From IMG/VR virus record IMGVR_UViG_3300043446_004500, positions 32,001 through 96,000 of that record: a stretch of DNA of 64,000 bases. One strand, written 5' to 3'. Source of the stretch: a virus. How positions within the stretch are numbered: position 1 is the first letter of the stretch; the number at the start of each line of letters is the position of its first letter. The position numbers and the translations under genes are program-made. Positions 1-64,000 of this stretch are shown here, one piece after another. The notes beneath the pieces are model-generated. The model was not told where the DNA came from. It was given only the letters and a program-made list of their open reading frames with translations, and did not search any database.

Positions 1-360
1 TTTCTAAAAGTTCGTGAGACTTTAACTCGTATCGGAGTTGCTTCAAGAAAGGAAAAGAAAATCTATCAATCTTGCCATATTCTTCACAAGCAAGGTAGAT
101 ATTACATCGTTCATTTTAAAGAACTATTTGCCCTTGATGGCAAACATGCAAATCTTACAGTGAATGATGTTCAAAGACGTAATCGTATTGCTCGTCTTCT
201 TGCGGATTGGGGTTTGATTACTGTTGTAAAACCAGATTCTGTTGCTGATATTGCTCCTCTGAATCAAATCAAAGTTCTTTCTTATAAAGATAAGAGTGAT
301 TGGATTCTTGAGCAGAAATATAACATTGGTAAAAAGGGAAAGGTTCAGGAAACCGAATGA
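1..360 (+). CDS. regA: RegA translational repressor (5'-truncated by window)
   Basis: Frame 1 is open from base 1: FLKVRETLTRIGVAS...CHILHKQGRYYIVHFKELFALDG, the RegA signature. Confidence 0.95.
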   Translation, partial: FLKVRETLTRIGVASRKEKKIYQSCHILHKQGRYYIVHFKELFALDGKHANLTVNDVQRRNRIARLLADWGLITVVKPDSVADIAPLNQIKVLSYKDKSDWILEQKYNIGKKGKVQETE

Positions 361-367
361 TTTTGTA

Positions 368-391
368 GGGAGTTCAACACTCCCTTTTTTT
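368..391 (+). terminator. Intrinsic terminator after regA
   Basis: GGGAGT-tcaac-ACTCCC followed by a T run. Confidence 0.7.
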
Positions 392-467
392 GTATTTGTT
401 GTATAATTAATATTGGATGCCATAAGGGTCCACAAAACACAAACTCGCTTTAAAAGGAGCTACCATA

Positions 468-902
468 ATGACTAACATTGCACGTTATACTGCTGCGGAT
501 CTTCCTACTCTGATGGATAAGATTACCAAAAACAGTATTGGATTGGATGAATATTTTGATCGTATTTTCAGTCTTCATGAAACGACTTCTAACTATCCTC
601 CATATAATCTGGTTCAAGTTAGTAATGTAGAATCTAGACTGGAACTTGCACTTGCTGGATTTAAAAAGAATGAAGTATATGTTTACACTCAAGACGGTAA
701 ACTGTTTATTGAGGGTCAAAAAGAAGATAAGGAAACAGATACCAAGTATGTTCACAAAGGTTTGGCTCAAAGGTCATTTACACGTTCATGGACACTCTCT
801 GACGACACGGAAGTTAGATCGGTTGATTTTGAAGATGGTCTTTTGACAGTGACTCTTGGTAGAATTGTTCCTGAGCATCATAAGAGAAAAGATTATCTCT
901 AA
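468..902 (+). CDS. hsp20: Small heat shock protein Hsp20
   Basis: NYPPYN, LALAGF and DGLLTVTL alpha-crystallin motifs; usual position after regA. Confidence 0.95.
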   Translation: MTNIARYTAADLPTLMDKITKNSIGLDEYFDRIFSLHETTSNYPPYNLVQVSNVESRLELALAGFKKNEVYVYTQDGKLFIEGQKEDKETDTKYVHKGLAQRSFTRSWTLSDDTEVRSVDFEDGLLTVTLGRIVPEHHKRKDYL

Positions 903-914
903 ATAAAAATAAAA

Positions 915-1076
915 ATGAAAACTTTCCAGGAATTTGTTTCTATTATTAAAGAAATGAAAGGTGATTATGGATCTGGAGTTAAACCATCAAAACCAAAATG
1001 TGGTTCAGAAGGAACCACATCATATGCGATGCTTCCTGGAAAGAAAGTTTGCAAGTTTCACAGAAAACGTGAGTGA
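915..1076 (+). CDS. 53-aa basic protein with capsid-targeting-like leader (MKTFQEFVSIIKE)
   Basis: Manual translation, not in the ORF track; CTAAATA late-promoter-like site at ~899. Confidence 0.7.
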   Translation: MKTFQEFVSIIKEMKGDYGSGVKPSKPKCGSEGTTSYAMLPGKKVCKFHRKRE

Positions 1077-1103
1077 TAAATAAAATTGAATATCGTCGGC
1101 GCA

Positions 1104-1156
1104 GAGGAGCACCTGGCAAAAACCAGGTTGACTCCTCCTTTTTTTGTTGCTAGAAT
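1104..1156 (+). promoter_or_regulatory. Terminator hairpin overlapping a sigma70-type promoter
   Basis: GAGGAG..CCTGG/CCAGG..CTCCTC plus T run; TTGACT (1128) - 17 nt - TAGAAT (1151). Confidence 0.7.
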
Positions 1157-1177
1157 AGTAGGAGGCACGGAGTAAAA

Positions 1178-1573
1178 ATGACTGTAAAACTGGTTTTGTT
1201 AAAATCTGGAGAAGATATTATTACAGATCTTCAAGAAATGGTTATTCCTGTAAAAAATCAAGAAGAAATTGAGGAAAAGGTTGTTGGATATTTCTTCAAT
1301 AAACCTTGTATTATAAGCATGAAATCTCCAGAAATTATTGTAGAAACTGATGATATGCCAGCACAAAATAAGATAGAAATTAAATTGAGTCCATGGATTC
1401 CTCTATCTAAAAGTGCTAAAGTTCCAGTTCCACCAGATTGGGTTGTCACTATTGTGGACCCTATTGATAAAGTTAAAGAAATGTATGAAAATCAAGTATT
1501 AGAGACTGAAAAAAATGAAACCAATCAAGATATTAGTATTGACCAACAATCTGATTCTGATCAGTCAGATTGA
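1178..1573 (+). CDS. Conserved T4-like cyanophage protein (Sm-like fold type)
   Basis: VKLVLLKSGEDII...LSPWIPLS...DWVVTIVDP; typical gene upstream of gp43. Confidence 0.7.
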   Translation: MTVKLVLLKSGEDIITDLQEMVIPVKNQEEIEEKVVGYFFNKPCIISMKSPEIIVETDDMPAQNKIEIKLSPWIPLSKSAKVPVPPDWVVTIVDPIDKVKEMYENQVLETEKNETNQDISIDQQSDSDQSD

Positions 1574-1772
1574 AGAAGTTTCTTCCGAACTTGGAGAACC
1601 TGATTGTAAATTAATTAAACCTTTTGTAATTGGAAAGGAAAGGACATTGGAACCTTTTCTATGCGAATATACTAAACAGGACACATTTATGATGAGTTCT
1701 GATAAGATTCTTACACTTGCTACTGCAACTCCAACTCTTCTTGAAAAATACGAGGACTTAATTAAAGAATGA
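1515..1772 (+). CDS. Conserved hypothetical protein
   Basis: ELGEPDCKLIKPF motif; overlaps the gp43 start. Confidence 0.7.
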   Translation: MKPIKILVLTNNLILISQIEEVSSELGEPDCKLIKPFVIGKERTLEPFLCEYTKQDTFMMSSDKILTLATATPTLLEKYEDLIKE

Positions 1773-4264
1773 GATTTTATACTAATGTCCAGATGATTGG
1801 AAATCAATTTCTGGTTCGTGGATATGAAAATGGCAAACACGTCATGTTTAAAGAAGAGTACTTTCCTACTCTTTTTGTAAAATCAAATAAACCGACAAAA
1901 TATAAAACACTTGAGGGTGAATTTGTAGAAGCAGTTAATCCAGGTACAGTTCGGGATTGTCGTGATTTTTACAAAAAATATGATTCTGTAGATAACTTTA
2001 AAATCTATGGAAATGACAGATACATCTATCAATATATTTCTGATAAGTATCCTGACGATGAAATTAAGTTTGACATTAGTAAAATTAAACTAGCAACACT
2101 AGACATTGAGGTAGCATCGGAGAATGGATTTCCAGATCCTAAAAACTGCGATGAAGAAATTCTTTTGATTACTATTCAAGATTATAATACGAAGAAAATT
2201 ACAACTTGGGGTACTAAACCCTATCAAAATACTAGAGAAGATGTAAAGTATATCTATTGCGAATCCGAGTATGCACTTTTAAATTCTTTCCTTCATACTT
2301 GGGAAAATAATATCCCAGAAGTCATTACTGGGTGGAATATTCAATTCTATGATATTCCTTATATTTGTGGAAGATTGACAAAAGTTCTTGGAGAAAAACG
2401 AATGAAAAGTTTTTCTCCATGGGGACTTGTGACTGAAAATGAAGTCTGGGCAAACAATAGGCAGCAGATATGTATGGATGTTGGGGGTATTACTCAACTA
2501 GATTATCTTGATCTTTATAAGAAATTTACTTATACTGCACAAGAAACATATCGTCTTGACCATATTGCTTCAGTAGAACTTGGACAGAAAAAGCTTGATC
2601 ACTCTGAGTTTGATACTTTCAAAGATTTCTACACTAAGGGTTGGAAAAAATTCGTAGACTATAACATCGTTGACGTAGAACTTGTTGACCGTTTGGAAGA
2701 CAAGATGAAACTGATTGAACTTGCGATTACGATGGCATATGACGCAAAGGTCAACTTTGCTGATGTGTTCTATCAAGTTCGTATGTGGGATAATATTATC
2801 TACACGTATTTAAAGAAACGAGATATTGTTATTCCCCCTAAGGATAAATCGGAAAAGAGTGAAAAGTATGCTGGTGCATATGTAAAGGAACCTATTCCTG
2901 GAGTTTATGATTGGGTTGTGAGTTTTGACTTGAACTCACTATATCCTCATTTGATCATGCAATATAATATTAGCCCAGAAACCTTGATGGACGAAAGGCA
3001 CCCATCCGTAAATGTGGATAAAATTCTAAACAAACAGATTACCTTTGAAATGTATAAGGATTATGCTGTATGTGCTAATGGGGCAATGTTCCGCAAAGAT
3101 GTTCGTGGATTTCTTCCTGAGTTGATGGAGAAGATCTACAATGAACGTGTCATTTTCAAAAAGAAAATGCTTGCTGCTGAGCAAGAGTATGAGAAGACAA
3201 AGAACAAGCAGTTAGTAAAAGAGATTGCACGGTGCAATAATATTCAGATGGCACGTAAGATTCAACTTAACTCTGCTTATGGTGCTATTGGTAATCAGTA
3301 TTTTCGTTATTACAAACTAGAAAATGCTGAAGCAATTACTCTTTCTGGGCAGGTATCCATTCAATGGATCATGAATAAGATGAATTCTTATTTGAATAAA
3401 ATTCTTAAGACAGGAAATGTAGATTATGTTATTGCTTCTGATACCGACTCTCTTTATGTTAATATGGGTCCTCTGGTTGAGAGTGTATTCAAGGGAAGAG
3501 AGAAAACTACTGAAAGCATTGTCTCATTCCTTGATAAGGTCTGTCAGATGGAATTTGAAAAGTATATTGAAAGTTCTTACCAAGAATTGGCTGAGTATGT
3601 AAATGCCTATGATCAGAAAATGTTCATGAAACGTGAATGTATTTCTGAACGTGGAATTTGGACAGCAAAGAAAAGATATATTTTAAGTGTCTGGGACAGT
3701 GAAGGTGTTCGTTATGAAGAACCTAAACTAAAGATCAAAGGTATTGAAGCAATCAAATCATCTACTCCTGCTCCTTGTAGGAAAATGTTGAAAGATTCAT
3801 TTAAGATTATGATGACTGGAACTGAAACTGATATGATCAATTATATTGATAAATGCAGATCGGAATTTAATAAATTCCCTCCAGAAGACATTTCATTTCC
3901 TCGATCAGCTTCAGATGTTCGTAAATATCAATCTTCTTCTGACATATATTCAAAAGGAACTCCAATACATATCAGGGGATGTATCTTGTTCAATCATTAT
4001 ATTAAGGACAAAAAACTAACAAAGAAATATTCTTTGATTCAGAATGGAGAAAAGATCAAGTTTTGCTATCTTAAGAAACCAAATCCAATTCATGAGAATG
4101 TAATCTCTTTCATTCAAGATTTTCCAAAAGAACTTGCCATAACTCAATATGTTGATTATGATACGCAGTTTGAGAAGGGATTTCTTGAACCACTTAAAAC
4201 AATTCTAAATGCAATTGGATGGAATTGTGAAAGAAAAATGACCCTTGATTCTTTCTTCATGTGA
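1769..4264 (+). CDS. gp43: Family B DNA polymerase gp43
   Basis: ExoI DIE, SFDLNSLYP, KIQLNSAYG and SDTDS motifs; uninterrupted. Confidence 0.98.
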   Translation: MRFYTNVQMIGNQFLVRGYENGKHVMFKEEYFPTLFVKSNKPTKYKTLEGEFVEAVNPGTVRDCRDFYKKYDSVDNFKIYGNDRYIYQYISDKYPDDEIKFDISKIKLATLDIEVASENGFPDPKNCDEEILLITIQDYNTKKITTWGTKPYQNTREDVKYIYCESEYALLNSFLHTWENNIPEVITGWNIQFYDIPYICGRLTKVLGEKRMKSFSPWGLVTENEVWANNRQQICMDVGGITQLDYLDLYKKFTYTAQETYRLDHIASVELGQKKLDHSEFDTFKDFYTKGWKKFVDYNIVDVELVDRLEDKMKLIELAITMAYDAKVNFADVFYQVRMWDNIIYTYLKKRDIVIPPKDKSEKSEKYAGAYVKEPIPGVYDWVVSFDLNSLYPHLIMQYNISPETLMDERHPSVNVDKILNKQITFEMYKDYAVCANGAMFRKDVRGFLPELMEKIYNERVIFKKKMLAAEQEYEKTKNKQLVKEIARCNNIQMARKIQLNSAYGAIGNQYFRYYKLENAEAITLSGQVSIQWIMNKMNSYLNKILKTGNVDYVIASDTDSLYVNMGPLVESVFKGREKTTESIVSFLDKVCQMEFEKYIESSYQELAEYVNAYDQKMFMKRECISERGIWTAKKRYILSVWDSEGVRYEEPKLKIKGIEAIKSSTPAPCRKMLKDSFKIMMTGTETDMINYIDKCRSEFNKFPPEDISFPRSASDVRKYQSSSDIYSKGTPIHIRGCILFNHYIKDKKLTKKYSLIQNGEKIKFCYLKKPNPIHENVISFIQDFPKELAITQYVDYDTQFEKGFLEPLKTILNAIGWNCERKMTLDSFFM

Positions 4265-4294
4265 TGTTATACTGATTTTATAGGTAAAAATTTT

Positions 4295-5302
4295 ATGGAT
4301 TTTCTTAAAGACATTGTAAAAGAAATTGGTGACGATTACACCAAACTCGCATCTGACATTGATGAAACAGAAACTTATGTTGACACAGGTTCGTATATTT
4401 TTAATGCACTGGTTTCAGGTAGTATTTTTGGTGGTGTATCTGGGAATAAGATTACTGCTATTGCTGGAGAGTCTTCTACTGGAAAGACTTTCTTCAGCCT
4501 CGCCGTTGTTAAGAATTTTCTTAATAATAATCCCGATGGTTATTGTCTCTACTTTGATACTGAGGCTGCCATTACTAAATCTCTCTTAGAAAGTCGTGGA
4601 GTTGACACATCAAGGATTGTTGTGGTTAACGTTGTCACTGTAGAAGAGTTTCGCACTAAGGCACTTAAAGCGGTTGATCTTTATATGAAGAAACCTGAGG
4701 AAGAACGTAGTCCGTGCATGTTCGTTCTTGATTCTTTGGGGATGCTCTCTACAAGTAAAGAAATTAATGATGCACTGAATGAAAAGGAAGTTAGAGATAT
4801 GACTAAATCTCAACTTATTAAAGGTGCTTTCCGAATGCTAACACTTAAACTAGGTCAAGCAAATGTTCCACTTATTGTCACAAATCATACATACGATGTC
4901 ATCGGAGCTTACGTACCAACGAAAGAAATGGGAGGAGGTTCTGGACTCAAATACGCAGCAAGTACGATCATTTATCTCAGCAAAAAGAAAGAAAAAGATG
5001 GAACAGAAGTGGTCGGAAATATTATCAAGGCTAAGACTGCTAAATCACGTCTGAGTAAAGAAAACAAAGATGTAGAAATTCGTTTGTTTTATGATGAACG
5101 TGGTCTTGATCGTTATTATGGTCTTCTTGAACTTGGTGAAATTGGTGGACTATGGAAAAATGTAGCAGGACGTTATGAGATTGATGGTAAAAAACTTTAT
5201 GCTAAACAGATTCTGAAAGAACCTGAAGTATATTTCACTGAAGAAGTAATGCAACAATTGGACGAAATCGCACGTAAGGAATTTAGTTATGGAGAAAGTT
5301 GA
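4295..5302 (+). CDS. uvsX: RecA-like recombinase UvsX
   Basis: Walker A GESSTGKT; VLDSLGML; MGGGSGLKY. Confidence 0.96.
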   Translation: MDFLKDIVKEIGDDYTKLASDIDETETYVDTGSYIFNALVSGSIFGGVSGNKITAIAGESSTGKTFFSLAVVKNFLNNNPDGYCLYFDTEAAITKSLLESRGVDTSRIVVVNVVTVEEFRTKALKAVDLYMKKPEEERSPCMFVLDSLGMLSTSKEINDALNEKEVRDMTKSQLIKGAFRMLTLKLGQANVPLIVTNHTYDVIGAYVPTKEMGGGSGLKYAASTIIYLSKKKEKDGTEVVGNIIKAKTAKSRLSKENKDVEIRLFYDERGLDRYYGLLELGEIGGLWKNVAGRYEIDGKKLYAKQILKEPEVYFTEEVMQQLDEIARKEFSYGES

Positions 5303-6620
5303 GTTTCTAATTCTTAGAAACCTATTGCATAATGAGGAGTTTATTAGGAAAGTACTTCCATTTTTAAAATCAGAATATTTTGAAGATCAAAATCAAAAAA
5401 TTGTATTTGAAGAGATTTCTTCTTTTGTTCAACAATACAACCAACTAGCAACTAAAGAAGTTCTTTTTATTGAAGTAGAAAAAAGAAAAGACATCAACGA
5501 ATCTTCTTTTAAAGAAGTTTCTCATTTAATTGATTGTTTGGACAACGTTGTAGTTGAATTAGAATGGTTGACAACTACAACAGAAAAGTGGTGTCGTGAC
5601 CGTGCCATTTATTTGGCATTGATGGAATCTATTCATATTGCTGATGGCAAGGATGAAAAGAAAAGTAGAGATAGTATTCCTTCAATTCTTTCTGATGCAC
5701 TTGCAGTAAGTTTTGATAATCATGTTGGACATGATTATTTGCTTGATTATGAAAAAAGATATGAAGCATATCATAAAAAGGAGGATAAAATTGAATTTGA
5801 TCTGGAATACTTTAACAAAATTACCAAAGGTGGTCTCCCTAACAAAACTCTTAATATCGCTCTTGCTGGTACGGGTGTCGGCAAATCTCTATTCATGTGC
5901 CACGTTGCTAGCTCCGTCTTGTTGCAAGGACGGAACGTTTTGTACATTACGTTGGAAATGGCGGAAGAACGAATTGCTGAACGAATTGACGCAAATCTCT
6001 TGAATGTTCCTATTCAAGATATTGTAGATTTGCCAAAACAAATGTTTGAGAACAAGGTCAACAACCTTGCAAAGAAAACTCAAGGATCACTTATAATTAA
6101 GGAATATCCAACTGCTTCAGCACATGCAGGACATTTTAAAGCACTTCTTAATGAACTTGCACTTAAGAAGTCATTTAGACCTGATATTATTTTTATTGAT
6201 TACCTTAATATTTGTGCTTCCTCTAGGTATAAGGGAAATCTTTCTGTTAATTCTTATTCGTATATTAAAGCAATTGCAGAGGAACTTAGAGGACTCGCCG
6301 TGGAGTTTAATGTCCCGATTGTCTCCGCTACTCAGACCACTCGTTCAGGGTATTGCTTGGACTTGAAAACACAAGTTCAAACACCGCAAGGTATGAAAGA
6401 ACTTTCAAATATTCAAGTTGGAGATTTGGTGCTTTCTAATACTGGTTATAATGAAGTTCTAAATGTCTTTCCAAAATCTAAAAAGAAATCTTATAAGATT
6501 ACTTTGGATGATGGTAAAGAAATCATTTGTAGTGAAGAACATTTGTTCCCAACTCAAAATGGTGAAGTGAATATCAAAGGGGGTTTGAAAGAAGGTATGT
6601 GTCTTTATGTAAAGGAATAG
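5289..6620 (+). CDS. gp41: gp41 DnaB-like helicase, N-terminal fragment (355 aa) fused to split-intein N half
   Basis: Walker A AGTGVGKS, IFIDYL; SATQTTRSGY is followed by intein start CLDLKT. Confidence 0.96.
   Translation: MEKVEFLILRNLLHNEEFIRKVLPFLKSEYFEDQNQKIVFEEISSFVQQYNQLATKEVLFIEVEKRKDINESSFKEVSHLIDCLDNVVVELEWLTTTTEKWCRDRAIYLALMESIHIADGKDEKKSRDSIPSILSDALAVSFDNHVGHDYLLDYEKRYEAYHKKEDKIEFDLEYFNKITKGGLPNKTLNIALAGTGVGKSLFMCHVASSVLLQGRNVLYITLEMAEERIAERIDANLLNVPIQDIVDLPKQMFENKVNNLAKKTQGSLIIKEYPTASAHAGHFKALLNELALKKSFRPDIIFIDYLNICASSRYKGNLSVNSYSYIKAIAEELRGLAVEFNVPIVSATQTTRSGYCLDLKTQVQTPQGMKELSNIQVGDLVLSNTGYNEVLNVFPKSKKKSYKITLDDGKEIICSEEHLFPTQNGEVNIKGGLKEGMCLYVKE
6354..6617 (+). mobile_element. 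Split intein N fragment (88 aa), gp41-1 type
   Basis: Begins with Cys (CLDLKTQVQTPQG); block B CSEEHLF; ends at a stop codon. Confidence 0.95.
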
Positions 6621-6625
6621 TATGT

Positions 6626-6665
6626 GTAAGTTCTACTTCTTATAAATAATAGTAGTATAACTTAC
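6626..6665 (+). promoter_or_regulatory. Late promoter TATAAATA inside a hairpin upstream of the endonuclease
   Basis: TATAAATA at 6641-6648; arms GTAAGTT-CTACT / AGTAG-AACTTAC. Confidence 0.7.
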
Positions 6666-6669
6666 TGAT

Positions 6670-7335
6670 ATGAAAGTAAAGATTTATTTGATTACCAACA
6701 CAGCAGTCAATCCACATATGTATTATGTTGGATTGACTAAAAATGAATTAAATAGAAGATTACAAGAACATATTACTCTTGGAAGGCACGAAGGAAATAA
6801 ACTTCTGTCTGATGCTATTATTGAATATGGTAAAAGAAACTTTACTATTGAGGTAATAGAAGAAGTTGATGAGAGTGAAGCAAGAATAAAAGAAGATTAT
6901 TATATTCGCAAATATAAATCTCATTATAGAGATGGGTGTGGATATAATATGAAATATGAAACTTGCAATCATGAGAAACACTATCACGGAGCAAATCAAG
7001 AACTAATAGAAGAGAATATTAGAAATGGTAGGGTGTGGAACTATGGAATAAGTTTTTCTACACAATCAAAAGAAAAAATGAGAAAAACTAAAAAACATAG
7101 ATACTCTCTTGGTCTTTATACTAAATTTAATACAAACCATACACAAGAAACAAAAGATAAAATATCAGAAAGTAAAAGAGGACAAAAACTTACAGAGGAA
7201 CATAAAAATAATATTTCTAAATCTTCTGTTGGTAGAACTTGGATTTATAATCCAGAGTTAGATGAAAGAAAGTTTGTAAAACAGGATGAGTTGGAAATGT
7301 TCTTGGAAAGTGGTTGGAAGAAAGGTAGGTTATAA
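6670..7335 (+). CDS. Free-standing GIY-YIG homing endonuclease with NUMOD3-type repeats
   Basis: KIYLITN...YYVGLT...RLQEH, GYN; HTQETKDKISES and TEEHKNNISKS repeats; sits between the intein halves. Confidence 0.88.
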   Translation: MKVKIYLITNTAVNPHMYYVGLTKNELNRRLQEHITLGRHEGNKLLSDAIIEYGKRNFTIEVIEEVDESEARIKEDYYIRKYKSHYRDGCGYNMKYETCNHEKHYHGANQELIEENIRNGRVWNYGISFSTQSKEKMRKTKKHRYSLGLYTKFNTNHTQETKDKISESKRGQKLTEEHKNNISKSSVGRTWIYNPELDERKFVKQDELEMFLESGWKKGRL

Positions 7336-7360
7336 ATAAACTTATAGTGTAAAAAAAAAG

Positions 7361-7804
7361 ATGGACGCACAAAATTTTCGTGGGATTCAAGAAGCATATA
7401 TGGAAGTTGTTAGTAACAATAATGAGTTGAGTGAAATGTCTTATAAAAAACTTCCTGTCGGCAAAATGATGAGAAAAGTTGAATATAGGGCAGAAAGAGA
7501 AGCAGATACGAGAGCAGATGCAGAAACAGCAGACACAACTGCTTTTATGAGTCATAATCGGGCATTAAGAGCACACAAACGCGCAGAAAGAAATAAAGAA
7601 AGAAGCAATAGAATGATAAATGTTGCTGATACTCATAGTAAGAAAGCAGCAAAGGCAAAATCAAAACTTAAAAAAGAACAAGTAGACCTATACGACATCA
7701 TTCTTTCGCACCTTCTTGATGAAGGATATGCTGAAACACCAGAAGCAGCAGAAGCAATTATGGTGAATATGAGTGAAGAGTGGAGAGATAGTATTATTGG
7801 TTGA
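7361..7804 (+). CDS. Late protein with conserved N tag and C tag around a basic core
   Basis: TATAAATA at 7331; C-terminal DLYDIILSHLLDEGYAETPEAAEAIMVNMSEEWR shared with 9469..10635. Confidence 0.8.
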   Translation: MDAQNFRGIQEAYMEVVSNNNELSEMSYKKLPVGKMMRKVEYRAEREADTRADAETADTTAFMSHNRALRAHKRAERNKERSNRMINVADTHSKKAAKAKSKLKKEQVDLYDIILSHLLDEGYAETPEAAEAIMVNMSEEWRDSIIG

Positions 7805-7825
7805 TAAAATCATAAAATCTTTCTC

Positions 7826-7865
7826 AACCACTCACCTTGCTTTTGGTGAGTGGTTTTGTTATAAT
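7826..7865 (+). promoter_or_regulatory. Terminator hairpin plus sigma70-type promoter for the gp41 C half
   Basis: AACCACTCACC/GGTGAGTGGTT stem; TTGCTT (7837) - 17 nt - TATAAT (7860). Confidence 0.7.
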
Positions 7866-7884
7866 GTGAATAGGTAAAAACTCT

Positions 7885-7995
7885 ATGATGCTGAAAAAAA
7901 TTCTAAAAATTGAAGAACTTGATGAAAGAGAACTTATAGATATTGAAGTGTCTGGAAATCATTTGTTCTATGCGAATGCTATTCTCACACATAAT
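7885..7995 (+). mobile_element. Split intein C fragment, gp41-1 type
   Basis: Ends His-Asn, followed by the Ser+1 nucleophile. Confidence 0.95.
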
Positions 7996-8307
7996 AGTAG
8001 TTCTGATGTTGAACTTACTGATACTAGTGAGTCCTTTGGTCTCCCTGCTACTGCTGATCTTATGTTTGCCCTTATTAGTACAGAAGAGTTGGAAGGGATG
8101 GGACAAATACTTGTGAAGCAACTTAAAAATCGTTATAATGATCCAACAATTTTCAAGAGATTTGTTCTTGGAATTGACAGAGCAAAAATGCGTCTTTATG
8201 ATTGCGAACAATCTGCACAAGATAATATACTTGACTCTGGACAAGAAGGAGAGTATGATTATGAAGAAAGAAAACCTAAAAAATCATTTGAAGGATTTAA
8301 ATTCTAA
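7885..8307 (+). CDS. gp41: Split-intein C half (37 aa) fused to gp41 C-terminal fragment (103 aa)
   Basis: MMLKKILKIEEL...NHLFYANAILTHN|SSSDVELTDTSESFGLPATAD...KQLKNRY. Confidence 0.96.
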   Translation: MMLKKILKIEELDERELIDIEVSGNHLFYANAILTHNSSSDVELTDTSESFGLPATADLMFALISTEELEGMGQILVKQLKNRYNDPTIFKRFVLGIDRAKMRLYDCEQSAQDNILDSGQEGEYDYEERKPKKSFEGFKF

Positions 8308-8308
8308 T

Positions 8309-8722
8309 ATGACACAAGTTATTGATACAAACAAATATATTGAATTCGTTCGTCAAACTACAAGTCCTGCAAGTAGTGATCTAGCACAACTTCTTGCTCG
8401 TATTACTGAACTTGAAGCACGGGATGATGCTGATGTTCCTCGTCTTCTGACTGCTGCTCTTGGTATGAGTGCTGAGGCAGGTGAGTTTACTGAGGTTGTC
8501 AAAAAAATCATCCTTCAAGGCAAACCTTATAATGAAGAAAATTCTTTTCACCTGAAACGTGAACTTGGTGACATCTGTTGGTATCTTTCTCAGGCATTTA
8601 TGGCACTTGATACTAACTTTGAAGAGATTCTTCAGATGAACTATGAGAAACTGAGTGCTCGTTATCCAGAGGGAACGTTTGACGTATGGAGGAGTGAAAA
8701 TCGTGTGGAGGGAGACCTGTGA
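8309..8722 (+). CDS. mazG: MazG-like NTP pyrophosphohydrolase
   Basis: AEAGEFTEVVKK, RELGDICWY, KLSARYP; ATG at 8309 preferred over 8138. Confidence 0.93.
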   Translation: MTQVIDTNKYIEFVRQTTSPASSDLAQLLARITELEARDDADVPRLLTAALGMSAEAGEFTEVVKKIILQGKPYNEENSFHLKRELGDICWYLSQAFMALDTNFEEILQMNYEKLSARYPEGTFDVWRSENRVEGDL

Positions 8723-8904
8723 GTAAAGAAAAACAAGTAACAATTAAAATGGATGCTCGTCAAGCAGCAGCAGTTCGTCAAATTCTTTTTGAGGCGCAAA
8801 AAGGATACACTTATGATGAAGTGAGTGTTCCTCCTCGTATTGCTGATGTTCGTTCTGTAATCCAAACTCTTGATGATAATATTGGTGCAGTTCTGGGTAT
8901 TTGA
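8719..8904 (+). CDS. Hypothetical protein
   Basis: ORF overlapping the mazG stop. Confidence 0.7.
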   Translation: MSKEKQVTIKMDARQAAAVRQILFEAQKGYTYDEVSVPPRIADVRSVIQTLDDNIGAVLGI

Positions 8905-8924
8905 TAAATACTTAGAAAACGACA

Positions 8925-9437
8925 ATGTATTTTTCTGAGTGGAGAAAACTTCAAAGAGACTGTGGGATGTTTAACATTTCGCAGTCTTTTGTTGCAGAAG
9001 GAATATCTAAAGATGATTTTGAAAAGATAGTTCATACCTTCTTGCCTTTTGTAAAAAAAGAATTGGGTATAAAGGAACTTCCAAAAATTCATTTTGTTGA
9101 TGATCCAAAGTTTGCAAAAAGAATCGCAGCATTTGGTCAAATTAAAGATAATCGTATTGTAATTGATATTCAGGGTCGTCAAACTATGGATATCTTGAGA
9201 ACAGTTGCTCATGAATTGACACATTATCGTCAACATAAAAGAGGAACTATTGGTAGTGGTCATGCAGGAAGTTCCACTGAAAATGAGGCAAACAAACTTG
9301 CTGGAACTATAGTAAGAAAGTTTGGTGAGAAACATTCTGGTCTATTTCAATTACCGTCAGTAAATGAAGCAAAGAAAAGAAAAAGAAGAAATATGATTGA
9401 TATTGATTCTGAGCATTATCCAATAGAGTTGTCTTGA
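8925..9437 (+). CDS. Putative zinc metallopeptidase (HExxH)
   Basis: TVAHELTHYRQH...ENEAN; GATAAATA upstream. Confidence 0.75.
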   Translation: MYFSEWRKLQRDCGMFNISQSFVAEGISKDDFEKIVHTFLPFVKKELGIKELPKIHFVDDPKFAKRIAAFGQIKDNRIVIDIQGRQTMDILRTVAHELTHYRQHKRGTIGSGHAGSSTENEANKLAGTIVRKFGEKHSGLFQLPSVNEAKKRKRRNMIDIDSEHYPIELS

Positions 9438-9468
9438 ATTATAAATAACTAGAAAGTAATTCGTAACA

Positions 9469-10635
9469 ATGGCGATGGATTCAAAGGAAATTAGAGGTTT
9501 GTGCGAAGCATATTCTGCCGTTTATAATGAAGATCTTAGAGATGAATTAGAAACTTTTTCAATCGAGGAAGATCTCTCAATCATTGATGATCTAAGTGAT
9601 AATGAGTTGGATTTAGTAATGGAAAATATTTTTCTCTCAGGAGAATTTGATATTGATGAGTGCTTTGAATCTTTAGATCTTGTTCTCAGTGAAGCAACAG
9701 TAACAAGTTCTGAGGATAGACCTTCTGGTTCTGCAAGAGTTACTTCAAGTGCAGAAAGACCAAGTAGAGCAAAGAGAACTTCAGAAAGACAAAAACAAGT
9801 TAGAGTTGGTAGAATTGCTCAAGCAGCTCAACGTGCTGGAGAAAGGGTAAAGTCGGGTGTTGTAGGTAAAGCAAAGGCAGCAGGTGCAAAGGTTGCTTCT
9901 GCTACTCAAAAGGTAAAGGGATTTTTGGGTAAGGTTGGTCGTGCTGCTGCGGCAGGAGCATCTGCTGCTAGAAAAGAATTCGGTGGTGAGGCAGGAAGAG
10001 AAGCAAAGGCAAGAAAAACTGGTCGTCAAATGAGACGAGCAGCAAGAAAACAAGCATCTGCTGCTAGAGCAAAAGATACTAGTGCTTTCCAAAAACCAAA
10101 AGCACCTGTTGGAACTTCAGCAAATCCCAGAATTGGTCAACCTGGAAAAGAAAGACCAGCACTTCCTGCAGCAAAGACTAAAACAGTTTCTGTAGATAGA
10201 AGAAAAGCAGCAGCTGCTAAACTTGCTTCTGCAGCTGCTGGATCTGGACCATCCGGATCAGTTCAGCAAGGACAACCTGCTGGAACTTTTAAAACCAAAA
10301 AGTCTAGAATGCAAGCACAAAAAAGAGAGGCAAGACTTACTGCAGCAGAGAGTTTTGAACTTCTGGATATTTTAGTTCAAGATATGATTAATGATGGATA
10401 TGTAAACAGTGTTCATGAAGCATACGATTTAATTGAGAATTTGGATGATACTCAAACTATCAATTTAGTTGAATCATATCTAATTGAAGAGGTAGAAACT
10501 CTAGATCTTTATGATGTAGTTCTTGAGCATCTGATTGAGAATGGATATGCTGAAACTGAAGAGGCAGCAGAAGTCATCATGGTAAACATGAGTGAAGAGT
10601 GGAGAGAAGAAATTCTACGTAAAAATAATGGATGA
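9469..10635 (+). CDS. Late protein with acidic ends and Ala/Lys/Arg-rich core; probable virion internal protein
   Basis: TATAAATA at 9440; N and C tags homologous to 7361..7804. Confidence 0.75.
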   Translation: MAMDSKEIRGLCEAYSAVYNEDLRDELETFSIEEDLSIIDDLSDNELDLVMENIFLSGEFDIDECFESLDLVLSEATVTSSEDRPSGSARVTSSAERPSRAKRTSERQKQVRVGRIAQAAQRAGERVKSGVVGKAKAAGAKVASATQKVKGFLGKVGRAAAAGASAARKEFGGEAGREAKARKTGRQMRRAARKQASAARAKDTSAFQKPKAPVGTSANPRIGQPGKERPALPAAKTKTVSVDRRKAAAAKLASAAAGSGPSGSVQQGQPAGTFKTKKSRMQAQKREARLTAAESFELLDILVQDMINDGYVNSVHEAYDLIENLDDTQTINLVESYLIEEVETLDLYDVVLEHLIENGYAETEEAAEVIMVNMSEEWREEILRKNNG

Positions 10636-10664
10636 GAAATGAGTAAAAAGTAAATAAAAAAATT

Positions 10665-10687
10665 AACCACCTTCGGGTGGTTTTTTT
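10665..10687 (+). terminator. UUCG-loop intrinsic terminator
   Basis: AACCACC-TTCG-GGTGGTT plus T run. Confidence 0.85.
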
Positions 10688-10741
10688 GTTCCTATAAATA
10701 TAGAAAACGTTGAAAATAAATAAAGTATAATAGAAAATAAT

Positions 10742-12034
10742 ATGAAGAGTTTTTTCTACTTTCTATCAGAAGCAAAGCAGTCACGGGCTTCAATGCAGGC
10801 AAAGAAGCTTGGTCTGCGAGGAGACGGTCATGGTGGATGGGTTGACCGTAGTGGAAAAACTGTAGCAAGAACAGAAGATGGTAAACTGCAGTTTATTGAT
10901 GGTAGAGAAGCAGCAGCACAAGAAACTCAAGCAAAGCAACCAACTGCTGCAACACCTATCCCAACACAAGCACCTAAACAGCAAGCACCGGTTACTCCTA
11001 CTCCGCAAGTACAGAAAGCACCTTCAGATGAAGAGAAACCAGAAGAGGGTGGAACAGTTACTATAGTTTTTGGACGTTTCAATCCACCTACAGTTGGACA
11101 TGAAAAACTTTTAAAATCTGCAAAGAGAATTTCTGCAGGAAGTGATATTAAGATATATCCATCAAGAACACAGGATTCTAAAAAGAATCCTCTGGAAGCA
11201 TCAACAAAAATATCTTATATGAGAAAGATGTTCCCAGAATTTAAAGATAATATTATTAACGATCCTGATATGAAAACAATTTTTAATGTGTTAACCACTG
11301 CATATGAAGATGGATATTCAAATGTTAACATTGTAGTAGGTTCTGATCGTCAAGCAGAGTTTGAAAATCTTGCTCAGAAGTATAATGGAGATCTTTACAC
11401 TTTTGATTTGATTCGTGTTGTATCTGCTGGTGTTCGTGATGCAGATGCTGAAGGTGTGGAAGGAATGTCGGCATCTAAAATGAGAAAAGCAGTTATGGAC
11501 AATGACTTTGAATCTTTCCGTAGAGGAACTCCTAAGACATTAGATGATGGAGATGCACAGACTTTATTTGATGCTGTTCGTCAGGGAATGAAAGTTAAGA
11601 AAACTAAAGTTAAAAAGGAAAGTTATAATGTTTGGGAAATTGCTCCAAAGTGTGACATGAAAAATCTTCGTGAAAATTATGTAAGGGGTAAAATTTTTAG
11701 AATTGGAGATAAGGTTGAAAACTTAAATACTGGTTTGATTGGTGAGGTAATGCGTAGAGGAACTAATCATTTAATCTGTGTAACTGAAGAAGGTTATATG
11801 TTTAAATCTTGGATTAAAGATTTGATGGAATATACTGAAGTAAAAGTGGATAGTCCAATGAGAGATAAAACTCATCCTACTACTTTAGTCGGTACAAAAG
11901 GAACATTTATAAATTATGCGTCAAAAACTCCAGGTGCAATTGGTACTGGAAAACAAAATTTGCAAATGGGAGGAAAGGCTTATGGTATCAATTTCATAAA
12001 TAAGTATAAGGCAAAGAAAGTAAGTACTTATTAA
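10742..12034 (+). CDS. Cytidylyltransferase-like (HxGH) protein
   Basis: FGRFNPPTVGHEKL, VVGSDR, GMSASKMR; TATAAATA at 10693; leader MKSFFYFLSEA. Confidence 0.85.
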   Translation: MKSFFYFLSEAKQSRASMQAKKLGLRGDGHGGWVDRSGKTVARTEDGKLQFIDGREAAAQETQAKQPTAATPIPTQAPKQQAPVTPTPQVQKAPSDEEKPEEGGTVTIVFGRFNPPTVGHEKLLKSAKRISAGSDIKIYPSRTQDSKKNPLEASTKISYMRKMFPEFKDNIINDPDMKTIFNVLTTAYEDGYSNVNIVVGSDRQAEFENLAQKYNGDLYTFDLIRVVSAGVRDADAEGVEGMSASKMRKAVMDNDFESFRRGTPKTLDDGDAQTLFDAVRQGMKVKKTKVKKESYNVWEIAPKCDMKNLRENYVRGKIFRIGDKVENLNTGLIGEVMRRGTNHLICVTEEGYMFKSWIKDLMEYTEVKVDSPMRDKTHPTTLVGTKGTFINYASKTPGAIGTGKQNLQMGGKAYGINFINKYKAKKVSTY

Positions 12035-12035
12035 G

Positions 12036-13451
12036 ATGTCTATTAATCCTCTGAACGATATTTCTAAAGTTTATTTGGAGCAGGTTGCTGAATCGGCAGT
12101 TCCTGGTAAACCTGCAGAAAAACTTGGTGCTGTGACTGCTATTCCGCAAGAGGAACGTGATGCTGCAAGAAAAAGAGCACTTGCAAAAGCAGCTGCTATA
12201 AGAGCAAAGAAAGGTATTAAAGAAGCAACAAAAGCAAAACCAGATTATTTGGATTTTGATGGAGATGGTAATACGAAAGAGTCAATGAAAAAAGCTTTAA
12301 GAGATAAAGCAAAACAAAAAGTACAAGAAGCAAAAAAACCAAATGATGGTAATTTAGCAAACAACTATCCTCCATATGACAAAGTTACTAGAGGAGATAT
12401 AATTGCTGGCGCTCTAGGTCAAGATCAAATGGGAGGTAAAAAAAAGAAAAAATCAGTAAAAGAAGGATATTCAAATTGGAGAGAGGAACTTTCCGAAGTA
12501 ATAGAAGTAGTTGGAAAGGATAAGAATGATGAAAAAATAATAGAGAAAAAAGTCAGTAATAAAATTAAAATTAATCCAAGCATACGTGAAGCAGTAGAAA
12601 ATCTTGGTGGAATTCTTCTAGAAATGGAAGAACTTGATGAGAAAGCTTATAGAAATCTAGGTGTCGGTAGGGTTGAAAGAGTAAGTAGTGGTTCTTATGT
12701 TGCGCCAGAAACAACAGGTGCTGCTGCTAAGAAAAAATCTGCAGCTGCTGCGTCAAAATCAAAACCAGAAAAACCAGTTACTGCAATTACAACTGTTGAG
12801 AAACCTAAACCAAAAGCAAAACCAGAAAAACCAGTTGCGGTAAATGTTGAGAAACCTCAACCAAAAGAAGAAGGAAGAAGAGCAAGAAGAAGAAGGAAGA
12901 GTAGTCCTTCCTATCCCGAAATCAAAGCAGGTATTGAAGCAAGAGAGGCAAAGAAAAAAAGAAGAGGAAAGAAAAAAAGAACTGATAAGTTAGATGATTT
13001 ACTTGCTTCAATAAGAAGTGAAAAAAATGAAAGTTTTCAACTTTCAGAAAAGGCAGAGAGTGAACAGCAACAAAAACTTTTTGGACTTGCTCTTTCAGTA
13101 AAAAGAGGACAAACATCAAGATCTGAAGTAAGTGATGCTGTTCTTAAAATTGCTGATGGTATGAGTGAGAAAAAGATTCGTGATTTTGCTAAAACTAAGC
13201 ACGAAGGACTTCCTAAAAAAGTTGAAACAAAGGAAGAAGCAATTCAATATGCTTTGATTGATAGAATGACAAAAAAGATTGCAGAGCAAGCAGTAGAAAC
13301 ACCAAAAAAAACTCCACAACAGAAAAACATTAGTCAACTTAATCAAGTTTTGACTGCAAAGAAAACTGTTAATGATGCTCAAAAGAAACTTGATCAAGCT
13401 TTAAAAACTGCTGCTCAAAGAAACCTTGATTTACAATCTATCTCTTCATAA
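12036..13451 (+). CDS. Lys-rich modular hypothetical protein, probable virion protein
   Basis: Modules DFDGDGN and KAESEQQQKLFG...DFAKTKHEGLP; duplicated KPEKPV segment. Confidence 0.75.
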   Translation: MSINPLNDISKVYLEQVAESAVPGKPAEKLGAVTAIPQEERDAARKRALAKAAAIRAKKGIKEATKAKPDYLDFDGDGNTKESMKKALRDKAKQKVQEAKKPNDGNLANNYPPYDKVTRGDIIAGALGQDQMGGKKKKKSVKEGYSNWREELSEVIEVVGKDKNDEKIIEKKVSNKIKINPSIREAVENLGGILLEMEELDEKAYRNLGVGRVERVSSGSYVAPETTGAAAKKKSAAAASKSKPEKPVTAITTVEKPKPKAKPEKPVAVNVEKPQPKEEGRRARRRRKSSPSYPEIKAGIEAREAKKKRRGKKKRTDKLDDLLASIRSEKNESFQLSEKAESEQQQKLFGLALSVKRGQTSRSEVSDAVLKIADGMSEKKIRDFAKTKHEGLPKKVETKEEAIQYALIDRMTKKIAEQAVETPKKTPQQKNISQLNQVLTAKKTVNDAQKKLDQALKTAAQRNLDLQSISS

Positions 13452-13501
13452 GAGTTAAATCCTAAATAGGAGAGGATACTCTCTATAAGGAGGACAACAT
13501 C

Positions 13502-13672
13502 ATGGGTGCATTAGTAAATGCTTTAAAACCACTTCTTATTGCTGCCATGAATTCTTGCCAAACCAAGAAACTTGTATGTGAACTTCTTGATCGTTATGTA
13601 AATACAACTGACAATGACATTGATAATGTAATTGCAGCAACAGTAAGAACAGCACTTCTCAAAGATTGCTGA
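13502..13672 (+). CDS. 56-aa hypothetical protein
   Basis: Manual translation MGALVNALKP...TDNDIDN; AGGAGG Shine-Dalgarno. Confidence 0.7.
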   Translation: MGALVNALKPLLIAAMNSCQTKKLVCELLDRYVNTTDNDIDNVIAATVRTALLKDC

Positions 13673-13833
13673 TGCTTACTTGTTTATTGACAAATTGGGG
13701 AGCTACTGTTATTCTTGCTTTACTTTTATCTTTTTCGGAATTTCTTGCGAAAACAGAACGATTTAAAGAGAATGGAATAATAGATTTTATATCTTATTAT
13801 TTGAGATTAGTGTTAAAGAGGGATCAAAACTAA
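13672..13833 (+). CDS. 53-aa putative membrane protein
   Basis: TGATG coupling to the upstream ORF; hydrophobic N half. Confidence 0.55.
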   Translation: MLTCLLTNWGATVILALLLSFSEFLAKTERFKENGIIDFISYYLRLVLKRDQN

Positions 13834-13888
13834 GGTCTCTCTTTTTTATAAATATTTCATAGCAAATAATTTTTACGGAAGAAAAAAC

Positions 13889-14662
13889 ATGGCACTCTGG
13901 GGAAATAATGATGCAAAAGGTTCTGGTGGAACAGTATCTCTAAACTATGCCACCCTAACTGTTACTGGTAGTGGAACAACTTTCGGACAAGTTGGTGCAG
14001 CTGCAACTGGTGATGTAATTCGTTTTGGGTTAAGAACAGGAACTTATTATGGTGATGCCGTAATTGTTGGAATTGCAAGTACAACTCAACTTTCAATTGC
14101 TTCCACTTCTAATCTAAGTGGTGCTTCTATTTCTGGGGTACAATTTGACATTAGTCAACTTCCCAAGTACACAGTTCTTGATAGTACTTTCAGTGCAGCA
14201 AACATTGCAAGTCCCTCTTTTGTTTCTATTTCATATGTTGGTACTGCAACAACAAATGCTGGAATTGGAACAAATATTGTTCCTGTAGTTGTTAAGAGTG
14301 GTGCAACTACTGTAGTTGTTGGAGATGCTCTTGTAAATAATGGCAACAATATACAAATTACAGCAATTGGTGCAGCAAATATTTCTTTAGCATCGACAAT
14401 TAGTGCTGGAATTGCTACTGGTGCTACTCTCACATTTAAGAGACTTGCTGATGGTTATTCCAAGTCTGTTTATGGTGTAGCAGATGCTGGAATTGCTGCA
14501 GCACAAGGAACTGCATATGAACTAACTCATGAAGGATGGGTTGGACTTACAACTTATAGAGGTTCTGAAGGAGAATTGAGAGTTAAGAAAGAAGTTCTTG
14601 TTGCAATGTCTGGAATTACCACTGGAAACACTCCATTGTATGATGCAAATCCACTAGTATGA
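13889..14662 (+). CDS. Probable virion structural protein
   Basis: MALWG start, HEGWV and EVLVAM C-terminal motifs; Gly/Thr/Ala-rich; TATAAATA at 13847. Confidence 0.7.
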   Translation: MALWGNNDAKGSGGTVSLNYATLTVTGSGTTFGQVGAAATGDVIRFGLRTGTYYGDAVIVGIASTTQLSIASTSNLSGASISGVQFDISQLPKYTVLDSTFSAANIASPSFVSISYVGTATTNAGIGTNIVPVVVKSGATTVVVGDALVNNGNNIQITAIGAANISLASTISAGIATGATLTFKRLADGYSKSVYGVADAGIAAAQGTAYELTHEGWVGLTTYRGSEGELRVKKEVLVAMSGITTGNTPLYDANPLV

Positions 14663-14668
14663 TAACTT

Positions 14669-15061
14669 ATGATTTTTAATGAACTGAATGAGGATAATTT
14701 CCTCTTATTTGCTATTAAAAATTATGAGAATCCTCAGGCAGTCACTAAGGAAGATTTTGATAAGGATTTAAATCATTTCAAGTATATTAAAAGATTGTTG
14801 AAAAGATATAAAAAATCAGGTGAACTAAAAACTCACCTGATTTTAAATCACTTTATAATTCTTTATAATATATTTGGTGAAGCAGCAACTCCTATGTTAT
14901 TTTTTAAGATTGAAAAGGAGTTATGGTCTTCTTTAAAATCTTTTGTATTATTTTTGGGAAAACTTCCCGAATATCCAAAATCAGGTATTCATGATATTCA
15001 AGTTGACTTATATTGTTTGTCGCAACTTTACAAAATCTACAATGGAAAAGAAGAAGATTGA
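14669..15061 (+). CDS. Conserved T4-like hypothetical protein
   Basis: NFLLFAIKNYENPQ...KYIKRLL...LILNH. Confidence 0.8.
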   Translation: MIFNELNEDNFLLFAIKNYENPQAVTKEDFDKDLNHFKYIKRLLKRYKKSGELKTHLILNHFIILYNIFGEAATPMLFFKIEKELWSSLKSFVLFLGKLPEYPKSGIHDIQVDLYCLSQLYKIYNGKEED

Positions 15062-15281
15062 TAGAATTATTGAAGCATTTCGGAATTATATAAATCTGAA
15101 AGAAGAAGGAATGGTTGTAGGTCCAACTAATAATGTTGGTGGTGGAAAAATATCAGGAACTCCTCAAGCAGATCCTGGAAACCCTCCAGTGTTCAGAAAA
15201 AGAAAAAAAGATGAGAAGAAACCGCAGAAATATATTTATCAAAAAGGATTGAGAAAGTGGTGGCGTCAGAATATTGGATAA
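15042..15281 (+). CDS. Basic hypothetical protein
   Basis: ATG at 15042 (MEKKKIDRIIEAFR); PTNNVGGG motif. Confidence 0.65.
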   Translation: MEKKKIDRIIEAFRNYINLKEEGMVVGPTNNVGGGKISGTPQADPGNPPVFRKRKKDEKKPQKYIYQKGLRKWWRQNIG

Positions 15282-15351
15282 AATAAATAATAACAAAACT
15301 ACTTGAGTTGCTTGTTTTAGTAGTATACGAAAATAATAACTCAAAAAAAAA

Positions 15352-15789
15352 ATGTTTAATCCTAATCAATCTGCAGATACTAAAATTGCTGTATTAGAAG
15401 AACGTCTTTCATCTTATGAAATTATGATGAAAAAAATTGATGAAGCAATTCAGATTATGGGAAAGACAAGTCAAAATATCAGTAAAATGCTTGCAGTTCA
15501 TGATGAAAGAATTGAGCAGTGTCACAAAGCAGATGATTATATTGGGAGAGTTATAGAAGAATTGCGATTGGAAAATAAAGATCAACATGAAGCAGTATCA
15601 GAAAGAATTGATAAGATAGAAGTAGAAGTAAAAGAAATAGGTAAAATTAAATGGATGACTGTCGGATGTGGAATTCTTCTCGCAGTTTTAACAACAGCAT
15701 TTTCAACACTTGCTTCTGGATGGTGGACACCATCAGAAATGCAAATGCAACATCAGGGACATATTCATCAACAAAATGTTACTGATTAA
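15352..15789 (+). CDS. Coiled-coil protein with C-terminal transmembrane helix
   Basis: ISKMLAVHDERI; hydrophobic WMTVGCGILLAVL. Confidence 0.75.
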   Translation: MFNPNQSADTKIAVLEERLSSYEIMMKKIDEAIQIMGKTSQNISKMLAVHDERIEQCHKADDYIGRVIEELRLENKDQHEAVSERIDKIEVEVKEIGKIKWMTVGCGILLAVLTTAFSTLASGWWTPSEMQMQHQGHIHQQNVTD

Positions 15790-15964
15790 TAAATAATCAA
15801 GTGTTGGCATAAGATGCCAATGAAAACTAAAAAGAAAATAACAAACTACACTCTACAAAAGACAACAAATTCAGTCATTAAGTGGACGGCAATAATCACC
15901 TCTCTGTGTCTTGACAAAGTAAGATAAACAAGTAGAATAGTAGGACTGTTCTCTCAACCTGATT

Positions 15965-16933
15965 ATGGATTTTGTTGATGTTAAGTACATCAATTTGATT
16001 TCTTCTCGACTTCAAAGATTTAAAAAGGTCAAAAATAATCTTTATAACTTTAGGTGTCCAATATGCGGAGATTCGCAGAAAAATAAAACGAAGGCTAGGG
16101 GATACCTGTATCAAGTAAAAAACAATACAAATTATAAGTGTCATAATTGTGGATTAAATATATCCTTTAATAATTTTCTAAAACAAATTGATAATACGAC
16201 ACACAAACAATACATTTTTGAGAAATTTAAAGAGGGACATTCTGGGAAAAACTTTACTGCAGAAAAACCAAAACTGGAATTTACTGCTCCAAAATTTAAA
16301 CCGAAATTGGATCTACCAAAAGCATCTGCAAATACCTTTGCAAAAAAATATCTGGAAGATAGAAAATTAAACCCGGATAAATTTTATTACACGGACAATT
16401 TTAAATCGTGGACCAATTCTATAAAGAAAGTCTTCGATGATACTTCTAAAGATGAACCTAGGATTATTATTCCTTTGTTCTATCAAAATACACTTATCGG
16501 ATTTCAAGGAAGAGCACTTGGTCCAAATAAAGTTAAATATATCACTATAATGCTGGATGATGATGCTCCAAAAATATACGGTCTTGATGAAATCGACAAA
16601 AGTAAAACAGTCTACATTACCGAAGGTCCTTTTGATTCAACATTCATACATAACTCTATTGCACTCTGCGGTGCTGATGGTGATGTTAGTAAGTGGGGTA
16701 TTAACGACTGTGTGTGGATATATGATAACGAACCACGTAATTCAGAAATCTTATCCAGAATATCCCGTGTCATTGAAAGTGGACAAAAAATTGTAATATG
16801 GCCTTCAACTGTAAATCAAAAAGACATTAATGATATGATTTTATCTGGACTTAATGTTCAGTCTATGATAGAATTAAATACCTATTCTGGTTTAGAAGCA
16901 AAACTTAAGTTTACCACCTGGAAAAAAATATGA
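15965..16933 (+). CDS. gp61: DNA primase gp61
   Basis: Zinc ribbon CPICGD...CHNC; TOPRIM YITEGPFDS; DNEPRN. Confidence 0.96.
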   Translation: MDFVDVKYINLISSRLQRFKKVKNNLYNFRCPICGDSQKNKTKARGYLYQVKNNTNYKCHNCGLNISFNNFLKQIDNTTHKQYIFEKFKEGHSGKNFTAEKPKLEFTAPKFKPKLDLPKASANTFAKKYLEDRKLNPDKFYYTDNFKSWTNSIKKVFDDTSKDEPRIIIPLFYQNTLIGFQGRALGPNKVKYITIMLDDDAPKIYGLDEIDKSKTVYITEGPFDSTFIHNSIALCGADGDVSKWGINDCVWIYDNEPRNSEILSRISRVIESGQKIVIWPSTVNQKDINDMILSGLNVQSMIELNTYSGLEAKLKFTTWKKI

Positions 16934-19230
16934 GCAACGGAACCAAAGTTAAAAAACGTGATGGAAGAATTGAGTCACTTGACCTAGAGAAGATGCACTT
17001 GATGGTTGAAGAGGCATGTAAGGGTCTTGCAGGGGTCTCTGCGAGTCAAGTTGAGATGACCTCTGGTATACAGTTTTATGATGGAATTACTACTGCAGAA
17101 ATTCAAGAGATTTTGATTCGTAGTGCTAGTGACCTAATTGATTTGGATCATCCAAATTACCAATATGTTGCTGCTCGTTTGCTCCTTTTTGCCGTTCGTA
17201 AGCAATTGTATGGAAAAATGCGAGAACTTCCTGATCTTGAACAACACATTTATAATTGTGTAAATTCTGAAGTATATGACTCTGATATTTACAGTAAGTA
17301 TTCTAAAGAAGATATTGTTAAGGCAAATTCATATATTGATCATGATCGAGATTATCTTTTCACTTATGCGGGCCTTCGTCAGGTAGTAGATAAATATTTG
17401 GTTCAGGATCGTAGTAGTGGTGGAGTATATGAAACTCCTCAGTTTATGTACATGATGATTGCTCTGACAATCTTTGCCGAATATCCCAAAGAAACAAGAA
17501 TGTCATACGTTAAGAGGTACTATGACGCAATCTCAAAACACAAAATCAACATCCCAACCCCAATCATGGCAGGAGTGCGAACTCCGCTTAGACAATTTGC
17601 TAGCTGTGTTCTTGTTGACGTTGATGACACCCTCGATAGTATCTTTAGCAGTGATATGGCTATTGGCAGATACGTTGCACAGAGGGCGGGCATCGGCATC
17701 AACGCAGGTCGAATCCGTGGCATCAATTCTAAAATCAGAGGTGGAGAAGTTCAACATACAGGTGTTGTCCCTTTCCTCAAGAAGTTTGAGGCGACTGTCC
17801 GATGCTGCACACAAAATGGCATTAGAGGTGGAAGCGCAACTGTCCACTTCCCAATTTGGCACCAAGAAATAGAGGATATTCTGGTACTAAAAAACAATAA
17901 AGGTACAGAGGATAATCGTGTTCGTAAACTTGATTACAGTATTCAAATTAGCAAACTCTTCTATGAAAGGTTCATTCAAGATGGTGAGATCACGCTTTTC
18001 TCCCCACATGATGTACCTGGACTATATGATAGCTTCGGACTCCCTAATTTTGATGATCTCTACGTTTCGTATGAAAAAGATCCGTCCATTAAGAAAAAAA
18101 CTGTTAAAGCACAGGAACTTATTCTTGACCTTCTCAAGGAACGTGCAGAAACGGGTCGTATCTACATTATGAATATTGATCATTGTAATTCTCATTCTTC
18201 ATTTAAAGATAAAGTCGAGATGAGTAATTTGTGTCAAGAGATTACTCTTCCAACATATCCAATTCAGCATATTGATGATACTAGTGGTGAAATTGCTCTT
18301 TGCATTCTTTCTGCTATTAACGTTGGTAAAGTAAAGTCTGATGAAGAACTTGAAGAACTATGCGATCTTTCAGTTCGTGGACTTGATGAACTGATTGATT
18401 ACCAGAAGTATCCTGTGGCAGCAGCAGAACTTGCTACAAAGGCACGTAGATCCCTTGGGATTGGTTTTATTGGTCTTGCTCATTATCTTGCTAAACTTGG
18501 ATTTAACTATGACTCTCAGGAGGCATGGGATGCAGTTCATGGACTTTCTGAGTCATTCCAATATTATCTCTTGAAAGCATCCAATCAACTTGCTAAAGAA
18601 AAGGGTTATTGTGAATACTTTGGACGTACTAAGTATGCTGATGGTATTCTTCCGATTGATACTTACAAAAAGGATGTAGATGAAATTTCTTCCGTCGCAT
18701 ATGAACACGATTGGGAATCTCTCAGAACTTCTATCTTGGAACACGGTCTCAGGCACTCAACACTGTCCGCACAGATGCCATCGGAGAGCAGTTCCGTTGT
18801 GTCAAATGCCACAAACGGAATTGAACCTCCTAGAGATTACTTGTCCGTTAAGAAGTCCAAAAAAGGACCTCTCAAACAGATTGTTCCGCAGTATCATACC
18901 CTTAAGAACAACTATACACTTCTTTGGGAGATGTCTAGCAATCGTGGGTATATTAATATTGTTGCAGTTATGCAGAAGTTCTTTGATCAAGCGATTTCTG
19001 GAAACTGGTCCTATAATCCAGAGAATTATGAAAACAATGAAGTTCCTACTTCAGTGATGGCGCACGATATGCTTTACTCATATTCTGTTGGTTGGAAAAC
19101 GAGTTATTATCAAAACACCTATGATATTAAGACCGATGAAGTAGTGGAAGAACCAAAACAAGACCTTCAATCACTCCTTCAAGAACTTTCTGGTGCTGAA
19201 GAGGAAGATTGCGAAAGTTGTAAAATTTGA
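16930..19230 (+). CDS. nrdA: Ribonucleotide reductase class Ia alpha subunit
   Basis: ATP cone, TPIMAG, SNLCQEI, C-terminal CESCKI. Confidence 0.98.
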   Translation: MSNGTKVKKRDGRIESLDLEKMHLMVEEACKGLAGVSASQVEMTSGIQFYDGITTAEIQEILIRSASDLIDLDHPNYQYVAARLLLFAVRKQLYGKMRELPDLEQHIYNCVNSEVYDSDIYSKYSKEDIVKANSYIDHDRDYLFTYAGLRQVVDKYLVQDRSSGGVYETPQFMYMMIALTIFAEYPKETRMSYVKRYYDAISKHKINIPTPIMAGVRTPLRQFASCVLVDVDDTLDSIFSSDMAIGRYVAQRAGIGINAGRIRGINSKIRGGEVQHTGVVPFLKKFEATVRCCTQNGIRGGSATVHFPIWHQEIEDILVLKNNKGTEDNRVRKLDYSIQISKLFYERFIQDGEITLFSPHDVPGLYDSFGLPNFDDLYVSYEKDPSIKKKTVKAQELILDLLKERAETGRIYIMNIDHCNSHSSFKDKVEMSNLCQEITLPTYPIQHIDDTSGEIALCILSAINVGKVKSDEELEELCDLSVRGLDELIDYQKYPVAAAELATKARRSLGIGFIGLAHYLAKLGFNYDSQEAWDAVHGLSESFQYYLLKASNQLAKEKGYCEYFGRTKYADGILPIDTYKKDVDEISSVAYEHDWESLRTSILEHGLRHSTLSAQMPSESSSVVSNATNGIEPPRDYLSVKKSKKGPLKQIVPQYHTLKNNYTLLWEMSSNRGYINIVAVMQKFFDQAISGNWSYNPENYENNEVPTSVMAHDMLYSYSVGWKTSYYQNTYDIKTDEVVEEPKQDLQSLLQELSGAEEEDCESCKI

Positions 19231-19239
19231 CGAAAGTGT

Positions 19240-19273
19240 AAAGACCTGTTATTATAAATAGTAATAGGTCTTT
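19240..19273 (+). promoter_or_regulatory. Late promoter inside a long hairpin upstream of the endonuclease
   Basis: AAAGACCTGTTATTA / TAGTAATAGGTCTTT; TATAAATA at 19253. Confidence 0.75.
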
Positions 19274-19283
19274 ATTTTATCTT

Positions 19284-19973
19284 ATGGAAGGTCGTATTTA
19301 CAAAATAACAAATCAATCCAATGGTAAGTTCTATGTTGGTATGACCAGAAAGAAATTGAAATATAGATTTAATAATCATTGTTATGATGCATTAATTAGA
19401 AACTCAAATTCTTATTTTCATAAAGCAATAAGAAAATATGGTAAAGAAAATTTTATCATTGAAGAAATTGAGGTGTGTGAAAAAAATTTGCCCGATAGAG
19501 AAGTATTTTGGATTTCTAAATTAAAACCTGATTATAACCAAACTATTGGTGGAGATAATGGTATTCTTGGATTTAGACATACCGAAGAAACTAAAAACTT
19601 TCTTTCCAAAAAAAGAAAGGGAAAATATACTGGAGAAAAAAATCCTTTTTATGGGCAGCATCATACACAAAAAACAAAAGATAAACTAAGTCAAATGAGA
19701 AAAGGACAACCATCACCTTGCGGATTTGCTGGAAAATCACATAAAGAGGAAAGTAAATCTAAAACTTCTCAAACACTTAAAAATAATCCAAATGTAAAAA
19801 GAACCAAAGTATTTCAGTATGATATTGAAGGAAACTTTTTAAGGGAGTTCCAATCTATTAGTGATGCTTCTAAATTCGTAGGAACAACTCCTTCTAATAT
19901 AAAATATACCTGCGAAGGAAAATTTAATCATTGTAAAGGATATAAATGGAGTTATGAAAAACTAAATACCTAA
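19284..19973 (+). CDS. Free-standing GIY-YIG homing endonuclease (NUMOD3 repeats, NUMOD1/IENR1-like C terminus)
   Basis: GRIYKITN...FYVGMT; HTEETK and NPFYGQHH repeats; VFQYDIEG...SISDA...GYKW. Confidence 0.9.
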   Translation: MEGRIYKITNQSNGKFYVGMTRKKLKYRFNNHCYDALIRNSNSYFHKAIRKYGKENFIIEEIEVCEKNLPDREVFWISKLKPDYNQTIGGDNGILGFRHTEETKNFLSKKRKGKYTGEKNPFYGQHHTQKTKDKLSQMRKGQPSPCGFAGKSHKEESKSKTSQTLKNNPNVKRTKVFQYDIEGNFLREFQSISDASKFVGTTPSNIKYTCEGKFNHCKGYKWSYEKLNT

Positions 19974-19986
19974 AAACAAATAAGAA

Positions 19987-20451
19987 ATGAAAACATTTCA
20001 AGAGTTTATTGCAGAAGCAAAAAGAATAAAATTTTATACATTACATCACGGCACTTCTCCTGAAGCAAAAAAATCAATTCAACAATCTGGATTTAGAAAT
20101 TCTGGTTCTGCTGGTGCTTATGGTCCTGGAGTATATACTTCTACTAATAGAAGAGTAGCAAATGTACACGGGAGTAGTACAATAACTATGAGAGTTCCTG
20201 CAAAGAAAGTAAAAACAATGGATATTAAACCTAAATCTCAATCTGGAACTAATGCATTAGATAAAGGTGAAACTGCAGTTAGAATACCAAATGCAGGAAC
20301 AAGAACAAGTGCATATAGAAATCTAAAAGGAAAAAAACATTTTGTTGTAGTTGATAAAGATGTAGCAAATAAAAATGTTGTAAAAAATCCTTCACCTACA
20401 CTTAAATCTGGTAAAGACAAAAGAACAAAAACACAACCAAAGAAAAAATAA
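19987..20451 (+). CDS. ADP-ribosyltransferase-like protein with capsid-targeting leader
   Basis: MKTFQEFIAE leader; HHGTS...I...GF...GAYGPGVYTS NAD-binding motif. Confidence 0.65.
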   Translation: MKTFQEFIAEAKRIKFYTLHHGTSPEAKKSIQQSGFRNSGSAGAYGPGVYTSTNRRVANVHGSSTITMRVPAKKVKTMDIKPKSQSGTNALDKGETAVRIPNAGTRTSAYRNLKGKKHFVVVDKDVANKNVVKNPSPTLKSGKDKRTKTQPKKK

Positions 20452-20507
20452 AACCATTTAATTAACTGGCACATACTATCTTGTTAAGTGTCAGTTAATG
20501 CTTTATA

Positions 20508-20741
20508 ATGACTTTGTTGGTAAAATCTAAAGCATTAGGTGAAGTTATGATTAAAAAGCAATATCCTTTTGTTGAAACTCCTAAACCTGTGAACGAAATG
20601 ACGCAGGATGAATTGACTTATTTTCTCAACAAAAGTTTTCCAGATGGCAAAATAATTCCAGATTACATCGTGACAGAATGGACTATTCCTTGGTGGGCAA
20701 TTGCTTTAGGTTTGCTTGTCTTTATTTTAATCGTATTATGA
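20508..20741 (+). CDS. Small membrane protein
   Basis: C-terminal hydrophobic helix. Confidence 0.55.
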   Translation: MTLLVKSKALGEVMIKKQYPFVETPKPVNEMTQDELTYFLNKSFPDGKIIPDYIVTEWTIPWWAIALGLLVFILIVL

Positions 20742-20804
20742 AATCCAAATATTTTTTAGAGGTAAATAGAATGTGTGAGTTAAGTTCAGTAGAGGAGGGA
20801 GAGT

Positions 20805-21995
20805 GTGAATCCTGTGCAGTTTAAGATTTCTTCCACAGAAGAACCCCAAACAAATATTAAAGGAATGACTGTATTTAATACTGAAAAAGTTGACACTAAA
20901 AAACAACCAATGTTTTTTGGAAAACCTCTTGGAATTCAGAGATACGATTCATACAAATATCCCGTATTTGATAAATTAACAACCCAACAACTTGGATATT
21001 TCTGGAGACCTGAAGAGGTTTCTCTCCAGAAGGATCGTGGAGATTATCAAACACTTCGTCCTGAACAAAAACATATCTATACTTCTAATTTGAAATATCA
21101 GATCATGCTTGATTCTGTTCAGGGTCGTGGTCCTGGTATGGCATTTATTCCATATTGTTCTCTTCCTGAATTGGAAGCATGTATGGAAGTATGGGGATTT
21201 ATGGAGATGATCCATTCACGTTCATACACTTATATCATTAAGAACGTTTATTCGGACCCTTCTGAGGTGTTTGATACTATTATTCAAGATGAACGCATTC
21301 TAGAACGTGCTAAGAGTGTTACGGAGTCATATGATGACTTTATTCAATCAGCACAAAGTTATGGTACATCCAATGCTTGGATGCATAATCTTGAGGGAGT
21401 TTCATATGCAAAGGAATCAATCAACGATGTCAAAAGAAAACTTTACAGGGCAGTTGCGAACGTGAATATCCTTGAGGGTATTCGTTTTTATGTTTCTTTT
21501 GCTTGCAGTTTTGCTTTTGGTGAACTAAAACTCATGGAAGGATCCGCTAAAATCATTTCTCTTATCGCAAGAGACGAAAACCAACATCTAGCAATTACTC
21601 AAAATATTCTAAACAAGTGGAGGGATGGTGACGATCCTGAGATGAAGCAGATTATGAAAGAAGAAGAAGAGTGGACGTATAAGATGTTTGATATTGCTGT
21701 AAATGAAGAAAAGCGTTGGGCAGATTATCTGTTCAAAGATGGAAGTATGATTGGTCTGAATGATAAACTTCTTCAGCAATATGTTGAATGGATTGCTAAT
21801 CGTCGTCTAAAATCTATTGGTCTTAAACCTCAATATGATATTTCGGCAAACAATAACCCTCTTCCATGGACTCAGCACTGGATTTCTTCCAAAGGTCTTC
21901 AGGTTGCTCCACAAGAAACGGAAATCGAAAGTTACGTAGTTGGAGGAATTAAGCAAGATGTTACCAAAAATACTTTTGCAGGATTCCAACTATGA
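20805..21995 (+). CDS. nrdB: Ribonucleotide reductase class Ia beta subunit
   Basis: FWRPEE, EMIHSRSY, LEGIRFYVSF, RDENQH; GTG start with a strong Shine-Dalgarno. Confidence 0.97.
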   Translation: MNPVQFKISSTEEPQTNIKGMTVFNTEKVDTKKQPMFFGKPLGIQRYDSYKYPVFDKLTTQQLGYFWRPEEVSLQKDRGDYQTLRPEQKHIYTSNLKYQIMLDSVQGRGPGMAFIPYCSLPELEACMEVWGFMEMIHSRSYTYIIKNVYSDPSEVFDTIIQDERILERAKSVTESYDDFIQSAQSYGTSNAWMHNLEGVSYAKESINDVKRKLYRAVANVNILEGIRFYVSFACSFAFGELKLMEGSAKIISLIARDENQHLAITQNILNKWRDGDDPEMKQIMKEEEEWTYKMFDIAVNEEKRWADYLFKDGSMIGLNDKLLQQYVEWIANRRLKSIGLKPQYDISANNNPLPWTQHWISSKGLQVAPQETEIESYVVGGIKQDVTKNTFAGFQL

Positions 21996-22134
21996 TGAAT
22001 GGTGCGAACAGGCAATCATAAATGCCTATAGAGAGGCTGCAGAATGTGATGAGTTTATGTTCGGAGATTATGACTTTTGTAACGAATGGTTGGGTGCAAA
22101 TGAATAGATATAGGAGGTTATACCTCCTTTTTTT

Positions 22135-22290
22135 ATGTCAAAAAATCAACTTACAAAAGATGAATTAAGAGTTCGTGTTTTAAAACTAAAAGATAGATTA
22201 TATAAAGATCAACCAAGTTGGGACTCTAAAGGTCTTGCCCATAAATATCTGAATGCAGTTCTTGACATAATTGATGAGTACAGATATTGA
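22135..22290 (+). CDS. 51-aa hypothetical protein
   Basis: Manual translation MSKNQLTKDEL...AHKYLNAVLD. Confidence 0.6.
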   Translation: MSKNQLTKDELRVRVLKLKDRLYKDQPSWDSKGLAHKYLNAVLDIIDEYRY

Positions 22291-22717
22291 CTATGAGAAT
22301 CCTTGGAACTATAATGGAGTTCCATTTACTAGTGCAGACATTAATGATTATTTTGGGTTTGTTTATTTGATAGAAAATAAACTGAATGGTAGAAAATATA
22401 TTGGCAGAAAATATCTATGGAGTTTTAGAACTCCTAAAGGTAAAAAAAGAAAAGTAAAATCAGAATCAGATTGGAAAAAATACTATGGGTCTTGTCCGGA
22501 ACTTAAAGAAGACATTGAAAAATTTGGCAGAGAAAATTTTAGTAGAACTATCTTATCATTACATAAAACAAAGGGCAAAACAAACTACGAAGAGACACGA
22601 CAACTTTTCACAAATAACGTACTCACGGAGTCCCTTGACAACGGATATCCAGCCTATTACAATAGTAACATCCTCTCAAGGTACTACCGAAAAGATTACT
22701 ATGGAAACCCAGATTGA
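22271..22717 (+). CDS. GIY-YIG family nuclease (short, conserved T4-like type)
   Basis: FGFVYLIEN...KYIGRK...ESDWKKYYGS...YYNSNI. Confidence 0.8.
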   Translation: MMSTDIDYENPWNYNGVPFTSADINDYFGFVYLIENKLNGRKYIGRKYLWSFRTPKGKKRKVKSESDWKKYYGSCPELKEDIEKFGRENFSRTILSLHKTKGKTNYEETRQLFTNNVLTESLDNGYPAYYNSNILSRYYRKDYYGNPD

Positions 22718-22910
22718 TCCTGTTAATTATGTTCGTGACTGGGCAATTGAAAAAATTGAACTTCTGCATGAAGCAGATCGTCACAGGAATGCAAAAGCAC
22801 TTCTAGCAGAGTTTGATGAGTGGATTAATCTTCCAGAAGGTGAAGATGAAATCAATTATCTGTGCCTTGAAGATGATACATGGGGTGATCAAGAAATTGA
22901 TGTACGGTAA
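22701..22910 (+). CDS. Hypothetical protein
   Basis: ATG at 22701 (METQIDPV), overlapping the upstream stop. Confidence 0.6.
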   Translation: METQIDPVNYVRDWAIEKIELLHEADRHRNAKALLAEFDEWINLPEGEDEINYLCLEDDTWGDQEIDVR

Positions 22911-23015
22911 ACCAAATTATTGACAAAACCTAAATATTAACTTATTATGGTAAAAACCGATCTAGGTTCCCCATTATGAGTGGGGTTTTCTTATTATGAG
23001 TCTTTGATATTGATT

Positions 23016-23083
23016 TAGAGCCGTGGGCACTGCCCCTTGAGAAAGGGGAACTTCTCCTTTGCCTATACGGATGTAGAGTTCTA
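23016..23083 (+). promoter_or_regulatory. Structured 5' leader (candidate riboswitch) upstream of the rlpA-like gene
   Basis: Nested stems TAGAGC/GTTCTA, CCGT/ACGG, GGGCA/TGCCT and CCCCTT-GAGA-AAGGGG. Confidence 0.5.
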
Positions 23084-23092
23084 TTAATTTTA

Positions 23093-23455
23093 ATGCTTTT
23101 AAAAACACTTTCAATTATTGCTATTGCCACTGTAGGACTAGCACCCCTTCAAGCAAAAGCAGCGAGCGGATGTTCCCTCGCATCACATTATGGAATCGGT
23201 GATGGATATCATGGCAGAATTACTGCAAGTGGAGAAACATTCAATGCTTATGGTAAATCTGTTGCACATCGTTGGTTGCCATTTGGTACGAAACTGAGGG
23301 TGACTAATCAATCAAATGGTAAATCAGTGATTGTGCGTGTAAATGATCGTGGACCTTATGTTGGTGGCAGAGATCTTGATCTATCATATGGTGCATTCTC
23401 TTCTATTGCTTCACCAAGTCAAGGCGTTGCCAACATTTGCTATGCTCAGATCTAA
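23093..23455 (+). CDS. rlpA: RlpA-like lytic transglycosylase (DPBB domain)
   Basis: Signal peptide; TASGE, AHRWLPFGT, VRVNDRGP, DLS. Confidence 0.9.
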   Translation: MLLKTLSIIAIATVGLAPLQAKAASGCSLASHYGIGDGYHGRITASGETFNAYGKSVAHRWLPFGTKLRVTNQSNGKSVIVRVNDRGPYVGGRDLDLSYGAFSSIASPSQGVANICYAQI

Positions 23456-23534
23456 TTAGGTAATAAATAAGGGTGAGTGCTGCAGACCTTACCCTTTCTT
23501 AGTATATAAATAATTTTTTTTAAATTGGAGTATT

Positions 23535-23726
23535 ATGTCGGATACCGTACAAAAAATGCTTGAGGCATTTGAAAATTTGAAAATTGAAGATGAAAAATTT
23601 GTAAATGGTAATAGTTCTGCTGGAACTAGAGCACGTAAAGCACTTCAAGAAATTGCACAACTTGCAAAAGCACGTAGAGTAGAAATTACAGAGGAGAAGA
23701 ATGCTCGTAAAGGAGCAAATACCTGA
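23535..23726 (+). CDS. Small histone H1-like (Hc1-type) protein
   Basis: GNSSAGTRARKALQEI...RVEI. Confidence 0.65.
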   Translation: MSDTVQKMLEAFENLKIEDEKFVNGNSSAGTRARKALQEIAQLAKARRVEITEEKNARKGANT

Positions 23727-23764
23727 ACCATAAATACATGGGAGTGTGATGCTTTTCTTTCCTT

Positions 23765-24163
23765 ATGTTCAAATTTAGTTTTGGAAAAAAGAAAGCAACA
23801 ATAAAAACAATACTTATACTTAGTTTAATAGTTGCAGCACTCTCTTCTTTTTTTAAAATTGAAGACAAATATATTTGGGATATTATTTACGAAACCTTAG
23901 TAAAGTATCAACCAGATTCTCCACTTATACCAGAATTGCAGAAAGATTCTGGTATAGTGGAAAGAAAATCAAAAAGAACCGTTGATAAAGCAATCTATGA
24001 TTATGAACGGTTGACAGGGGACGATGGAACTGTTAGAATTCCATCACCACGACATTCGGAGAAACCAGTAGACACCTCTGTGTGCTACACTTCCGAATGT
24101 CAGGCATTAGGAGGAGAAATCCGACTCTGTGCTCCTTGGGTTGACGACTGCCCTAAGGACTGA
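23765..24163 (+). CDS. Hypothetical protein with N-terminal TM helix and Cys-rich C terminus
   Basis: CYTSECQALGGEIRLCAPW. Confidence 0.7.
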   Translation: MFKFSFGKKKATIKTILILSLIVAALSSFFKIEDKYIWDIIYETLVKYQPDSPLIPELQKDSGIVERKSKRTVDKAIYDYERLTGDDGTVRIPSPRHSEKPVDTSVCYTSECQALGGEIRLCAPWVDDCPKD

Positions 24164-24169
24164 TATAAT
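24141..24169 (+). promoter_or_regulatory. Sigma70-type promoter for the tRNA cluster
   Basis: TTGACG - 17 nt - TATAAT. Confidence 0.7.
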
Positions 24170-24255
24170 AATCTCACAGGCAACAGGGGTCCAAACCTTG
24201 TGTAAGTCCTACACCTTCCATGCCTCTCAACGATGCACAAACAGGAAGGTCTCTT

Positions 24256-24329
24256 GTCTCAGTAGCTCAGTTGGATAGAGCATCTGCCTTCTAAGCAGTT
24301 GGTCGGGGGTTCAAGTCCCTCCTGAGACG
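24256..24329 (+). tRNA. tRNA-Arg(UCU)
   Basis: Cloverleaf, acceptor GTCTCAG/CTGAGAC, anticodon loop CT-TCT-AA. Confidence 0.93.
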
Positions 24330-24369
24330 TTTGACAATCAAACTTAAGTAGTTTATGATTGTCTCATAT

Positions 24370-24441
24370 GCGGAGTTAGTTCAGCGGTAGAACGCTATCC
24401 TTCCAAGTTAGATGTCGTCGGTTCGATTCCGATACTCCGCT
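24370..24441 (+). tRNA. tRNA-Gly(UCC)
   Basis: Acceptor GCGGAGT/ACTCCGC, anticodon loop CT-TCC-AA. Confidence 0.92.
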
Positions 24442-24499
24442 CTTGGAGATTATTCTCCATATATAAAAGTGATGGAGCATAAGTCCCTGTTATATTCTT

Positions 24500-24718
24500 A
24501 TGAAGTATATTACACTTATGTCATCAATCTTATTCTTTATGAAGGAAGAAGTTAATTCTATAAACATCGCAAGACTTCTAAGTGAACTTGAAGGTTCATA
24601 TGTCCTCACCAAATATATGGGATTTGAGGATGATATGAAAATTCTTGACGAAATGAAAAAACGATTTTATAAACTTTATTTCAAACTTTATAAAGAAGAA
24701 AAAAATAATGGGGTGTAG
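24500..24718 (+). CDS. Hypothetical protein (start may be 24539)
   Basis: ORF between tRNAs; 3' end overlaps tRNA-Asn. Confidence 0.5.
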   Translation: MKYITLMSSILFFMKEEVNSINIARLLSELEGSYVLTKYMGFEDDMKILDEMKKRFYKLYFKLYKEEKNNGV

Positions 24719-24781
24719 CTCAGCGGTAGTAGCGGGATGCTGTTAACATCTAGGTCGCAGGTTCGATCCCTGCCGCCCCAG
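24709..24781 (+). tRNA. tRNA-Asn(GUU)
   Basis: Acceptor TGGGGTG/CGCCCCA, anticodon loop CT-GTT-AA. Confidence 0.9.
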
Positions 24782-24782
24782 T

Positions 24783-24966
24783 TGATAGGGTTGGAAATGT
24801 CCGATTCTATCATATTTTCACCGCCCTCTAATGCGGTGAAAATTGCGGAAAGTGTCTTCCGCTGGTGATGGGCACTCATCACCGTTCTGTAGGTGCCAAA
24901 TACCCCTTCTGGTTACGACTGGAAGAAGTAAAGAGGGAGAACATAGGTAAAGTTCTTTCCACCTAC
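24783..24966 (+). ncRNA. Highly structured non-coding RNA of unknown family
   Basis: Four consecutive hairpins plus a multibranch domain; complementary loops AGTGTC/GGCACT. Confidence 0.65.
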
Positions 24967-24970
24967 CATA

Positions 24971-25046
24971 TCCTCTGCGTAGTCCATTGGTAAGGACGGG
25001 TGGACAACACACATGGAAACTGGGTTCGATTCCCAGCCAGAGGACA
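24971..25046 (+). ncRNA. tRNA-like element with non-canonical anticodon arm
   Basis: TCCTCTG/CAGAGGA stem, D-like GTCC/GGAC arm, perfect T arm CTGGG-TTCGATT-CCCAG. Confidence 0.65.
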
Positions 25047-25047
25047 C

Positions 25048-25120
25048 GGGGAATTAACTCAGTTGGTAGAGTGACAGCTTTGCAAGCTGTAAGTCAGGGG
25101 TTCAAGTCCCCTATTCTCCA
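25048..25120 (+). tRNA. tRNA-Ala(UGC)
   Basis: Acceptor GGGGAAT/ATTCTCC with G3:U70; anticodon loop TT-TGC-AA. Confidence 0.93.
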
Positions 25121-25147
25121 TTGCATAAATATTTCAAAAAGAGTATA

Positions 25148-25657
25148 ATGGAAAAACTGTTTAAACTCTTAAGTGATGCTCAGGCATCACTTTTTGTTCT
25201 ATTTCATAAAACTTGGGTTTATCATTGGAATGTTGTTGGAAAAGATTTCCAGCAACTTCATACTCTTTTTGGTGGTCAGTATGAGACTATGTTTGAGGAG
25301 ATTGATCGTCTCTCAGAACATATGAGATACTTGAATGTAAAACCTTTGAGTAGTTTAGATCGTGTTCTTGAGGTTTCTAAAATTAAAGAAGCATCAAGTT
25401 CTGCGAATTCTGAGAGTATGATCTCAGATCTTCTTCAATCAAATAATGATTTTTGTGATATGATGAGAGGAATATCTGAAGAAGCAGAAACTCAAAAACA
25501 GTATGCTACAGCAAATCTAGTTCAGGATTTAATGGAGTCTCACGGTAAGTTTGTTTGGATGCTTCGTTCATTCTCAGATTCTGGATCTAAAAAAGTTCAA
25601 GAAGAAGTGGAGGAAGTTGTTGAAGAACAAATAAAAGAAGAAACAACTGAAGAATAA
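25148..25657 (+). CDS. dps: Dps-family mini-ferritin
   Basis: HWNVVGKDFQQLHTLF...EIDRLSEHMR...KFVWML. Confidence 0.9.
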   Translation: MEKLFKLLSDAQASLFVLFHKTWVYHWNVVGKDFQQLHTLFGGQYETMFEEIDRLSEHMRYLNVKPLSSLDRVLEVSKIKEASSSANSESMISDLLQSNNDFCDMMRGISEEAETQKQYATANLVQDLMESHGKFVWMLRSFSDSGSKKVQEEVEEVVEEQIKEETTEE

Positions 25658-25665
25658 TTAGGATT

Positions 25666-25923
25666 ATGGAAAACTTAAAAATAAGATGCCGTACTTGCGG
25701 CAGAGAGTTGGAGGGACATCCAACAAAAACAATATCTTGTGGTTGCTCCAACATGGCAACAATTCGTGGAGATAAGATTTCGGCACTTGACTTATCTCAA
25801 ATTGTTATGTTAAACTCATTGAAGCAAAATCAAAACAAAAGTGTCCTAACTTCTCAAGATATTGCTTGGCAAGAAGCACGTCGTCAACGTAAAGTTAGAC
25901 GACTTGATTTTGAAGTCCGTTAA
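25666..25923 (+). CDS. Conserved Zn-finger-like hypothetical protein
   Basis: CRTC...CGCSN; RKVRRLDFEVR. Confidence 0.75.
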   Translation: MENLKIRCRTCGRELEGHPTKTISCGCSNMATIRGDKISALDLSQIVMLNSLKQNQNKSVLTSQDIAWQEARRQRKVRRLDFEVR

Positions 25924-25935
25924 GCACTTAATATT

Positions 25936-26022
25936 GGAAGCGTGGCAGAGTCCGGTTTATTGCGTTTGTCTTGAAAACAAATGAGGGTAACACCTCCACT
26001 GGTTCAAATCCAGTCGCTTCCG
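25936..26022 (+). tRNA. tRNA-Ser(UGA)
   Basis: Long variable arm; anticodon loop CT-TGA-AA. Confidence 0.93.
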
Positions 26023-26135
26023 TTAATAAACATTATAAATTTAACATTTTCTTAAACAGTGTTACGTAATGAACACAATTTGTTGACGATGAAAAGTCTG
26101 TGATTAGTATATAGTAGTACTAACGCAAAAAACCC

Positions 26136-26285
26136 ATGGATCAGCATACTTATGAGAACTGGGTAAAAATTAAAGCAACATTTGAAGAATCGGGTAACAC
26201 TGATAATATGTTTTATAAGAGAGCAGTGGAAATTGTAAAAACGAGGAGAGATCCTCTGGCAAAGTTTCTTGGAGATGAGAAATAA
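26136..26285 (+). CDS. 49-aa hypothetical protein
   Basis: Manual translation MDQHTYENWVKIK...FYKRA. Confidence 0.7.
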   Translation: MDQHTYENWVKIKATFEESGNTDNMFYKRAVEIVKTRRDPLAKFLGDEK

Positions 26286-26488
26286 TGATGGAACCTCAAG
26301 ACGAATTTATTACTCGTTCAGAAGTTCAGGAGATGATTGATGCAGCAATACGACGACACAACCGTAATGCTTCTATCATTAGTATGTGCGTCGGTTGGGT
26401 GGTTCTTGCTTTATTTGCTGAAGGACTACTCCGATTGATTGGTGTGATTCCCCCAATTCTACCTTGGCTTAAAATCACTTTAAACTAA
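26285..26488 (+). CDS. Small membrane protein
   Basis: EMIDAAIRRHNRNA followed by a TM helix. Confidence 0.75.
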   Translation: MMEPQDEFITRSEVQEMIDAAIRRHNRNASIISMCVGWVVLALFAEGLLRLIGVIPPILPWLKITLN

Positions 26489-26592
26489 TGTCAGAAGAAG
26501 ATTTAGAAGAACTATTAAAAAGAGTTTTACAACAAAAAATGAATGAACTTTTTGAAGAACCTTCTACATACGAGGACGAAGAAGATGAATAG
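26488..26592 (+). CDS. 34-aa acidic microprotein
   Basis: TAATG coupling; ELFEEPSTYEDE. Confidence 0.5.
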   Translation: MSEEDLEELLKRVLQQKMNELFEEPSTYEDEEDE

Positions 26593-26674
26593 TACCATAT
26601 ATACAGCAATGACAATTTTTGGTATAATAGGATTGTTCATTATTTGGGCACTTACTCACGCATATCCACAATGA
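26585..26674 (+). CDS. 29-aa membrane microprotein
   Basis: MNSTIYTAMTIFGIIGLFIIWALTHAYPQ. Confidence 0.5.
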   Translation: MNSTIYTAMTIFGIIGLFIIWALTHAYPQ

Positions 26675-26787
26675 TTTTCCATATCGTTGAAGCACTCGCA
26701 GTAAATCCTTTCTTTCTTTTTCTTTGCGGGTGTGGGTTGACAATCATTCCATTTGCTGGTATTATGTATATACATAGAGATAAGTAA
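26671..26787 (+). CDS. 38-aa membrane microprotein
   Basis: ATGA overlap; stop abuts tRNA-Pro. Confidence 0.55.
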   Translation: MIFHIVEALAVNPFFLFLCGCGLTIIPFAGIMYIHRDK

Positions 26788-26861
26788 CCGGGTTTAGCGC
26801 AGTTTGGTAGCGCATCTGCTTTGGGAGCAGAGGGTCGCAGGTTCGAATCCTGCAACTCGGA
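26788..26861 (+). tRNA. tRNA-Pro(UGG)
   Basis: Cloverleaf; anticodon loop TT-TGG-GA. Confidence 0.93.
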
Positions 26862-26877
26862 CTCATAAAATTACTTT

Positions 26878-27111
26878 ATGAAAATGAATCAAGAAATCGA
26901 AAAACTTCCATCCTTTACAATTGAAGAGTTTCAAGTAGATTTTGATAATCTTATGAATAGAGTGGAAAACGGAGAAACACTACTTATTAAAAGTGAACAC
27001 GGAAACGCAGTAATGGTTCCTTATAAAGAAGTCGTTAGTGTATGTAATGAAGCAAGTGTGGATTTTGAAGAGATAGTTAAAATCCACACAGACCACGAAG
27101 AAGGGTCTTGA
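26878..27111 (+). CDS. Phd/YefM-like small protein
   Basis: FTIEEFQVDFDNLMNRVENGETLLI...AVMVP. Confidence 0.55.
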   Translation: MKMNQEIEKLPSFTIEEFQVDFDNLMNRVENGETLLIKSEHGNAVMVPYKEVVSVCNEASVDFEEIVKIHTDHEEGS

Positions 27112-27149
27112 CGAAGGGTTCCAAATCTCCTACAATGATTTGGTCTTAA

Positions 27150-27221
27150 GGGGGTGTCGCATAAAGGTCAATGCGCTCTGCTTATAACGGAGTCATCCTG
27201 GTTCAAGTCCAGGCATCCCTA
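27150..27221 (+). tRNA. tRNA-Ile(UAU)
   Basis: Anticodon arm CTCTG-CTTATAA-CGGAG; T arm CCTGG-TTCAAGT-CCAGG. Confidence 0.85.
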
Positions 27222-27225
27222 CCTT

Positions 27226-27298
27226 GCTGGTTTAGCTCTCTGGAGAAAGCACTGCCCTCATAAGGCAAGATAGGTCGGTTCGATCCCGACAACCAGCA
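27226..27298 (+). tRNA. tRNA with CAU anticodon (elongator Met or lysidine-Ile2)
   Basis: Acceptor GCTGGTT/AACCAGC; anticodon loop CT-CAT-AA. Confidence 0.85.
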
Positions 27299-27375
27299 CT
27301 TGGACACTTACCAAAGTGTCCCACTTGACTTTCCCAAGTCAAACTTTTATAATAACAAGGTCAACATTCAAAACA

Positions 27376-27591
27376 ATGACTCTTACAGCAAAATTCAAGA
27401 AAGACGTTCAAACTCTTCGTGGTGCCGCAAATGGCGAATTCTACCTTGATGTGAAGAATCCAAAACTCTACAAAAAGGTTCGTCGTTATTATGAAAACGA
27501 AGGTGTAGTTTTCTCTGGTGATCCTCTGGATGATTATGAGATGCTTATGGAATATGTTCTTGCTGATCTTGAATCTGTAGAAGTGGCATGA
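27376..27591 (+). CDS. Conserved cyanophage hypothetical protein
   Basis: LDVKNPKLYKKVRRYYE; TTGACT - 17 nt - TATAAT promoter upstream. Confidence 0.75.
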   Translation: MTLTAKFKKDVQTLRGAANGEFYLDVKNPKLYKKVRRYYENEGVVFSGDPLDDYEMLMEYVLADLESVEVA

Positions 27592-27824
27592 AATCAAAAG
27601 TTATTTTTGAACGAGAAGGATATCGTTTTATTGAAGCAGGTATTCTAGAAATTAATGGGAAACCAGACTATAGAATGCAAAAACAAAATTATTATACAAA
27701 ACGTTGGAACGATATTTATCTTTTTGATAATGGTATGCAGTGTTCTCTAGCAATGGAAGACATTGAATATGCTCGTTGGCTTGATCCAGATAGAGTTCCT
27801 TGTTATGTGAGAGATGATGATTAA
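27588..27824 (+). CDS. Hypothetical protein
   Basis: ORF coupled to the upstream gene. Confidence 0.7.
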   Translation: MKSKVIFEREGYRFIEAGILEINGKPDYRMQKQNYYTKRWNDIYLFDNGMQCSLAMEDIEYARWLDPDRVPCYVRDDD

Positions 27825-27834
27825 ATAGTTAAAT

Positions 27835-28180
27835 AGTCACGGAGAGACTTAAAAAGTACTGGTCGGGAGCAAACCCCTTATGTCCAAAACAAGTGTCCTA
27901 AGATATCTTGGGAACCTTCTCCTCATTATTGGTTATCAAACTATGTTATGGGGAGATTTTAAATTTGGTTTGATGATAAAATGTATTGGAGGATTACTAA
28001 CAGTGCCTTTTGCTATCAAACTCAAACTCTGGGATGTACTATTCCTATGCGCTTTCTTTGGTATTTCCGAGATATCAAAGGTTGTACAACTTTTCTTAGT
28101 TAGTATAAACTAAGTGGTGGAACCAAATGACCCCCTTTATGAGTTTCCAATTTCTCTAAAAAATTGGTGGCGAGCCTGAG
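27835..28180 (+). ncRNA. manA/wcaG-like cyanophage RNA motif modules flanking a small ORF
   Basis: AGTC..GACT hairpin plus CTGGTCGGGA; two repeated units TTTC-NNNN...N'N'N'N'-GTGG ending GTGGCGAGCCTG; upstream of an epimerase. Confidence 0.5.
27880..28113 (+). CDS. Small multi-pass membrane protein
   Basis: Hydrophobic 77-aa ORF. Confidence 0.6.
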   Translation: MSKTSVLRYLGNLLLIIGYQTMLWGDFKFGLMIKCIGGLLTVPFAIKLKLWDVLFLCAFFGISEISKVVQLFLVSIN

Positions 28181-28184
28181 TACA

Positions 28185-28214
28185 GAAGGTGGGTTGCATA
28201 AACCCACCTTTTTT
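28185..28214 (+). terminator. Intrinsic terminator
   Basis: AAGGTGGGTT/AACCCACCTT plus T run. Confidence 0.8.
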
Positions 28215-28257
28215 AGTATGATATATACTACAGACATAATTAAAATACTGAAAAATT

Positions 28258-29304
28258 ATGAGTCAATACGTTAAAACTGCACTTGTACTTGGTGCAGGTG
28301 GTTTTATTGGAAGTCATATGGTAAGAAGGCTTCGTTCTGAGGGATATTGGGTAAGAGGAGTAGATCTTAAGAGACCTGAGTTTTCGGAAACAGAAGCACA
28401 CGAATTTATTCAAGGAGATCTTCGTGATCTAACCTTTGTAGAAAGAGTTCTTCAGTACAAAGGTCCTTATTGCAATTTCTATAACTTTGTTCCTTCAAAA
28501 CATATTGATACTTTTGATGAGATCTATCAGTTTGCTGCTGATATGGGTGGAGCAGGATTTGTTTTTACTGGTGAGAATGATGCTGATATCATGCACAACT
28601 CTGCAACTATTAACCTCAACGTCCTTGAAGCACAAAGACAACTGAATGATTTTAGAGGAGTAAATAAGACCAAAATCTTCTATTCTGGATCTGCTTGTAT
28701 GTATCCAGAGCACAATCAACTTGACCCAGATAACCCTGATTGTCGTGAAGAATCGGCATATCCAGCAAATCCAGACTCAGAATATGGATGGGAAAAACTC
28801 TTCTCTGAACGTCTATACTTTGCTTACCACCGTAATTATGGTATCCCTGTTAGGGTTGCTCGTTATCACAATATTTTTGGACCTGAGGGAACCTGGGAAG
28901 GTGGAAGAGAAAAGGCACCAGCAGCCATCTGCCGTAAAGTTGCTTATCTCCCGTCCGAAGGTGGAACTATAGAAGTTTGGGGTGATGGTAAACAGACCCG
29001 TTCATTCCTTTACATTGATGAATGTATTGAAGCAACTCGCAGAATGATGGAATCGGATTTCATTGGACCCGTAAATATTGGTTCTGAGGAAATGGTAACT
29101 ATCAACCAACTTGTTGATACTGCTGCTAAAGTTTCTGGTAAGAAAGTAGAGAAAAATCATATTAATGGTCCTCTTGGAGTTCGTGGTCGTAATTCCAATA
29201 ATGATTTGATTCGTGAAAAACTTGGTTGGGATTATTCCCAATCTCTTGAAGAGGGTATTCGTAAGACATACGAATGGATTAGTGAACAAATTGCAAAAGG
29301 TTGA
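28258..29304 (+). CDS. NAD-dependent sugar epimerase (GDP-mannose 3,5-epimerase-like)
   Basis: GAGGFIG, AADMGGAGF, YGWEK, REKAPAAICRK. Confidence 0.92.
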   Translation: MSQYVKTALVLGAGGFIGSHMVRRLRSEGYWVRGVDLKRPEFSETEAHEFIQGDLRDLTFVERVLQYKGPYCNFYNFVPSKHIDTFDEIYQFAADMGGAGFVFTGENDADIMHNSATINLNVLEAQRQLNDFRGVNKTKIFYSGSACMYPEHNQLDPDNPDCREESAYPANPDSEYGWEKLFSERLYFAYHRNYGIPVRVARYHNIFGPEGTWEGGREKAPAAICRKVAYLPSEGGTIEVWGDGKQTRSFLYIDECIEATRRMMESDFIGPVNIGSEEMVTINQLVDTAAKVSGKKVEKNHINGPLGVRGRNSNNDLIREKLGWDYSQSLEEGIRKTYEWISEQIAKG

Positions 29305-30143
29305 ATATGGATTTAAGTATTGTTCTAGGTGGCCGTGATGATAATTACGGTGAAAATTTTATTGAGAGATTAAATCAAGCATTAACAGCAAATATAAAAA
29401 ATCTAGATCAAACTGATTTAGATTATGAAATTATTGTTGTAGATTTTAATCCATTAGATCAAAAGTATCTGCACAATAATTTAATTCTCAAAGAAGTTCT
29501 ATCAAATTCGAGAGTGAGAAATATTGTTATTGATCCTTCTGTATCTGAGGAAGAGGATTTGTCTCCTGGCACTTACTATGAGTATTTTGCTAAAAATGTA
29601 GGAGCAAAACGATCAACGGGAGAATTTATTTTTACTACAAATTCTGACATTATTCTTTCAAAATCGTTGATTAATGATATTAAACACGAGTTGGGTAATG
29701 AGGAAAGAAATGATCTTTTCTATCGTTGTAGGTATAGGGGAGAAATAAATCTGGGATTTGATCCTGATGACAATACTCCAGCAGCAGATTTGCATAATCC
29801 ATCTTTTCCTGATGCTTGTATTTGTGGATTGTTCTCTGGAGATGCTACAATGTTTACTAGAGAAGTATTCTTCAATGTAGCAACTGGTTATAATGAAGGA
29901 GAAAAGAGGCATAGAACTCATCTCAGTCAATCTGCAATGGATGGTGAAATTCTTTGGAATGTTTATAAGAAAGGCAAAAAACTAAAGTTTTTAGAATCAC
30001 CTTATTACCATATTAATCATGGTAGACCAAATCCAAGAGACAATTTTTACTCTCAGGATACTTACACTAACAAAGAAAATTGGGGATTTGTTGATTACAC
30101 CGAAGATAAACTAAACGAAAACACTATTTTGATTAGATCATGA
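29301..30143 (+). CDS. Putative glycosyltransferase (GT-A fold)
   Basis: GRDDNYG, KNVGAKR, TNSD. Confidence 0.7.
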   Translation: MNMDLSIVLGGRDDNYGENFIERLNQALTANIKNLDQTDLDYEIIVVDFNPLDQKYLHNNLILKEVLSNSRVRNIVIDPSVSEEEDLSPGTYYEYFAKNVGAKRSTGEFIFTTNSDIILSKSLINDIKHELGNEERNDLFYRCRYRGEINLGFDPDDNTPAADLHNPSFPDACICGLFSGDATMFTREVFFNVATGYNEGEKRHRTHLSQSAMDGEILWNVYKKGKKLKFLESPYYHINHGRPNPRDNFYSQDTYTNKENWGFVDYTEDKLNENTILIRS

Positions 30144-30907
30144 TTTTAGGACTAAAAAAATATCAAGAATATATTCTACACCCAGAATCTAGACTTTTAG
30201 GAACATATTCTACAGAAAGACTAACTTCAGAAAAAGAAGTAAAGTGTCCTTGGGGATCACCTGAAACAAACTCAGCAGATCCTGGGCATAAAAATGGAGG
30301 TCTTTTTGAAAGACATGGATTCAAATATCCAAATGGGGTAATTCACGTTGGAATGTGGAAATTTGAAGAGTCTGAGGACTATGAATATCTTGTTGATAGT
30401 AATGTCATTGGTATTGAAGCACATCCAGATGTATACAAAGATTATAGTAGAGTAACTTCTGATCTTTATGGATTTAAATCATTTAACTTTGCTGCAAGTG
30501 ATGTTGATGATGATTATGCGATTCTTTTTTGCAATCCCTATAGACAAGATACTAGTACAATATGTGCTAGTTATTTGAATGATAATGCTGAGTATGAAAT
30601 TAAAAAAGTAAAAACAAAAACTCTTGATACTTTTGTTGAAGAGAACAGTATTGATGTTAAAAAGTTTAATTTCTTAAATGTTGATGCTGAAGGTGCGGAA
30701 TACAAAGTTATTAAAGGATTTTCAAAAAATTTGAAGGATATTGACTATATTGTTTTAGAAACATCTGTGAATGATAGATTTGGAAATAATCAAGATCTGG
30801 ATGTTATTAATCCTTTTTTAGAAAAACATGGTTTTGAAATTAAAGAAATGGATGGCAACTTTCTTTATGAAGGTTGGGGTGATGTATTTTTTGCAAGAGT
30901 AAAATGA
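30140..30907 (+). CDS. FkbM-family methyltransferase
   Basis: VIHVG, IGIEA, KTLD, FLNVDAEGAE, WGD. Confidence 0.8.
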   Translation: MILGLKKYQEYILHPESRLLGTYSTERLTSEKEVKCPWGSPETNSADPGHKNGGLFERHGFKYPNGVIHVGMWKFEESEDYEYLVDSNVIGIEAHPDVYKDYSRVTSDLYGFKSFNFAASDVDDDYAILFCNPYRQDTSTICASYLNDNAEYEIKKVKTKTLDTFVEENSIDVKKFNFLNVDAEGAEYKVIKGFSKNLKDIDYIVLETSVNDRFGNNQDLDVINPFLEKHGFEIKEMDGNFLYEGWGDVFFARVK

Positions 30908-31710
30908 AACAGAAATTTAATCTAGTTGGAAATACTTTTACCCACCTTACAGATGGCAATAAAGGATATTCTGTTCACGGGAAAGAATCTAAATTTATTG
31001 AATGGGTGAAAGATGGAAGTGGTAATGCCACTTTTTATATTGACAGTACTCTATCTCAAGCACAGTTTGATGATGTTTCTGGACCAAAATATGGATGGTT
31101 ATTGGAGTCTCAATATATTACTCCTCAGATTGTAGATTCTGTAAAAATGTTTCCAGAAAAATATTTGGAATCATTTGATGCAATTTTTACTCACAATCAA
31201 GAACTTCTTAAAATTGATTCTAAGTTTAAGTGGGTTCCTGCCCAAGGATTTTGGATTAAAGAACCTAAAATTTATGAGAAATCAAAAATGATTTCTATGA
31301 TTGCATCAAATAAAAGAATGTGTGATGGGCATAGGATTCGTTTAGAGTGGATAGAAAGATTGTGGGGACAAGTAGATCTTTACGGTAGAGGATTTAATGA
31401 AATTGCTCTAAAAGAAGAAGGTTTATGTGATTATATGTTTTCTGTTGCTATTGAAAATGGACAATATGAGACATATTTCACAGAAAAGATTTTAGACTGT
31501 TTTGCTACTGGAACTATTCCAGTTTATTTGGGTGCTCCTGATATTGGAAACTATTTTAATAAGAAAGGTATTATTGATCTTACTGAAGAATTTGACGTAT
31601 CCGATGAAATTTATTATAGTAAGATGGATGCAATTAAGGACAATTTAGAACGTGCTAAGAAAATGGAAATTTTGGAAGATTTCATTTACGAAAATTATCT
31701 GAGAGGTTGA
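30904..31710 (+). CDS. GT10-like (alpha-1,3-fucosyltransferase-like) glycosyltransferase
   Basis: YMFSVAIEN...YFTEKILDCFATGTIPVYLG. Confidence 0.82.
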   Translation: MKQKFNLVGNTFTHLTDGNKGYSVHGKESKFIEWVKDGSGNATFYIDSTLSQAQFDDVSGPKYGWLLESQYITPQIVDSVKMFPEKYLESFDAIFTHNQELLKIDSKFKWVPAQGFWIKEPKIYEKSKMISMIASNKRMCDGHRIRLEWIERLWGQVDLYGRGFNEIALKEEGLCDYMFSVAIENGQYETYFTEKILDCFATGTIPVYLGAPDIGNYFNKKGIIDLTEEFDVSDEIYYSKMDAIKDNLERAKKMEILEDFIYENYLRG

Positions 31711-31711
31711 A

Positions 31712-32215
31712 ATGAATAATATTTCAAAAATGTTTAAGAAATATCGAAAAGGATGCTCTTACTTTATTGAAACGGGCACATATAAAGGATATGGAATTGA
31801 CGCGGCCAAAGATGTTGGATTTGAAAAATACTATAGTGCAGAATATTTAACTTCTCTTTATAAGGAGTGTTTGGAAAAATTCAAAGATCATGATGATATA
31901 TTCCTCTATAATGGATCTTCTGAAGATTGTTTAGAATCATTTCTTGATGAAGTTGATAAAAGAAGTCTATTTTGGTTAGATGCTCACGACAGCTTTGGTA
32001 CTGGTGGTGGAGTTCCTACATTTGAAGAACTTAAAATAATTAAAGAACATCCAATCAAAAATCATACTCTTTTGATTGATGATATTCCTCTTTATTTTGG
32101 AGATGGTCAAGAATTAAAGGAACGAATTCTGGAAATAAATACAAAATACAAATTTAAAACACACGATCCAGATACAAGACCAGATTACATTTTGGTTGCG
32201 TATATTGATGAATGA
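31712..32215 (+). CDS. Class I SAM-methyltransferase-like protein
   Basis: FIETGTYKG, FWLDAH, LIDD. Confidence 0.7.
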   Translation: MNNISKMFKKYRKGCSYFIETGTYKGYGIDAAKDVGFEKYYSAEYLTSLYKECLEKFKDHDDIFLYNGSSEDCLESFLDEVDKRSLFWLDAHDSFGTGGGVPTFEELKIIKEHPIKNHTLLIDDIPLYFGDGQELKERILEINTKYKFKTHDPDTRPDYILVAYIDE

Positions 32216-32250
32216 TGTTAGTATTACTAATTCGAAAAGAGATTTGAATA

Positions 32251-33162
32251 ATGAAAAAATTTATCGTAACAACAACAATCAATAGTCCAACTATTGCCAC
32301 TAAAAAATTCTGCGAATTTAAAGATTGGACTTTAATAGTAGTTGGCGATACTAAAACTCCTCATCGTGAATATGAGGATTTAGATTGCATTTACTTGTCT
32401 CCTGATGAACAGGAAAATATTAGTAAAGAACTTTCTGATATTATTGGATGGAAAAGTATTCAACGAAGAAACGTTGGGTTCCTCTTTGCATATCAACAAG
32501 GCGCAGACATTGTTGCAACAGTTGATGATGATAATATTCCTTATGATGATTGGGGGAAAGATGTTTATGTTGGACAAGAGATAGAGTGTGACCTTTATGA
32601 GTCGGAGCACGGTGTTTTTGATCCTCTTTCTGTAACTTCAAGAAATGAAGTTTGGCATCGTGGATATCCTATTGAATATGTTCCTACTCGTCATAGAGTT
32701 GAGTATAAAGGTAAAACAAAACGAAAGGTTTTAGTTCAAGCAGATTTATGGGACGGTGATCCTGATATTGATGCTATGGCAAGACTTTCAATTAAACCCA
32801 TTGTCAAGTATACTGATGTAACAAAACCATATTGTTCCAATCAAATTGCTCCATTTAATAGTCAGAATACTTTTCTTGCCCGTGAAGTAATTCCTTTTTA
32901 TTCAGTTCTTCCGCACATTGGCAGGATGGATGATATCTGGGGTTCTTATATTCTTCAACACTATTTCCCAAATTCAGTCATTTATAATAAAGCATCGGTT
33001 TATCAGGATAGAAACGTTCAAGATTTAATTACAAATCTTGAAAATGAAATTATTGGTTATAGGAATACTTTGAAACTCGTAAATAATCTGGAAAATTATG
33101 AAGACTATCTTCCAGAAAAAGCAAAATTGTTCTACCAAATTTATAGAAATTGTTTTAACTAA
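32251..33162 (+). CDS. STELLO/DUF288-like glycosyltransferase
   Basis: IVTTTIN, VVGDTKTP, DDDN, DPDIDA, PFNSQNT, RMDDIW. Confidence 0.8.
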   Translation: MKKFIVTTTINSPTIATKKFCEFKDWTLIVVGDTKTPHREYEDLDCIYLSPDEQENISKELSDIIGWKSIQRRNVGFLFAYQQGADIVATVDDDNIPYDDWGKDVYVGQEIECDLYESEHGVFDPLSVTSRNEVWHRGYPIEYVPTRHRVEYKGKTKRKVLVQADLWDGDPDIDAMARLSIKPIVKYTDVTKPYCSNQIAPFNSQNTFLAREVIPFYSVLPHIGRMDDIWGSYILQHYFPNSVIYNKASVYQDRNVQDLITNLENEIIGYRNTLKLVNNLENYEDYLPEKAKLFYQIYRNCFN

Positions 33163-33165
33163 AAA

Positions 33166-33999
33166 ATGTCTACTACTACAATTGTTGTCACTTCAAGAAA
33201 TGATGGATATGGCGGGAACCTTGAATTACGTGGTTCCCACGCATTAAATACTATGATCCAGCATTATGATGAAGTCATTTATGTGGATTGGAATTCGCCT
33301 AATGATGATAGTCTAATTAATCACTTAACATTGGAGGGAAAGGAAAACCTTCGTCACATTCAAGTAAAAAGATCAGATATTGAAAAAATAAATCCAAAAT
33401 TACTTGAACTGCCAATAGTTGAAGTTCTTGGAAGAAATATTGGTATTCGTAGAGCAAAATCTGATTGGATTGTTTCAAGTAACATTGACATTATGCCAGA
33501 CGAACTTGACACTTCCAATCTAGAAGAAAATGTCTTTTATGCAGTGGCACGAAGAAATGTTCCAGTTCCATTTTTTCAATCTGTAGAGAAAGACTTTTTT
33601 TCATATTGTAAGAAAAACGTTAATAAGTTTGAGCAAGCATACATCATAGAAAACGAACAATGGGCAGGGCAATACAATCCCTGGTCCTTGGTCGTTTGTT
33701 GTGGTGACTATCAATTAGCACATTCAAGTCTTTGGAATAGAATGAAAGGATTTGAAGAGAGAATGATATATAGAGACTGTGCAGACACTAATGTTATGAA
33801 GAAAGGAAAAATCTATGGTGATGATTCTAGAATTTTGGATCTAGATGTTTTTCATTTGGATCATAGTGGGCACGAAATGAAAGTTGGAGGAAAGTCGTTA
33901 TTTAATAGTTGGGATGAATATGTTGTAAATTTTGAAAATACTTTTAACGAAGATAGTTGGGGATTGGTTGACTATCCATTCTTTGAGGAGATAATCTAA
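33166..33999 (+). CDS. Putative glycosyltransferase (paralog of 29301)
   Basis: SRNDGYGG, VDWNS, RNIGIRRA, SNID. Confidence 0.7.
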   Translation: MSTTTIVVTSRNDGYGGNLELRGSHALNTMIQHYDEVIYVDWNSPNDDSLINHLTLEGKENLRHIQVKRSDIEKINPKLLELPIVEVLGRNIGIRRAKSDWIVSSNIDIMPDELDTSNLEENVFYAVARRNVPVPFFQSVEKDFFSYCKKNVNKFEQAYIIENEQWAGQYNPWSLVVCCGDYQLAHSSLWNRMKGFEERMIYRDCADTNVMKKGKIYGDDSRILDLDVFHLDHSGHEMKVGGKSLFNSWDEYVVNFENTFNEDSWGLVDYPFFEEII

Positions 34000-34619
34000 T
34001 GCTAGAAAACTATAATAAAAATAAAGATGGAATAATCTATCAAGTTGATAAGACTCCATTTGACTATACTGGTTCATACAACGAATATTATAAAAAGATT
34101 GAGTCTTATAGTTGGCATACTTCATATCTTCGTTTGGGTTATATTGTTGGTTCTATTGGAAGAGTTCCAAAAAGTATTTTGGATGTTGGGTATGGTACTG
34201 GTGCATTTTTGAAAGTGTGTGAGGATGAAATTGTAGATAGATATGGGCACGATATATCTGGATGGCAAGTTCCTGATGGATGCTTTTTTGTTGAAAATAT
34301 TTTAGAATCTGAATATGATGTAATTACATTTTTTGATTCTTTAGAGCATATGAATGACATTGAGTTTGTCAAAGATTTGAAATGTAATTACGTTTGTATA
34401 TCAGTGCCTTGGTGCCATAATTTTAGTGATGAATGGTTTAAAAGTTGGAAGCATAGAAAACCAGATGAGCATCTTTGGCACTTTAATGATCAATCTCTTC
34501 AAACATTTATGAGTAGGATGGGATACGAAACCATCAATGTATGTAATTTGGAAGATATTACTAGAAAAAATAATCAACCATATCAAAATATCCTTACAGG
34601 AATTTTTAAAAAACTATGA
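33999..34619 (+). CDS. SAM-dependent methyltransferase
   Basis: ILDVGYGTG, FDSLEH, EHLWHF. Confidence 0.85.
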   Translation: MLENYNKNKDGIIYQVDKTPFDYTGSYNEYYKKIESYSWHTSYLRLGYIVGSIGRVPKSILDVGYGTGAFLKVCEDEIVDRYGHDISGWQVPDGCFFVENILESEYDVITFFDSLEHMNDIEFVKDLKCNYVCISVPWCHNFSDEWFKSWKHRKPDEHLWHFNDQSLQTFMSRMGYETINVCNLEDITRKNNQPYQNILTGIFKKL

Positions 34620-35341
34620 CTAAAACTTGTTTAATATATCAACCTTTGGGACTAGGTGATATCATTTGGTTACTCCCAATCGTTGATACTATTATTAAAA
34701 GTGGATATAAAGTTTATTATCCAGTTGGTGATGTTTATTATGATATGGTTTCTGAATATATTGAAAAAGAAAATTTATTTTGGGTAAAGGAATCTGATGA
34801 TTTTCCATTAAAAGATTATTATGGATCTTTTAATGTTATTGATAAAGAAGATATTCTTTATTTGCCTTTAAGATTTGCTGATAGATATATTCCAAATTGC
34901 TCTGTAATGATCTCCAAGTATTACTTTTTATCCATTCCAATTGGTGATTGGAGGAAAAGTTTTGAATTAAAAAGAAATTATGACCGAGAAATGGTATTGA
35001 TGAAAAAATATAATTTAGATGATGATTATATTTTAGTTAATAAATCGTTCGGAACTGAATATCAGAATAGAGAATTGGTGATTGAATCTGATAAGAAAGT
35101 TCATTATATGGATATTGAAGAAGATAAGAAAAATGGATTTCACCTATTTGATTGGATTGGTGCTTTAGAAAATGCTGGTGAGATTCACACTGTAGAAACT
35201 TCTCTGTGCTTCTTAATTGACAAGTATTGTTTGAATAATAAGATTCATATGTATGAAAAGAGAAAGGAATCGGAAGAAAATACATATTATAAAAATATAA
35301 ATTTGCTTTTTAGAAATCCTAACTGGGTATATGAAAATTGA
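34616..35341 (+). CDS. Putative glycosyltransferase (GT-B fold)
   Basis: GLGDI N-terminal motif; EIHTVETS. Confidence 0.6.
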   Translation: MTKTCLIYQPLGLGDIIWLLPIVDTIIKSGYKVYYPVGDVYYDMVSEYIEKENLFWVKESDDFPLKDYYGSFNVIDKEDILYLPLRFADRYIPNCSVMISKYYFLSIPIGDWRKSFELKRNYDREMVLMKKYNLDDDYILVNKSFGTEYQNRELVIESDKKVHYMDIEEDKKNGFHLFDWIGALENAGEIHTVETSLCFLIDKYCLNNKIHMYEKRKESEENTYYKNINLLFRNPNWVYEN

Positions 35342-35702
35342 AGTTTCTAATGGAGAGATAGTAGATAAGTTTACTATACTTGAAATTAAAAAAGAAAAGT
35401 GCTATGATTCTAATAAATTATTTAATATTGAAAGAGAATTAAATTACTTGTCAATCATTGTATCATCTTTAAATGTTCCAGTAGATCTCATTGAATCTTT
35501 AAGAGATATTAATAAAAAACTTTGGGAAATAGAAGATGAGATTAGAACATTTGAAAAGAAATTTATTTTTGATGATGACTTTATATCTCTAGCAAGACTG
35601 GTTTACTATACGAATGATAAGAGATTTGAGATTAAAAACAAAATTAATAATCTAACTAATAGTAACTTTAAAGAAGAAAAAATTCTACCAGATTATGAAT
35701 AA
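35331..35702 (+). CDS. DUF6165-like protein
   Basis: VSNGEIVDKFTILEIK...LWEIED...NDKR. Confidence 0.75.
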   Translation: MKIEVSNGEIVDKFTILEIKKEKCYDSNKLFNIERELNYLSIIVSSLNVPVDLIESLRDINKKLWEIEDEIRTFEKKFIFDDDFISLARLVYYTNDKRFEIKNKINNLTNSNFKEEKILPDYE

Positions 35703-36036
35703 TAGAGAAACGAGACCTTGGGGTTGGTTTGAAACAATAGAAGAAGCACCAAACTACAAGTTAAAAAAGATTTATGTAAATCCGAATCAACAATTTTCAC
35801 TTCAATACCATAATAATCGTGATGAACATTGGATTATTGTTGAGGGTACTGGAGTTATTACCTTAGGGGAGGAAAAATCTTTTGCAAAAGAAAATGATTC
35901 ATATTTTATAGAAAAAAAATTAACTCACAGAATGAGTTCTGGAAATAATGGTATTTTGTTCTATGAAGTTCAGATGGGAATTTGTGAAGAAGAAGATATT
36001 GTTAGAATTGAAGATGATTATGGGAGAGTAAAATGA
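35695..36036 (+). CDS. Mannose-6-phosphate isomerase-like cupin
   Basis: RPWG, SLQYHNNRDEHW, EVQMG...EEDIVR. Confidence 0.88.
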   Translation: MNNRETRPWGWFETIEEAPNYKLKKIYVNPNQQFSLQYHNNRDEHWIIVEGTGVITLGEEKSFAKENDSYFIEKKLTHRMSSGNNGILFYEVQMGICEEEDIVRIEDDYGRVK

Positions 36037-36875
36037 CTATAGGATATAATCGTTTGGGATCCAATGGAAGACTTGGAAACCAAATGTTTCAGTATGCAGG
36101 ACTTCGTGGAATTGCAGCACATAAAAATTATGAGTGGATGATTCCTGAACCTGTAAGTTATGGTGATAGTAACTATGGATTATTTGACTGTTTTGAAATG
36201 TCCACAGTTGCAAAAAAGAATTTTGGATTTGTAAAAGGACAATCAATTCAAACTGGGTGCTTTCATTTCAGTCAAGAATTTTTTGATAACTGCCCAGACA
36301 ATGTAAATCTTCATGATTATTTTCAAACCGAAAAATACTTTGAAAATATAACCGACACTATTCGTGAAGACTTTACTTTTAAGAAAGAAATATTGAATCC
36401 TTGTTTAGAAATCATTGGTGAACTGGATAGTCCAATTTTTATTCATATTAGAAGGGGAGATTATGTAAACCAACCCAATAATCATCCAGTTTGTCCATTT
36501 TCTTATTATGAAAAATCATTAGAACTATTTGATAATAATTCTCCAGTTCTTGTTTTTTCTGATGATCTTGATTGGTGTAGGGAAAATTTTAAAGATGATA
36601 GATTTCTAATTCCAACAGAAAATCCCATGTATAATCATCTGTCTGATACGAATGATGGTAGAGTTAACTCATTTATTCCATATTATGATCTTTGTATGAT
36701 GTCAATGTGTTCTGGAGCAATTATTGCAAATAGCTCCCTAAGTTGGTGGGGTGCTTGGTTAATTGAAAACCCAAATCAACCAATTGTTGCTCCAATTCCT
36801 TGGTTTGGAGAAAACTATGGTCATTTTATAATGAAAGATTTAATTCCTGAGAGGTGGGTAATAAAGAATGTATAA
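36033..36875 (+). CDS. GT11 alpha-1,2-fucosyltransferase
   Basis: GRLGNQMFQYA, HIRRGDY, FSDD, ANSSLSWW. Confidence 0.9.
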   Translation: MTIGYNRLGSNGRLGNQMFQYAGLRGIAAHKNYEWMIPEPVSYGDSNYGLFDCFEMSTVAKKNFGFVKGQSIQTGCFHFSQEFFDNCPDNVNLHDYFQTEKYFENITDTIREDFTFKKEILNPCLEIIGELDSPIFIHIRRGDYVNQPNNHPVCPFSYYEKSLELFDNNSPVLVFSDDLDWCRENFKDDRFLIPTENPMYNHLSDTNDGRVNSFIPYYDLCMMSMCSGAIIANSSLSWWGAWLIENPNQPIVAPIPWFGENYGHFIMKDLIPERWVIKNV

Positions 36876-37674
36876 TTTAACTTTTCTTATTCCAATTAGA
36901 ATTGAGACTGAAGATAGACTAAGAAACGTCATATCTTCAGTTTCTTATTTGCTTAAAAATATTCCAGCAAAGGTACTAGTTAAAGAGGTATCAAATCATC
37001 CTACTTTCCAATTTAGAGCAATTCCAGAAATTAAAAAGCACATAGATACGTCAAATCTTGAATATCTTTATGAAGAATCTCAAGAACCTCTTTTTTGTAA
37101 AAGCAAAGTTTTGAATGATTTGATTGTTACATCATCTACCAAAGTTGTTGCAAACTATGATGCTGACTGTATTCTCCCAATTAGTTCATATCACCAGGCA
37201 TATAATGCAATCAATGATGATCAGGTAGACTTAGTGTATCCTTATGGTTGTGGGATTTATCAATGGAGAGCAGAATATAATTCGGAGATTTATGAAAAGT
37301 TTATTAAATCTTTAGACATTTCTATTTTAGATCAAAACAAATCTCTTTCTAATTCTACGATTGGGTGGACTCAATTTGTGAATAGAAAAAAATATATTGA
37401 GTCTTATATGATGAATGAAAACTTTATTTCTTGGGGATGTGAAGATGATGAATTTTATTATCGCATGAGTATGCTTGGAAATCGTATTGGAAGAATTGAT
37501 AATTATGTTTATCATTTAGAACATTCAAGAACTCATAACTCTTGGTTTAGTAATCCAAAATTTAATAGTAACTATCATCTTTGGAATCAAATTAAAACAT
37601 TTGACAGAAATAAACTGATAAGATATTATGAAAGTCAGGACTATGTAAAAAATCGCAGAAGTCAAATACAATGA
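36868..37674 (+). CDS. GT2/GT7-like glycosyltransferase
   Basis: YDAD; NENFISWGCEDDE; YHLEH. Confidence 0.8.
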   Translation: MYNLTFLIPIRIETEDRLRNVISSVSYLLKNIPAKVLVKEVSNHPTFQFRAIPEIKKHIDTSNLEYLYEESQEPLFCKSKVLNDLIVTSSTKVVANYDADCILPISSYHQAYNAINDDQVDLVYPYGCGIYQWRAEYNSEIYEKFIKSLDISILDQNKSLSNSTIGWTQFVNRKKYIESYMMNENFISWGCEDDEFYYRMSMLGNRIGRIDNYVYHLEHSRTHNSWFSNPKFNSNYHLWNQIKTFDRNKLIRYYESQDYVKNRRSQIQ

Positions 37675-38495
37675 TTGGGTTTAATGCATTAGGTAGAATG
37701 GGACGTTTGGCAAATCAAATGTTCCAGTATGCTTCACTTAAAGGAATTGCAAAAAATATAGGAACAGATTTTTGCATACCAAATCATTCTCAAGCAATTG
37801 ATGATGGTATTGGAAACAAACTAAGGACAGAACTTTTTGATTCTTTTGATTTGAGAGTTAACGTTGGTCTTTTAAATAATGGGCACGCTCCTACAGTTCA
37901 GGAAAGGTATTTTCATTTTGATGAAGAACTCTTTAAAATGTGTCCTGATCATGTAAATCTCCAAGGTTATTTTCAAACAGAAAAATACTTCAAACATATT
38001 GAATCTGAAATTCGTGAGGATTTTACTTTTAAGGATGAAATTCTGAAACCTTGTAAAGAAATGATTTCTTCTGTTGAAAATCCAATAGCACTTCATGTGA
38101 GGAGAACTGATTATATTGTAAATAGTGATAATCATTTTAATCTGCCATTAGAATATTATGAGGCAGCACTAAATTATTTTGATAATGATCGCAACGTGAT
38201 TATTTTTTCTGATGATCCTGAATGGTGTAAGTCTCAAAAATTATTCTCAGATGATAGATTTATGGTTTCTGAAAATACAGACAACAGAGTTGATCTCTGT
38301 TTAATGTCTCTTTGTAATGACTTTATTATTGCAAATTCGTCTTATTCTTGGTGGGCTGCTTGGTTGTCCTCTAATAAGAATAAAAAGGTTATTGTACCTT
38401 TCCAGTGGTTTGGTAAAACTGGATATACAAAAGATCACGATACCAAAGATTTGATTCCCAATGAATGGACAAGAATTACTGATGGACAAGAATAA
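37671..38495 (+). CDS. GT11 alpha-1,2-fucosyltransferase (second copy)
   Basis: GRLANQMFQYA, HVRRTDY, ANSSYSWW. Confidence 0.9.
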   Translation: MIGFNALGRMGRLANQMFQYASLKGIAKNIGTDFCIPNHSQAIDDGIGNKLRTELFDSFDLRVNVGLLNNGHAPTVQERYFHFDEELFKMCPDHVNLQGYFQTEKYFKHIESEIREDFTFKDEILKPCKEMISSVENPIALHVRRTDYIVNSDNHFNLPLEYYEAALNYFDNDRNVIIFSDDPEWCKSQKLFSDDRFMVSENTDNRVDLCLMSLCNDFIIANSSYSWWAAWLSSNKNKKVIVPFQWFGKTGYTKDHDTKDLIPNEWTRITDGQE

Positions 38496-39279
38496 GTCCT
38501 TATATAAACTCAAAGGAATTCCTCATATTTACTGGTTAAATTTAGATGCAGATACTCATCGTCGTGAGTATATGGAGTCGCAGTTTAAATACTGGGAAAT
38601 AGAAAATCATACTCGTATTTCTGGGTATGATGGAAGAGAAGATGATGTATCAAGTTATCTTAGGGGAAGAATTCCTGATAATGTCACTCAAAATGAGTTG
38701 GGATGTTGTATGTCTCATCTTAAGGCAATCAAACATTTTTATGAAAATAGTGCAGATGATTATTGTTTGATTCTTGAAGATGATGTGAATTTTGATATTG
38801 TAAAATATTGGAACTTTACTTGGACTGATTTTTTTGCCGAAGTTCCTTATGATTGGGACTGTGTACAGTTAACTACAATTTGCACTGGAGATATTCATGT
38901 TAAGTTGCATTTAAAATTTATTAATGATTTCTCTGCAGCAATCTATCTGATTACAAGACATCATGCATCTAAGATTATCAAGAACCACATTCGTGGTGAC
39001 AAATATAAACTTGATAATGGTGTGAAACCTAGGGCAGTTTCTGAAGATGTCATTTTAGAAACTGGGAAGACATATACAATCCCACTATTTTTGTATAATC
39101 TTCAAATGGGATCCGCAATTCATCCAGAACACATTGATATATTTCATAAAGCACCTCATGATGCATTGCTAAATTATTGGCAACAAATGGGTGCTCAGAT
39201 TAATATTAAGGAACATATGGATTATGATCCTTATCTTGGTCGGATAACCGAAAATTCATCCGCACAAAAACAAGCTTGA
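38482..39279 (+). CDS. GT25-like glycosyltransferase
   Basis: YWLNLD, GCCMSH, LILEDD; ATG at 38482 preferred. Confidence 0.82.
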   Translation: MDKNKSLYKLKGIPHIYWLNLDADTHRREYMESQFKYWEIENHTRISGYDGREDDVSSYLRGRIPDNVTQNELGCCMSHLKAIKHFYENSADDYCLILEDDVNFDIVKYWNFTWTDFFAEVPYDWDCVQLTTICTGDIHVKLHLKFINDFSAAIYLITRHHASKIIKNHIRGDKYKLDNGVKPRAVSEDVILETGKTYTIPLFLYNLQMGSAIHPEHIDIFHKAPHDALLNYWQQMGAQINIKEHMDYDPYLGRITENSSAQKQA

Positions 39280-39378
39280 CACAATCCTAAAAAAATTGTA
39301 AGATAAATACCGTGATGTGACGATGCCGCAATTAATTGCAAAGTTGCATAATGTCCTATAGAACAAAAACAAATTTTT

Positions 39379-40887
39379 ATGAAACTCAAACAACTGATGC
39401 TTGCACCTGTTGCTCTGGGAATGGTTGCTCCTGTTGCTGCAAGTGCGGCAGACCTTAATATTGCAGCAATCAACCAGTACTCTACTGAACAGGTCACAAG
39501 TATCAATCAACTGTCTGATGTAAAATCTACTGACTGGGCATATCAAGCACTCAGCAACCTTGTAGAGCGTTATGGTTGTGTTGCTGGTTATCCTAACGGC
39601 ACCTATGGTGGTGGTCAAGCAATGACTCGTTATGAAGCAGCAGCTCTTCTGAATGCTTGTCTCGATCGTGTAACTGAAGTTACCGACGAACTGAAGCGTC
39701 TTCAAACCGAATTTGCTGCTGAACTTGCTGTAATCCGTGGTCGTGTAGACAAACTGGAAGCACAAGTCGGCACTCTTGAGGCAACTCAATTCTCCACGAC
39801 TACCAAACTTCGTGGTGAAGCATCCTTCGTTCTTGGTGGTGTTGATAATGCCTGGACCCCTGGTACTTCCAAGAATCCTGCTAGTACGAATGTTGGTAAC
39901 ACCGCATTCAACTATGACCTCCGTATCAACCTTGATACTTCGTTCACTGGTAAAGACCTGCTTCGTACTCGTCTGCGTTCTGGTAACTTCTCTTCCCAAC
40001 CGTTTGGTTCCAGTTCTTCACTCTTTAAACTGGATAAAGCAGAGAACACTGCTGATGCAGTCAAAATTGATCGCCTGTATTACAGTTTCCCTGCCCTTAC
40101 AAAAGGTCTGACTCTGACTGCGGGTGCTCTGGTTCGTAACACCGAAATTGCGTGGGTTCCTTCCGCATACAAATCGGATGTTCTGGACTTCTTCCAACTT
40201 GCTGGTGCTCCTGGTGTCTATAACAAGGCAACTGGTTCTGGTTTTGGTATTCAGTATGTTCAACCTAATAAGAAGGGTGGATTCGTTGCTGGTGTCAACT
40301 ATGTTGCACAAAGCGGTTCTGACTCTACCAAAGGTGAGTTTAATGAAAAGGGTGCTCTGAACACTCTTGCTCAGTTTGGTTATCGTGCTCCTAACTATGG
40401 TATTGCCTTTGGTTATCGTTATGGTACAGAAGGCACCCGTGTTCGCACTTTCAATGGACTTGCTGGTGCTTCTGGTGCCCTTGCTCCTGGTCAGACCTCT
40501 AATGGTTATGCTCTGAGTGCTTACTGGCAACCTTCCAAGTCAGGTATCATTCCTTCGGTGAGTGGTGGTTATGGTTGGAACACTGTAAGTCGCAATGCCC
40601 TTAATCAGGAAACTCCTGCTGGTGCTACTAATTCGCAAACTTGGTATGCTGGTCTCCAGTGGTCTGATGTGCTTGCAAAGGGCAACTCCGCTGGTTTTGC
40701 TGTTGGTCAACCTGGCAATGCAGAAGGACTTGATAAGGATGCAACTATGTGGGAAGCATTCTACAAGTATCGTGTAAGTGATAATATCACCATCACACCT
40801 GCTGTGTTTTATGTTTCTAACAATCAGGCACTTGCTGATACTTCCTCCAACTTTGGTGGAATTATTCAGACAACCTTTAGGTTCTGA
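39379..40887 (+). CDS. Cyanobacterial-type outer-membrane porin with SLH domain (Som/OprB-like)
   Basis: Signal peptide; DWAYQALSNLVERYGCVAGYP; QFSTTTKLRG; C-terminal TTFRF. Confidence 0.93.
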   Translation: MKLKQLMLAPVALGMVAPVAASAADLNIAAINQYSTEQVTSINQLSDVKSTDWAYQALSNLVERYGCVAGYPNGTYGGGQAMTRYEAAALLNACLDRVTEVTDELKRLQTEFAAELAVIRGRVDKLEAQVGTLEATQFSTTTKLRGEASFVLGGVDNAWTPGTSKNPASTNVGNTAFNYDLRINLDTSFTGKDLLRTRLRSGNFSSQPFGSSSSLFKLDKAENTADAVKIDRLYYSFPALTKGLTLTAGALVRNTEIAWVPSAYKSDVLDFFQLAGAPGVYNKATGSGFGIQYVQPNKKGGFVAGVNYVAQSGSDSTKGEFNEKGALNTLAQFGYRAPNYGIAFGYRYGTEGTRVRTFNGLAGASGALAPGQTSNGYALSAYWQPSKSGIIPSVSGGYGWNTVSRNALNQETPAGATNSQTWYAGLQWSDVLAKGNSAGFAVGQPGNAEGLDKDATMWEAFYKYRVSDNITITPAVFYVSNNQALADTSSNFGGIIQTTFRF

Positions 40888-40931
40888 TAAATATGGGGAG
40901 AAGTTTTTCTCCCTTTTTTACAAATAAAACA

Positions 40932-41231
40932 ATGAAAAAGATACTTTCTACTATTGCTTTAGTTTTTATTCCATCCATTGCTTATGCAGGTCCTACCCTG
41001 ACATATGGAATTAAACAAGGTGGAAGTCAAATTGCTTGCATTCAAAAAGCAGAATCTAAACTAGCACAAATTTCTGCTACCAATATTTCAAAAAATAATT
41101 CAATAAACATTTTTGGAGAATATCCAAAAACAACCATTGGGATTATGTGTAGAAATAATGGTGAAGTTCTTGTAACAGTTGCAGGAGAAGATGCATATCT
41201 TTTTAGAGATGAAATTCTAAATGCATTTTGA
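40932..41231 (+). CDS. Secreted hypothetical protein
   Basis: MKKILSTIALVFIPSIAYA signal peptide. Confidence 0.65.
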   Translation: MKKILSTIALVFIPSIAYAGPTLTYGIKQGGSQIACIQKAESKLAQISATNISKNNSINIFGEYPKTTIGIMCRNNGEVLVTVAGEDAYLFRDEILNAF

Positions 41232-41295
41232 TAAGGTACTCATAGGTTGAGTTGAACCACTCCAACAGAGTGGTTCTTTTTTATGAAATCAAAAC

Positions 41296-41323
41296 CTTAA
41301 CCAAATCTTAGTGGACTTTAAGG
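41296..41323 (+). promoter_or_regulatory. Putative cyanobacterial Pho box
   Basis: CTTAACC / CTTAGTG / TTTAAGG at 11- and 10-nt periods upstream of pstS. Confidence 0.5.
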
Positions 41324-41364
41324 TTGTTTTCCAGTATTATTACTTACGAAGTTATTCACTTTTT

Positions 41365-42327
41365 ATGAAACTCAAAAACTTTATTGCTGTTGGTCTGGTT
41401 GCTGCTCCTGCTGCTGCTGTTGCTGGACCTGCTCTGAATGGTGCTGGTGCCACCTTTCCTGCACCGATTTACCAACGTTGGTTCCAAGATTATGCACGAA
41501 CTTCTGGGAGTAGGATTAATTATCAGTCCGTTGGTTCTGGTGCTGGTGTTCGTCAATTCGTTGCGGGCACAGTTGACTTCGGAGCAAGTGACGAACCCAT
41601 CAAACCCGCAGAAGCAGCAAAAGTGAAACGTGGTGTCGTTCAAATCCCGATGGTCGGTGGAACGATTGCTGTTGCTTACAATAAACCTGGATGCTCTCTG
41701 AAACTGACACAGAAGCAAACTGTTGATATTTTTGCTGGACGTACTAAAGATTGGAAAGCACTTGGATGTGCTTCTGGTCCTATTCGGGTTGTGCATCGTG
41801 CTGATGCTTCTGGAACCACCTTTGCCTTCACTAACTCTCTGGAAGCATTTGGTGGTTGGACTTATGGTGTTGCCAAGTCTGTGAACTGGCCCATTGGTGT
41901 TGCCTCTAAGGGTAATGAAGGTGTTGCTGGTACAATCAAGAACACTCCTGGATCTATTGGTTATGTAACGACTGGATTTGTTCGTTCTAACAAACTCCAA
42001 GCAGCAGCAATTCAAAACAAGGCAGGTAAGTTTATTCTTCCGACTGCTTCTTCTGGTTCTGCTGCTCTGAACAGTATTACTCTTGATAGTAATCTTGCTG
42101 GTGAAAATCCAAATCCTGCAAATGTAGGTGCTTATCCTATCTCCACTCTGACTTGGATCCTTGCCTATAAGACAGGTAATGGTGAGAAGGTAGATGATAT
42201 TCGTGCTGCCATTAAGTATGCTCTGAGCACTCCAGCACAGAGTATTGCTGATGATCTGGGTTATGTCCCTTTGAGTGGTTCTGTTCTCAACAAGGCACGT
42301 ATTGCTACTGACCGTATCGGTAAGTGA
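41365..42327 (+). CDS. pstS: Phosphate ABC transporter substrate-binding protein
   Basis: GAGATFP, YQSVGSGAG, DFGASD, RADASGTT; ATG at 41365. Confidence 0.96.
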   Translation: MKLKNFIAVGLVAAPAAAVAGPALNGAGATFPAPIYQRWFQDYARTSGSRINYQSVGSGAGVRQFVAGTVDFGASDEPIKPAEAAKVKRGVVQIPMVGGTIAVAYNKPGCSLKLTQKQTVDIFAGRTKDWKALGCASGPIRVVHRADASGTTFAFTNSLEAFGGWTYGVAKSVNWPIGVASKGNEGVAGTIKNTPGSIGYVTTGFVRSNKLQAAAIQNKAGKFILPTASSGSAALNSITLDSNLAGENPNPANVGAYPISTLTWILAYKTGNGEKVDDIRAAIKYALSTPAQSIADDLGYVPLSGSVLNKARIATDRIGK

Positions 42328-42340
42328 CGAAACTCTGACA

Positions 42341-42388
42341 GTCAGGACGGGAAACCGTCTTGACTTTTCTTAACATTTCCTATATACT
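42341..42388 (+). promoter_or_regulatory. Terminator hairpin plus sigma70-type promoter of the hli cluster
   Basis: GTCAGGACGG-GAAA-CCGTCTTGAC; TTGACT - 17 nt - TATACT. Confidence 0.7.
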
Positions 42389-42413
42389 ATTGTTGTAAAT
42401 CGTTACAAAAGAC

Positions 42414-42608
42414 ATGACTGTTACTTCTAATGAGTACGGACAACAAAATATGTGGGCGAAAGAACCCGTAATGTACTATGAAAACTACGGAATGCTGACC
42501 CCCAACCAAGTCAAGGAGAGGACTAATGGACGCTGGGCGATGATGGGATTTGTTGCTGGTGTTATTTCTTATGCTATCACTGGCAACTTCTTCTTCGGTA
42601 TCTTCTGA
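42414..42608 (+). CDS. hli: High-light-inducible protein
   Basis: ERTNGRWAMMGF chlorophyll-binding motif. Confidence 0.93.
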   Translation: MTVTSNEYGQQNMWAKEPVMYYENYGMLTPNQVKERTNGRWAMMGFVAGVISYAITGNFFFGIF

Positions 42609-42694
42609 TGACTGAAGCAATCTTTACCGTCACTAGTGTTGCATTTTTAGTTCTTCTGAGTTATTCTGTAGAGAAACTTTGTGAAACTTACTGA
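42608..42694 (+). CDS. 28-aa membrane microprotein
   Basis: MTEAIFTVTSVAFLVLLSYSVEKLCETY; TGATG coupling on both sides. Confidence 0.55.
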   Translation: MTEAIFTVTSVAFLVLLSYSVEKLCETY

Positions 42695-42969
42695 TGAGTA
42701 TTAATGTTAATGAGCAAATTGAAAATGCTCTTGAAAAACTTAAATGGGAAAAAAGTGATGAAATCGTAGTTGAAATTGGTGGAGTAGCAGTAACAGGAAC
42801 TGCTACTTCTCCTACTTCAAATCCAAAATGGTCTAAACCTTTTGGTACAGTTTCATATCAAAATGATTCTTTTATTATTATTAAAAACAAATCTAGGAAT
42901 CCTGTGATTCCATCTCAACCAAATCCTGAACTTAAACAACAACATTCTTATCAAGGAGAAAACAAATGA
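42694..42969 (+). CDS. Hypothetical protein
   Basis: NPKWSKPFG motif; coupled ORF. Confidence 0.7.
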   Translation: MSINVNEQIENALEKLKWEKSDEIVVEIGGVAVTGTATSPTSNPKWSKPFGTVSYQNDSFIIIKNKSRNPVIPSQPNPELKQQHSYQGENK

Positions 42970-43085
42970 ACAAAATTTTTACGGATGCTGCTGAAAAACT
43001 GAACGGTCGCGCTGCGATGATTGGATTTGTTGCTGCTGCTGGTTCTTATCTGATTACCGGTCAGATCATTCCCGGTGTCTTCTGA
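42966..43085 (+). CDS. hli: High-light-inducible protein (39 aa)
   Basis: AEKLNGRAAMIGF...TGQIIPGVF; manual translation. Confidence 0.92.
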   Translation: MNKIFTDAAEKLNGRAAMIGFVAAAGSYLITGQIIPGVF

Positions 43086-43101
43086 TTAATAGATTATAAT
43101 T

Positions 43102-43677
43102 ATGTTTAATATTTTTAAGAAAAAGGAAGAGAAAACTGTGGAGGTTAAAATGCGTAGTGAAGGTTATCAAATTCCTCATGTTGAATTTGTGTTCCGTGAG
43201 TCTGGTGAGTTTGTAAATCATACTTCTGCTGAACTTTTTCACGGAAAACGTGTAGTTATTTTCTCTCTTCCTGGTGCATTTACTCCTACCTGTAGTGCTT
43301 ATCAACTTCCTGGATTTGAGGAAAAGTATAATGAATTCAAAGCACTTGGTATTGAAGAAATCTATTGTATCTCAGTGAATGATGGTTTTGTTATGAATGC
43401 CTGGGCACAAGATCAAAACATTCAAAACGTAAAACTGATTCCTGATGGAAATGCACACTTCACCCGTAGTATGGGTATGCTCGTTAATAAATCAAACTTT
43501 GGGTTCGGTGAGCGCAGTTGGCGTTACTCTGCTGTGGTAGACAACGGGATTATTGAAAAGATCTTTGTTGAAGAAGGTCAACGTGATAATGCTGATACGG
43601 ATCCTTACGAAGCAACAAAACCAGAATCAGTTCTGGATTATGTAAAATCTACAATTTTAGAAAAAGAACTGGTGTGA
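43102..43677 (+). CDS. Peroxiredoxin (type II/Prx5); start may be 43150
   Basis: FSLPGAFTPTCS, SVNDGFVMNAW, RSWRY. Confidence 0.92.
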   Translation: MFNIFKKKEEKTVEVKMRSEGYQIPHVEFVFRESGEFVNHTSAELFHGKRVVIFSLPGAFTPTCSAYQLPGFEEKYNEFKALGIEEIYCISVNDGFVMNAWAQDQNIQNVKLIPDGNAHFTRSMGMLVNKSNFGFGERSWRYSAVVDNGIIEKIFVEEGQRDNADTDPYEATKPESVLDYVKSTILEKELV

Positions 43678-43737
43678 TTTAAAGGAGGGGTAAAACTCTC
43701 CTTTTTTAATAAATACATTTGCTCATGCAAAAGAGAA

Positions 43738-44439
43738 ATGCAAATAGATCTTCATAACTTTTTTAGATATTATGATGAAAAGAATCCCAAACACGTTGCG
43801 GCAGTAGAGCAACTTGAAAAGGATTTGCTCTTGAAAGCACAAGGTCTGATGCAAGATGATGCAAATTGGGTAAGAATCTATAGAACAAAACCAGAAGCAC
43901 CAAAATCAAATATTCTTGCGGTTCCATTTTACCCACAAACAGACAACTACAGGGATGCAAATAGAACCTGCAATTCTTCTTCCTGTGCAATGTGCCTTGA
44001 GTATTTTAAACCAGGAACTTTAAAAGGAGCAAAAGGCGATGATGCCTATGTTCAAAAAGTTTTTGCAATTGGTGACTCAACTGATCACTTGGTTCAAACC
44101 CGTGTGCTGGCGTCTTATGATGTTCAGTCATCTTTTAGTTACAGCCTCTCTTTTGATGATCTTGATAATGAGTTATCCAACAATAGACCTGTTGTCATTG
44201 GTATTTTACATAGGGGTCCTATATCTGCTCCTACTGGTGGGCACATGATTGTAGTTATTGGCAAAACTCCAGCAGGAGATTATGTTGTAAATGATCCTTA
44301 TGGTTCTTTAAATGATGGATATACTGGTGCGGTAATTAATGGTAAAGGTGTAATATACAAGAAATCTGAACTAGTTCGTAGATGGACTCCAGATGGTCCT
44401 AAATCTGGTTGGGGAAGAATTTTCCGAACAAAAAAGTAG
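43738..44439 (+). CDS. C39-like cysteine peptidase, putative lysin (zero-frame product)
   Basis: Q...TCNSSSCAM, GGHMIVVIG, VNDPYG; AATAAATA late promoter at 43708. Confidence 0.8.
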   Translation: MQIDLHNFFRYYDEKNPKHVAAVEQLEKDLLLKAQGLMQDDANWVRIYRTKPEAPKSNILAVPFYPQTDNYRDANRTCNSSSCAMCLEYFKPGTLKGAKGDDAYVQKVFAIGDSTDHLVQTRVLASYDVQSSFSYSLSFDDLDNELSNNRPVVIGILHRGPISAPTGGHMIVVIGKTPAGDYVVNDPYGSLNDGYTGAVINGKGVIYKKSELVRRWTPDGPKSGWGRIFRTKK

Positions 44440-44502
44440 AATCAACATTGCAAGGCAGTATCCCTCAATGTGGTGTTGATTTAATCAAACAATTTGAGGG
44501 AT
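44430..44502 (+). promoter_or_regulatory. Programmed -1 ribosomal frameshift signal (A_AAA_AAG plus H-type pseudoknot)
   Basis: Slippery heptamer 44430-44436 in frame just before TAG; stem1 44440-44452/44469-44481; stem2 44460-44468/44494-44502. Confidence 0.8.
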
Positions 44503-44918
44503 GTCACTTGAATGCTTATCCTGATCCTTTAACTGGAGGATTGCCTATTACAATAGGGTGGGGAAGCACTAAAGATTTTGATGGATCTTTCTTTAAGATG
44601 GGAAGAAAAATAACACAACAGTATGCAGATAAACTGTTAATTTATAGTTTAAAAGTAAGATTTATTCCTTTATTAGAAAAAATACCTTATTGGAATGAAA
44701 TGAATGAAAATCAACAAGGAGCACTTATTTCTTTTGCTTATAATCTTGGTGCTAGTTTTTACGGGTCTCCCAATTTTAATAGTATAAGTAAAGTTCTTAA
44801 ATATAAGCAATGGAATAAAGTTCCTGATACTTTGTATCTTTATAGGAATCCTGGAAGTAAAGTTGAAGAAGGATTGATGAAAAGAAGAAAAACTGAGGGA
44901 CAACTTTGGATGAATTAA
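44436..44918 (+). CDS. GH24 lysozyme domain, probably translated as a -1 frameshift extension of the peptidase
   Basis: LIKQFEG...AYPDP...TIGWGST; QQGALISFAYNLG; GLMKRRKTE; no ATG before the catalytic Glu. Confidence 0.88.
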   Translation, partial: VESTLQGSIPQCGVDLIKQFEGCHLNAYPDPLTGGLPITIGWGSTKDFDGSFFKMGRKITQQYADKLLIYSLKVRFIPLLEKIPYWNEMNENQQGALISFAYNLGASFYGSPNFNSISKVLKYKQWNKVPDTLYLYRNPGSKVEEGLMKRRKTEGQLWMN

Positions 44919-44949
44919 TCAATAGTCCAATGATGGATATATTTTTTAT

Positions 44950-45288
44950 TTACATATAAGGATGAGCAATACCTTCATTCAACATTTTTTGATTTACTGT
45001 AATTGAATCGCCTACACAATAAAGAGTACCAAGTATTCTTCCATACTTATCTTCTTTAAATGTTTCTACAATCCACTCTCCTTCACGGGAGAGTTCTTTT
45101 TTTAGATATTCTTTTGCTTGTAGACCTTTTTCTTTCTCTTCTGCATTTAAGGTTCTTGTTTCCGAAGCATTGATACCTTTTAGACGAACTCTTTGCTTAA
45201 TTGTAAGACTAAACCCCAGATCAATATCAAGATCAACGGTGTCTCCATCAATCACTCTGTTGATCTTTTTTATTTTGTACTGATACAT
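44950..45288 (-). CDS. Thermonuclease (SNase) family protein
   Basis: RVIDGDT, RVRLKGI, DKYGRILG. Confidence 0.85.
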   Translation of the reverse strand: MYQYKIKKINRVIDGDTVDLDIDLGFSLTIKQRVRLKGINASETRTLNAEEKEKGLQAKEYLKKELSREGEWIVETFKEDKYGRILGTLYCVGDSITVNQKMLNEGIAHPYM

Positions 45289-45384
45289 TTTCTTGATTTG
45301 CAGTGAGTAGAATTTTATAAATTGCCCAAGCAGTTCCTAATAATCCAATTCCAAGTAAAATATTTACACTCCAGACTACATCGG

Positions 45385-45576
45385 TCATCTTTCCTCTTGT
45401 TTATGGATCCAAGTCTTTAATTCACTTACATATACTCTCAGCATTTCTGCTTTTTCTAGATGCCACAAATCACCACTCTTGAAATACTCTTGAGTGTGAT
45501 TATCTATTGCTTTAAGGATATTATGAATAGGTGCGTTCCAAGGTTCCCTTTTGGGAGTATTCCATTCTCGTGGCAA
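45385..45576 (-). CDS. Hypothetical protein
   Basis: REWNTPKREPWN; start codon uncertain. Confidence 0.6.
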   Translation of the reverse strand: MPREWNTPKREPWNAPIHNILKAIDNHTQEYFKSGDLWHLEKAEMLRVYVSELKTWIHKQEER

Positions 45577-45585
45577 GGTGACACC

Positions 45586-45687
45586 TCACTTTTTCTTGCC
45601 ACCATTTTTTGCTTTCTTCGCAGTCGCATTACCTTGATTTTGTTTTGAAGGTCCCTTCTTACCCTTCTTGTTAGGCGACTTAGACAT
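45586..45687 (-). CDS. 33-aa Lys-rich peptide
   Basis: MSKSPNKKGKKG...NGGKKK; minus-strand CTAAATA upstream. Confidence 0.5.
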   Translation of the reverse strand: MSKSPNKKGKKGPSKQNQGNATAKKAKNGGKKK

Positions 45688-45722
45688 TAGTAGTCCTTAT
45701 GATACAAGAGTATTTAGAGGGG

Positions 45723-45756
45723 TTGACAGGTCCATGAAGAACTGTTATAATAAATA
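45723..45756 (+). promoter_or_regulatory. psbA promoter: consensus sigma70 overlapping a late promoter
   Basis: TTGACA - 17 nt - TATAAT, overlapping AATAAATA. Confidence 0.8.
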
Positions 45757-45796
45757 CATCAACAAGTTAAGAAATGTAACAAGTTCTTAATGTTGC

Positions 45797-45873
45797 CCTC
45801 TACCTAACCGAGACCTATGGGGAGGTTAAACACAGTCTCTCATATCCACACTGGAGGGTGCTGTGGAACATAA
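45797..45873 (+). ncRNA. PhotoRC-II-like RNA motif in the psbA 5' UTR
   Basis: ACCGAGAC...AGTCTCTCATATCC...GGAGGG...GGAA, recalled as typical of cyanophage psbA leaders. Confidence 0.6.
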
Positions 45874-45921
45874 CAATAATCGTTCGTCCCCCCGAACTCT
45901 TATCTAACTCTCTTAACAAAA

Positions 45922-47259
45922 ATGACTGCTACACTTTCACAACAACGACAATCAAATACTTGGGAACAATTTTGCGAATGGGTCACTTCCACTAATAATC
46001 GTCTATATATCGGAAATTTTGGAACCTTGATGATTCCAACGCTGCTTGCTGCAACAATGTGCTTCATCATTGCCTTCATTGCTGCACCTCCTGTAGACAT
46101 TGACGGTATTCGTGAACCAGTTGCTGGTTCACTTATGTATGGAAACAACATCATTTCAGGTGCTGTAGTTCCTTCAAGCAACGCCATTGGTCTTCACTTC
46201 TATCCAATCTGGGAAGCAAATTCACTTGATGAATGGCTTTATAATGGTGGTCCTTACCAACTGGTAGTGTTCCACTTCCTTATCGGTGTATTCTCTTATA
46301 TGGGTCGTGAGTGGGAACTTTCCTATCGTCTTGGTATGCGTCCTTGGATCTTCGTTGCTTACAGTGCTCCTGTTGCTGCTGCAACTGCCGTATTCCTGGT
46401 TTATCCTTTCGGTCAAGGTTCTTTCTCTGATGGTATGCCTCTGGGTATCTCTGGTACGTTCAACTACATGCTTGTGTTTCAGGCAGAACATAACATTCTG
46501 ATGCACCCTTTCCATATGCTTGGAGTTGCTGGTGTCTTCGGTGGATCATTGTTCAGTGCTATGCACGGTTCTCTGGTGACTTCTTCCCTTATTCGTGAAA
46601 CGACTGAAGATATCTCTCAGAACTATGGTTATAAGTTTGGTCAAGAAGAAGAAACCTATAACATTGTTGCTGCTCATGGATACTTTGGTCGTCTGATCTT
46701 CCAATATGCTTCCTTCAACAACTCTCGTTCACTTCACTTCTTCCTTGCTGCTTGGCCTGTAGTTGGTATCTGGTTTGCTGCTCTTGGTGTTTCCACGATG
46801 GCATTCAATTTGAATGGATTCAACTTTAATCAATCACTTCTGTCTTCTGATGGTCGTGTGATTAATACTTGGGCTGACATTCTGAATCGTGCCAATCTCG
46901 GATTCGAGGTGATGCACGAAAGGAACGCTAGATTTGTTGGTGTTCTTGCCTAGTAATAGGCATTAGTAAAATCGGGTTAAACGGGGAAACTCTCTATGAG
47001 ACAATCCCGTACCAAGTCAGAAAGGGTTTAAGTTTTCTGAAAGGTCTAACGACTAGGTAGTGAGTCCCAACAATAATCTACCCACGAATGCCCGACTCCT
47101 TAATAAACATAAGGATGAAGAGATAGTCTGAACTTACTGGTGACAGTAAGAAGTAAAGAATAAAGAGTCTTTACGATAACAAAATTGCACAACTTCCCAC
47201 TTGATCTTGCGGCAGCAGAAGTAACACCAGTTGCTCTTACTGCTCCTACTATTGGTTGA
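45922..47259 (+). CDS. psbA: Photosystem II D1, join(45922..46929,47188..47259), 359 aa
   Basis: D1 sequence up to HERNA; exon 2 encodes [23 protein letters not shown]. Confidence 0.97.
46930..47187 (+). mobile_element. Group I intron (258 nt, no ORF)
   Basis: Exon ends in U, intron ends in G; IGS GGTGTTCTT pairs with AGGAACGCT; core elements AAACGGGGAA, AATCCCGT, AACGACTA, AAGAGATAGTC. Confidence 0.93.
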
Positions 47260-47285
47260 TATAAAATTGAATATGTGATATAATT

Positions 47286-47316
47286 AAGAGACCTTCGGGT
47301 CTCTTTTTTATAAATA
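47286..47316 (+). terminator. psbA terminator abutting a late promoter
   Basis: AAGAGACC-TTCG-GGTCTCTT plus T run; TATAAATA at 47309. Confidence 0.85.
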
Positions 47317-47342
47317 GTTATGGAAAGTTATGAGCAACTTAT

Positions 47343-47940
47343 ATGGATTTACACAAATTAGTAATAAATGAATGTGAAAGACGAGGACTGGAATTAATAT
47401 ATCTCCCAGAAAAACTTGTGCGTCGTTCTACTGATGTGATTGTTAGTTGCCCCTGCACAGGAAAAAGAAATATGAGTATAAGAAACTTTATTGTGACTTA
47501 TGAGAAAGATGGTGAAGCATTTTGTTGTAAAAGAAAATCAAAAGTTGGAAAAAACAATCCAGCATTTGGAAAACCAACTTGGAATGCTGGAACTGTTGGT
47601 GTATCAAAAAGTTATGGATTTTTTGGGTTTAAGGAGGAATGGTCTGATAGAGAAGATTATTTGTATTTTATAGAAACTACATATGGAACCTATAAAATAG
47701 GTAGGTCTTTTCACGGAATAAAATATCGTTTTACTGAAACTACAAAAGAACTTGGTGAATGGAAAGCAACTCATAAAGAAGTATTTGATTGTGAAAGATA
47801 CATATTGAACACATATAAACAATATCAAAAAAAAGATTGATGGTATAATTGGAGGGTCTGAACATTTCACAAAAGATTTGCCTATAGATAAAGTTATAGA
47901 ATACGCTAATAGTAATTTGCACAAGAACAATGTCTCATAA
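47343..47940 (+). pseudogene. Putative homing endonuclease (GIY-YIG/T5orf172-like), frameshifted at an A8 run
   Basis: YLYFIE...YKIGRS...CERYI; the +1 frame continues IDGIIGGSEHFTKD to TAA at 47940. Confidence 0.6.
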
Positions 47941-48049
47941 ACCTCAACACGAACCTATGGAGCCCTGGGTAGTCTGGGCAGGTATAGGGATTATGTTGTT
48001 CACAGTTATTATATTTCTCGTATTTACTCTCAGTTTAATATATTTTTAA
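47930..48049 (+). CDS. 39-aa membrane microprotein
   Basis: MSHKPQHEPMEPWVVWAGIG followed by a TM helix. Confidence 0.5.
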   Translation: MSHKPQHEPMEPWVVWAGIGIMLFTVIIFLVFTLSLIYF

Positions 48050-48196
48050 ACATATGTTTTTCATTCTCGCAGTTCTTATTCTTTTTGGAATCTTTATGTT
48101 TGTAATGTCTATGATAGAGTAATATCTTCAATTCATAACATTTGGATGACATAGAAAAAGGACTCAGTATAATTACTTAGGAGTTCTTTTTCTTTT

Positions 48197-48862
48197 ATGA
48201 AGATCTTTTTAGACACAGCAGATGTTGATATGATTGGTCCAGCATATGATACTGGACTGTTGGATGGAGTCACTACGAACCCAACTCTCATCCTCAAAAG
48301 TGGAAGACAATTAAAGGAAGTTATTGAAAATATTTCACAAGCATTTTCAAAGTTGGAAAGCATTTCTGCAGAAGTAGTTGCAGATACATCAGAAGAAATG
48401 CTTTCTCAGGCAGAAAAGTATTACACAATTGCACCAGCAGTCACAATCAAAGTTCCTTGTACTGTAGAAGGACTGAAGGCTTGTAAGTTTCTTTCTGACA
48501 AAGGAATTAAAACGAATGTAACTCTTGTGTTCTCAGTTGCACAAGCAATCCTTGCATCAAAAGCAGGAGCAACTTACATCTCTCCTTTCGTAGGAAGATG
48601 GATGGACAACTCTATTGATGGTATTGAACTCATCAAGAATATTCGTAAGACATTTGATCTTTCTGGTACATCAACACAAATTCTTGCAGCATCTCTTCGT
48701 GATGTGAGGCAGGTAGAACAATCTGCTCTTTCTGGTGCAGATGTTGTTACAATTCCACCAGTTGTATTCTGGTCAATGTATAAGAATGTAATGACTGAAG
48801 TTGGACTTGATTTATTCCAAAAAGATTGGGAGGAAGTTCTTAAGAGTAAAGGTGAAGAATGA
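48197..48862 (+). CDS. talC: Transaldolase (TalC type)
   Basis: IFLDTA, GVTTNP, TIKVP, YISPFVGR. Confidence 0.96.
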   Translation: MKIFLDTADVDMIGPAYDTGLLDGVTTNPTLILKSGRQLKEVIENISQAFSKLESISAEVVADTSEEMLSQAEKYYTIAPAVTIKVPCTVEGLKACKFLSDKGIKTNVTLVFSVAQAILASKAGATYISPFVGRWMDNSIDGIELIKNIRKTFDLSGTSTQILAASLRDVRQVEQSALSGADVVTIPPVVFWSMYKNVMTEVGLDLFQKDWEEVLKSKGEE

Positions 48863-50184
48863 AAGGTATAGTTATATTCGGGGCAACTGGAGATCTCTGT
48901 AAAAAGAAATTAATTTCGGCACTTTATACTCTTCATAAGAAAAGTCTTTTGCCAAAAGGACTAAAGATCATCGGTGCCTCCAGAACCCAACACACAAAAG
49001 AAAGTTGGGTTGGAATTCTTGATAGTTATTCTCAAGAGTTTATTAAGAGACTTGAATATGTTTCTTGTGATTTAAGTGATGCTGAATCTCTTAAATCGTT
49101 GCCTGATTATGAGGATATGACATACTTCTTGTCAGTTCCTCCAGAACGATATGCCGATGCTGTTACAAACCTCAAAGAAGCAGGTAAGTTAGATGACGCA
49201 GAAAAATCAAGAGTTATTATTGAGAAACCTTTTGGCACCGATCTTCAATCTGCTAATTATTTACAATCTGTGGTGGCTGGATATCTACGGGAAAAACAAG
49301 TATATCGCATTGACCATTATCTCGGTAAAGATACTGTTAATAACATTCTTGCCACTCGTTTTAGCAATATACTTTTGGAACCACTATGGAATAGAAGTTT
49401 CATAGAAGAAATCCAGATTTTTGCTACGGAAACAATTGGTTGTGAAGGACGAGCACAGTATTATGATACTGCTGGTGCTGTGAGAGATATGCTCCAGAAC
49501 CATATGCTTCAGGTTCTGGCACTGATTGCTATGGAACCACCTTGTAGAAATGACGCAAGGGAAATCCGTAGAGAGAAGGTTAAGGTTCTTGCTGCAACCA
49601 GATTAGGTGATAATGTAGTTCTTGGACAATATGATGGTTACAAGAATGAAGACGGAGTAAAGTATGACTCGCAAACACCAACCTTTGTTGCTGGTGAGTT
49701 GTATATTGATAACTGGAGATGGAAAGGAGTTCCTTTTTACTTCATGACTGGTAAGAAAATGCCAGTTGGATGTGTGGAAGTTGTGATTAAATTTAAAGCA
49801 CCTCCACAGCAATTGTTTGAAGGGCATGAATGTAATGATAGAATAGTCATGAGATTACAACCAGATCCACATTTGGATATGCGTATTGATATTAAATCTC
49901 CAGGACTAAATGATAATGTAGAACCAGCACTTCTTCAGTATCATTATCCTGTGGAGAAAGCGATTGATGGTTATGTGAAACTTTTTTATGATGCTCTTAA
50001 CGAAGATCAATCACACTTTGTTCACGCAGATGAAGTGTTGGAGTCGTGGAGAATTGTTGATGATCTCTTATGTACTGGAGATTATTGCCCGATTAATACA
50101 AGACCTTATTCTTATAATGAAAGCACTTGGGGTCCAGAAGAAAAAACAATTACGAAGTGGGACTATCCACTCAAATTAAAGTAG
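48859..50184 (+). CDS. zwf: Glucose-6-phosphate dehydrogenase
   Basis: GATGDL, EKPFG, RIDHYLGK. Confidence 0.97.
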   Translation: MKGIVIFGATGDLCKKKLISALYTLHKKSLLPKGLKIIGASRTQHTKESWVGILDSYSQEFIKRLEYVSCDLSDAESLKSLPDYEDMTYFLSVPPERYADAVTNLKEAGKLDDAEKSRVIIEKPFGTDLQSANYLQSVVAGYLREKQVYRIDHYLGKDTVNNILATRFSNILLEPLWNRSFIEEIQIFATETIGCEGRAQYYDTAGAVRDMLQNHMLQVLALIAMEPPCRNDAREIRREKVKVLAATRLGDNVVLGQYDGYKNEDGVKYDSQTPTFVAGELYIDNWRWKGVPFYFMTGKKMPVGCVEVVIKFKAPPQQLFEGHECNDRIVMRLQPDPHLDMRIDIKSPGLNDNVEPALLQYHYPVEKAIDGYVKLFYDALNEDQSHFVHADEVLESWRIVDDLLCTGDYCPINTRPYSYNESTWGPEEKTITKWDYPLKLK

Positions 50185-50194
50185 GAGAAAGAAG

Positions 50195-51217
50195 ATGAGA
50201 GTAGGAATGATTGGACTGGGAAGAATGGGAGAAGGAATGTCCCGTCGTATGATGAAAGCGGGAATTGAAGTGTGGGGTTACAGGAGGAACTATGAGAAGG
50301 CAAAAGAAGCATATGAAAACGGATATGTTAATGGTGTTACAACTACTATACAAAGCCTTGTTCAAGTAGTTAAGCAAAAAGACCAACCAGGAATTTTCCA
50401 GATGGTAGTTCCAGCAGAAACTGTAGAGGAGACGATTAATGAGTTACTACGATTTTGTGGTGAAGGAGATATTATTATTGATCATGGCAATAGCAATTTT
50501 AAGGACAGTAGGAAGAGAGCAGAAAGGTTGGCAAAACTTGGCATCCAATATATTGATTGCGGCACTTCTGGGGGTGTTTATGGTTTGGATCGTGGATACT
50601 GTCTTATGGTTGGCGGTGGAGATACTGCAGTCGCCACTTGTAAAAGCATTTTTAATGCCCTTGCCCCAGGAGTCGATGCTGCCCCGAGGACTGAGTTTGA
50701 CTCACCTATAACATCTGCTGAGTATGGTTGGTTGCATTGTGGTGGTCCTGGTGCTGGACATTTTGTGAAGATGGTTCACAATGGCATTGAGTACGGTATT
50801 ATGCAAGCATATGCCGAAGGATTTAATATCATCAAGAACGCAAACGCAGGTGTCAAATATGTTAGAGAAGGAGACGCAGAGGTGGCCCCTATGGCAGACC
50901 CAGAATCCTACTGCTATGATATTGACGTTGCTGAGGTTGCTGAGTTATGGCGTCGTGGTAGTGTTGTTGGTTCTTGGTTACTTGACCTTACTGCTGATGT
51001 GTTGCGCCGCAGCCCACAGCTTTCTAACTTCTCTGGAGGGGTATCCGACAGTGGTGAAGGTAGGTGGACGGTTAATGCTGCTGTGGATCTGGGGGTTCCC
51101 GCTCCTGTCATCACAACTGCTCTTTATGAAAGATTTAATAGTCGCAATCTGGGTACTTTCGCAGCCAAGATTCTAAATGGTATGAGATATATGTTTGGAG
51201 GACACCACGTTAGATGA
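50195..51217 (+). CDS. gnd: 6-phosphogluconate dehydrogenase (short form)
   Basis: GLGRMG, HFVKMVHNGIEYG, FGGH. Confidence 0.97.
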   Translation: MRVGMIGLGRMGEGMSRRMMKAGIEVWGYRRNYEKAKEAYENGYVNGVTTTIQSLVQVVKQKDQPGIFQMVVPAETVEETINELLRFCGEGDIIIDHGNSNFKDSRKRAERLAKLGIQYIDCGTSGGVYGLDRGYCLMVGGGDTAVATCKSIFNALAPGVDAAPRTEFDSPITSAEYGWLHCGGPGAGHFVKMVHNGIEYGIMQAYAEGFNIIKNANAGVKYVREGDAEVAPMADPESYCYDIDVAEVAELWRRGSVVGSWLLDLTADVLRRSPQLSNFSGGVSDSGEGRWTVNAAVDLGVPAPVITTALYERFNSRNLGTFAAKILNGMRYMFGGHHVR

Positions 51218-51325
51218 TTAGTTCAACAACTCCTTATAAAGTTGCTGAGATTATTCGGGATACTTGGCCTGGACTTTACAGACCACCAAAGAAGACCTAT
51301 AATAAGTCCAATACTCCAAAAAAGA

Positions 51326-51601
51326 ATGAATGAATACTATTCAGTAATTAACCTCAATACTGGTGAAAAAGTCTGCGAATGTGCTACATTAGAAGATGCT
51401 CAAATGGTAGTTGGATTAAATCCAGCAAATAGAGCATACCGAAGGGATAGATTTCTTTTAGATCAAGTGATTGATGTAACATCAACAACCGATAAACAAC
51501 TCCCAGGTCAATTGGGATTACCTGAAGGTAAATATCCTCTACCTCCACTTCAACAAGAAATATGTCTTCCTGAAAGTGAAGCAAAACCAATTAATATATA
51601 A
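51326..51601 (+). CDS. Hypothetical protein
   Basis: ATG at 51326 (MNEYYSV). Confidence 0.55.
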   Translation: MNEYYSVINLNTGEKVCECATLEDAQMVVGLNPANRAYRRDRFLLDQVIDVTSTTDKQLPGQLGLPEGKYPLPPLQQEICLPESEAKPINI

Positions 51602-51621
51602 TATTAAGTTTTATAAAGCAT

Positions 51622-51861
51622 ATGAAATTTACAGTTTATTCTAAGAACGGTTGTCCTTATTGCGAAAAAATTAAACAAGTGTTAGAGTTGGCAAATCTTG
51701 AACATGTTGTTTATACTCTTGATGAAGATTTCACAAGGGATCAGTTTTATGCTGAATTTAGTGAAGGGTCAACCTTTCCTCAAGTTATTTTAAATGATCA
51801 AGAACATCTTGGTGGATGCACTGATACAGTCCTATATCTAAAGGAGAATAGTTTAGTTTAA
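51622..51861 (+). CDS. Glutaredoxin
   Basis: CPYC, TFPQV, GGCTD. Confidence 0.92.
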   Translation: MKFTVYSKNGCPYCEKIKQVLELANLEHVVYTLDEDFTRDQFYAEFSEGSTFPQVILNDQEHLGGCTDTVLYLKENSLV

Positions 51862-52220
51862 TGGAATCAACAGTTCACGAAATTTATTTTGATGTAGAAA
51901 AAGCAATTGACTATGCATTTAATGGGCAATTTGTGTTAAAGTTTTATGATTACCTAAAAGTTCGTGGAACAAAAAAAATGGAAGTTGAAGAATTTATTGA
52001 AAGTAAGACAGCATTCAATATTAGTGAACTTGTGATGGATCTTGATCAATATCTAGAAGGTGGTTCTGATATTAATCATAAACAACTTCGTGAGGCATAC
52101 GGGCATATTCCAAAACCTCAAGCAAGAAAAATAAAGAATTACCTTTATGGCATTCTTGAAGATGCATGGAGATATAGTAATGATAGAAGACCAGGAAGGA
52201 GAAAAAAGCAAACTAAATAA
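51861..52220 (+). CDS. Conserved cyanophage hypothetical protein
   Basis: LREAYGHIPKPQARKI. Confidence 0.75.
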   Translation: MESTVHEIYFDVEKAIDYAFNGQFVLKFYDYLKVRGTKKMEVEEFIESKTAFNISELVMDLDQYLEGGSDINHKQLREAYGHIPKPQARKIKNYLYGILEDAWRYSNDRRPGRRKKQTK

Positions 52221-52386
52221 CAATGAACTCCAAATTAATCGGGGTGTTGAATTACTACTACGCAATAGGAGAAGAAAGGAATCAAAACCAAAAACTTTTC
52301 AAGTGAAGTTTGGTAAGATGATTTCTCTCTTCCAAAGAGAGTTTCATTTTTTTATAGAATTTAACTTTGATGTAAAGAAGAAATAA
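52147..52386 (+). CDS. Hypothetical protein (start uncertain)
   Basis: INRGVELLLR motif. Confidence 0.45.
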   Translation: MAFLKMHGDIVMIEDQEGEKSKLNNNELQINRGVELLLRNRRRKESKPKTFQVKFGKMISLFQREFHFFIEFNFDVKKK

Positions 52387-52405
52387 ACTCTCTGGAGAAA
52401 AAAAA

Positions 52406-52630
52406 ATGGAAACAGCATACGTCATAACATTCACAGTAATGTTCACTTTGCTCTTTTTTATGGTTGGTAGTATAATTGGGTGGTTAGTGTATAGGCATCT
52501 TTTAGAGTCTAGACCTCCATATCTGCATCCAGAGTTTTTTGATGAAAATGGTCAGGTGATTCCTGATGAAATTGTATCTGTAAGATTTGAAAACGATTAT
52601 GACTACGACGACGAAGACGAAGAGGACTGA
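52406..52630 (+). CDS. Small membrane protein
   Basis: TM helix; HPEFFDENG; acidic tail. Confidence 0.75.
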   Translation: METAYVITFTVMFTLLFFMVGSIIGWLVYRHLLESRPPYLHPEFFDENGQVIPDEIVSVRFENDYDYDDEDEED

Positions 52631-53165
52631 AAAACCATTAGAAACTCTTCCAACAAATCCTTTTGTATTTGAAATTCTAGAACTTGCTTCTAAACAAAGA
52701 AGTAATGCAAAGAAAGTAGAAGTTCTAAAAACATATGAACACGATTCTCTTAAGACTGTTTTTATTTGGAATTTTGATGATTCTGTGATTTCTCTTCTTC
52801 CTGAAGGAGAAGTTCCTTATGGGAATGCTGATCAGCAATCCGTATATTCCGGAACTTTATCGGAGAATCTTAAAAAAGAAGCATACGGTGGAGAATCTGC
52901 CACAGGACAAGATCTAGATGGTCGTGGTAGAACTTCATTACGCAGAGAGTATCAAAATCTCTACCACTATGTAAAAGGTGGAAACAATACTCTTACTACA
53001 ATTCGTAGAGAGATGATGTTTATTAATCTCCTACAAGGACTTCATCCAAAAGAAGCAGAAGTAATAATTCTTACTAAGGATAAAAAACTTACTGATAAAT
53101 ACAAAATAAGTTTTGATAATGTAAAAGAGGCTTATCCTGATATTCAATGGGGTGGTCGTTCATGA
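52599..53165 (+). CDS. Conserved T4-like hypothetical protein
   Basis: WNFD...LPEGEVPY...RREMMFINLLQGLHPKEA. Confidence 0.8.
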   Translation: MTTTTKTKRTEKPLETLPTNPFVFEILELASKQRSNAKKVEVLKTYEHDSLKTVFIWNFDDSVISLLPEGEVPYGNADQQSVYSGTLSENLKKEAYGGESATGQDLDGRGRTSLRREYQNLYHYVKGGNNTLTTIRREMMFINLLQGLHPKEAEVIILTKDKKLTDKYKISFDNVKEAYPDIQWGGRS

Positions 53166-53497
53166 GTGTAGCAGTAAGCACGGAGAAAGATATGGCAGAT
53201 TATGGAAACGAAGAAAGAGAAGTTCTGCCCTCTAAATATGGTTGTGAAGTTCTTCTAGAAAAAACAACACTGGCAAAAGCAAAAGATTCTTCATTTCCAA
53301 ATGATGCTTATCTAATTTGGTATGAACTAAAAGGAAAAGAACATATGGACTTAGTTCGTGGAACAAGAGTTCGTATTTTTGATATGTACTATGACAAATA
53401 TGGTCCTGGTGCTATTAAAAAAATTGATTTTGGTTATGGTCGTGTGAGCCCCAAATTGTGGGGTTATAAACAACCTGAAAAGAAGAAAAGAAAATGA
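53162..53497 (+). CDS. Conserved hypothetical protein
   Basis: IFDMYYDKYG...GRVSPKLWG. Confidence 0.75.
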   Translation: MSVAVSTEKDMADYGNEEREVLPSKYGCEVLLEKTTLAKAKDSSFPNDAYLIWYELKGKEHMDLVRGTRVRIFDMYYDKYGPGAIKKIDFGYGRVSPKLWGYKQPEKKKRK

Positions 53498-53706
53498 GTG
53501 CTGGATTTGGGGGAGATCCTAATCAGGGAAGAACTGGTAAGGACTTAAGTATCAATATTGATCTAGATAATGTTGACTTTATTTTAAGGCAATATAAAAA
53601 GATTAAAAAATATCAAAAATCATCTCTGTATGCTATCAAAACAATGGACGGCACAGAAGAGATTGTGAGTTCATTGATTAAAGAGGCGGAGGATAATCCA
53701 CTATAA
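53494..53706 (+). CDS. Hypothetical protein
   Basis: Coupled ORF. Confidence 0.65.
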   Translation: MSAGFGGDPNQGRTGKDLSINIDLDNVDFILRQYKKIKKYQKSSLYAIKTMDGTEEIVSSLIKEAEDNPL

Positions 53707-54033
53707 ATGGGAAAGCATTATCTACTTAACTTGTATGGATGCTCGTTTGTTCTTTTGGACGACGAGCGTTGTCTTATAGACCTATTAGAAAACGCAGCAG
53801 CAGCAAGTGGTGCTACTGTGGTTCAGACAATTTCAAAAAAGTTTGAACCACAGGGAGTCACTGTAATTTGTTTGTTGTCGGAAAGTCATATTAGCATTCA
53901 TACATGGCCAGAAGAAGGTAAAGCAGCAGTAGATGTTTATACTTGTGGAGACTGCAACCCAAAGATTGGATGTGATATAATCATTCAACAATTATATGCA
54001 ACTAATCATACTCTGAGTTATATTGAAAGATAA
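53707..54033 (+). CDS. speD: S-adenosylmethionine decarboxylase proenzyme
   Basis: FEPQGVT, LSESHISIHTWPE, DVYTCG. Confidence 0.93.
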   Translation: MGKHYLLNLYGCSFVLLDDERCLIDLLENAAAASGATVVQTISKKFEPQGVTVICLLSESHISIHTWPEEGKAAVDVYTCGDCNPKIGCDIIIQQLYATNHTLSYIER

Positions 54034-54076
54034 ATTTTGTATTGAATTATACAAAATAAATCTTATACATATTTTA

Positions 54077-54123
54077 CGTTCATCACATTATGTGACGGAA
54101 GTACCATTTAGGGAAGGAACGCA
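54077..54123 (+). ncRNA. Glutamine riboswitch (glnA RNA motif)
   Basis: CGTTC-A-hairpin-CGGAAGTA-hairpin-GAAGGAACG three-way junction. Confidence 0.78.
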
Positions 54124-54151
54124 CCAATACCAAAAGTAAAGGAGCAAACCA

Positions 54152-54238
54152 ATGGCACTTATTCTGATTAAACAGAAACTTCTCAAAGAGCAACGTCTTC
54201 GTGAAGCACAACTTTATATGGCATCACGACTTGCCTGA
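54152..54238 (+). CDS. 28-aa peptide downstream of the riboswitch
   Basis: AAGGAG Shine-Dalgarno; MALILIKQKLLKEQRLREAQLYMASRLA; terminator follows. Confidence 0.65.
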   Translation: MALILIKQKLLKEQRLREAQLYMASRLA

Positions 54239-54242
54239 TATC

Positions 54243-54280
54243 AGAGGGGACTTGACTCCCCTCTTTTTTTTGTCTATAAT
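54243..54280 (+). promoter_or_regulatory. Terminator plus sigma70-type promoter
   Basis: AGAGGGGA/TCCCCTCT plus T run; TTGACT - 17 nt - TATAAT. Confidence 0.75.
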
Positions 54281-54303
54281 TGATTGCGTGAGAGTTCTAT
54301 CAA

Positions 54304-54468
54304 ATGAACAAAGAAAAATTAAAATTAATCGTAAGAAATCTTGAACTGCTTGTTCAATCACTAAAAGAAGAACTTGATTTGGAAGATAGACCACAATATA
54401 ATTACGAAGAAATTACATCTAATTTAACTGATTACGACGAAGTATTTTATGACGAAGACGATGAATGA
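54304..54468 (+). CDS. 54-aa conserved hypothetical protein
   Basis: KLKLIVRNLELLVQSLK...DYDEVF. Confidence 0.65.
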   Translation: MNKEKLKLIVRNLELLVQSLKEELDLEDRPQYNYEEITSNLTDYDEVFYDEDDE

Positions 54469-55183
54469 ATTCTTAACAGAGTTTGAGTTTATGAAACCCG
54501 AAGTAAAACTAGTATCAGTAACACCAGATGCAGAAAAGCATATGGCATATTGTGCTCGGGTTTCAAATCCATCAAATCAAACAAACCAAAAGTTTGCAGG
54601 ACTTCTCAAATACTGCATTGAACACCAACATTGGAGTATCTTTGAACAGGCAATCATGACAGTAGAAATCAATACTACAAGAGGTATTGCTGCTCAAATT
54701 CTACGTCATAGGTCATTTACTTTTCAGGAGTTTTCCCAAAGGTATGCTGATACCAATCTTCTAAATCAAACTATTCCTCTTCCTGAACTTCGTCGTCAAG
54801 ACACAAAGAACCGACAGAACTCAATTGATGATCTTCCAGACTATTTGAAACTTACTCTACTAGAAGACATTCGTGTTCTGTTTGAGCAGTCGCAGAGAGT
54901 CTACAACCGTCTTCTGGACAAAGGAGTAGCAAAGGAGTGTGCAAGGTTTGTACTACCCTTAGCAACCCCTACAAGACTCTACATGACAGGTTCTGTGAGG
55001 TCTTGGATTCATTACATCAATCTTCGTGCTGGACATGGAACACAGAAAGAACATATGGATATTGCTGAGGCAATTCGTTGTATTTTTACTTGTCAATTCC
55101 CAGCAGTTTCTTCTGCTCTTGATTGGACTCGTGATAACTGTGTCGATTGTGAAAGTATTCAACCATCAGTTCGTATAGACTAA
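54461..55183 (+). CDS. thyX: Flavin-dependent thymidylate synthase (start 54461 or 54491)
   Basis: HWSIFE, QILRHRSFTFQEFSQRY, TQKEH. Confidence 0.96.
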   Translation: MNEFLTEFEFMKPEVKLVSVTPDAEKHMAYCARVSNPSNQTNQKFAGLLKYCIEHQHWSIFEQAIMTVEINTTRGIAAQILRHRSFTFQEFSQRYADTNLLNQTIPLPELRRQDTKNRQNSIDDLPDYLKLTLLEDIRVLFEQSQRVYNRLLDKGVAKECARFVLPLATPTRLYMTGSVRSWIHYINLRAGHGTQKEHMDIAEAIRCIFTCQFPAVSSALDWTRDNCVDCESIQPSVRID

Positions 55184-55212
55184 ATATTGACATATAAAAT
55201 GGAGGAATAAAT

Positions 55213-55461
55213 TTGGCGACTTATCCTGTTGTTAATACAAAAACTGGTGAGCAAAAAGAAGTTGTCATCAGTGTTCATGAGTGGGATCAGTGGAAAAAAG
55301 ATAATCCAGACTGGACAAGAGATTGGAGTGATCCTTCAACTTGCCCTGCTTCTGGAGAAGTTGGTGAAGTTTATGATCGTCTTAAAAAATCTCATCCAGG
55401 TTGGAACCAAATCTTACATAAAGCAAGCAAGGTTCCGGGATCAAAAGTTAAACCAGTTTAA
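55213..55461 (+). CDS. Conserved hypothetical protein upstream of phoH
   Basis: TTG start with GGAGG; ATYPVVN...PGWNQIL...PGS. Confidence 0.75.
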   Translation: MATYPVVNTKTGEQKEVVISVHEWDQWKKDNPDWTRDWSDPSTCPASGEVGEVYDRLKKSHPGWNQILHKASKVPGSKVKPV

Positions 55462-55505
55462 TCCATGTTATAATATAAATAGTTTATATTATTCCAACCT
55501 GGTTT

Positions 55506-56108
55506 ATGCGTAAAAATTATACAAAACATCCAGAAATAAAAGTTGGGGATAAATTTTATTTTCTTGAAGTTATATCTCCTCCTTTTTTTGAAACATATCC
55601 AAATGGAAAAAAAAGAAAAAAACTTTTATGTAGATGTATTTGTGGAAAAGAAAAAATTTTTAGATATGATAGTTTTGTATGTAAAAATGAATTAGACAGA
55701 GCAAAAAGTTGCGGATGCAAACATGTTTATAGAAACAATCTTAATGCTCAAAAAAGAAGAAAACCTGAGAGTGTTTACAGATACATTTATGAACAATATC
55801 AATCTAGTGCTAAAACTAGAAATATAGATTTTTTATTGACAAAAGATGAATATATTGAAATTGTAAAGAAAAATTGTAATTATTGTGGAGAACCTGCACC
55901 AGTTAAACAACCAAATAGAGGAAAGGAAAAATACGTAGGAGTTCCTGTTACATATAATGGAATTGATAGGATAGATAGTAATAGAGGATACGAAAAAGAA
56001 AATTGTGTATCTTGTTGCACTAAATGTAATTATATGAAAAGTGATATGGATGTATCTTTATTTACTGAACACATTTTAAAAATTGCAAACCATTTACAGA
56101 AATTTTAA
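55506..56108 (+). CDS. HNH-type homing endonuclease
   Basis: CRCICG..SCGC; CNYCG...NGIDRIDSNRGY...CCTKCNYMK; TATAAATA in a hairpin at 55474. Confidence 0.8.
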   Translation: MRKNYTKHPEIKVGDKFYFLEVISPPFFETYPNGKKRKKLLCRCICGKEKIFRYDSFVCKNELDRAKSCGCKHVYRNNLNAQKRRKPESVYRYIYEQYQSSAKTRNIDFLLTKDEYIEIVKKNCNYCGEPAPVKQPNRGKEKYVGVPVTYNGIDRIDSNRGYEKENCVSCCTKCNYMKSDMDVSLFTEHILKIANHLQKF

Positions 56109-56863
56109 TGGCAAGAAGAAATCGGAAGGAAGATCAACCAATTGGTGTTGGAATGACTGCTAAGCAGATGAAGAGGAAAAAACCAATCAACTCAGATTTA
56201 ATGAGAGAGATTGAACCTTTAACAGAAAATCAAAAACTATTGTATTCTGCTTACGAAAAGAATCAGAATATCGTAGCATATGGATGTGCTGGTACTGGTA
56301 AAACCTTTATCACTCTCTATAATGCACTTCAAGATGTTTTAGATGAAAGAAGTCCTTACGAAAAAATTTATATTGTAAGATCTCTTGTTGCTACCCGTGA
56401 GATTGGATTCCTTCCTGGAGATCATGAAGATAAATCCTCTCTCTATCAAATTCCGTATAAGAACATGGTTAAGTACATGTTCCAACTTCCTACAGATGCT
56501 GACTTTGAGATGCTCTATGGAAACCTCAAAACTCAAGGAACGATTAGTTTTTGGAGTACTTCTTTTATTAGGGGAACTACTCTGGACAATGCAATCATTA
56601 TCGTAGATGAATTTCAAAACCTAAACTACCATGAGTTAGATTCTATTATTACCCGTGTTGGTGAAAATAGTAAAATTATGTTCTGTGGTGATGCAACTCA
56701 GAGTGATCTGATCCGAACAAATGAAAAGAATGGAATCATTGATTTTATGAAGGTTCTTCGCATCATGCCTTCAATGGATATTATTGAATTTGGTGTTGAT
56801 GATATTGTTCGTTCTGGTCTAGTTAAGGAGTATATTCTTGCAAAAATGCAAATAGGTGTATGA
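56108..56863 (+). CDS. phoH: PhoH-like ATPase
   Basis: GCAGTGKT, REIGFLPG, DEFQN, GDATQSD. Confidence 0.96.
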   Translation: MARRNRKEDQPIGVGMTAKQMKRKKPINSDLMREIEPLTENQKLLYSAYEKNQNIVAYGCAGTGKTFITLYNALQDVLDERSPYEKIYIVRSLVATREIGFLPGDHEDKSSLYQIPYKNMVKYMFQLPTDADFEMLYGNLKTQGTISFWSTSFIRGTTLDNAIIIVDEFQNLNYHELDSIITRVGENSKIMFCGDATQSDLIRTNEKNGIIDFMKVLRIMPSMDIIEFGVDDIVRSGLVKEYILAKMQIGV

Positions 56864-57540
56864 GTTTTATTCATCATAATTTTCTAGGTGATATTGAATT
56901 AGAAAAGAAAGAAACAAACGGCATCCGCCTTTACCATCTTCCTGATGGACAGTGGGTGCCTTCTATTACTTCTGTTACTTCATTTTATAATCGTCAAATC
57001 TTTATTGACTGGCGAAAACGAGTAGGACTTGAAGAAGCAAATCGCATTACCAAAAGAGCAACTGCAAGAGGAACTGATTTCCACCTAATCTGCCAAGATT
57101 ATCTTGAAAACAAAGAACTTGAATGGAATGATTATCAACCTCTGACAAAGATTATGTTTCATTATGCTAAACCTTATCTTGATAAGATAAATAATATTCA
57201 TGCAATTGAAAGAACTTTGTACTCTCAGTATTTTGGACTTGCTGGACGAGTTGACTGTATTGCTGAGTATGAAGGAGAACTTGCAGTTATAGACTTTAAA
57301 ACTTCAGATAAAATCAAGCCAGAAAAATGGATTGAGAATTATTTTGTTCAAGAGATGTTTTATGCATCTGCTTATTATGAGATGACTGGAAAACCAATTA
57401 AAAAACTGATTACATTAATGGTGACTCCTGGTGGAGAAGTTAAAGTATTTGACAAAAGAAACAAAGGGGATTATATTAAACTATTAGTTCGGTATATTAA
57501 AGAATTTGTACATCACAATATTAGGGAAAATGGAGAATGA
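56860..57540 (+). CDS. PD-(D/E)xK exonuclease (Cas4/RecB-like)
   Basis: PSITSV, RGTDFH, AGRVDCI, IDFKTS. Confidence 0.88.
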   Translation: MSFIHHNFLGDIELEKKETNGIRLYHLPDGQWVPSITSVTSFYNRQIFIDWRKRVGLEEANRITKRATARGTDFHLICQDYLENKELEWNDYQPLTKIMFHYAKPYLDKINNIHAIERTLYSQYFGLAGRVDCIAEYEGELAVIDFKTSDKIKPEKWIENYFVQEMFYASAYYEMTGKPIKKLITLMVTPGGEVKVFDKRNKGDYIKLLVRYIKEFVHHNIRENGE

Positions 57541-57787
57541 ATTAGAGAAAGCATTAGAAAATAAATTTTATTGCCCATCTAAATTCGCACAAGAAATTGA
57601 AAATCTTGTGAGGTATAACAATGACATGAATTATATTGATGCTATTGTTTATTTTTGTGAGCAGAATAATCTAGATTTAGAATCTGTTCCAAAACTAATT
57701 TCAAAGCCACTTAAAGAAAAAATTCGTTATGAAGCAATGGAACTTAATTTTCTGAAAAAGACCTCCCGAGCAAAATTAATCTTTTAA
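57530..57787 (+). CDS. gp33: Late transcription coactivator gp33
   Basis: YIDAIVYFCE...LKEKIRYEAMELNFL. Confidence 0.88.
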   Translation: MENELEKALENKFYCPSKFAQEIENLVRYNNDMNYIDAIVYFCEQNNLDLESVPKLISKPLKEKIRYEAMELNFLKKTSRAKLIF

Positions 57788-58383
57788 TGGTCCCTTTTGA
57801 TTGCTATAAAACATATCTTGCATTAAAAAATCATTTCACAAAAGATAGTTACGACTATCATAAGTATTGTAAAAAAACTAGAGCAACTGTTCAATCTTTT
57901 TATAAGAGGAAAGATAGGTTTTTCTTTGAAAAAATGTCCAGACAAAGAAATGAAAAGGAAGTAGAAGATTTCTTTGTAGCAAATTTTGTTTCTTGTAATG
58001 ATCCAGAATCTTTATGGATTGGTGAAATAATTAAAGAAGGAGAAGGTAGGTATAGGAATTGGCAGAAAAAACTGCAGTCCTTATCCTACCTTTTTAAAGA
58101 AGAATCTCAGTCTCTCTTTGAAGAGAATAAGTTTGATGATGTTTTTAATTGTTCTAAAGGTCATCCCCCTCTTCTAAAAAAATTCCTTATTGGGAAAATT
58201 AGTCTAGAAACATTGGTAATTTATGATAAAATATTCCTATTTGGGAATAAGTTTGATAAGAAACTTCAAGATCCAGTGTGGGAAACCGTAAGTCGTAGAA
58301 TTAAAAAATATAGTCCGTTTCTAAATATTGATGTATTTCTTTATCGTAAAATTTTAAAAGAATTGATCCTGGGGGAAAAATGA
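57787..58383 (+). CDS. gp59: Helicase loader gp59
   Basis: YLALKNHF...YDYHKY...FYKRKDRFFFEK. Confidence 0.9.
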   Translation: MVPFDCYKTYLALKNHFTKDSYDYHKYCKKTRATVQSFYKRKDRFFFEKMSRQRNEKEVEDFFVANFVSCNDPESLWIGEIIKEGEGRYRNWQKKLQSLSYLFKEESQSLFEENKFDDVFNCSKGHPPLLKKFLIGKISLETLVIYDKIFLFGNKFDKKLQDPVWETVSRRIKKYSPFLNIDVFLYRKILKELILGEK

Positions 58384-58724
58384 GTTTTTTTGAATCTGAA
58401 GTTGTTCGTGCTGAAATGGTAGAAATATCAGAACTTCAAGAAGAAATATATTCTAATGTATTTGAATTTCCTAGTATGTCAAAAGAGGAAAAAATTGAAC
58501 ATGTCAACATATTAGAAAAACTTCTTGACAAACAAAAAGTTTTGTATACACGTTTGAGTTTATCTGATGATCCAGAAGCCCAGGAAATGAAAGAAAGAGT
58601 TATTGAATCTGCTCAATTGATGGGACTTCCTCCCAATGTTGACATGAATGTTATTTTTAACAACATGTCAAAAATGCTTGAGGTCATGAAAGAGCAGATT
58701 GACAAAACGGGTTCCGACCTGTAA
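58380..58724 (+). CDS. DUF1825-like protein
   Basis: FFESEVV...RLSLSDDPEA. Confidence 0.8.
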   Translation: MSFFESEVVRAEMVEISELQEEIYSNVFEFPSMSKEEKIEHVNILEKLLDKQKVLYTRLSLSDDPEAQEMKERVIESAQLMGLPPNVDMNVIFNNMSKMLEVMKEQIDKTGSDL

Positions 58725-58771
58725 AATAAAGAGGTACACAAAGGCCAAATCCAATTTAATCCGAGGTACAC

Positions 58772-59731
58772 ATGTCTAATTTCGCAAATCTTAAAAAACA
58801 ATCTTCCGTTGGTTCACTTACCGAAAAACTAGTGAAGCAAGTAGAGAAGATGAACTCCACTTCTGGTGGTTCTGATGAACGTCTCTGGAAACCAGAAATG
58901 GATAAAACTGGAGTAGGTTCAGCAGTTATTCGTTTCCTTCCTGCCCCTGATGGAGAAGAACTTCCTTGGGTCAAGATGTATTCCCATGGATTCCAAGGTC
59001 CTGGTGGTTGGTATATTGAAAACTCACTAACAACTCTTAGTCAAAAAGATCCCGTTACTGAGTACAACCGTATGCTCTGGAACAGTGGTAATCCTAAAGA
59101 TCAAGACACTGTACGTAAGCAAAAACGCAAACTCTCTTACTACAGCAATATTTACGTCGTAAAGGATCCTCTTCATCCTGAGAATGAAGGTAAGGTATTC
59201 CTCTTCAAGTATGGTAAGAAAATCTTTGATAAGATTCTGAATGCTATGCAACCTGAGTTTGATGATGAAGAACCAATCAATCCATTTGATTTCTGGAAAG
59301 GTGCTAACTTCCGTCTGAAGATTCGTAAGGTAGAAGGTTACTGGAACTATGACAAGTCAGAGTTTGATTCATCTTCACCTCTTCTAGATGATGACGATGC
59401 ACTAGAAGCACTATGGAAAAAAGAGCATTCTCTCTCTGCTCTGATTGCTCCAGATCAATTTAAAACCTACGAGGAACTTGAGAAACGTCTGAACTATGTT
59501 CTGGGAATTAATCAGACAAGTTCTCCTACTCAATCCCGTGCTGTGGTTGAACAAGAAGATGATTATGAATCATATTCTCAACCAGTAAGTCGTGAAGAAA
59601 AAGTAATGGAAGAACTAGAACAATCTTATACTCGTTCTAAGTCACCTTCACCATCACTTCCTAAAATCACACAGGATGATGAGGATGAAGATGATGCTCT
59701 CAGTTACTTCCAACGACTTGCAGAAGATTGA
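58772..59731 (+). CDS. gp32: Single-stranded DNA-binding protein gp32
   Basis: AVIRFLPA, WYIENS, YGKKIFDK, NYDKSEF; acidic tail. Confidence 0.96.
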   Translation: MSNFANLKKQSSVGSLTEKLVKQVEKMNSTSGGSDERLWKPEMDKTGVGSAVIRFLPAPDGEELPWVKMYSHGFQGPGGWYIENSLTTLSQKDPVTEYNRMLWNSGNPKDQDTVRKQKRKLSYYSNIYVVKDPLHPENEGKVFLFKYGKKIFDKILNAMQPEFDDEEPINPFDFWKGANFRLKIRKVEGYWNYDKSEFDSSSPLLDDDDALEALWKKEHSLSALIAPDQFKTYEELEKRLNYVLGINQTSSPTQSRAVVEQEDDYESYSQPVSREEKVMEELEQSYTRSKSPSPSLPKITQDDEDEDDALSYFQRLAED

Positions 59732-59739
59732 TTAACTGA

Positions 59740-60552
59740 TTAACTGAATAACTTAATATTATCTCCTCTCTTCAGGGTTCTAGACACATACTGTTTAGAA
59801 CCCTGTTTATATGGCATAATATCACTCATATCATTTAGTACAATATTTAAGTACTGTTTCTTAAGTAAAAATATATTTCTCTTCCCCTCTTCAAGTTTTA
59901 CTTCATATTCATAGTTTGTAACTGGATTAGTAAATTCAGTTGTAGGAATTACAACCTCTGTTTGAAGCCCATTGTCATAATATGAATAACCGATTACTAA
60001 GGTTGTGTTTCCATTTGCAGCAACAAACCTTCTAGTTTCTGGAAGGAAGTATGGAACTGCAACTCTTTTAACGGCATCTTTTTCTACTACATATTCTACT
60101 CTATAACCTAGTCTTACTCCTTTTGGAATTAATGTTATTCCATTAGAATCCTTTACATCATTAGTTACTTCAAAGTGATGAGGAGCATAAAAATCTGTTC
60201 CAGTATCTCCAACAGAATATAGATTTTCATAGGAACCATACTTATCTAAAACACAATTCTCAAAGGATTGCTGAGGCATAGGCCATTCACTTTGAACATT
60301 CAAAATATTATTTGATAATAATACCAACCAATCTAGAGTCTCATCCCCATAATATTTAAATGCTACGTTATCTGGTCTTTCATCTCCAATAATATTATAT
60401 TTTTCAAAGAACACAGCACTTTGAAATATTTCATCTCTAATCTTTCCTCTTTTGAAAAGATTTTTTACTGGTATGTATTCTGAAATGTTTCTTTCTTTTG
60501 GGTTCCTATTGACATATTCAAAGTTAGGAACTTGTCTAAAGTAACTTGGCAT
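59740..60552 (-). CDS. gp53: Baseplate wedge protein gp53
   Basis: ERPDNVA..YG...WLVLLSN...EWP; VTNYEYE...KRNI. Confidence 0.88.
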   Translation of the reverse strand: MPSYFRQVPNFEYVNRNPKERNISEYIPVKNLFKRGKIRDEIFQSAVFFEKYNIIGDERPDNVAFKYYGDETLDWLVLLSNNILNVQSEWPMPQQSFENCVLDKYGSYENLYSVGDTGTDFYAPHHFEVTNDVKDSNGITLIPKGVRLGYRVEYVVEKDAVKRVAVPYFLPETRRFVAANGNTTLVIGYSYYDNGLQTEVVIPTTEFTNPVTNYEYEVKLEEGKRNIFLLKKQYLNIVLNDMSDIMPYKQGSKQYVSRTLKRGDNIKLFS

Positions 60553-60553
60553 C

Positions 60554-61951
60554 TTAGAAACCTATTGGGTGATCTTCTTCATAATCCTTATCATATAGTG
60601 GAACAAGTTCTGAAAATGTTAAGTTTATGGTATAAGAAACCATGGTTGCTTCATCATCAATAAATGTTGAATATGTACCTAATGGAGTATAATCAACTAC
60701 ACAATTTTGCAATGCACACATTTTAATCAGATTAATAGATTTGTGATTATCACTCGTTCCTCCATTTATGTATTGTATTCTAAAAATATTTGGAGCACCT
60801 AAAAATATTCCATTAATTTTTGGTGCCATATTTTTTTTGAATGCTCTAATAATTTTTTTTACAATATCAGACTCGTCTTCACTTCTTGGCGAAAGTTTAA
60901 ATGTAAAATTAAATGGTCTTAATTGTGGACCTTGGAATAGTAATTCCATATTTGGATTTAAAATTCCACCAGTTGCTCTTGAAAGTAATCCTGGTGCTTG
61001 AACTGCTTGTTCAAGGAGAGCAGTAAGAAGTAAATTTTGAAATTGTCCACCATAGTTTTTTACAGTGGTTGCAATATCTTGCATTCCTTTGCCTAATGCA
61101 GATGCAAAACCACCAGGACTAGTCATTCCCGTGGCTGAAGCTTTTACTAACATTCTTTGTAATTCATTTAATTCTCCTGGTCCCCAATTCACAACGTTTT
61201 GATCATTAATTGGTGCTTGTATTGGAAGAATTATTGGTTTTTCTGATGAAACTTTTTCATACAAATTAGTGTCTACACTTGATCCAAATTTTTGATTTTC
61301 TCTTGCACTTTTAAAAGCATCTGGAAGTTTTTTATAATCCATGTCAGGATTTTTTTTCAATTTCCAAATTTCAAATCTTACATGATCTTGCGATTCAAGC
61401 ATTTTTTCTGGATAAACAAGAACCGTTGGATCTTTTGTTACACGAAATGGTTGTTCATTTGGTGCTGTTGGTGCTGGAGTAGATCCACCTGTTGGAGAAG
61501 ATTGTGAATTTGGATCTGTTGGTGCTGGAGTAGATCCTCCTCCTGGTGTTCCTTGTTGGTTTGGATCTGTTAGTTGTCTTCTTAAATTTGAATCTGAAAA
61601 GATAGAAGTTGCTTGATCATAATTTCCATTATCGCGTTCATTTCCAGGAGGATATGTTGTGAAGGTCCAATTTCCATTCGGTTGTTGTACATATCCAGAG
61701 TGTTGAACATAAAATTTTCCAGTAGTGGGATCTCTTCCAGCATATTGACTTCCACTTACTTGAGATGTTGTTTGCTGAGAAACTGGTGCATTTGGGTTAT
61801 TAATTATTGTATATGTTTTGTTAGCAACTCTTTGTGCTTCAGTTTCATTCGTTTCATAGTATATAAAAACTGTTTTTCCGTCCTCACTAGGTACTGATTT
61901 CCAGGGTAATTTCCTTCCTCCGTGCATAAAGGTTTGTTCTTTTAATGTCAT
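60554..61951 (-). CDS. gp48: Baseplate tail-tube cap gp48 with extended N terminus
   Basis: NPNMELLFQGPQLRPFNFTFKLSPRS; VDYTP; LTFSEL. Confidence 0.85.
   Translation of the reverse strand: MTLKEQTFMHGGRKLPWKSVPSEDGKTVFIYYETNETEAQRVANKTYTIINNPNAPVSQQTTSQVSGSQYAGRDPTTGKFYVQHSGYVQQPNGNWTFTTYPPGNERDNGNYDQATSIFSDSNLRRQLTDPNQQGTPGGGSTPAPTDPNSQSSPTGGSTPAPTAPNEQPFRVTKDPTVLVYPEKMLESQDHVRFEIWKLKKNPDMDYKKLPDAFKSARENQKFGSSVDTNLYEKVSSEKPIILPIQAPINDQNVVNWGPGELNELQRMLVKASATGMTSPGGFASALGKGMQDIATTVKNYGGQFQNLLLTALLEQAVQAPGLLSRATGGILNPNMELLFQGPQLRPFNFTFKLSPRSEDESDIVKKIIRAFKKNMAPKINGIFLGAPNIFRIQYINGGTSDNHKSINLIKMCALQNCVVDYTPLGTYSTFIDDEATMVSYTINLTFSELVPLYDKDYEEDHPIGF
61465..61537. repeat. 22-bp direct repeat (51-bp period) in the gp48 linker
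   Basis: CTGTTGGTGCTGGAGTAGATCC at 61465 and 61516, encoding GSTPAPT. Confidence 0.8.
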
Positions 61952-62025
61952 CAAATCACCTCCCAACCAAGAGGATTAACAATCTCAATTTTTTGTAGAG
62001 TATGAGACATTGATGAGAGTGGTTT

Positions 62026-62418
62026 TTATTTATTTAGACGGAATTTTTCATAAGGTATTGAAAGAAGTTCATCTAATTCATTATACTTGACACTATAAAG
62101 TTTTCCGGCAACTTCTGCCCAAGTATAATTCCTATATTTTCTCCAATGAAAATTTAAACCTCTAAATCCCCAATTAAACAATTTTGTACAAACAATTAAA
62201 GGGTGTTGATCGTATTCAATATCGGGAGTTTTTGGATTATATACAAAAGTATAAAACTTATCTTGTTCGGGAAGTATGGAATCTTCTTTGAAGATTTCCA
62301 TAATTAACAACATTAAATCTTCAGCATCAGTTACTTTTTCTTTGGCAATTCTTTTTTTTAATTCTCTAACTCTTGGAGTTGTTGATTTTTCTATGTACTG
62401 ACCGAAACCTTCTGCCAT
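62026..62418 (-). CDS. gp2-like DNA end protector (short form)
   Basis: YTFVYNPKT...YDQHPL...GFRGLNFHW. Confidence 0.65.
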   Translation of the reverse strand: MAEGFGQYIEKSTTPRVRELKKRIAKEKVTDAEDLMLLIMEIFKEDSILPEQDKFYTFVYNPKTPDIEYDQHPLIVCTKLFNWGFRGLNFHWRKYRNYTWAEVAGKLYSVKYNELDELLSIPYEKFRLNK

Positions 62419-62861
62419 TATTTGATACCTAAGTGATCTTCTGTAACCAGCATAAATTCTATCATTCTATCTTTACAAAATTCTTCTGCTGCTTTCCACT
62501 TTGCTTGATTGACTGCATAAGTTCTGCATTCGTGCAGATAAGATTTAGTCACTCTTGATTTTTGTTTTGGTGGAACTGTTTGCTTCTTTGGTTTCACTTC
62601 AACAACATAAGTTTTAATTTGTCCTGATTGTTCTTTGACTTTAATAAGATAATCAGGAAAATATCTATGAACTCTATTATCTATAGGTGACACATAAGGA
62701 ACACAAAATTCCTCTGAAGCCCAGGAAACTATACTTGGATTATGGTCGCACCAATAACAAAATTTTCTTTCCCAACTACTTCTACAAATAATATTATTAT
62801 AGTCTCCTTTGTACTTGTTAGGATGAGAAGGTTTGTAGATGCTCTTGAGACTTTCTGCCAT
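62418..62861 (-). CDS. gp4: Head completion nuclease gp4
   Basis: KYKGD...RSSWE...WASEE...RYFPD...EVKP...NQAKW. Confidence 0.92.
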   Translation of the reverse strand: MAESLKSIYKPSHPNKYKGDYNNIICRSSWERKFCYWCDHNPSIVSWASEEFCVPYVSPIDNRVHRYFPDYLIKVKEQSGQIKTYVVEVKPKKQTVPPKQKSRVTKSYLHECRTYAVNQAKWKAAEEFCKDRMIEFMLVTEDHLGIK

Positions 62862-62900
62862 TATCCTGTCTACATAATATATTAGTAAAAGTATTTATAG

Positions 62901-63704
62901 ATGGCTGGTCCCTCTACAAGAACATATTCTGTAGCAGACTTAAAAGCAAGGTTAATGAGACCTGCTTTAACTTCTCATTATGTGTGCAGATTTCAACCTC
63001 CTCAAGATGTTGTAGAATGGATGGCAGCAAGATCTGATGCAGGTGCTTCTGGAGAAAACTATAATGATACTTTTATTCAAGAATTGATTGAAATTTCTTG
63101 TTCTGAAGCATCTTTGCCAGGATCATCACTGACTACAAACGATGTGAATGATGATTATACTGGTGTAACCCAAAAGTTTGCGTATAGAAGATTATATGAT
63201 TCTACTGCAGACTTTACTTTTTATGTTGATAATAATTACACGACTCTTAGTTTTTTTGAAGGTTGGTTGTCTTATATTGTAAGAGAAGACATAACCAGTG
63301 GAGTTCAAAATGAAAATTATTTTTATCGTGTAAGATTTCCAGAATCTTATAGAACACCTTATTTGTATATTACCAAATTTGAAAAAGATCATAACAGTCT
63401 TGAATCTGGACCATATTTGAATTATCAATTTATTGGAGCATATCCAATAAGCATTTCTTCAATGCCAGTAAATTATGATCAATCTCAATTATTAAAGTGT
63501 ACTGTTTCTTTTACTTATGATAGATATGTACTTACTAAAACTCCGTTAAGTCCACTTCAAAGAGGATTTATTCAAGATAGACTTGTTCGTGAAGATAATG
63601 CAAGAGGAGCAGCTGCAGCAGCTGCTGGACGTGGATTGGAAGAATTAAATAGAGCAAACGAAGAAGCATATTATAGAGCAAATCCTGATCAAAGACCTAA
63701 ATAA
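62901..63704 (+). CDS. Tail-tube-related baseplate protein (gp54/gp19-like)
   Basis: CSEASLPG, FTFYVD, FFEGW, AYPISI, TVSFTY. Confidence 0.75.
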   Translation: MAGPSTRTYSVADLKARLMRPALTSHYVCRFQPPQDVVEWMAARSDAGASGENYNDTFIQELIEISCSEASLPGSSLTTNDVNDDYTGVTQKFAYRRLYDSTADFTFYVDNNYTTLSFFEGWLSYIVREDITSGVQNENYFYRVRFPESYRTPYLYITKFEKDHNSLESGPYLNYQFIGAYPISISSMPVNYDQSQLLKCTVSFTYDRYVLTKTPLSPLQRGFIQDRLVREDNARGAAAAAAGRGLEELNRANEEAYYRANPDQRPK

Positions 63705-63731
63705 TCACACCTGAAAATTCTATAGGACATC

Positions 63732-64000
63732 ATGCCATTACCTAAGATTTCTACACCAACTTATGAACTTGAGTTGCCTTCATCTGGACAAACAATCAAG
63801 TACAGACCATTTCTAGTAAGAGAAGAAAAACTTCTGGTTCTTGCTATGGAATCGGAAGACACAAAAGAAATTACAACAGCAATTAAGGCAGTAATTAAAA
63901 ATTGTATTGAAACGAAAGGAATTAAAGTAGAGACTCTTCCTACTTTTGATATTGAATATATCTTTTTAAATATTCGTGCAAAGTCAGTTGGAGAAGATAT
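63732..64000 (+). CDS. gp26: Baseplate hub protein gp26 (3'-truncated by window)
   Basis: MPLPKISTPTYELELPS...YRPFLVREEK...FDIEYIFLNIRAKSVGE. Confidence 0.92.
   Translation, partial: MPLPKISTPTYELELPSSGQTIKYRPFLVREEKLLVLAMESEDTKEITTAIKAVIKNCIETKGIKVETLPTFDIEYIFLNIRAKSVGED

What the first reader, a model, noticed from the sequence alone, without database searches (positions are those of the whole stretch)
24783..24966. Unassigned structured RNA with a kissing-loop pair in the tRNA cluster
Seen: directly after tRNA-Asn come four hairpins at 24783-24812, 24814-24843 (11 bp perfect), GCGGAA-AGTGTC-TTCCGC (24845-24862) and GGTGATG-GGCACT-CATCACC (24864-24883). The last two 6-nt loops are complementary (five Watson-Crick pairs plus one G:U). 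Then GTAGGTG/CACCTAC (24889-24966) encloses a UACG-capped stem and a second stem. The CCTCT loop of hairpin 2 could pair with AGAGG near 24932. The region is GC-richer than its flanks and has no credible ORF. Inference: a tertiary-folded ncRNA processed out of the tRNA transcript.
Basis: partly seen in the sequence, partly recalled or inferred. Interest (0 to 1): 0.72.

Follow-up and report, generated by a model that had tools for sequence, protein, structure and literature searches.

The report
Modular hairpin RNA behind cyanophage tRNA-Asn
The 184 bases after the asparagine tRNA gene of this cyanobacterial virus encode a real, conserved, tightly folded non-coding RNA found in more than 150 related viral contigs and in no RNA catalogue. 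Its "kissing loops" are not supported by covariation and its function is unknown.

Summary
Observation confirmed. All hairpins sit at the stated coordinates. The + strand folds at -74.6 kcal/mol (z = -6.4), and no Rfam family matches.

The segment belongs to a large uncatalogued RNA family of T4-like cyanophages: 161 IMG/VR loci plus isolates S-SRM01 and S-PM2. This scan has met the same family before on other genomes and reached the same verdict.

- **Stems covary.** This holds for hairpin 1 (76 distinct sequences), hairpins 2-4 (42-46) and the 3' three-way junction (18). Conserved G:U pairs put the RNA on the + strand.
- **Loops are almost invariant.** S-PM2 keeps the hairpin-2 loop on an unrelated stem.
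- **It is a chain of modules, not one fixed fold.** The order is always the same: tRNA-Asn, H1, optional inserts, H2, H3-H4, optional junction domain, optional tRNA look-alike, next tRNA.
- **Its start is fixed.** It begins at the tRNA-Asn 3' end, or in two contigs 7 nt after a consensus promoter.

The H3/H4 loop complementarity is real. However, no pair changes on both sides, and the one freely varying position takes pairing and non-pairing bases equally often. The proposed H2 loop/AGAGG contact is not conserved.

Best reading: a small RNA cut out by tRNA-processing enzymes, whose stems display fixed loops to a partner in trans. This part is inferred. The closest analogue is T4 stable RNAs C and D, which are not homologous.

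The parts
24709..24781 (+). tRNA-Asn (GUU), no encoded CCA. Its discriminator G is followed one base later by hairpin 1, so it sets the 5' boundary of the RNA.
   Evidence: ARAGORN; Rfam tRNA at 55.3 bits. In 145 tRNA-Asn genes of related loci, about nine in ten are followed by a full H1.
24783..24812 (+). Hairpin 1 (H1): 13-bp wobble-rich stem with loop AAUG. It is always the first module of the family.
   Evidence: Fold. Alignment A3 of 76 distinct sequences: 96.8% of cells paired, 7 of 13 pairs changed on both sides, and two nearly invariant wobble pairs (G:U in 69 of 76, U:G in 75 of 76). Its 19-nt core is exact in 48 IMG/VR loci.
24814..24843 (+). Hairpin 2 (H2): 11-bp stem displaying the nearly invariant 8-nt loop CCUCUAAU.
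   Evidence: Fold. Alignment A1: the core 7 bp are kept, with compensatory changes. S-PM2 carries the same loop on an unrelated 7-bp stem. One contig (L215) has the loop inverted.
24845..24862 (+). Hairpin 3 (H3): 6-bp stem with loop AGUGUC.
   Evidence: Alignment A4 of 46 distinct sequences: 99.6% paired, 3 pairs with changes on both sides. The loop is identical in 45 of 46.
24863..24884 (+). Hairpin 4 (H4): 7-9-bp stem with loop GGCACU (or a G:U closing pair around a 4-nt loop). The spacing to H3 never varies.
   Evidence: Alignment A4: 100% paired, 4 pairs with changes on both sides. The G:U/G-C alternation at one pair (23 against 20) marks the + strand. Loop position 2 varies G/A/U/C.
24889..24966 (+). 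Optional 3' three-way-junction domain (MD). P1 is 24889-24895 / 24960-24966 and is invariant. P2 is the variable arm, 24901-24930, UACG-capped here. P3 is 24935-24959, with the invariant 9-nt loop AUAGGUAAA.
   Evidence: Alignment A2 of 18 distinct sequences. In the RNAalifold consensus, 11 of 22 pairs are kept through changes on both sides, all in P2 and P3. Present in about 24 of 161 loci.
24972..25045 (+). tRNA look-alike that sets the 3' boundary. It has good acceptor, D and T arms, but a weak anticodon stem, no U33 and a pyrimidine at position 37. tRNA-Ala follows at 25048-25120.
   Evidence: ARAGORN calls it Leu-CAA. Rfam tRNA scores only 25.3 bits against a threshold of 29. Homologous in S-PM2 and in many loci.

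Best explanation
Positions 24783-24966 are one member of a conserved, uncatalogued family of modular non-coding RNAs carried in the tRNA operon of T4-like cyanophages (Kyanoviridae).

**Shown:**
- It is an RNA-level structure on the + strand. Its hairpin stems covary while its loop sequences stay fixed.
- Relatives assemble the RNA from the same modules in one fixed order: H1, optional inserts, H2, H3-H4, optional junction domain.
- It always begins at the 3' end of tRNA-Asn, or 7 nt behind a sigma-70-type -10 box. It always ends at the next tRNA or tRNA look-alike.

**Inferred:**
- It is transcribed early with the tRNAs.
- It is released as a discrete ~190-nt RNA. A 3' tRNA endonuclease (RNase Z type) would cut after the CCA-less tRNA-Asn, and RNase P would cut in front of the downstream tRNA-like element. 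Phage T4's stable RNAs C and D likewise directly abut a tRNA gene.
- The stems are scaffolds. Their job is to present the invariant loops (CCUCUAAU, AGUGUC, GNCAC, AUAGGUAAA) to a partner in trans, either a host or phage protein or another RNA. The C/U-rich H2 loop could pair with purine-rich ribosome-binding sites.

The H3/H4 loop complementarity may be functional, but it is not demonstrated.
For: - **Fold.** z = -6.4 on the + strand, and weaker on the - strand (-66.9 against -74.6 kcal/mol).
- **No Rfam family** here or in 11 related loci.
- **Covariation.**
  - H1: 96.8% paired, 7 of 13 pairs changed on both sides.
  - H2-H4: covariation score 0.214 against 0.128 shuffled, reached by 0 of 500 shuffles.
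  - H3 and H4: 99.6% and 100% paired, with 3 and 4 covarying pairs.
  - Junction domain: 11 of 22 pairs compensated.
  - Conserved G:U pairs would be C.A mismatches on the other strand.
- **Loops matter.** They are nearly invariant across 46-76 distinct sequences. S-PM2 keeps the H2 loop on a completely different stem.
- **Fixed module order** across 161 loci.
- **5' end.** H1 follows tRNA-Asn in about nine of ten cases, although the tRNA-Asn sequences differ widely. In L048 and L032 a TTGACA/TTGACT-17-TAATAT promoter ends 7 nt before H1.
- **Transcription context.** Strong + strand promoters lie upstream in the window. The S-PM2d tRNA operon is transcribed in infection (PMC10976474).
- **T4 analogue.** rnaD and rnaC directly abut tRNA-Arg.
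- **Phage-specific.** Not found in the 151 and 401 cyanobacterial genomes sampled. The H1 core occurs only at chance level in 185,579 prokaryote genomes.
Against:
- No partner or target was identified. The complement of the H2 loop occurs in the phage genome only at chance frequency.
- Constant adjacency to tRNAs and AU-rich linkers would also fit a purely cis role in operon processing.
- The homologue set was gathered with exact-motif scans, so loop invariance is partly built in for H3/H4. However, loci found through H1 or H2 alone show the same loops.
Confidence: 0.6

Rival explanations
1. Cis-acting punctuation. The hairpins are structured spacers that order RNase E/Z/P cleavage of the tRNA polycistron and protect the intermediates from exonucleases. 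They have no function once released.
For: - The RNA is always wedged between tRNAs.
- Linkers between modules are short and AU-rich.
- H1 sits exactly at the tRNA-Asn 3' end.
- The tRNA-Asn lacks an encoded CCA, so an endonucleolytic 3' cut is needed.
Against: - Other tRNA pairs in the same arrays are only 2-3 nt apart with no such spacers.
- Invariant loop sequences on covarying or even replaced stems, and a conserved three-way junction, exceed what a spacer needs.
- Two contigs give the RNA its own promoter instead of an upstream tRNA.
Confidence: 0.2
2. A single tertiary-folded RNA whose H3 and H4 loops kiss within the same molecule, and whose H2 loop docks on AGAGG in the junction domain.
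For: - The six-position loop complementarity is real and specific to this loop pair. It occurs by chance in 0.35% of trials for this pair.
- The loops are nearly invariant, and the H3-H4 spacing never varies.
- A G-to-A change at H4 loop position 2 (6 distinct sequences) and a C-to-U change at position 5 (1 sequence) keep the pairing.
Against: - No pair changes on both sides.
- The variable position is non-pairing (U or C) as often as A, 6 against 6 distinct sequences. That leaves only 4 contiguous pairs, at about -2.5 kcal/mol.
- One H3 loop variant breaks a central pair (L032).
- The stems of 6 and 7 bp are joined by 0-1 nt. From general knowledge of kissing complexes, six-pair loop-loop helices stack roughly end-to-end with their stems, which such a linker cannot span. 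Side-by-side hairpins, as in the purine riboswitch, make only about two loop-loop pairs.
- The H2/AGAGG contact falls to 4 invariant pairs in most relatives. H2 and the junction domain occur independently.
- S-PM2 lacks H3-H4 altogether.
Confidence: 0.1
3. Counter-defence RNA cassette. The modules are decoys or antitoxin-like RNAs that soak up host defence proteins, such as tRNA-directed nucleases or abortive-infection RNases, as the neighbouring abiF RNA is thought to do. This is a specific version of the trans-acting reading.
For: - A bona fide abiF-motif RNA (51.7 bits against a threshold of 37) lies in the same array at 24214-24250. It recurs in related arrays.
- The arrays also hold non-decoding tRNA look-alikes.
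- Presence or absence of modules varies between close relatives, as expected under arms-race turnover.
- H3 and module MZ display UGUC, the U33-G34-U35-C36 string of a GUC anticodon loop.
Against: - No host counterpart of any module was found in the cyanobacterial genomes sampled.
- No toxin or defence gene is linked to it.
- The loops are 6 or 8 nt rather than the 7 nt of anticodon loops.
- The phage record has no TGT or QueC gene.
Confidence: 0.15
4. Decayed tRNA genes or selfish palindromic DNA with no RNA function.
For: - Some modules in relatives contain T-arm-like hairpins.
- One contig has an inverted H2 loop, as happens by recombination across DNA palindromes.
Against: - Compensatory changes, conserved G:U pairs, invariant loops and a fixed order across more than 150 contigs show purifying selection on an RNA structure.
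- Every module is single-copy in this genome.
Confidence: 0.04

Closest known systems
Phage T4 small stable RNAs: rnaC (species 1, 139 nt) and rnaD (species 2, 119 nt)
   Same: - Non-tRNA RNAs encoded inside a T4-type phage tRNA cluster.
- They start 1-6 nt after a tRNA gene, so tRNA processing sets their ends.
- rnaC ends in a T-arm-like element, much as this RNA abuts a tRNA look-alike.
- Function unknown.
   Different: - No detectable homology. Covariance models of H2-H4 and of the junction domain score at most 6.8 bits (E >= 0.5) on the T4 locus.
- Different host clade.
- The cyanophage RNA is modular, with optional inserts, and sits mid-array after tRNA-Asn rather than at the array's end.
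abiF RNA motif (Rfam RF03085) in cyanophage tRNA arrays
   Same: - A small structured RNA placed directly in front of a phage tRNA (24214-24250, 4 nt before tRNA-Arg).
- Recurrent in the same arrays.
- Reported in cyanophage S-CREM1 (PMC9964418).
   Different: - abiF is a catalogued family with bacterial counterparts.
- The RNA studied here matches no family, and no bacterial copy was found.
   Same: Two hairpin loops in one RNA are mutually complementary.
   Different: - In pRNA the pairing is intermolecular and proven by compensatory mutants.
- Here there is no covariation, no experiment, and no link to DNA packaging.
Trans-acting sRNAs with C/U-rich seed loops, e.g. cyanobacterial Yfr1 (from general knowledge)
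   Same: A conserved unpaired C/U-rich motif is held between stable stems. The H2 loop is kept while its stem is replaced.
   Different: - No target identified.
- No Rfam Yfr hit.
- No terminator; the 3' end must come from processing.

Membership tests
Any Rfam 15 family | Covariance-model score at or above the family's gathering threshold | tested here: not met
   No hit inside 24783-24966 at gathering threshold. With E <= 10 there are only chance-level miRNA/snoRNA/YrlA fragments, at most 18.5 bits against thresholds of 38-88. No family covers the equivalent modules in 11 related loci.
T4 rnaC/rnaD stable RNAs | Encoded in a phage tRNA cluster, abutting a tRNA gene | tested here: met
   H1 begins 2 nt after tRNA-Asn, and the domain ends 5 nt before the tRNA look-alike. 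T4 rnaD begins 1 nt after tRNA-Arg.
T4 rnaC/rnaD stable RNAs | Sequence or structure homology to T4 rnaC or rnaD | tested here: not met
   Models R1 and R2, with filters off, on the T4 locus: best scores 6.5 and 6.8 bits, E 0.5-1.4, not on rnaC/rnaD.
T4 rnaC/rnaD stable RNAs | Accumulates as a discrete stable RNA processed from the tRNA precursor | not testable with these tools
The only indirect evidence is transcription of the S-PM2d tRNA operon (PMC10976474).
Intramolecular kissing-loop RNA | Complementary hairpin loops | tested here: met
   AGUGUC against GGCACU: 5 Watson-Crick pairs plus 1 G:U, -5.8 kcal/mol.
Intramolecular kissing-loop RNA | Covariation that preserves the loop-loop pairs | tested here: inconclusive
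   In 46 distinct sequences, 3 pairs are invariant, 2 change on one side only and none changes on both sides. One pair reads U:G 34, U-A 6, unpaired 6.
tRNA / tRNA-like | Cloverleaf detected by ARAGORN or the Rfam tRNA model | tested here: not met
   No call within 24783-24966. The neighbouring 24972-25045 element is a sub-threshold tRNA look-alike.
Intrinsic terminator (for H1) | GC-rich hairpin followed by a conserved U tract | tested here: not met
   The window's H1 is flagged only because TATTTT follows it. In relatives H1 is followed by varied, non-U-rich linkers. The stem has only 4 G-C pairs.
Protein-coding gene | Conserved open reading frame | tested here: not met
   Only 27-64-aa ORFs overlap the region. 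Relatives differ by whole-module insertions and deletions and by paired stem changes.

The most novel reading that the evidence does not exclude
H3 and H4, always joined by 0-1 nt, stack into one short rod with a complementary loop at each end. The loops would then pair between molecules rather than within one.
Probability: 0.06. Interest if true: 0.8.

Novelty: new variant of a known kind. Interest (0 to 1): 0.55.

Why it matters
Cyanomyoviruses help control the picocyanobacteria that carry out much of aquatic photosynthesis. Their tRNA arrays are usually read only as codon-usage aids.

This family shows that the arrays are RNA-gene islands. Besides tRNAs they hold non-decoding tRNA look-alikes, an abiF-type RNA, in one contig a tmRNA, and this widespread modular RNA. 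That composition suggests RNA-level manipulation of the host.

The RNA is a defined, compact and strongly conserved target, and two cultured phages (S-SRM01, S-PM2) are available for experiments. It also revives the fifty-year-old question of what T4's species 1 and 2 RNAs are for.

Tried and rejected
- **Rfam.** Gathering and permissive thresholds on the window, and gathering on 11 related loci, gave nothing for the modules.
- **First IMG/VR pattern.** A pattern demanding the H2, H3 and H4 loops with loose spacing returned only two chance hits in coding DNA.
- **Host origin.**
  - A degenerate H1 pattern in 185,579 prokaryote genomes gave 58 hits, about the roughly 70 I calculated for chance, none in picocyanobacteria.
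  - Model R1 found nothing in 151 cyanobacterial genomes.
  - blastn of the region against 401 cyanobacterial genomes gave only chance-level 17-38-nt matches.
  - These are samples: not found in those searched.
- **Cultured phages.** Only S-SRM01 and S-PM2 match among 50,697 records.
- **T4 homology.** Rejected.
- **Targets of the H2 loop in the phage genome.** Its 8-mer complement occurs twice apart from the RNA gene's own opposite strand, at or below my chance estimate of about 5, and not at ribosome-binding sites.
- **Repeats.** Every module is single-copy in the 153.7-kb record.
- **Queuosine link** (UGU-containing loops next to a Q-family tRNA). There is no TGT or QueC gene in the record, and the H1 loop G varies, so this was dropped to a footnote.
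- **Pseudoknot in the junction domain.**
  - All bases are invariant, so it is untestable by covariation.
  - Only 2 nt would have to cross a 7-bp stem, so I judge it sterically poor. This is an inference.
- **H1 as a terminator.** Rejected, because the U tract is not conserved.
- **Candidate-RNA catalogue.** The 2023 catalogue of candidate viral structured RNAs (PMC10690425) could not be checked for this motif, because no supplementary tables are held.

Full report
**Context**

The window is from a T4-like cyanophage. Rfam finds PhotoRC-II, a group I intron, a glutamine riboswitch and wcaG RNA, together with nine tRNAs on the + strand. It is part of a 153.7-kb IMG/VR record.

The finding lies between tRNA-Asn (24709-24781) and a sub-threshold tRNA look-alike (24972-25045). 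The look-alike scores 25.3 bits against a threshold of 29 and is followed by tRNA-Ala. A DUF7212 ORF precedes tRNA-Asn, and a ferritin-like ORF follows tRNA-Ala. Several near-consensus sigma-70-type promoters point rightward through the array.

- The 190-nt stretch folds at -74.6 kcal/mol, against -47.4 +/- 4.3 for shuffles (z = -6.4).
- The opposite strand folds less well (-66.9 kcal/mol), and there H1 falls apart.
- GC content is 0.47-0.52, against 0.29-0.38 in the coding flanks.
- Only short ORFs overlap the region.
- No Rfam family matches, even at E <= 10.

**Relatives**

blastn against 50,697 phage records found homologous pieces only in two isolates:
- Synechococcus phage S-SRM01 has H1, then H2-H4 after a ~115-nt insert.
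- S-PM2 has H1.

Exact-motif scans of IMG/VR were far more productive:
- The 19-nt H1 core occurs in 48 loci.
- The H2 hairpin occurs in 77 loci.

Together these give 161 loci. A profile search finds H3-H4 in 150 places, as 46 distinct sequences.

**Covariation**

| Module | Distinct sequences | Cells paired | Pairs changed on both sides |
|---|---|---|---|
| H1 | 76 | 96.8% | 7 of 13 |
| H2-H4 together | 42 | 92.8% | 8 of 26 |
| H3 | 46 | 99.6% | 3 |
| H4 | 46 | 100% | 4 |
| Three-way junction | 18 | not counted | 11 of 22, all in P2 and P3 |

- H1 also has two almost invariant wobble pairs. Its covariation score is 0.367 against 0.190 for shuffles, reached by 0 of 500 shuffles, and far above slid controls.
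- For H2-H4 the score is 0.214 against 0.128, again reached by 0 of 500 shuffles.
- In the junction domain, P1 and the 9-nt P3 loop are invariant.
- Conserved G:U pairs fix the strand.

This is a genuine RNA structure under selection.

**Architecture**

I annotated all loci with tRNA calls, motif matches and profile hits. One collinear order emerges: tRNA-Asn, H1, then optionally MB (a T-loop-containing multi-helix domain), MC1, MC2, MX or MY, H2 and MZ, then H3-H4, then optionally the junction domain and the tRNA look-alike, then a normal tRNA.
- The window's arrangement (H1, H2, H3-H4, junction, look-alike) recurs in 8 loci.
- The minimal form (H1, H2, H3-H4) is 106-107 nt.

The segment is therefore not one indivisible fold. 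It is a scaffold with optional domains in fixed order.

**Ends**

Among 145 tRNA-Asn genes in these loci:
- About nine in ten are followed by a full H1.
- Seven are followed by a shortened hairpin at the same place.
- Five have no H1-type hairpin there; four of these have H2 directly after the tRNA.

This holds although the tRNA-Asn sequences themselves differ widely.

In L048 and L032 no tRNA precedes H1. Instead a TTGACA/TTGACT-17-TAATAT promoter ends 7 nt upstream, so H1 starts the primary transcript. S-PM2 places H1 after tRNA-Thr.

The tRNA-Asn lacks an encoded CCA. From established knowledge, such tRNAs need an endonucleolytic 3' cut. The downstream end always meets a tRNA or look-alike, where RNase P would cut. 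The only expression evidence is that reads map to mis-annotated small ORFs of the S-PM2d tRNA operon (PMC10976474).

**The loops are the conserved part**

- The H2 loop (CCUCUAAU/C), the H3 loop (AGUGUC), the H4 loop (G-N-CAC-U) and the P3 loop (AUAGGUAAA) hardly change while the stems drift.
- S-PM2 carries the H2 loop on a 7-bp stem of entirely different sequence.
- In L012 the apical part of H1 is grafted onto the tip of the junction's variable arm.

Stems acting as scaffolds for fixed loops point to recognition in trans. This is an inference.

**The kissing-loop claim**

- **Significance.** The complementarity is real (-5.8 kcal/mol as an isolated duplex). It is specific to this loop pair, arising by chance in 0.35% of trials for this pair but in 8% for any pair among six loops.
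- **No covariation.** Across 46 distinct sequences, three pairs never vary, two vary on one side only, and none changes on both sides. H4 loop position 2 is G in 34 sequences, A in 6, and U or C in 6, so pairing and non-pairing replacements are equally frequent. The U and C variants leave four contiguous pairs, at about -2.5 kcal/mol. One H3 variant (L032) breaks a central pair, and one H4 variant (L199) keeps pairing through G:U.
- **Geometry.** H3 and H4 are always 0-1 nt apart. From general structural knowledge, a six-pair loop-loop helix within one molecule is hard to build from 6- and 7-bp stems with such a linker. Pairing between molecules is geometrically easier.

The claim is therefore unproven, not refuted.

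**The H2/AGAGG contact**

The contact shrinks to CUCU/AGAG in most relatives. H2 and the junction domain occur independently of each other.

**Function**

- No host counterpart was found in the cyanobacterial genomes sampled.
- No intragenomic target or repeat was found.
- No linked RNA-binding gene was identified.

My committed reading is a tRNA-punctuated small RNA that acts in trans through its loops. Confidence in the whole statement is 0.6. I put the existence of a selected RNA structure at about 0.9 or higher, release by tRNA processing at about 0.65, and trans action at about 0.45.

Rivals:
- A purely cis processing or stability role (0.2).
- A counter-defence decoy (0.15), which is a sub-case of trans action. 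It is suggested by the abiF RNA at 24214-24250 and by the non-decoding tRNA look-alikes in the same arrays.
- Non-functional remnants (0.04).

**Comparison with the known**

The nearest analogue is T4's stable RNAs D and C, which abut tRNA-Arg and whose role is still unknown. They share position and presumed processing, but no homology.

Earlier notes of this scan describe the same family in other cyanophage genomes with the same verdict. My analysis was done before reading them, and it agrees.

New in this report:
- The formal negative covariation test of the H3/H4 loop pair.
- The S-PM2 stem-swapped H2.
- The chance estimate for the loop match.

Noticed in passing
window 24214-24250 (+): abiF RNA motif (RF03085, 51.7 bits against a threshold of 37), 4 nt upstream of tRNA-Arg and downstream of a near-consensus promoter (24141-24169). 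It recurs in related arrays (L001, L011, L039, L040). It has been published for cyanophage S-CREM1 (PMC9964418).
   Followed up: partly
window 24972-25045 (+): tRNA look-alike with good acceptor, D and T arms but a weak anticodon stem, no U33 and a pyrimidine at position 37. ARAGORN calls relatives Leu-CAA, His-ATG or undetermined. It is conserved in S-PM2 and in many IMG/VR loci, usually just before tRNA-Ala or tRNA-Val.
   Followed up: partly
L048:1399-1648 (+): A cyanobacterial-type permuted tmRNA (RF01851, 109 bits) lies inside the tRNA array of an uncultured cyanophage contig that also carries the promoter-driven H1-H2-H3-H4 RNA.
   Followed up: no
L215, directly after tRNA-Asn (about 1512-1551): The H2 hairpin is present with its loop inverted: the reverse complement of the usual loop sits on the same stem. 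H1 is absent in this contig.
   Followed up: no
L012:3553-3644 (-): The tip of the junction domain's variable arm carries the apical motif of H1 (UGGAAAUGUCCGA) in place of the UACG cap seen in the window. This shows that sub-hairpin motifs are transplanted between modules.
   Followed up: no
L006, L007, L014, upstream of H1: H1 is preceded by an element that keeps the Asn anticodon loop but has aberrant D and T regions. ARAGORN does not call it a tRNA, so it is a possible degenerate or remodelled tRNA-Asn.
   Followed up: no
window 24500-24718 (+): A 72-aa DUF7212 ORF (94.7 bits) ends 10 nt inside the tRNA-Asn gene. A ferritin/Dps-like ORF (25121-25657) starts right after tRNA-Ala.
   Followed up: partly
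L002 (S-PM2) 1730-1873: The annotated 'putative ATPase' S-PM2p250 overlaps tRNA-Ala and tRNA-Met. PMC10976474 also regards it as a probable mis-annotation inside the tRNA operon.
   Followed up: no

Follow-up and report, generated by a model that had tools for sequence, protein, structure and literature searches.

A predicted programmed -1 frameshift joining a peptidase to a lysozyme at the lysin locus of T4-like cyanophages

Introduction

The dnaX gene of Escherichia coli yields two products, tau and gamma, from each message, by means of the heptamer A_AAA_AAG, a stem-loop a few nucleotides downstream and a single tRNA-Lys(UUU) (PMC5009743). In the IS3 family (IS911, IS3, IS150) the same heptamer, followed by a 3' hairpin or pseudoknot, serves to fuse -1 ORFs in the orfA-orfAB arrangement (PMC4066793). 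The locus described here, at the end of a lysin gene of a T4-like cyanophage, resembles both. With dnaX it shares the identical heptamer, the downstream stem-loop, the dependence on tRNA-Lys(UUU) and the two products. However, while the shift in dnaX truncates a polymerase subunit to gamma, the shift predicted for this phage lysin would add a whole catalytic domain; in addition, the 0-frame stop of the lysin follows directly after the heptamer, unlike that of dnaX, and the SD stimulator that is proven upstream in dnaX has here only a non-specific SD-like counterpart. With the IS3 family the locus has in common the heptamer, the 3' structure and the derivation of two domains from overlapping -1 ORFs, but it is not a mobile element, its products are cell-wall hydrolases, and the overlap is minimal because the stop directly follows the heptamer.

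Phages themselves provide further precedents. The tail assembly chaperone G/GT and gene 10A/10B of T7 are late phage genes in which a conserved -1 frameshift produces a short form and, at a fixed ratio to it, one that is extended at the C-terminus. Compared with the present locus, though, the proteins concerned are structural or serve in assembly, the heptamers are mostly different ones (e.g. G_GGA_AAG), and we know of none among the tail chaperone and T7 gene 10 frameshifts that adds an enzymatic domain. Two endolysin forms per locus are found in Lys170, CTP1L and Ms6 LysA, where the shorter one is the C-terminal part, made from an internal in-frame start; here, in contrast, it is the N-terminal part that makes up the short form, and recoding is required for the long one. 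Finally, in-frame fusions in the Kyanoviridae (ACG-2014f gp198, PHROG 3617) and the reversed lysozyme-peptidase protein of S-CREM1 contain the same two domains, N-terminal module and linker region, but ACG-2014f gp198 and S-CREM1 are single ordinary ORFs for which no recoding is needed. In the searched literature, including the large 2016 recoding review (PMC5009743), no earlier description of recoding in a tailed-phage lysin was found, in keeping with an earlier note on this DNA whose author knew of none for cyanophage lysins; within that literature, the present case would be the first.

Results

Architecture of the locus and its products

The window, a stretch of 64,000 nucleotides from a virus record of 153.7 kb, carries a peptidase ORF that ends in ACA AAA AAG TAG, directly followed by a lysozyme in the -1 frame (Table 1). 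Read from G44436, this frame gives VESTLQGSIPQCGVDLIKQFEG and remains open up to 44918. When checked against the sequence and its ORFs, the coordinates, reading frames and both RNA stems of the earlier note proved correct to the base. The -1-frame lysozyme is the only GH24 gene in the entire record.

Table 1. Features of the peptidase-lysozyme locus, in coordinates of the window
Feature	Position	Strand	Remarks
Peptidase ORF, 0 frame, 233 aa (short product)	43738..44439	+	N-terminal helical module of ~50 aa, then papain-like C39_2 cysteine peptidase
SD-like GGGGAAG	44411-44417	+	12 nt upstream of heptamer
Slippery heptamer A_AAA_AAG	44430..44436	+	In phase with peptidase frame
0-frame stop TAG	44437..44439	+	Adjoins heptamer directly
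Linker and GH24 lysozyme, -1 frame, 160 aa	44436..44918	+	Joined to peptidase: 393-aa long product
Stem 1 (stem-loop)	44440..44481	+	Arms 44440-44452 / 44469-44481; 13 bp, three G:U
Candidate pseudoknot stem 2	44460..44502	+	Loop 44460-44468 pairs with 44494-44502 (Phe-Glu-Gly codons); 9 perfect bp
Catalytic Glu codon, motif K-Q-F-E-G	44496..44498	+	From alignment with relatives

Both ORFs match Pfam families well above the cut-offs: the first Peptidase_C39_2 (PF13529; 1.1e-12, 49.2 bits versus a cut-off of 24), the second Phage_lysozyme (PF00959, GH24; 1.9e-20, 73.9 bits versus 22.3). They correspond to the two halves of a single PHROG, 3617, of whose 405 positions the peptidase ORF covers 1-235 and the lysozyme 243-404. 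When the peptidase sequence was compared with solved structures, nothing meaningful came up; a fold search matched it to the C39-like peptidase 3erv and to the phytochelatin-synthase-like Alr0975 of Nostoc. Cys78, Cys83, His158, His169 and Asp186 are invariant, so that profile, fold and conserved Cys and His residues all agree with a papain-like cysteine peptidase; its catalytic assignment and its specificity for peptidoglycan are inferred. The lysozyme has the fold of GH24 endolysins, with a target-normalised TM-score of 0.85 to 9kbq, as determined on a homologous natural fusion (L058). The Glu of its (K/Q)FEG motif is invariant in 44 fusion proteins and corresponds to the catalytic Glu of the window.

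Peptidases that stand alone or occupy the C-terminal position end in GWGRIF(D/T), without the X-K-K tail. In DSL-LC03, where the two genes are separate, the lysozyme possesses its own copy of the N-terminal module of the peptidase (50% identical, E = 8e-19), which suggests that the lysozyme needs this module in cis. A BLASTP comparison of the peptidase module with the 45-aa N-terminal extension of 'class c' lysozymes (L034) yielded no alignment, and homology is therefore claimed only for the DSL-LC03 module, not for the L034-type extension.

Conservation of the heptamer and natural fusions

For comparison, about 167 homologous loci were collected in two surveys. In IMG/VR as a whole, relatives number several hundred, with 461 and 355 matches confirmed by tblastn in two sets that overlap. 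In the first survey, the lysozyme lies in the -1 frame at 59 of the 68 loci with both domains. Across both surveys, A_AAA_AAG is present at 54 of 73 unique -1-frame junctions, and every carrier has it in phase; the 0-frame stop follows directly in 42 of them (TAG in 38, TAA in 3, TGA in 1) and one codon later in the other 12. In 58 of 58 cases an NNA codon precedes the heptamer, with differing encoded amino acids (A, V, T, E, I), and given X-K-K, the chance expectation for NNA AAA AAG is about 6.5% per lineage. As judged from these alignments, the synonymous sites at NNA AAA AAG are constrained. In the model phage S-PM2 the junction reads GCA AAA AAG TAA, in two independent records. As the arrangement recurs in dozens of diverged homologous loci, it is far beyond chance, and the alignment of homologues that the earlier note had called for has borne out the heptamer, its phase and the adjoining stop alike. 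Sequence comparison finds the arrangement conserved across much of the Kyanoviridae, with S-PM2 among the dozens of relatives that have it.

Many relatives encode the two domains in one frame. Among the best 120 of 3490 matches, there are many natural in-frame peptidase-lysozyme ORFs of 390-410 aa; in a count of junctions, 92 have the domains in this order. Some of the in-frame fusions differ merely by an A7 run (L058, L261) or by small indels, and these encode the same linker as the -1 frame of the window. At the level of gene sequence, the predicted fusion is an ordinary ORF in relatives. The in-frame loci of the ACG-2014f subgroup and L262 also carry an in-phase A_AAA_AAG, followed by a -1 stop one codon on and a hairpin ~5 nt downstream; that is, they have the polarity of dnaX.

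The downstream hairpin

The hairpin of stem 1 alone folds with -14.9 kcal/mol (z = -3.45), and 0 of 200 dinucleotide shuffles reached an equal stability. Its conserved 9-bp core (44443-44451 / 44470-44478), which begins 6 nt past the heptamer, is found by RNAalifold unprompted, with 3 compensatory pairs. In 18 distinct sequences, 92% of cells are paired in stems 1 and 2 together and 93.6% in the main helix of stem 1, compared to 37-46% in a control in which the partner was slid, and two-sided changes occur at 4 stem-1 pairs. More broadly, a stem of 8-14 bp is located 2-8 nt past the heptamer (at 14 nt in one case) in all 31 unique stop-adjacent junctions. In every one of the 31, the native sequence is stabler than its synonymous recodings, with a mean z of -2.8. 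The mean folding z of these junctions is -4.35, as against -1.15 for heptamer-less loci at the equivalent protein-anchored position. In other lineages, at least four to five unrelated arm sequences occupy the same place. Taken as comparative evidence, these data indicate that the downstream RNA stem is under selection.

The window's own stem, with its three G:U pairs, is weaker than those of its relatives, and the synonymous-recoding test on the window alone was not significant (z = -1.1, p = 0.15). Pairing in the stems of hairpin types 2 and 3 amounts to 93-94%, but their two-sided changes do not exceed those of shuffled controls; for these types, the informative signal is the replacement of arms between types, not covariation within a type. 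The stem covariation that the earlier note had put forward for checking is seen as compensatory pairs in stem 1 within the window's type; elsewhere, the arms are swapped wholesale.

The candidate pseudoknot and the SD-like motif

The second element proposed for the window, an H-type pseudoknot, has weaker backing. Both stems exist and stem 1 is maintained, and the duplex between the loop and the downstream arm of stem 2 is stable (-16.2 kcal/mol, p = 0.006 versus shuffled loops). However, only 14 of 33 unique junctions keep stem 2, all of them in the window's subgroup, where 88% of cells are paired and no two-sided change was found. In L078 and L082 it reaches 13-14 bp. The other hairpin types lack stem 2, and their loops pair with the downstream sequence no better than shuffled ones do. 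Moreover, both of its arms fall within constrained codons (Ile-Pro-Gln and Phe-Glu-Gly). Given its restriction to one subgroup, the absence of two-sided changes and the constraint on its arms, the pseudoknot is plausible but not shown.

The upstream SD-like motif was considered as a further stimulator and set aside as evidence. GGGGAAG is present where it had been noticed, but it is forced by conserved Trp-Gly-Arg codons and is equally common in relatives that need no frameshift, loci without a heptamer among them; being unspecific, it is no evidence of frameshifting.

Lysine tRNAs of possible hosts

The Cyanobium genome whose psbA matches best has 41 tRNAs, with tRNA-Lys(UUU) as the sole lysine tRNA. 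In 31 genomes of the same family as that Cyanobium, Lys-UUU is present in 30, and Lys-CUU additionally in only 2; in the phage window no tRNA-Lys was found. For E. coli, a sole tRNA-Lys is the condition that renders A_AAA_AAG highly shift-prone (PMC5009743). The tRNA-Lys set of the sampled hosts fits ribosomal slippage, with the reservation that the actual host is unknown.

Discussion

How is the lysozyme of this locus made? The core of the earlier reading, a frameshift that joins the peptidase to a lysozyme without a start of its own and so gives proteins of 233 and 393 aa, is strongly supported by the conserved heptamer, phase and stop, the missing starts, the selected hairpin and the natural fusions. 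On these grounds, we assign a probability of roughly 85% to a programmed -1 ribosomal frameshift, similar in kind to those of dnaX and IS3, at the end of the lysin gene; the lysozyme of this T4-like cyanophage and of dozens of relatives is predicted, almost certainly, to be made via slippage at A_AAA_AAG. Most ribosomes would halt at TAG 44437 and release the N-terminal module with the papain-like peptidase. A fraction would slip back by one base while Lys tRNAs sit on A_AAA_AAG, aided by the poor pairing of AAG with the one tRNA-Lys(UUU) of the host, by the slowly decoded stop codon next in line, by the hairpin with its stable core from 6 nt downstream and, possibly, by a pseudoknot in which the hairpin loop pairs with the Phe-Glu-Gly codons. 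After slipping, these ribosomes would read K-K-V-E-S-T... and proceed through the GH24 domain, yielding a peptidase-lysozyme with two putative peptidoglycan-cleaving activities. The slippage itself, its efficiency and the importance of the ratio of the two forms for lysis are inferred; that a set ratio meters the muramidase, and that the transcript is a late one, is inference only.

Alternatively, the lysozyme could be made separately, by a start or re-start after TAG at TTG 44409, TTG 44448 or non-canonical codons elsewhere, with heptamer and hairpin serving in coupling or mRNA stability. The earlier note's observation that no ATG precedes the catalytic Glu holds for the window, where these two TTG are the sole start-like codons in that part of the -1 frame, and for 27 of the 54 unique heptamer junctions, S-PM2 included, which have no ATG, GTG or TTG there at all, and in which the lysozyme frame usually opens just 10 nt ahead of the stop. 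Neither TTG of the window is conserved: the -1 frame of most relatives is closed by a stop that lies two codons ahead of the heptamer, and 44448, which reads TCA or CCA in most relatives, is situated within stem 1 and has no SD. Independent initiation is clearly used by relatives without the heptamer: 18 of the 19 heptamer-less -1 junctions have an ATG overlapping the stop, in ATGA-type coupling, and in the remaining one (L004, DSL-LC03) the lysozyme forms a separate gene and has its own ATG. Further, the S-SRM01 type (8 unique junctions, with weak hairpins) combines the heptamer with an ATG or GTG overlapping the stop, and shows that the heptamer is able to persist where independent initiation is possible. 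Nevertheless, a separate start would leave the conservation of NNA AAA AAG unexplained, and we regard it as improbable. Stop-codon readthrough is irrelevant, since the lysozyme lies outside the 0 frame.

Even less probable, in our judgement, is slippage at the level of transcription, by which RNA polymerase would add one A to the A6 run and a fraction of A7 mRNAs would encode the in-frame fusion. Efficient slippage of bacterial polymerases takes place on runs of about nine or more, and A6 is shorter; nor would such a process need the fixed phase, the conserved G at position 7, the adjoining stop or a selected hairpin 5-8 nt downstream, and the single tRNA-Lys in most sampled hosts favours the ribosome. 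What keeps it under consideration is that A7 in the DNA gives exactly the in-frame fusion, as the A7 variants named above attest, and that, for Thermus dnaX, one and the same protein results from polymerase slippage and from a -1 shift of the ribosome (PMC5009743). An artefact or decay, in which a one-base homopolymer assembly error or a recent mutation has split a fusion gene and left its lysozyme half unexpressed, might be suspected, as the break falls on a homopolymer and relatives have in-frame fusions. However, the A6 arrangement is shared by 54 unique junctions that come from independent assemblies, and by two separately sequenced S-PM2 records, while the lysozyme ORF is intact across relatives, with 60-75% amino-acid identity and its catalytic motif kept, and has no second GH24 gene beside it in the record. 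Sequencing error is rejected in view of the number of independent assemblies, and this explanation as a whole is scarcely tenable.

Beyond the programmed frameshift itself, the peptidase-lysozyme locus of T4-like cyanophages may be conceived as an evolutionary toggle that is selected to give both forms: most lineages would frameshift to obtain the long form, and the signal of the ACG-2014f subgroup and L262 would give the short one. This is a speculative proposal that we consider rather unlikely to hold. If it were true, the ratio of peptidase alone to peptidase-lysozyme would constitute a lysis-timing device in phages without the T4 r genes, set by RNA structure and perhaps also by the translation state of the host.

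Few viruses of aquatic picocyanobacteria are as abundant as the Kyanoviridae, and S-PM2 is a long-studied model phage. The locus provides a -1 frameshift signal that can be tested on cyanobacterial ribosomes, for which, to our knowledge, few examples of recoding exist, and its naturally occurring variants (hairpin, pseudoknot, in-frame and coupled) form a series that lends itself to the study of how frameshift signals arise, swap and vanish. Annotation pipelines would gain a rule for the peptidase-lysozyme family, and existing mis-annotations can be corrected: S-SRM01 and others are split into two 'endolysins', and the 'putative lysin' p157 of S-PM2 is annotated as a 72-aa fragment, a truncated call that goes back to the lack of a start codon for the annotators to find.

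The lysin locus and the proposed frameshift

How is a lysozyme expressed that lies in the -1 frame behind a peptidase? Our analysis provides good support for a widely conserved programmed -1 frameshift, by which a lysin of two domains would be made, a reading that awaits experimental test. Re-reading positions 43600-45100 and listing the ORFs confirmed all coordinates claimed in the earlier note, including the peptidase with an in-phase heptamer before its stop and the lysozyme in the -1 frame. Their identities were likewise borne out by Pfam matches to Peptidase_C39_2 (1.1e-12) for the first ORF and Phage_lysozyme (GH24, 1.9e-20) for the second, the only GH24 gene in the 153.7 kb, ~73% complete IMG/VR virus record. 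Neighbouring genes are hli, a peroxiredoxin, an SNase-like gene and an intron-bearing psbA. Past the peroxiredoxin stop, in the 43683-43715 region, lies a terminator-like hairpin (AGGAGGG ... CTCTCCT, then a T-run); 3' of it, AATAAATA at 43708-43715 resembles the T4-type late promoter TATAAATA and, as read by eye, sits ~22 nt upstream of the peptidase ATG. A consensus scan did not report this element.

Features of the lysin locus
Feature	Position	Strand	Description	Basis
Peptidase ORF	43738-44439	+	233 aa; end reads ACA AAA AAG TAG	ORF listing
Heptamer A_AAA_AAG	44430-44436	+	in phase with peptidase; stop immediately 3'	
Lysozyme frame (-1)	44436-44918	+	open from G44436	ORF listing
Stem 1	44440-44452 / 44469-44481	+		sequence reading
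Stem 2	44460-44468 / 44494-44502	+		sequence reading

The predicted fusion protein

Sequence comparison indicates that the peptidase-lysozyme fusion is a real protein. As search query we used L058, a homologous locus in which a natural A7 variant gives one in-frame ORF of 395 aa and the same hairpin is present. Restricted to proteins of 217-692 aa, the search gave 3490 matches at E <= 1e-10; the best 120 of these carry both Pfam domains, mostly at 99-100% query coverage or as reversed fusions. An A7 run or small indels put some near relatives in frame, and the linker these encode is that of the -1 frame in frameshift-type loci. Both window ORFs match a single 405-position PHROG, at positions 1-235 and 243-404. 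In the AlphaFold model of L058 (mean pLDDT 83.8), a small helical module at the N-terminus is followed by a papain-like and a GH24 domain, with a disordered linker joining the domains exactly at the junction; fold matches are GH24 endolysins for the lysozyme (target-normalised TM-score 0.85), and a C39-like peptidase and the Nostoc phytochelatin-synthase-like Alr0975 for the first domain.

The slippery run is found as A7 in two independent cases, L058 / L257 and L261, both of them in-frame fusions in which the hairpin persists and the former TAG survives as G-TAG; each A7 either became fixed naturally or reflects a homopolymer error of assembly. The helical N-terminal module of ~50 aa (window 43738-43890; 2267-2420 in L004, phage DSL-LC03; 2340-2500 in homologous locus L005) has the motif I-D-L-H-N-F-F-x-Y-Y-D-E ... 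H-V-x-A-V-x-x-L-E ... W-x-x-I-Y-R and lacks a Pfam match. Besides the peptidase, it heads the lysozyme in separate-gene phages; its function is unknown, and it may be the reason that the lysozyme stays fused.

Conservation of the junction

Two IMG/VR scans, queried with a peptidase alignment and the fusion of phage ACG-2014f, contributed their best 80 loci each; adding the window and six loci from GenBank gave a survey of ~167 loci, counted as unique junctions. The in-phase heptamer with the lysozyme in the -1 frame is followed immediately by a stop in 42 junctions (TAG 38, TAA 3, TGA 1), 24 of them without a start before the catalytic Glu, and by a stop one codon on in another 12, eight with an overlapping ATG/GTG. 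The heptamer is absent from 19 further -1 junctions, 18 with an overlapping start and one with a separate lysozyme gene bearing its own ATG; 16 junctions are in-frame fusions. The codon 5' of AAA AAG (GCA, GTA, ACA, GAA or ATA) ends in A in 58/58 cases while the amino acid varies, and the chance of NNA AAA AAG given the peptidase tail X-K-K is ~6.5% at the codon usage of these genes. The heptamer conservation for which the earlier note proposed an alignment is thereby found. Presence of the heptamer thus tracks the need to change frame; the -1 junctions without it have ATGA-type coupling in its place, or in one case a separate lysozyme gene.

In eight loci (L034, L035, L041, L053, L055, L059, L071, L081) the lysozyme ORF overlaps the peptidase stop by ATGA and carries a different N-terminal extension of ~45 aa (M-x-I-K-F-I-D-A-V-K ... 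P-H-Q-N-D-A-W ... Y-R-N-Q-K), for which BLASTP found no similarity to the peptidase module. A similar-looking leader heads a downstream gene without GH24 match in L063, L069 and L072-L080.

Among GenBank phages, blastn matches to the locus were confined to Synechococcus myoviruses (Kyanoviridae), whose lysin architectures differ informatively from phage to phage. S-PM2 reads GCA AAA AAG TAA, with a -1 lysozyme frame that lacks ATG, GTG or TTG upstream of the catalytic Glu and in which just a 72-aa fragment is annotated; the separately sequenced S-PM2d has the identical junction. S-SRM01 reads GCA AAA AAG CAA TGA, with an ATG of the -1 lysozyme overlapping the stop, ACG-2014f has a single in-frame ORF of 405 aa, and S-CREM1 reverses the order, lysozyme first. 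In DSL-LC02 and DSL-LC03 the genes are separate, and the lysozyme bears its own copy of the ~50-aa module (50% identity, E = 8e-19). Peptidases that stand alone or close a protein lack the X-K-K tail and stop at GWGRIF(D/T). The peptidase of locus L042 ends GAT GTA AAA TAA with no lysozyme 3', which looks like a remnant of that tail after lysozyme loss.

The heptamer also persists, in phase at the domain junction, in the in-frame fusions of the ACG-2014f subgroup (L006 / L239-L241) and L262, where a -1 stop lies one codon on (AAA AAA GTC TGA). In ACG-2014f a GGAGGG/CCCUCC hairpin follows 5 nt on, and the type-3 hairpin persists in L262. A -1 shift here would give the peptidase alone, the polarity of dnaX, in which the shift yields the shorter product. 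The broader in-frame clade L244-L256 is without the heptamer.

The hairpin and the candidate pseudoknot

A stem of 8-14 bp occurs in 31/31 unique immediate-stop junctions analysed, starting 2-8 nt past the heptamer in 30 and 14 nt past it in one. Among its arms, at least four or five sequence types unrelated to one another can be told apart, for example AUCAACAYCACA / UGUGGUGUUGAU as in the window, AGCUCUACUYC / GGAGUAGAGCU as in S-PM2, GCCAACUAA / UUAGUUGGC and AAUCCACCCCA / UGGGGUGGAUU. Stem positions also shift between loci relative to the protein alignment, and the hairpin has repeatedly been rebuilt with its place after the heptamer kept. The 57 nt upstream of L-I-K-x-F-E-G have a mean fold z of -4.35 in immediate-stop heptamer loci versus -1.15 in heptamer-less loci. 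Synonymous recoding of the -1 frame weakens the structure in 31/31 (mean z -2.8; p <= 0.01 in 18 of them); taken by itself, the window does not reach significance in this test (p = 0.15), and its isolated stem 1 folds at -14.9 kcal/mol (z = -3.45). Across 18 distinct sequences of the window's type, 92% of stem 1 + stem 2 cells pair, and 93.6% in the main helix of stem 1, versus 37-46% with slid partners. Stem 1 has two-sided changes at four pairs (0-2/500 shuffles as high), and RNAalifold independently gave a 9-bp core with three compensatory pairs, beginning at the canonical spacing of 6 nt past the heptamer. Types 2 and 3 are conserved, and too uniform for within-type covariation.

Both stems of the H-type pseudoknot described in the earlier note are present, but covariation stops at stem 1: in the same 18 sequences no two-sided change was seen in stem 2, whose arms both lie within constrained codons. 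In a longer stretch the nested fold prefers stem 2, as expected if the stems form a pseudoknot, which a nested-structure folder cannot draw. The loop AUCCCUCA is predicted to pair with the Phe-Glu-Gly codons UGAGGGAU, better than shuffled loops in 14/33 unique junctions. Thirteen of these are of the window's type, including L078 and L082, where the pairing extends to 13-14 bp (-21 and -24 kcal/mol) and stem 1 is shorter; L038 is borderline (p = 0.048). The other hairpin types lack this loop-to-codon pairing. A pseudoknot in the window's subgroup has about even odds; the frameshift element does not have one in general.

Alternative origins of the fusion

Independent initiation of the lysozyme at TTG 44409 or 44448 remains possible in the window; these codons are not conserved, and 27 unique junctions rule out any standard start. 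Polymerase slippage would lead to an identical protein, but leaves the phase, the G, the adjacent stop and the selected hairpin unexplained. An indel error in the A6 run, also raised in the earlier note, is excluded by the recurrence of the junction across loci, though not by reads for this record. Full-text literature searches found no frameshifting described for a cyanophage or any tailed-phage lysin, in agreement with the earlier note; the programmed frameshift proposed here is apparently undescribed so far, a known mechanism in a new use.

Host context

In E. coli, A_AAA_AAG is so shift-prone through a sole, weakly AAG-pairing tRNA-Lys (PMC5009743). The window's psbA (45922-46953) is nearest to that of a freshwater Cyanobium genome (91%), followed by filamentous freshwater cyanobacteria. 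The Cyanobium genome has one tRNA-Lys, with anticodon UUU, among 41 tRNA matches; across 31 genomes of its family, Lys-UUU occurs in 30 and Lys-CUU additionally in only two. None of the nine phage tRNAs in the window is for Lys. Since this psbA is closest to a freshwater Cyanobium and S-SRM01, the cultured phage most closely related at the lysin locus, comes from a reservoir, the phage probably belongs to fresh or estuarine water and not to the open ocean. In L113, a contig assigned to a Rubrivivax sp. bin carries a psbA with 89% identity to that of the window; misbinning or a phage contig is the probable explanation.
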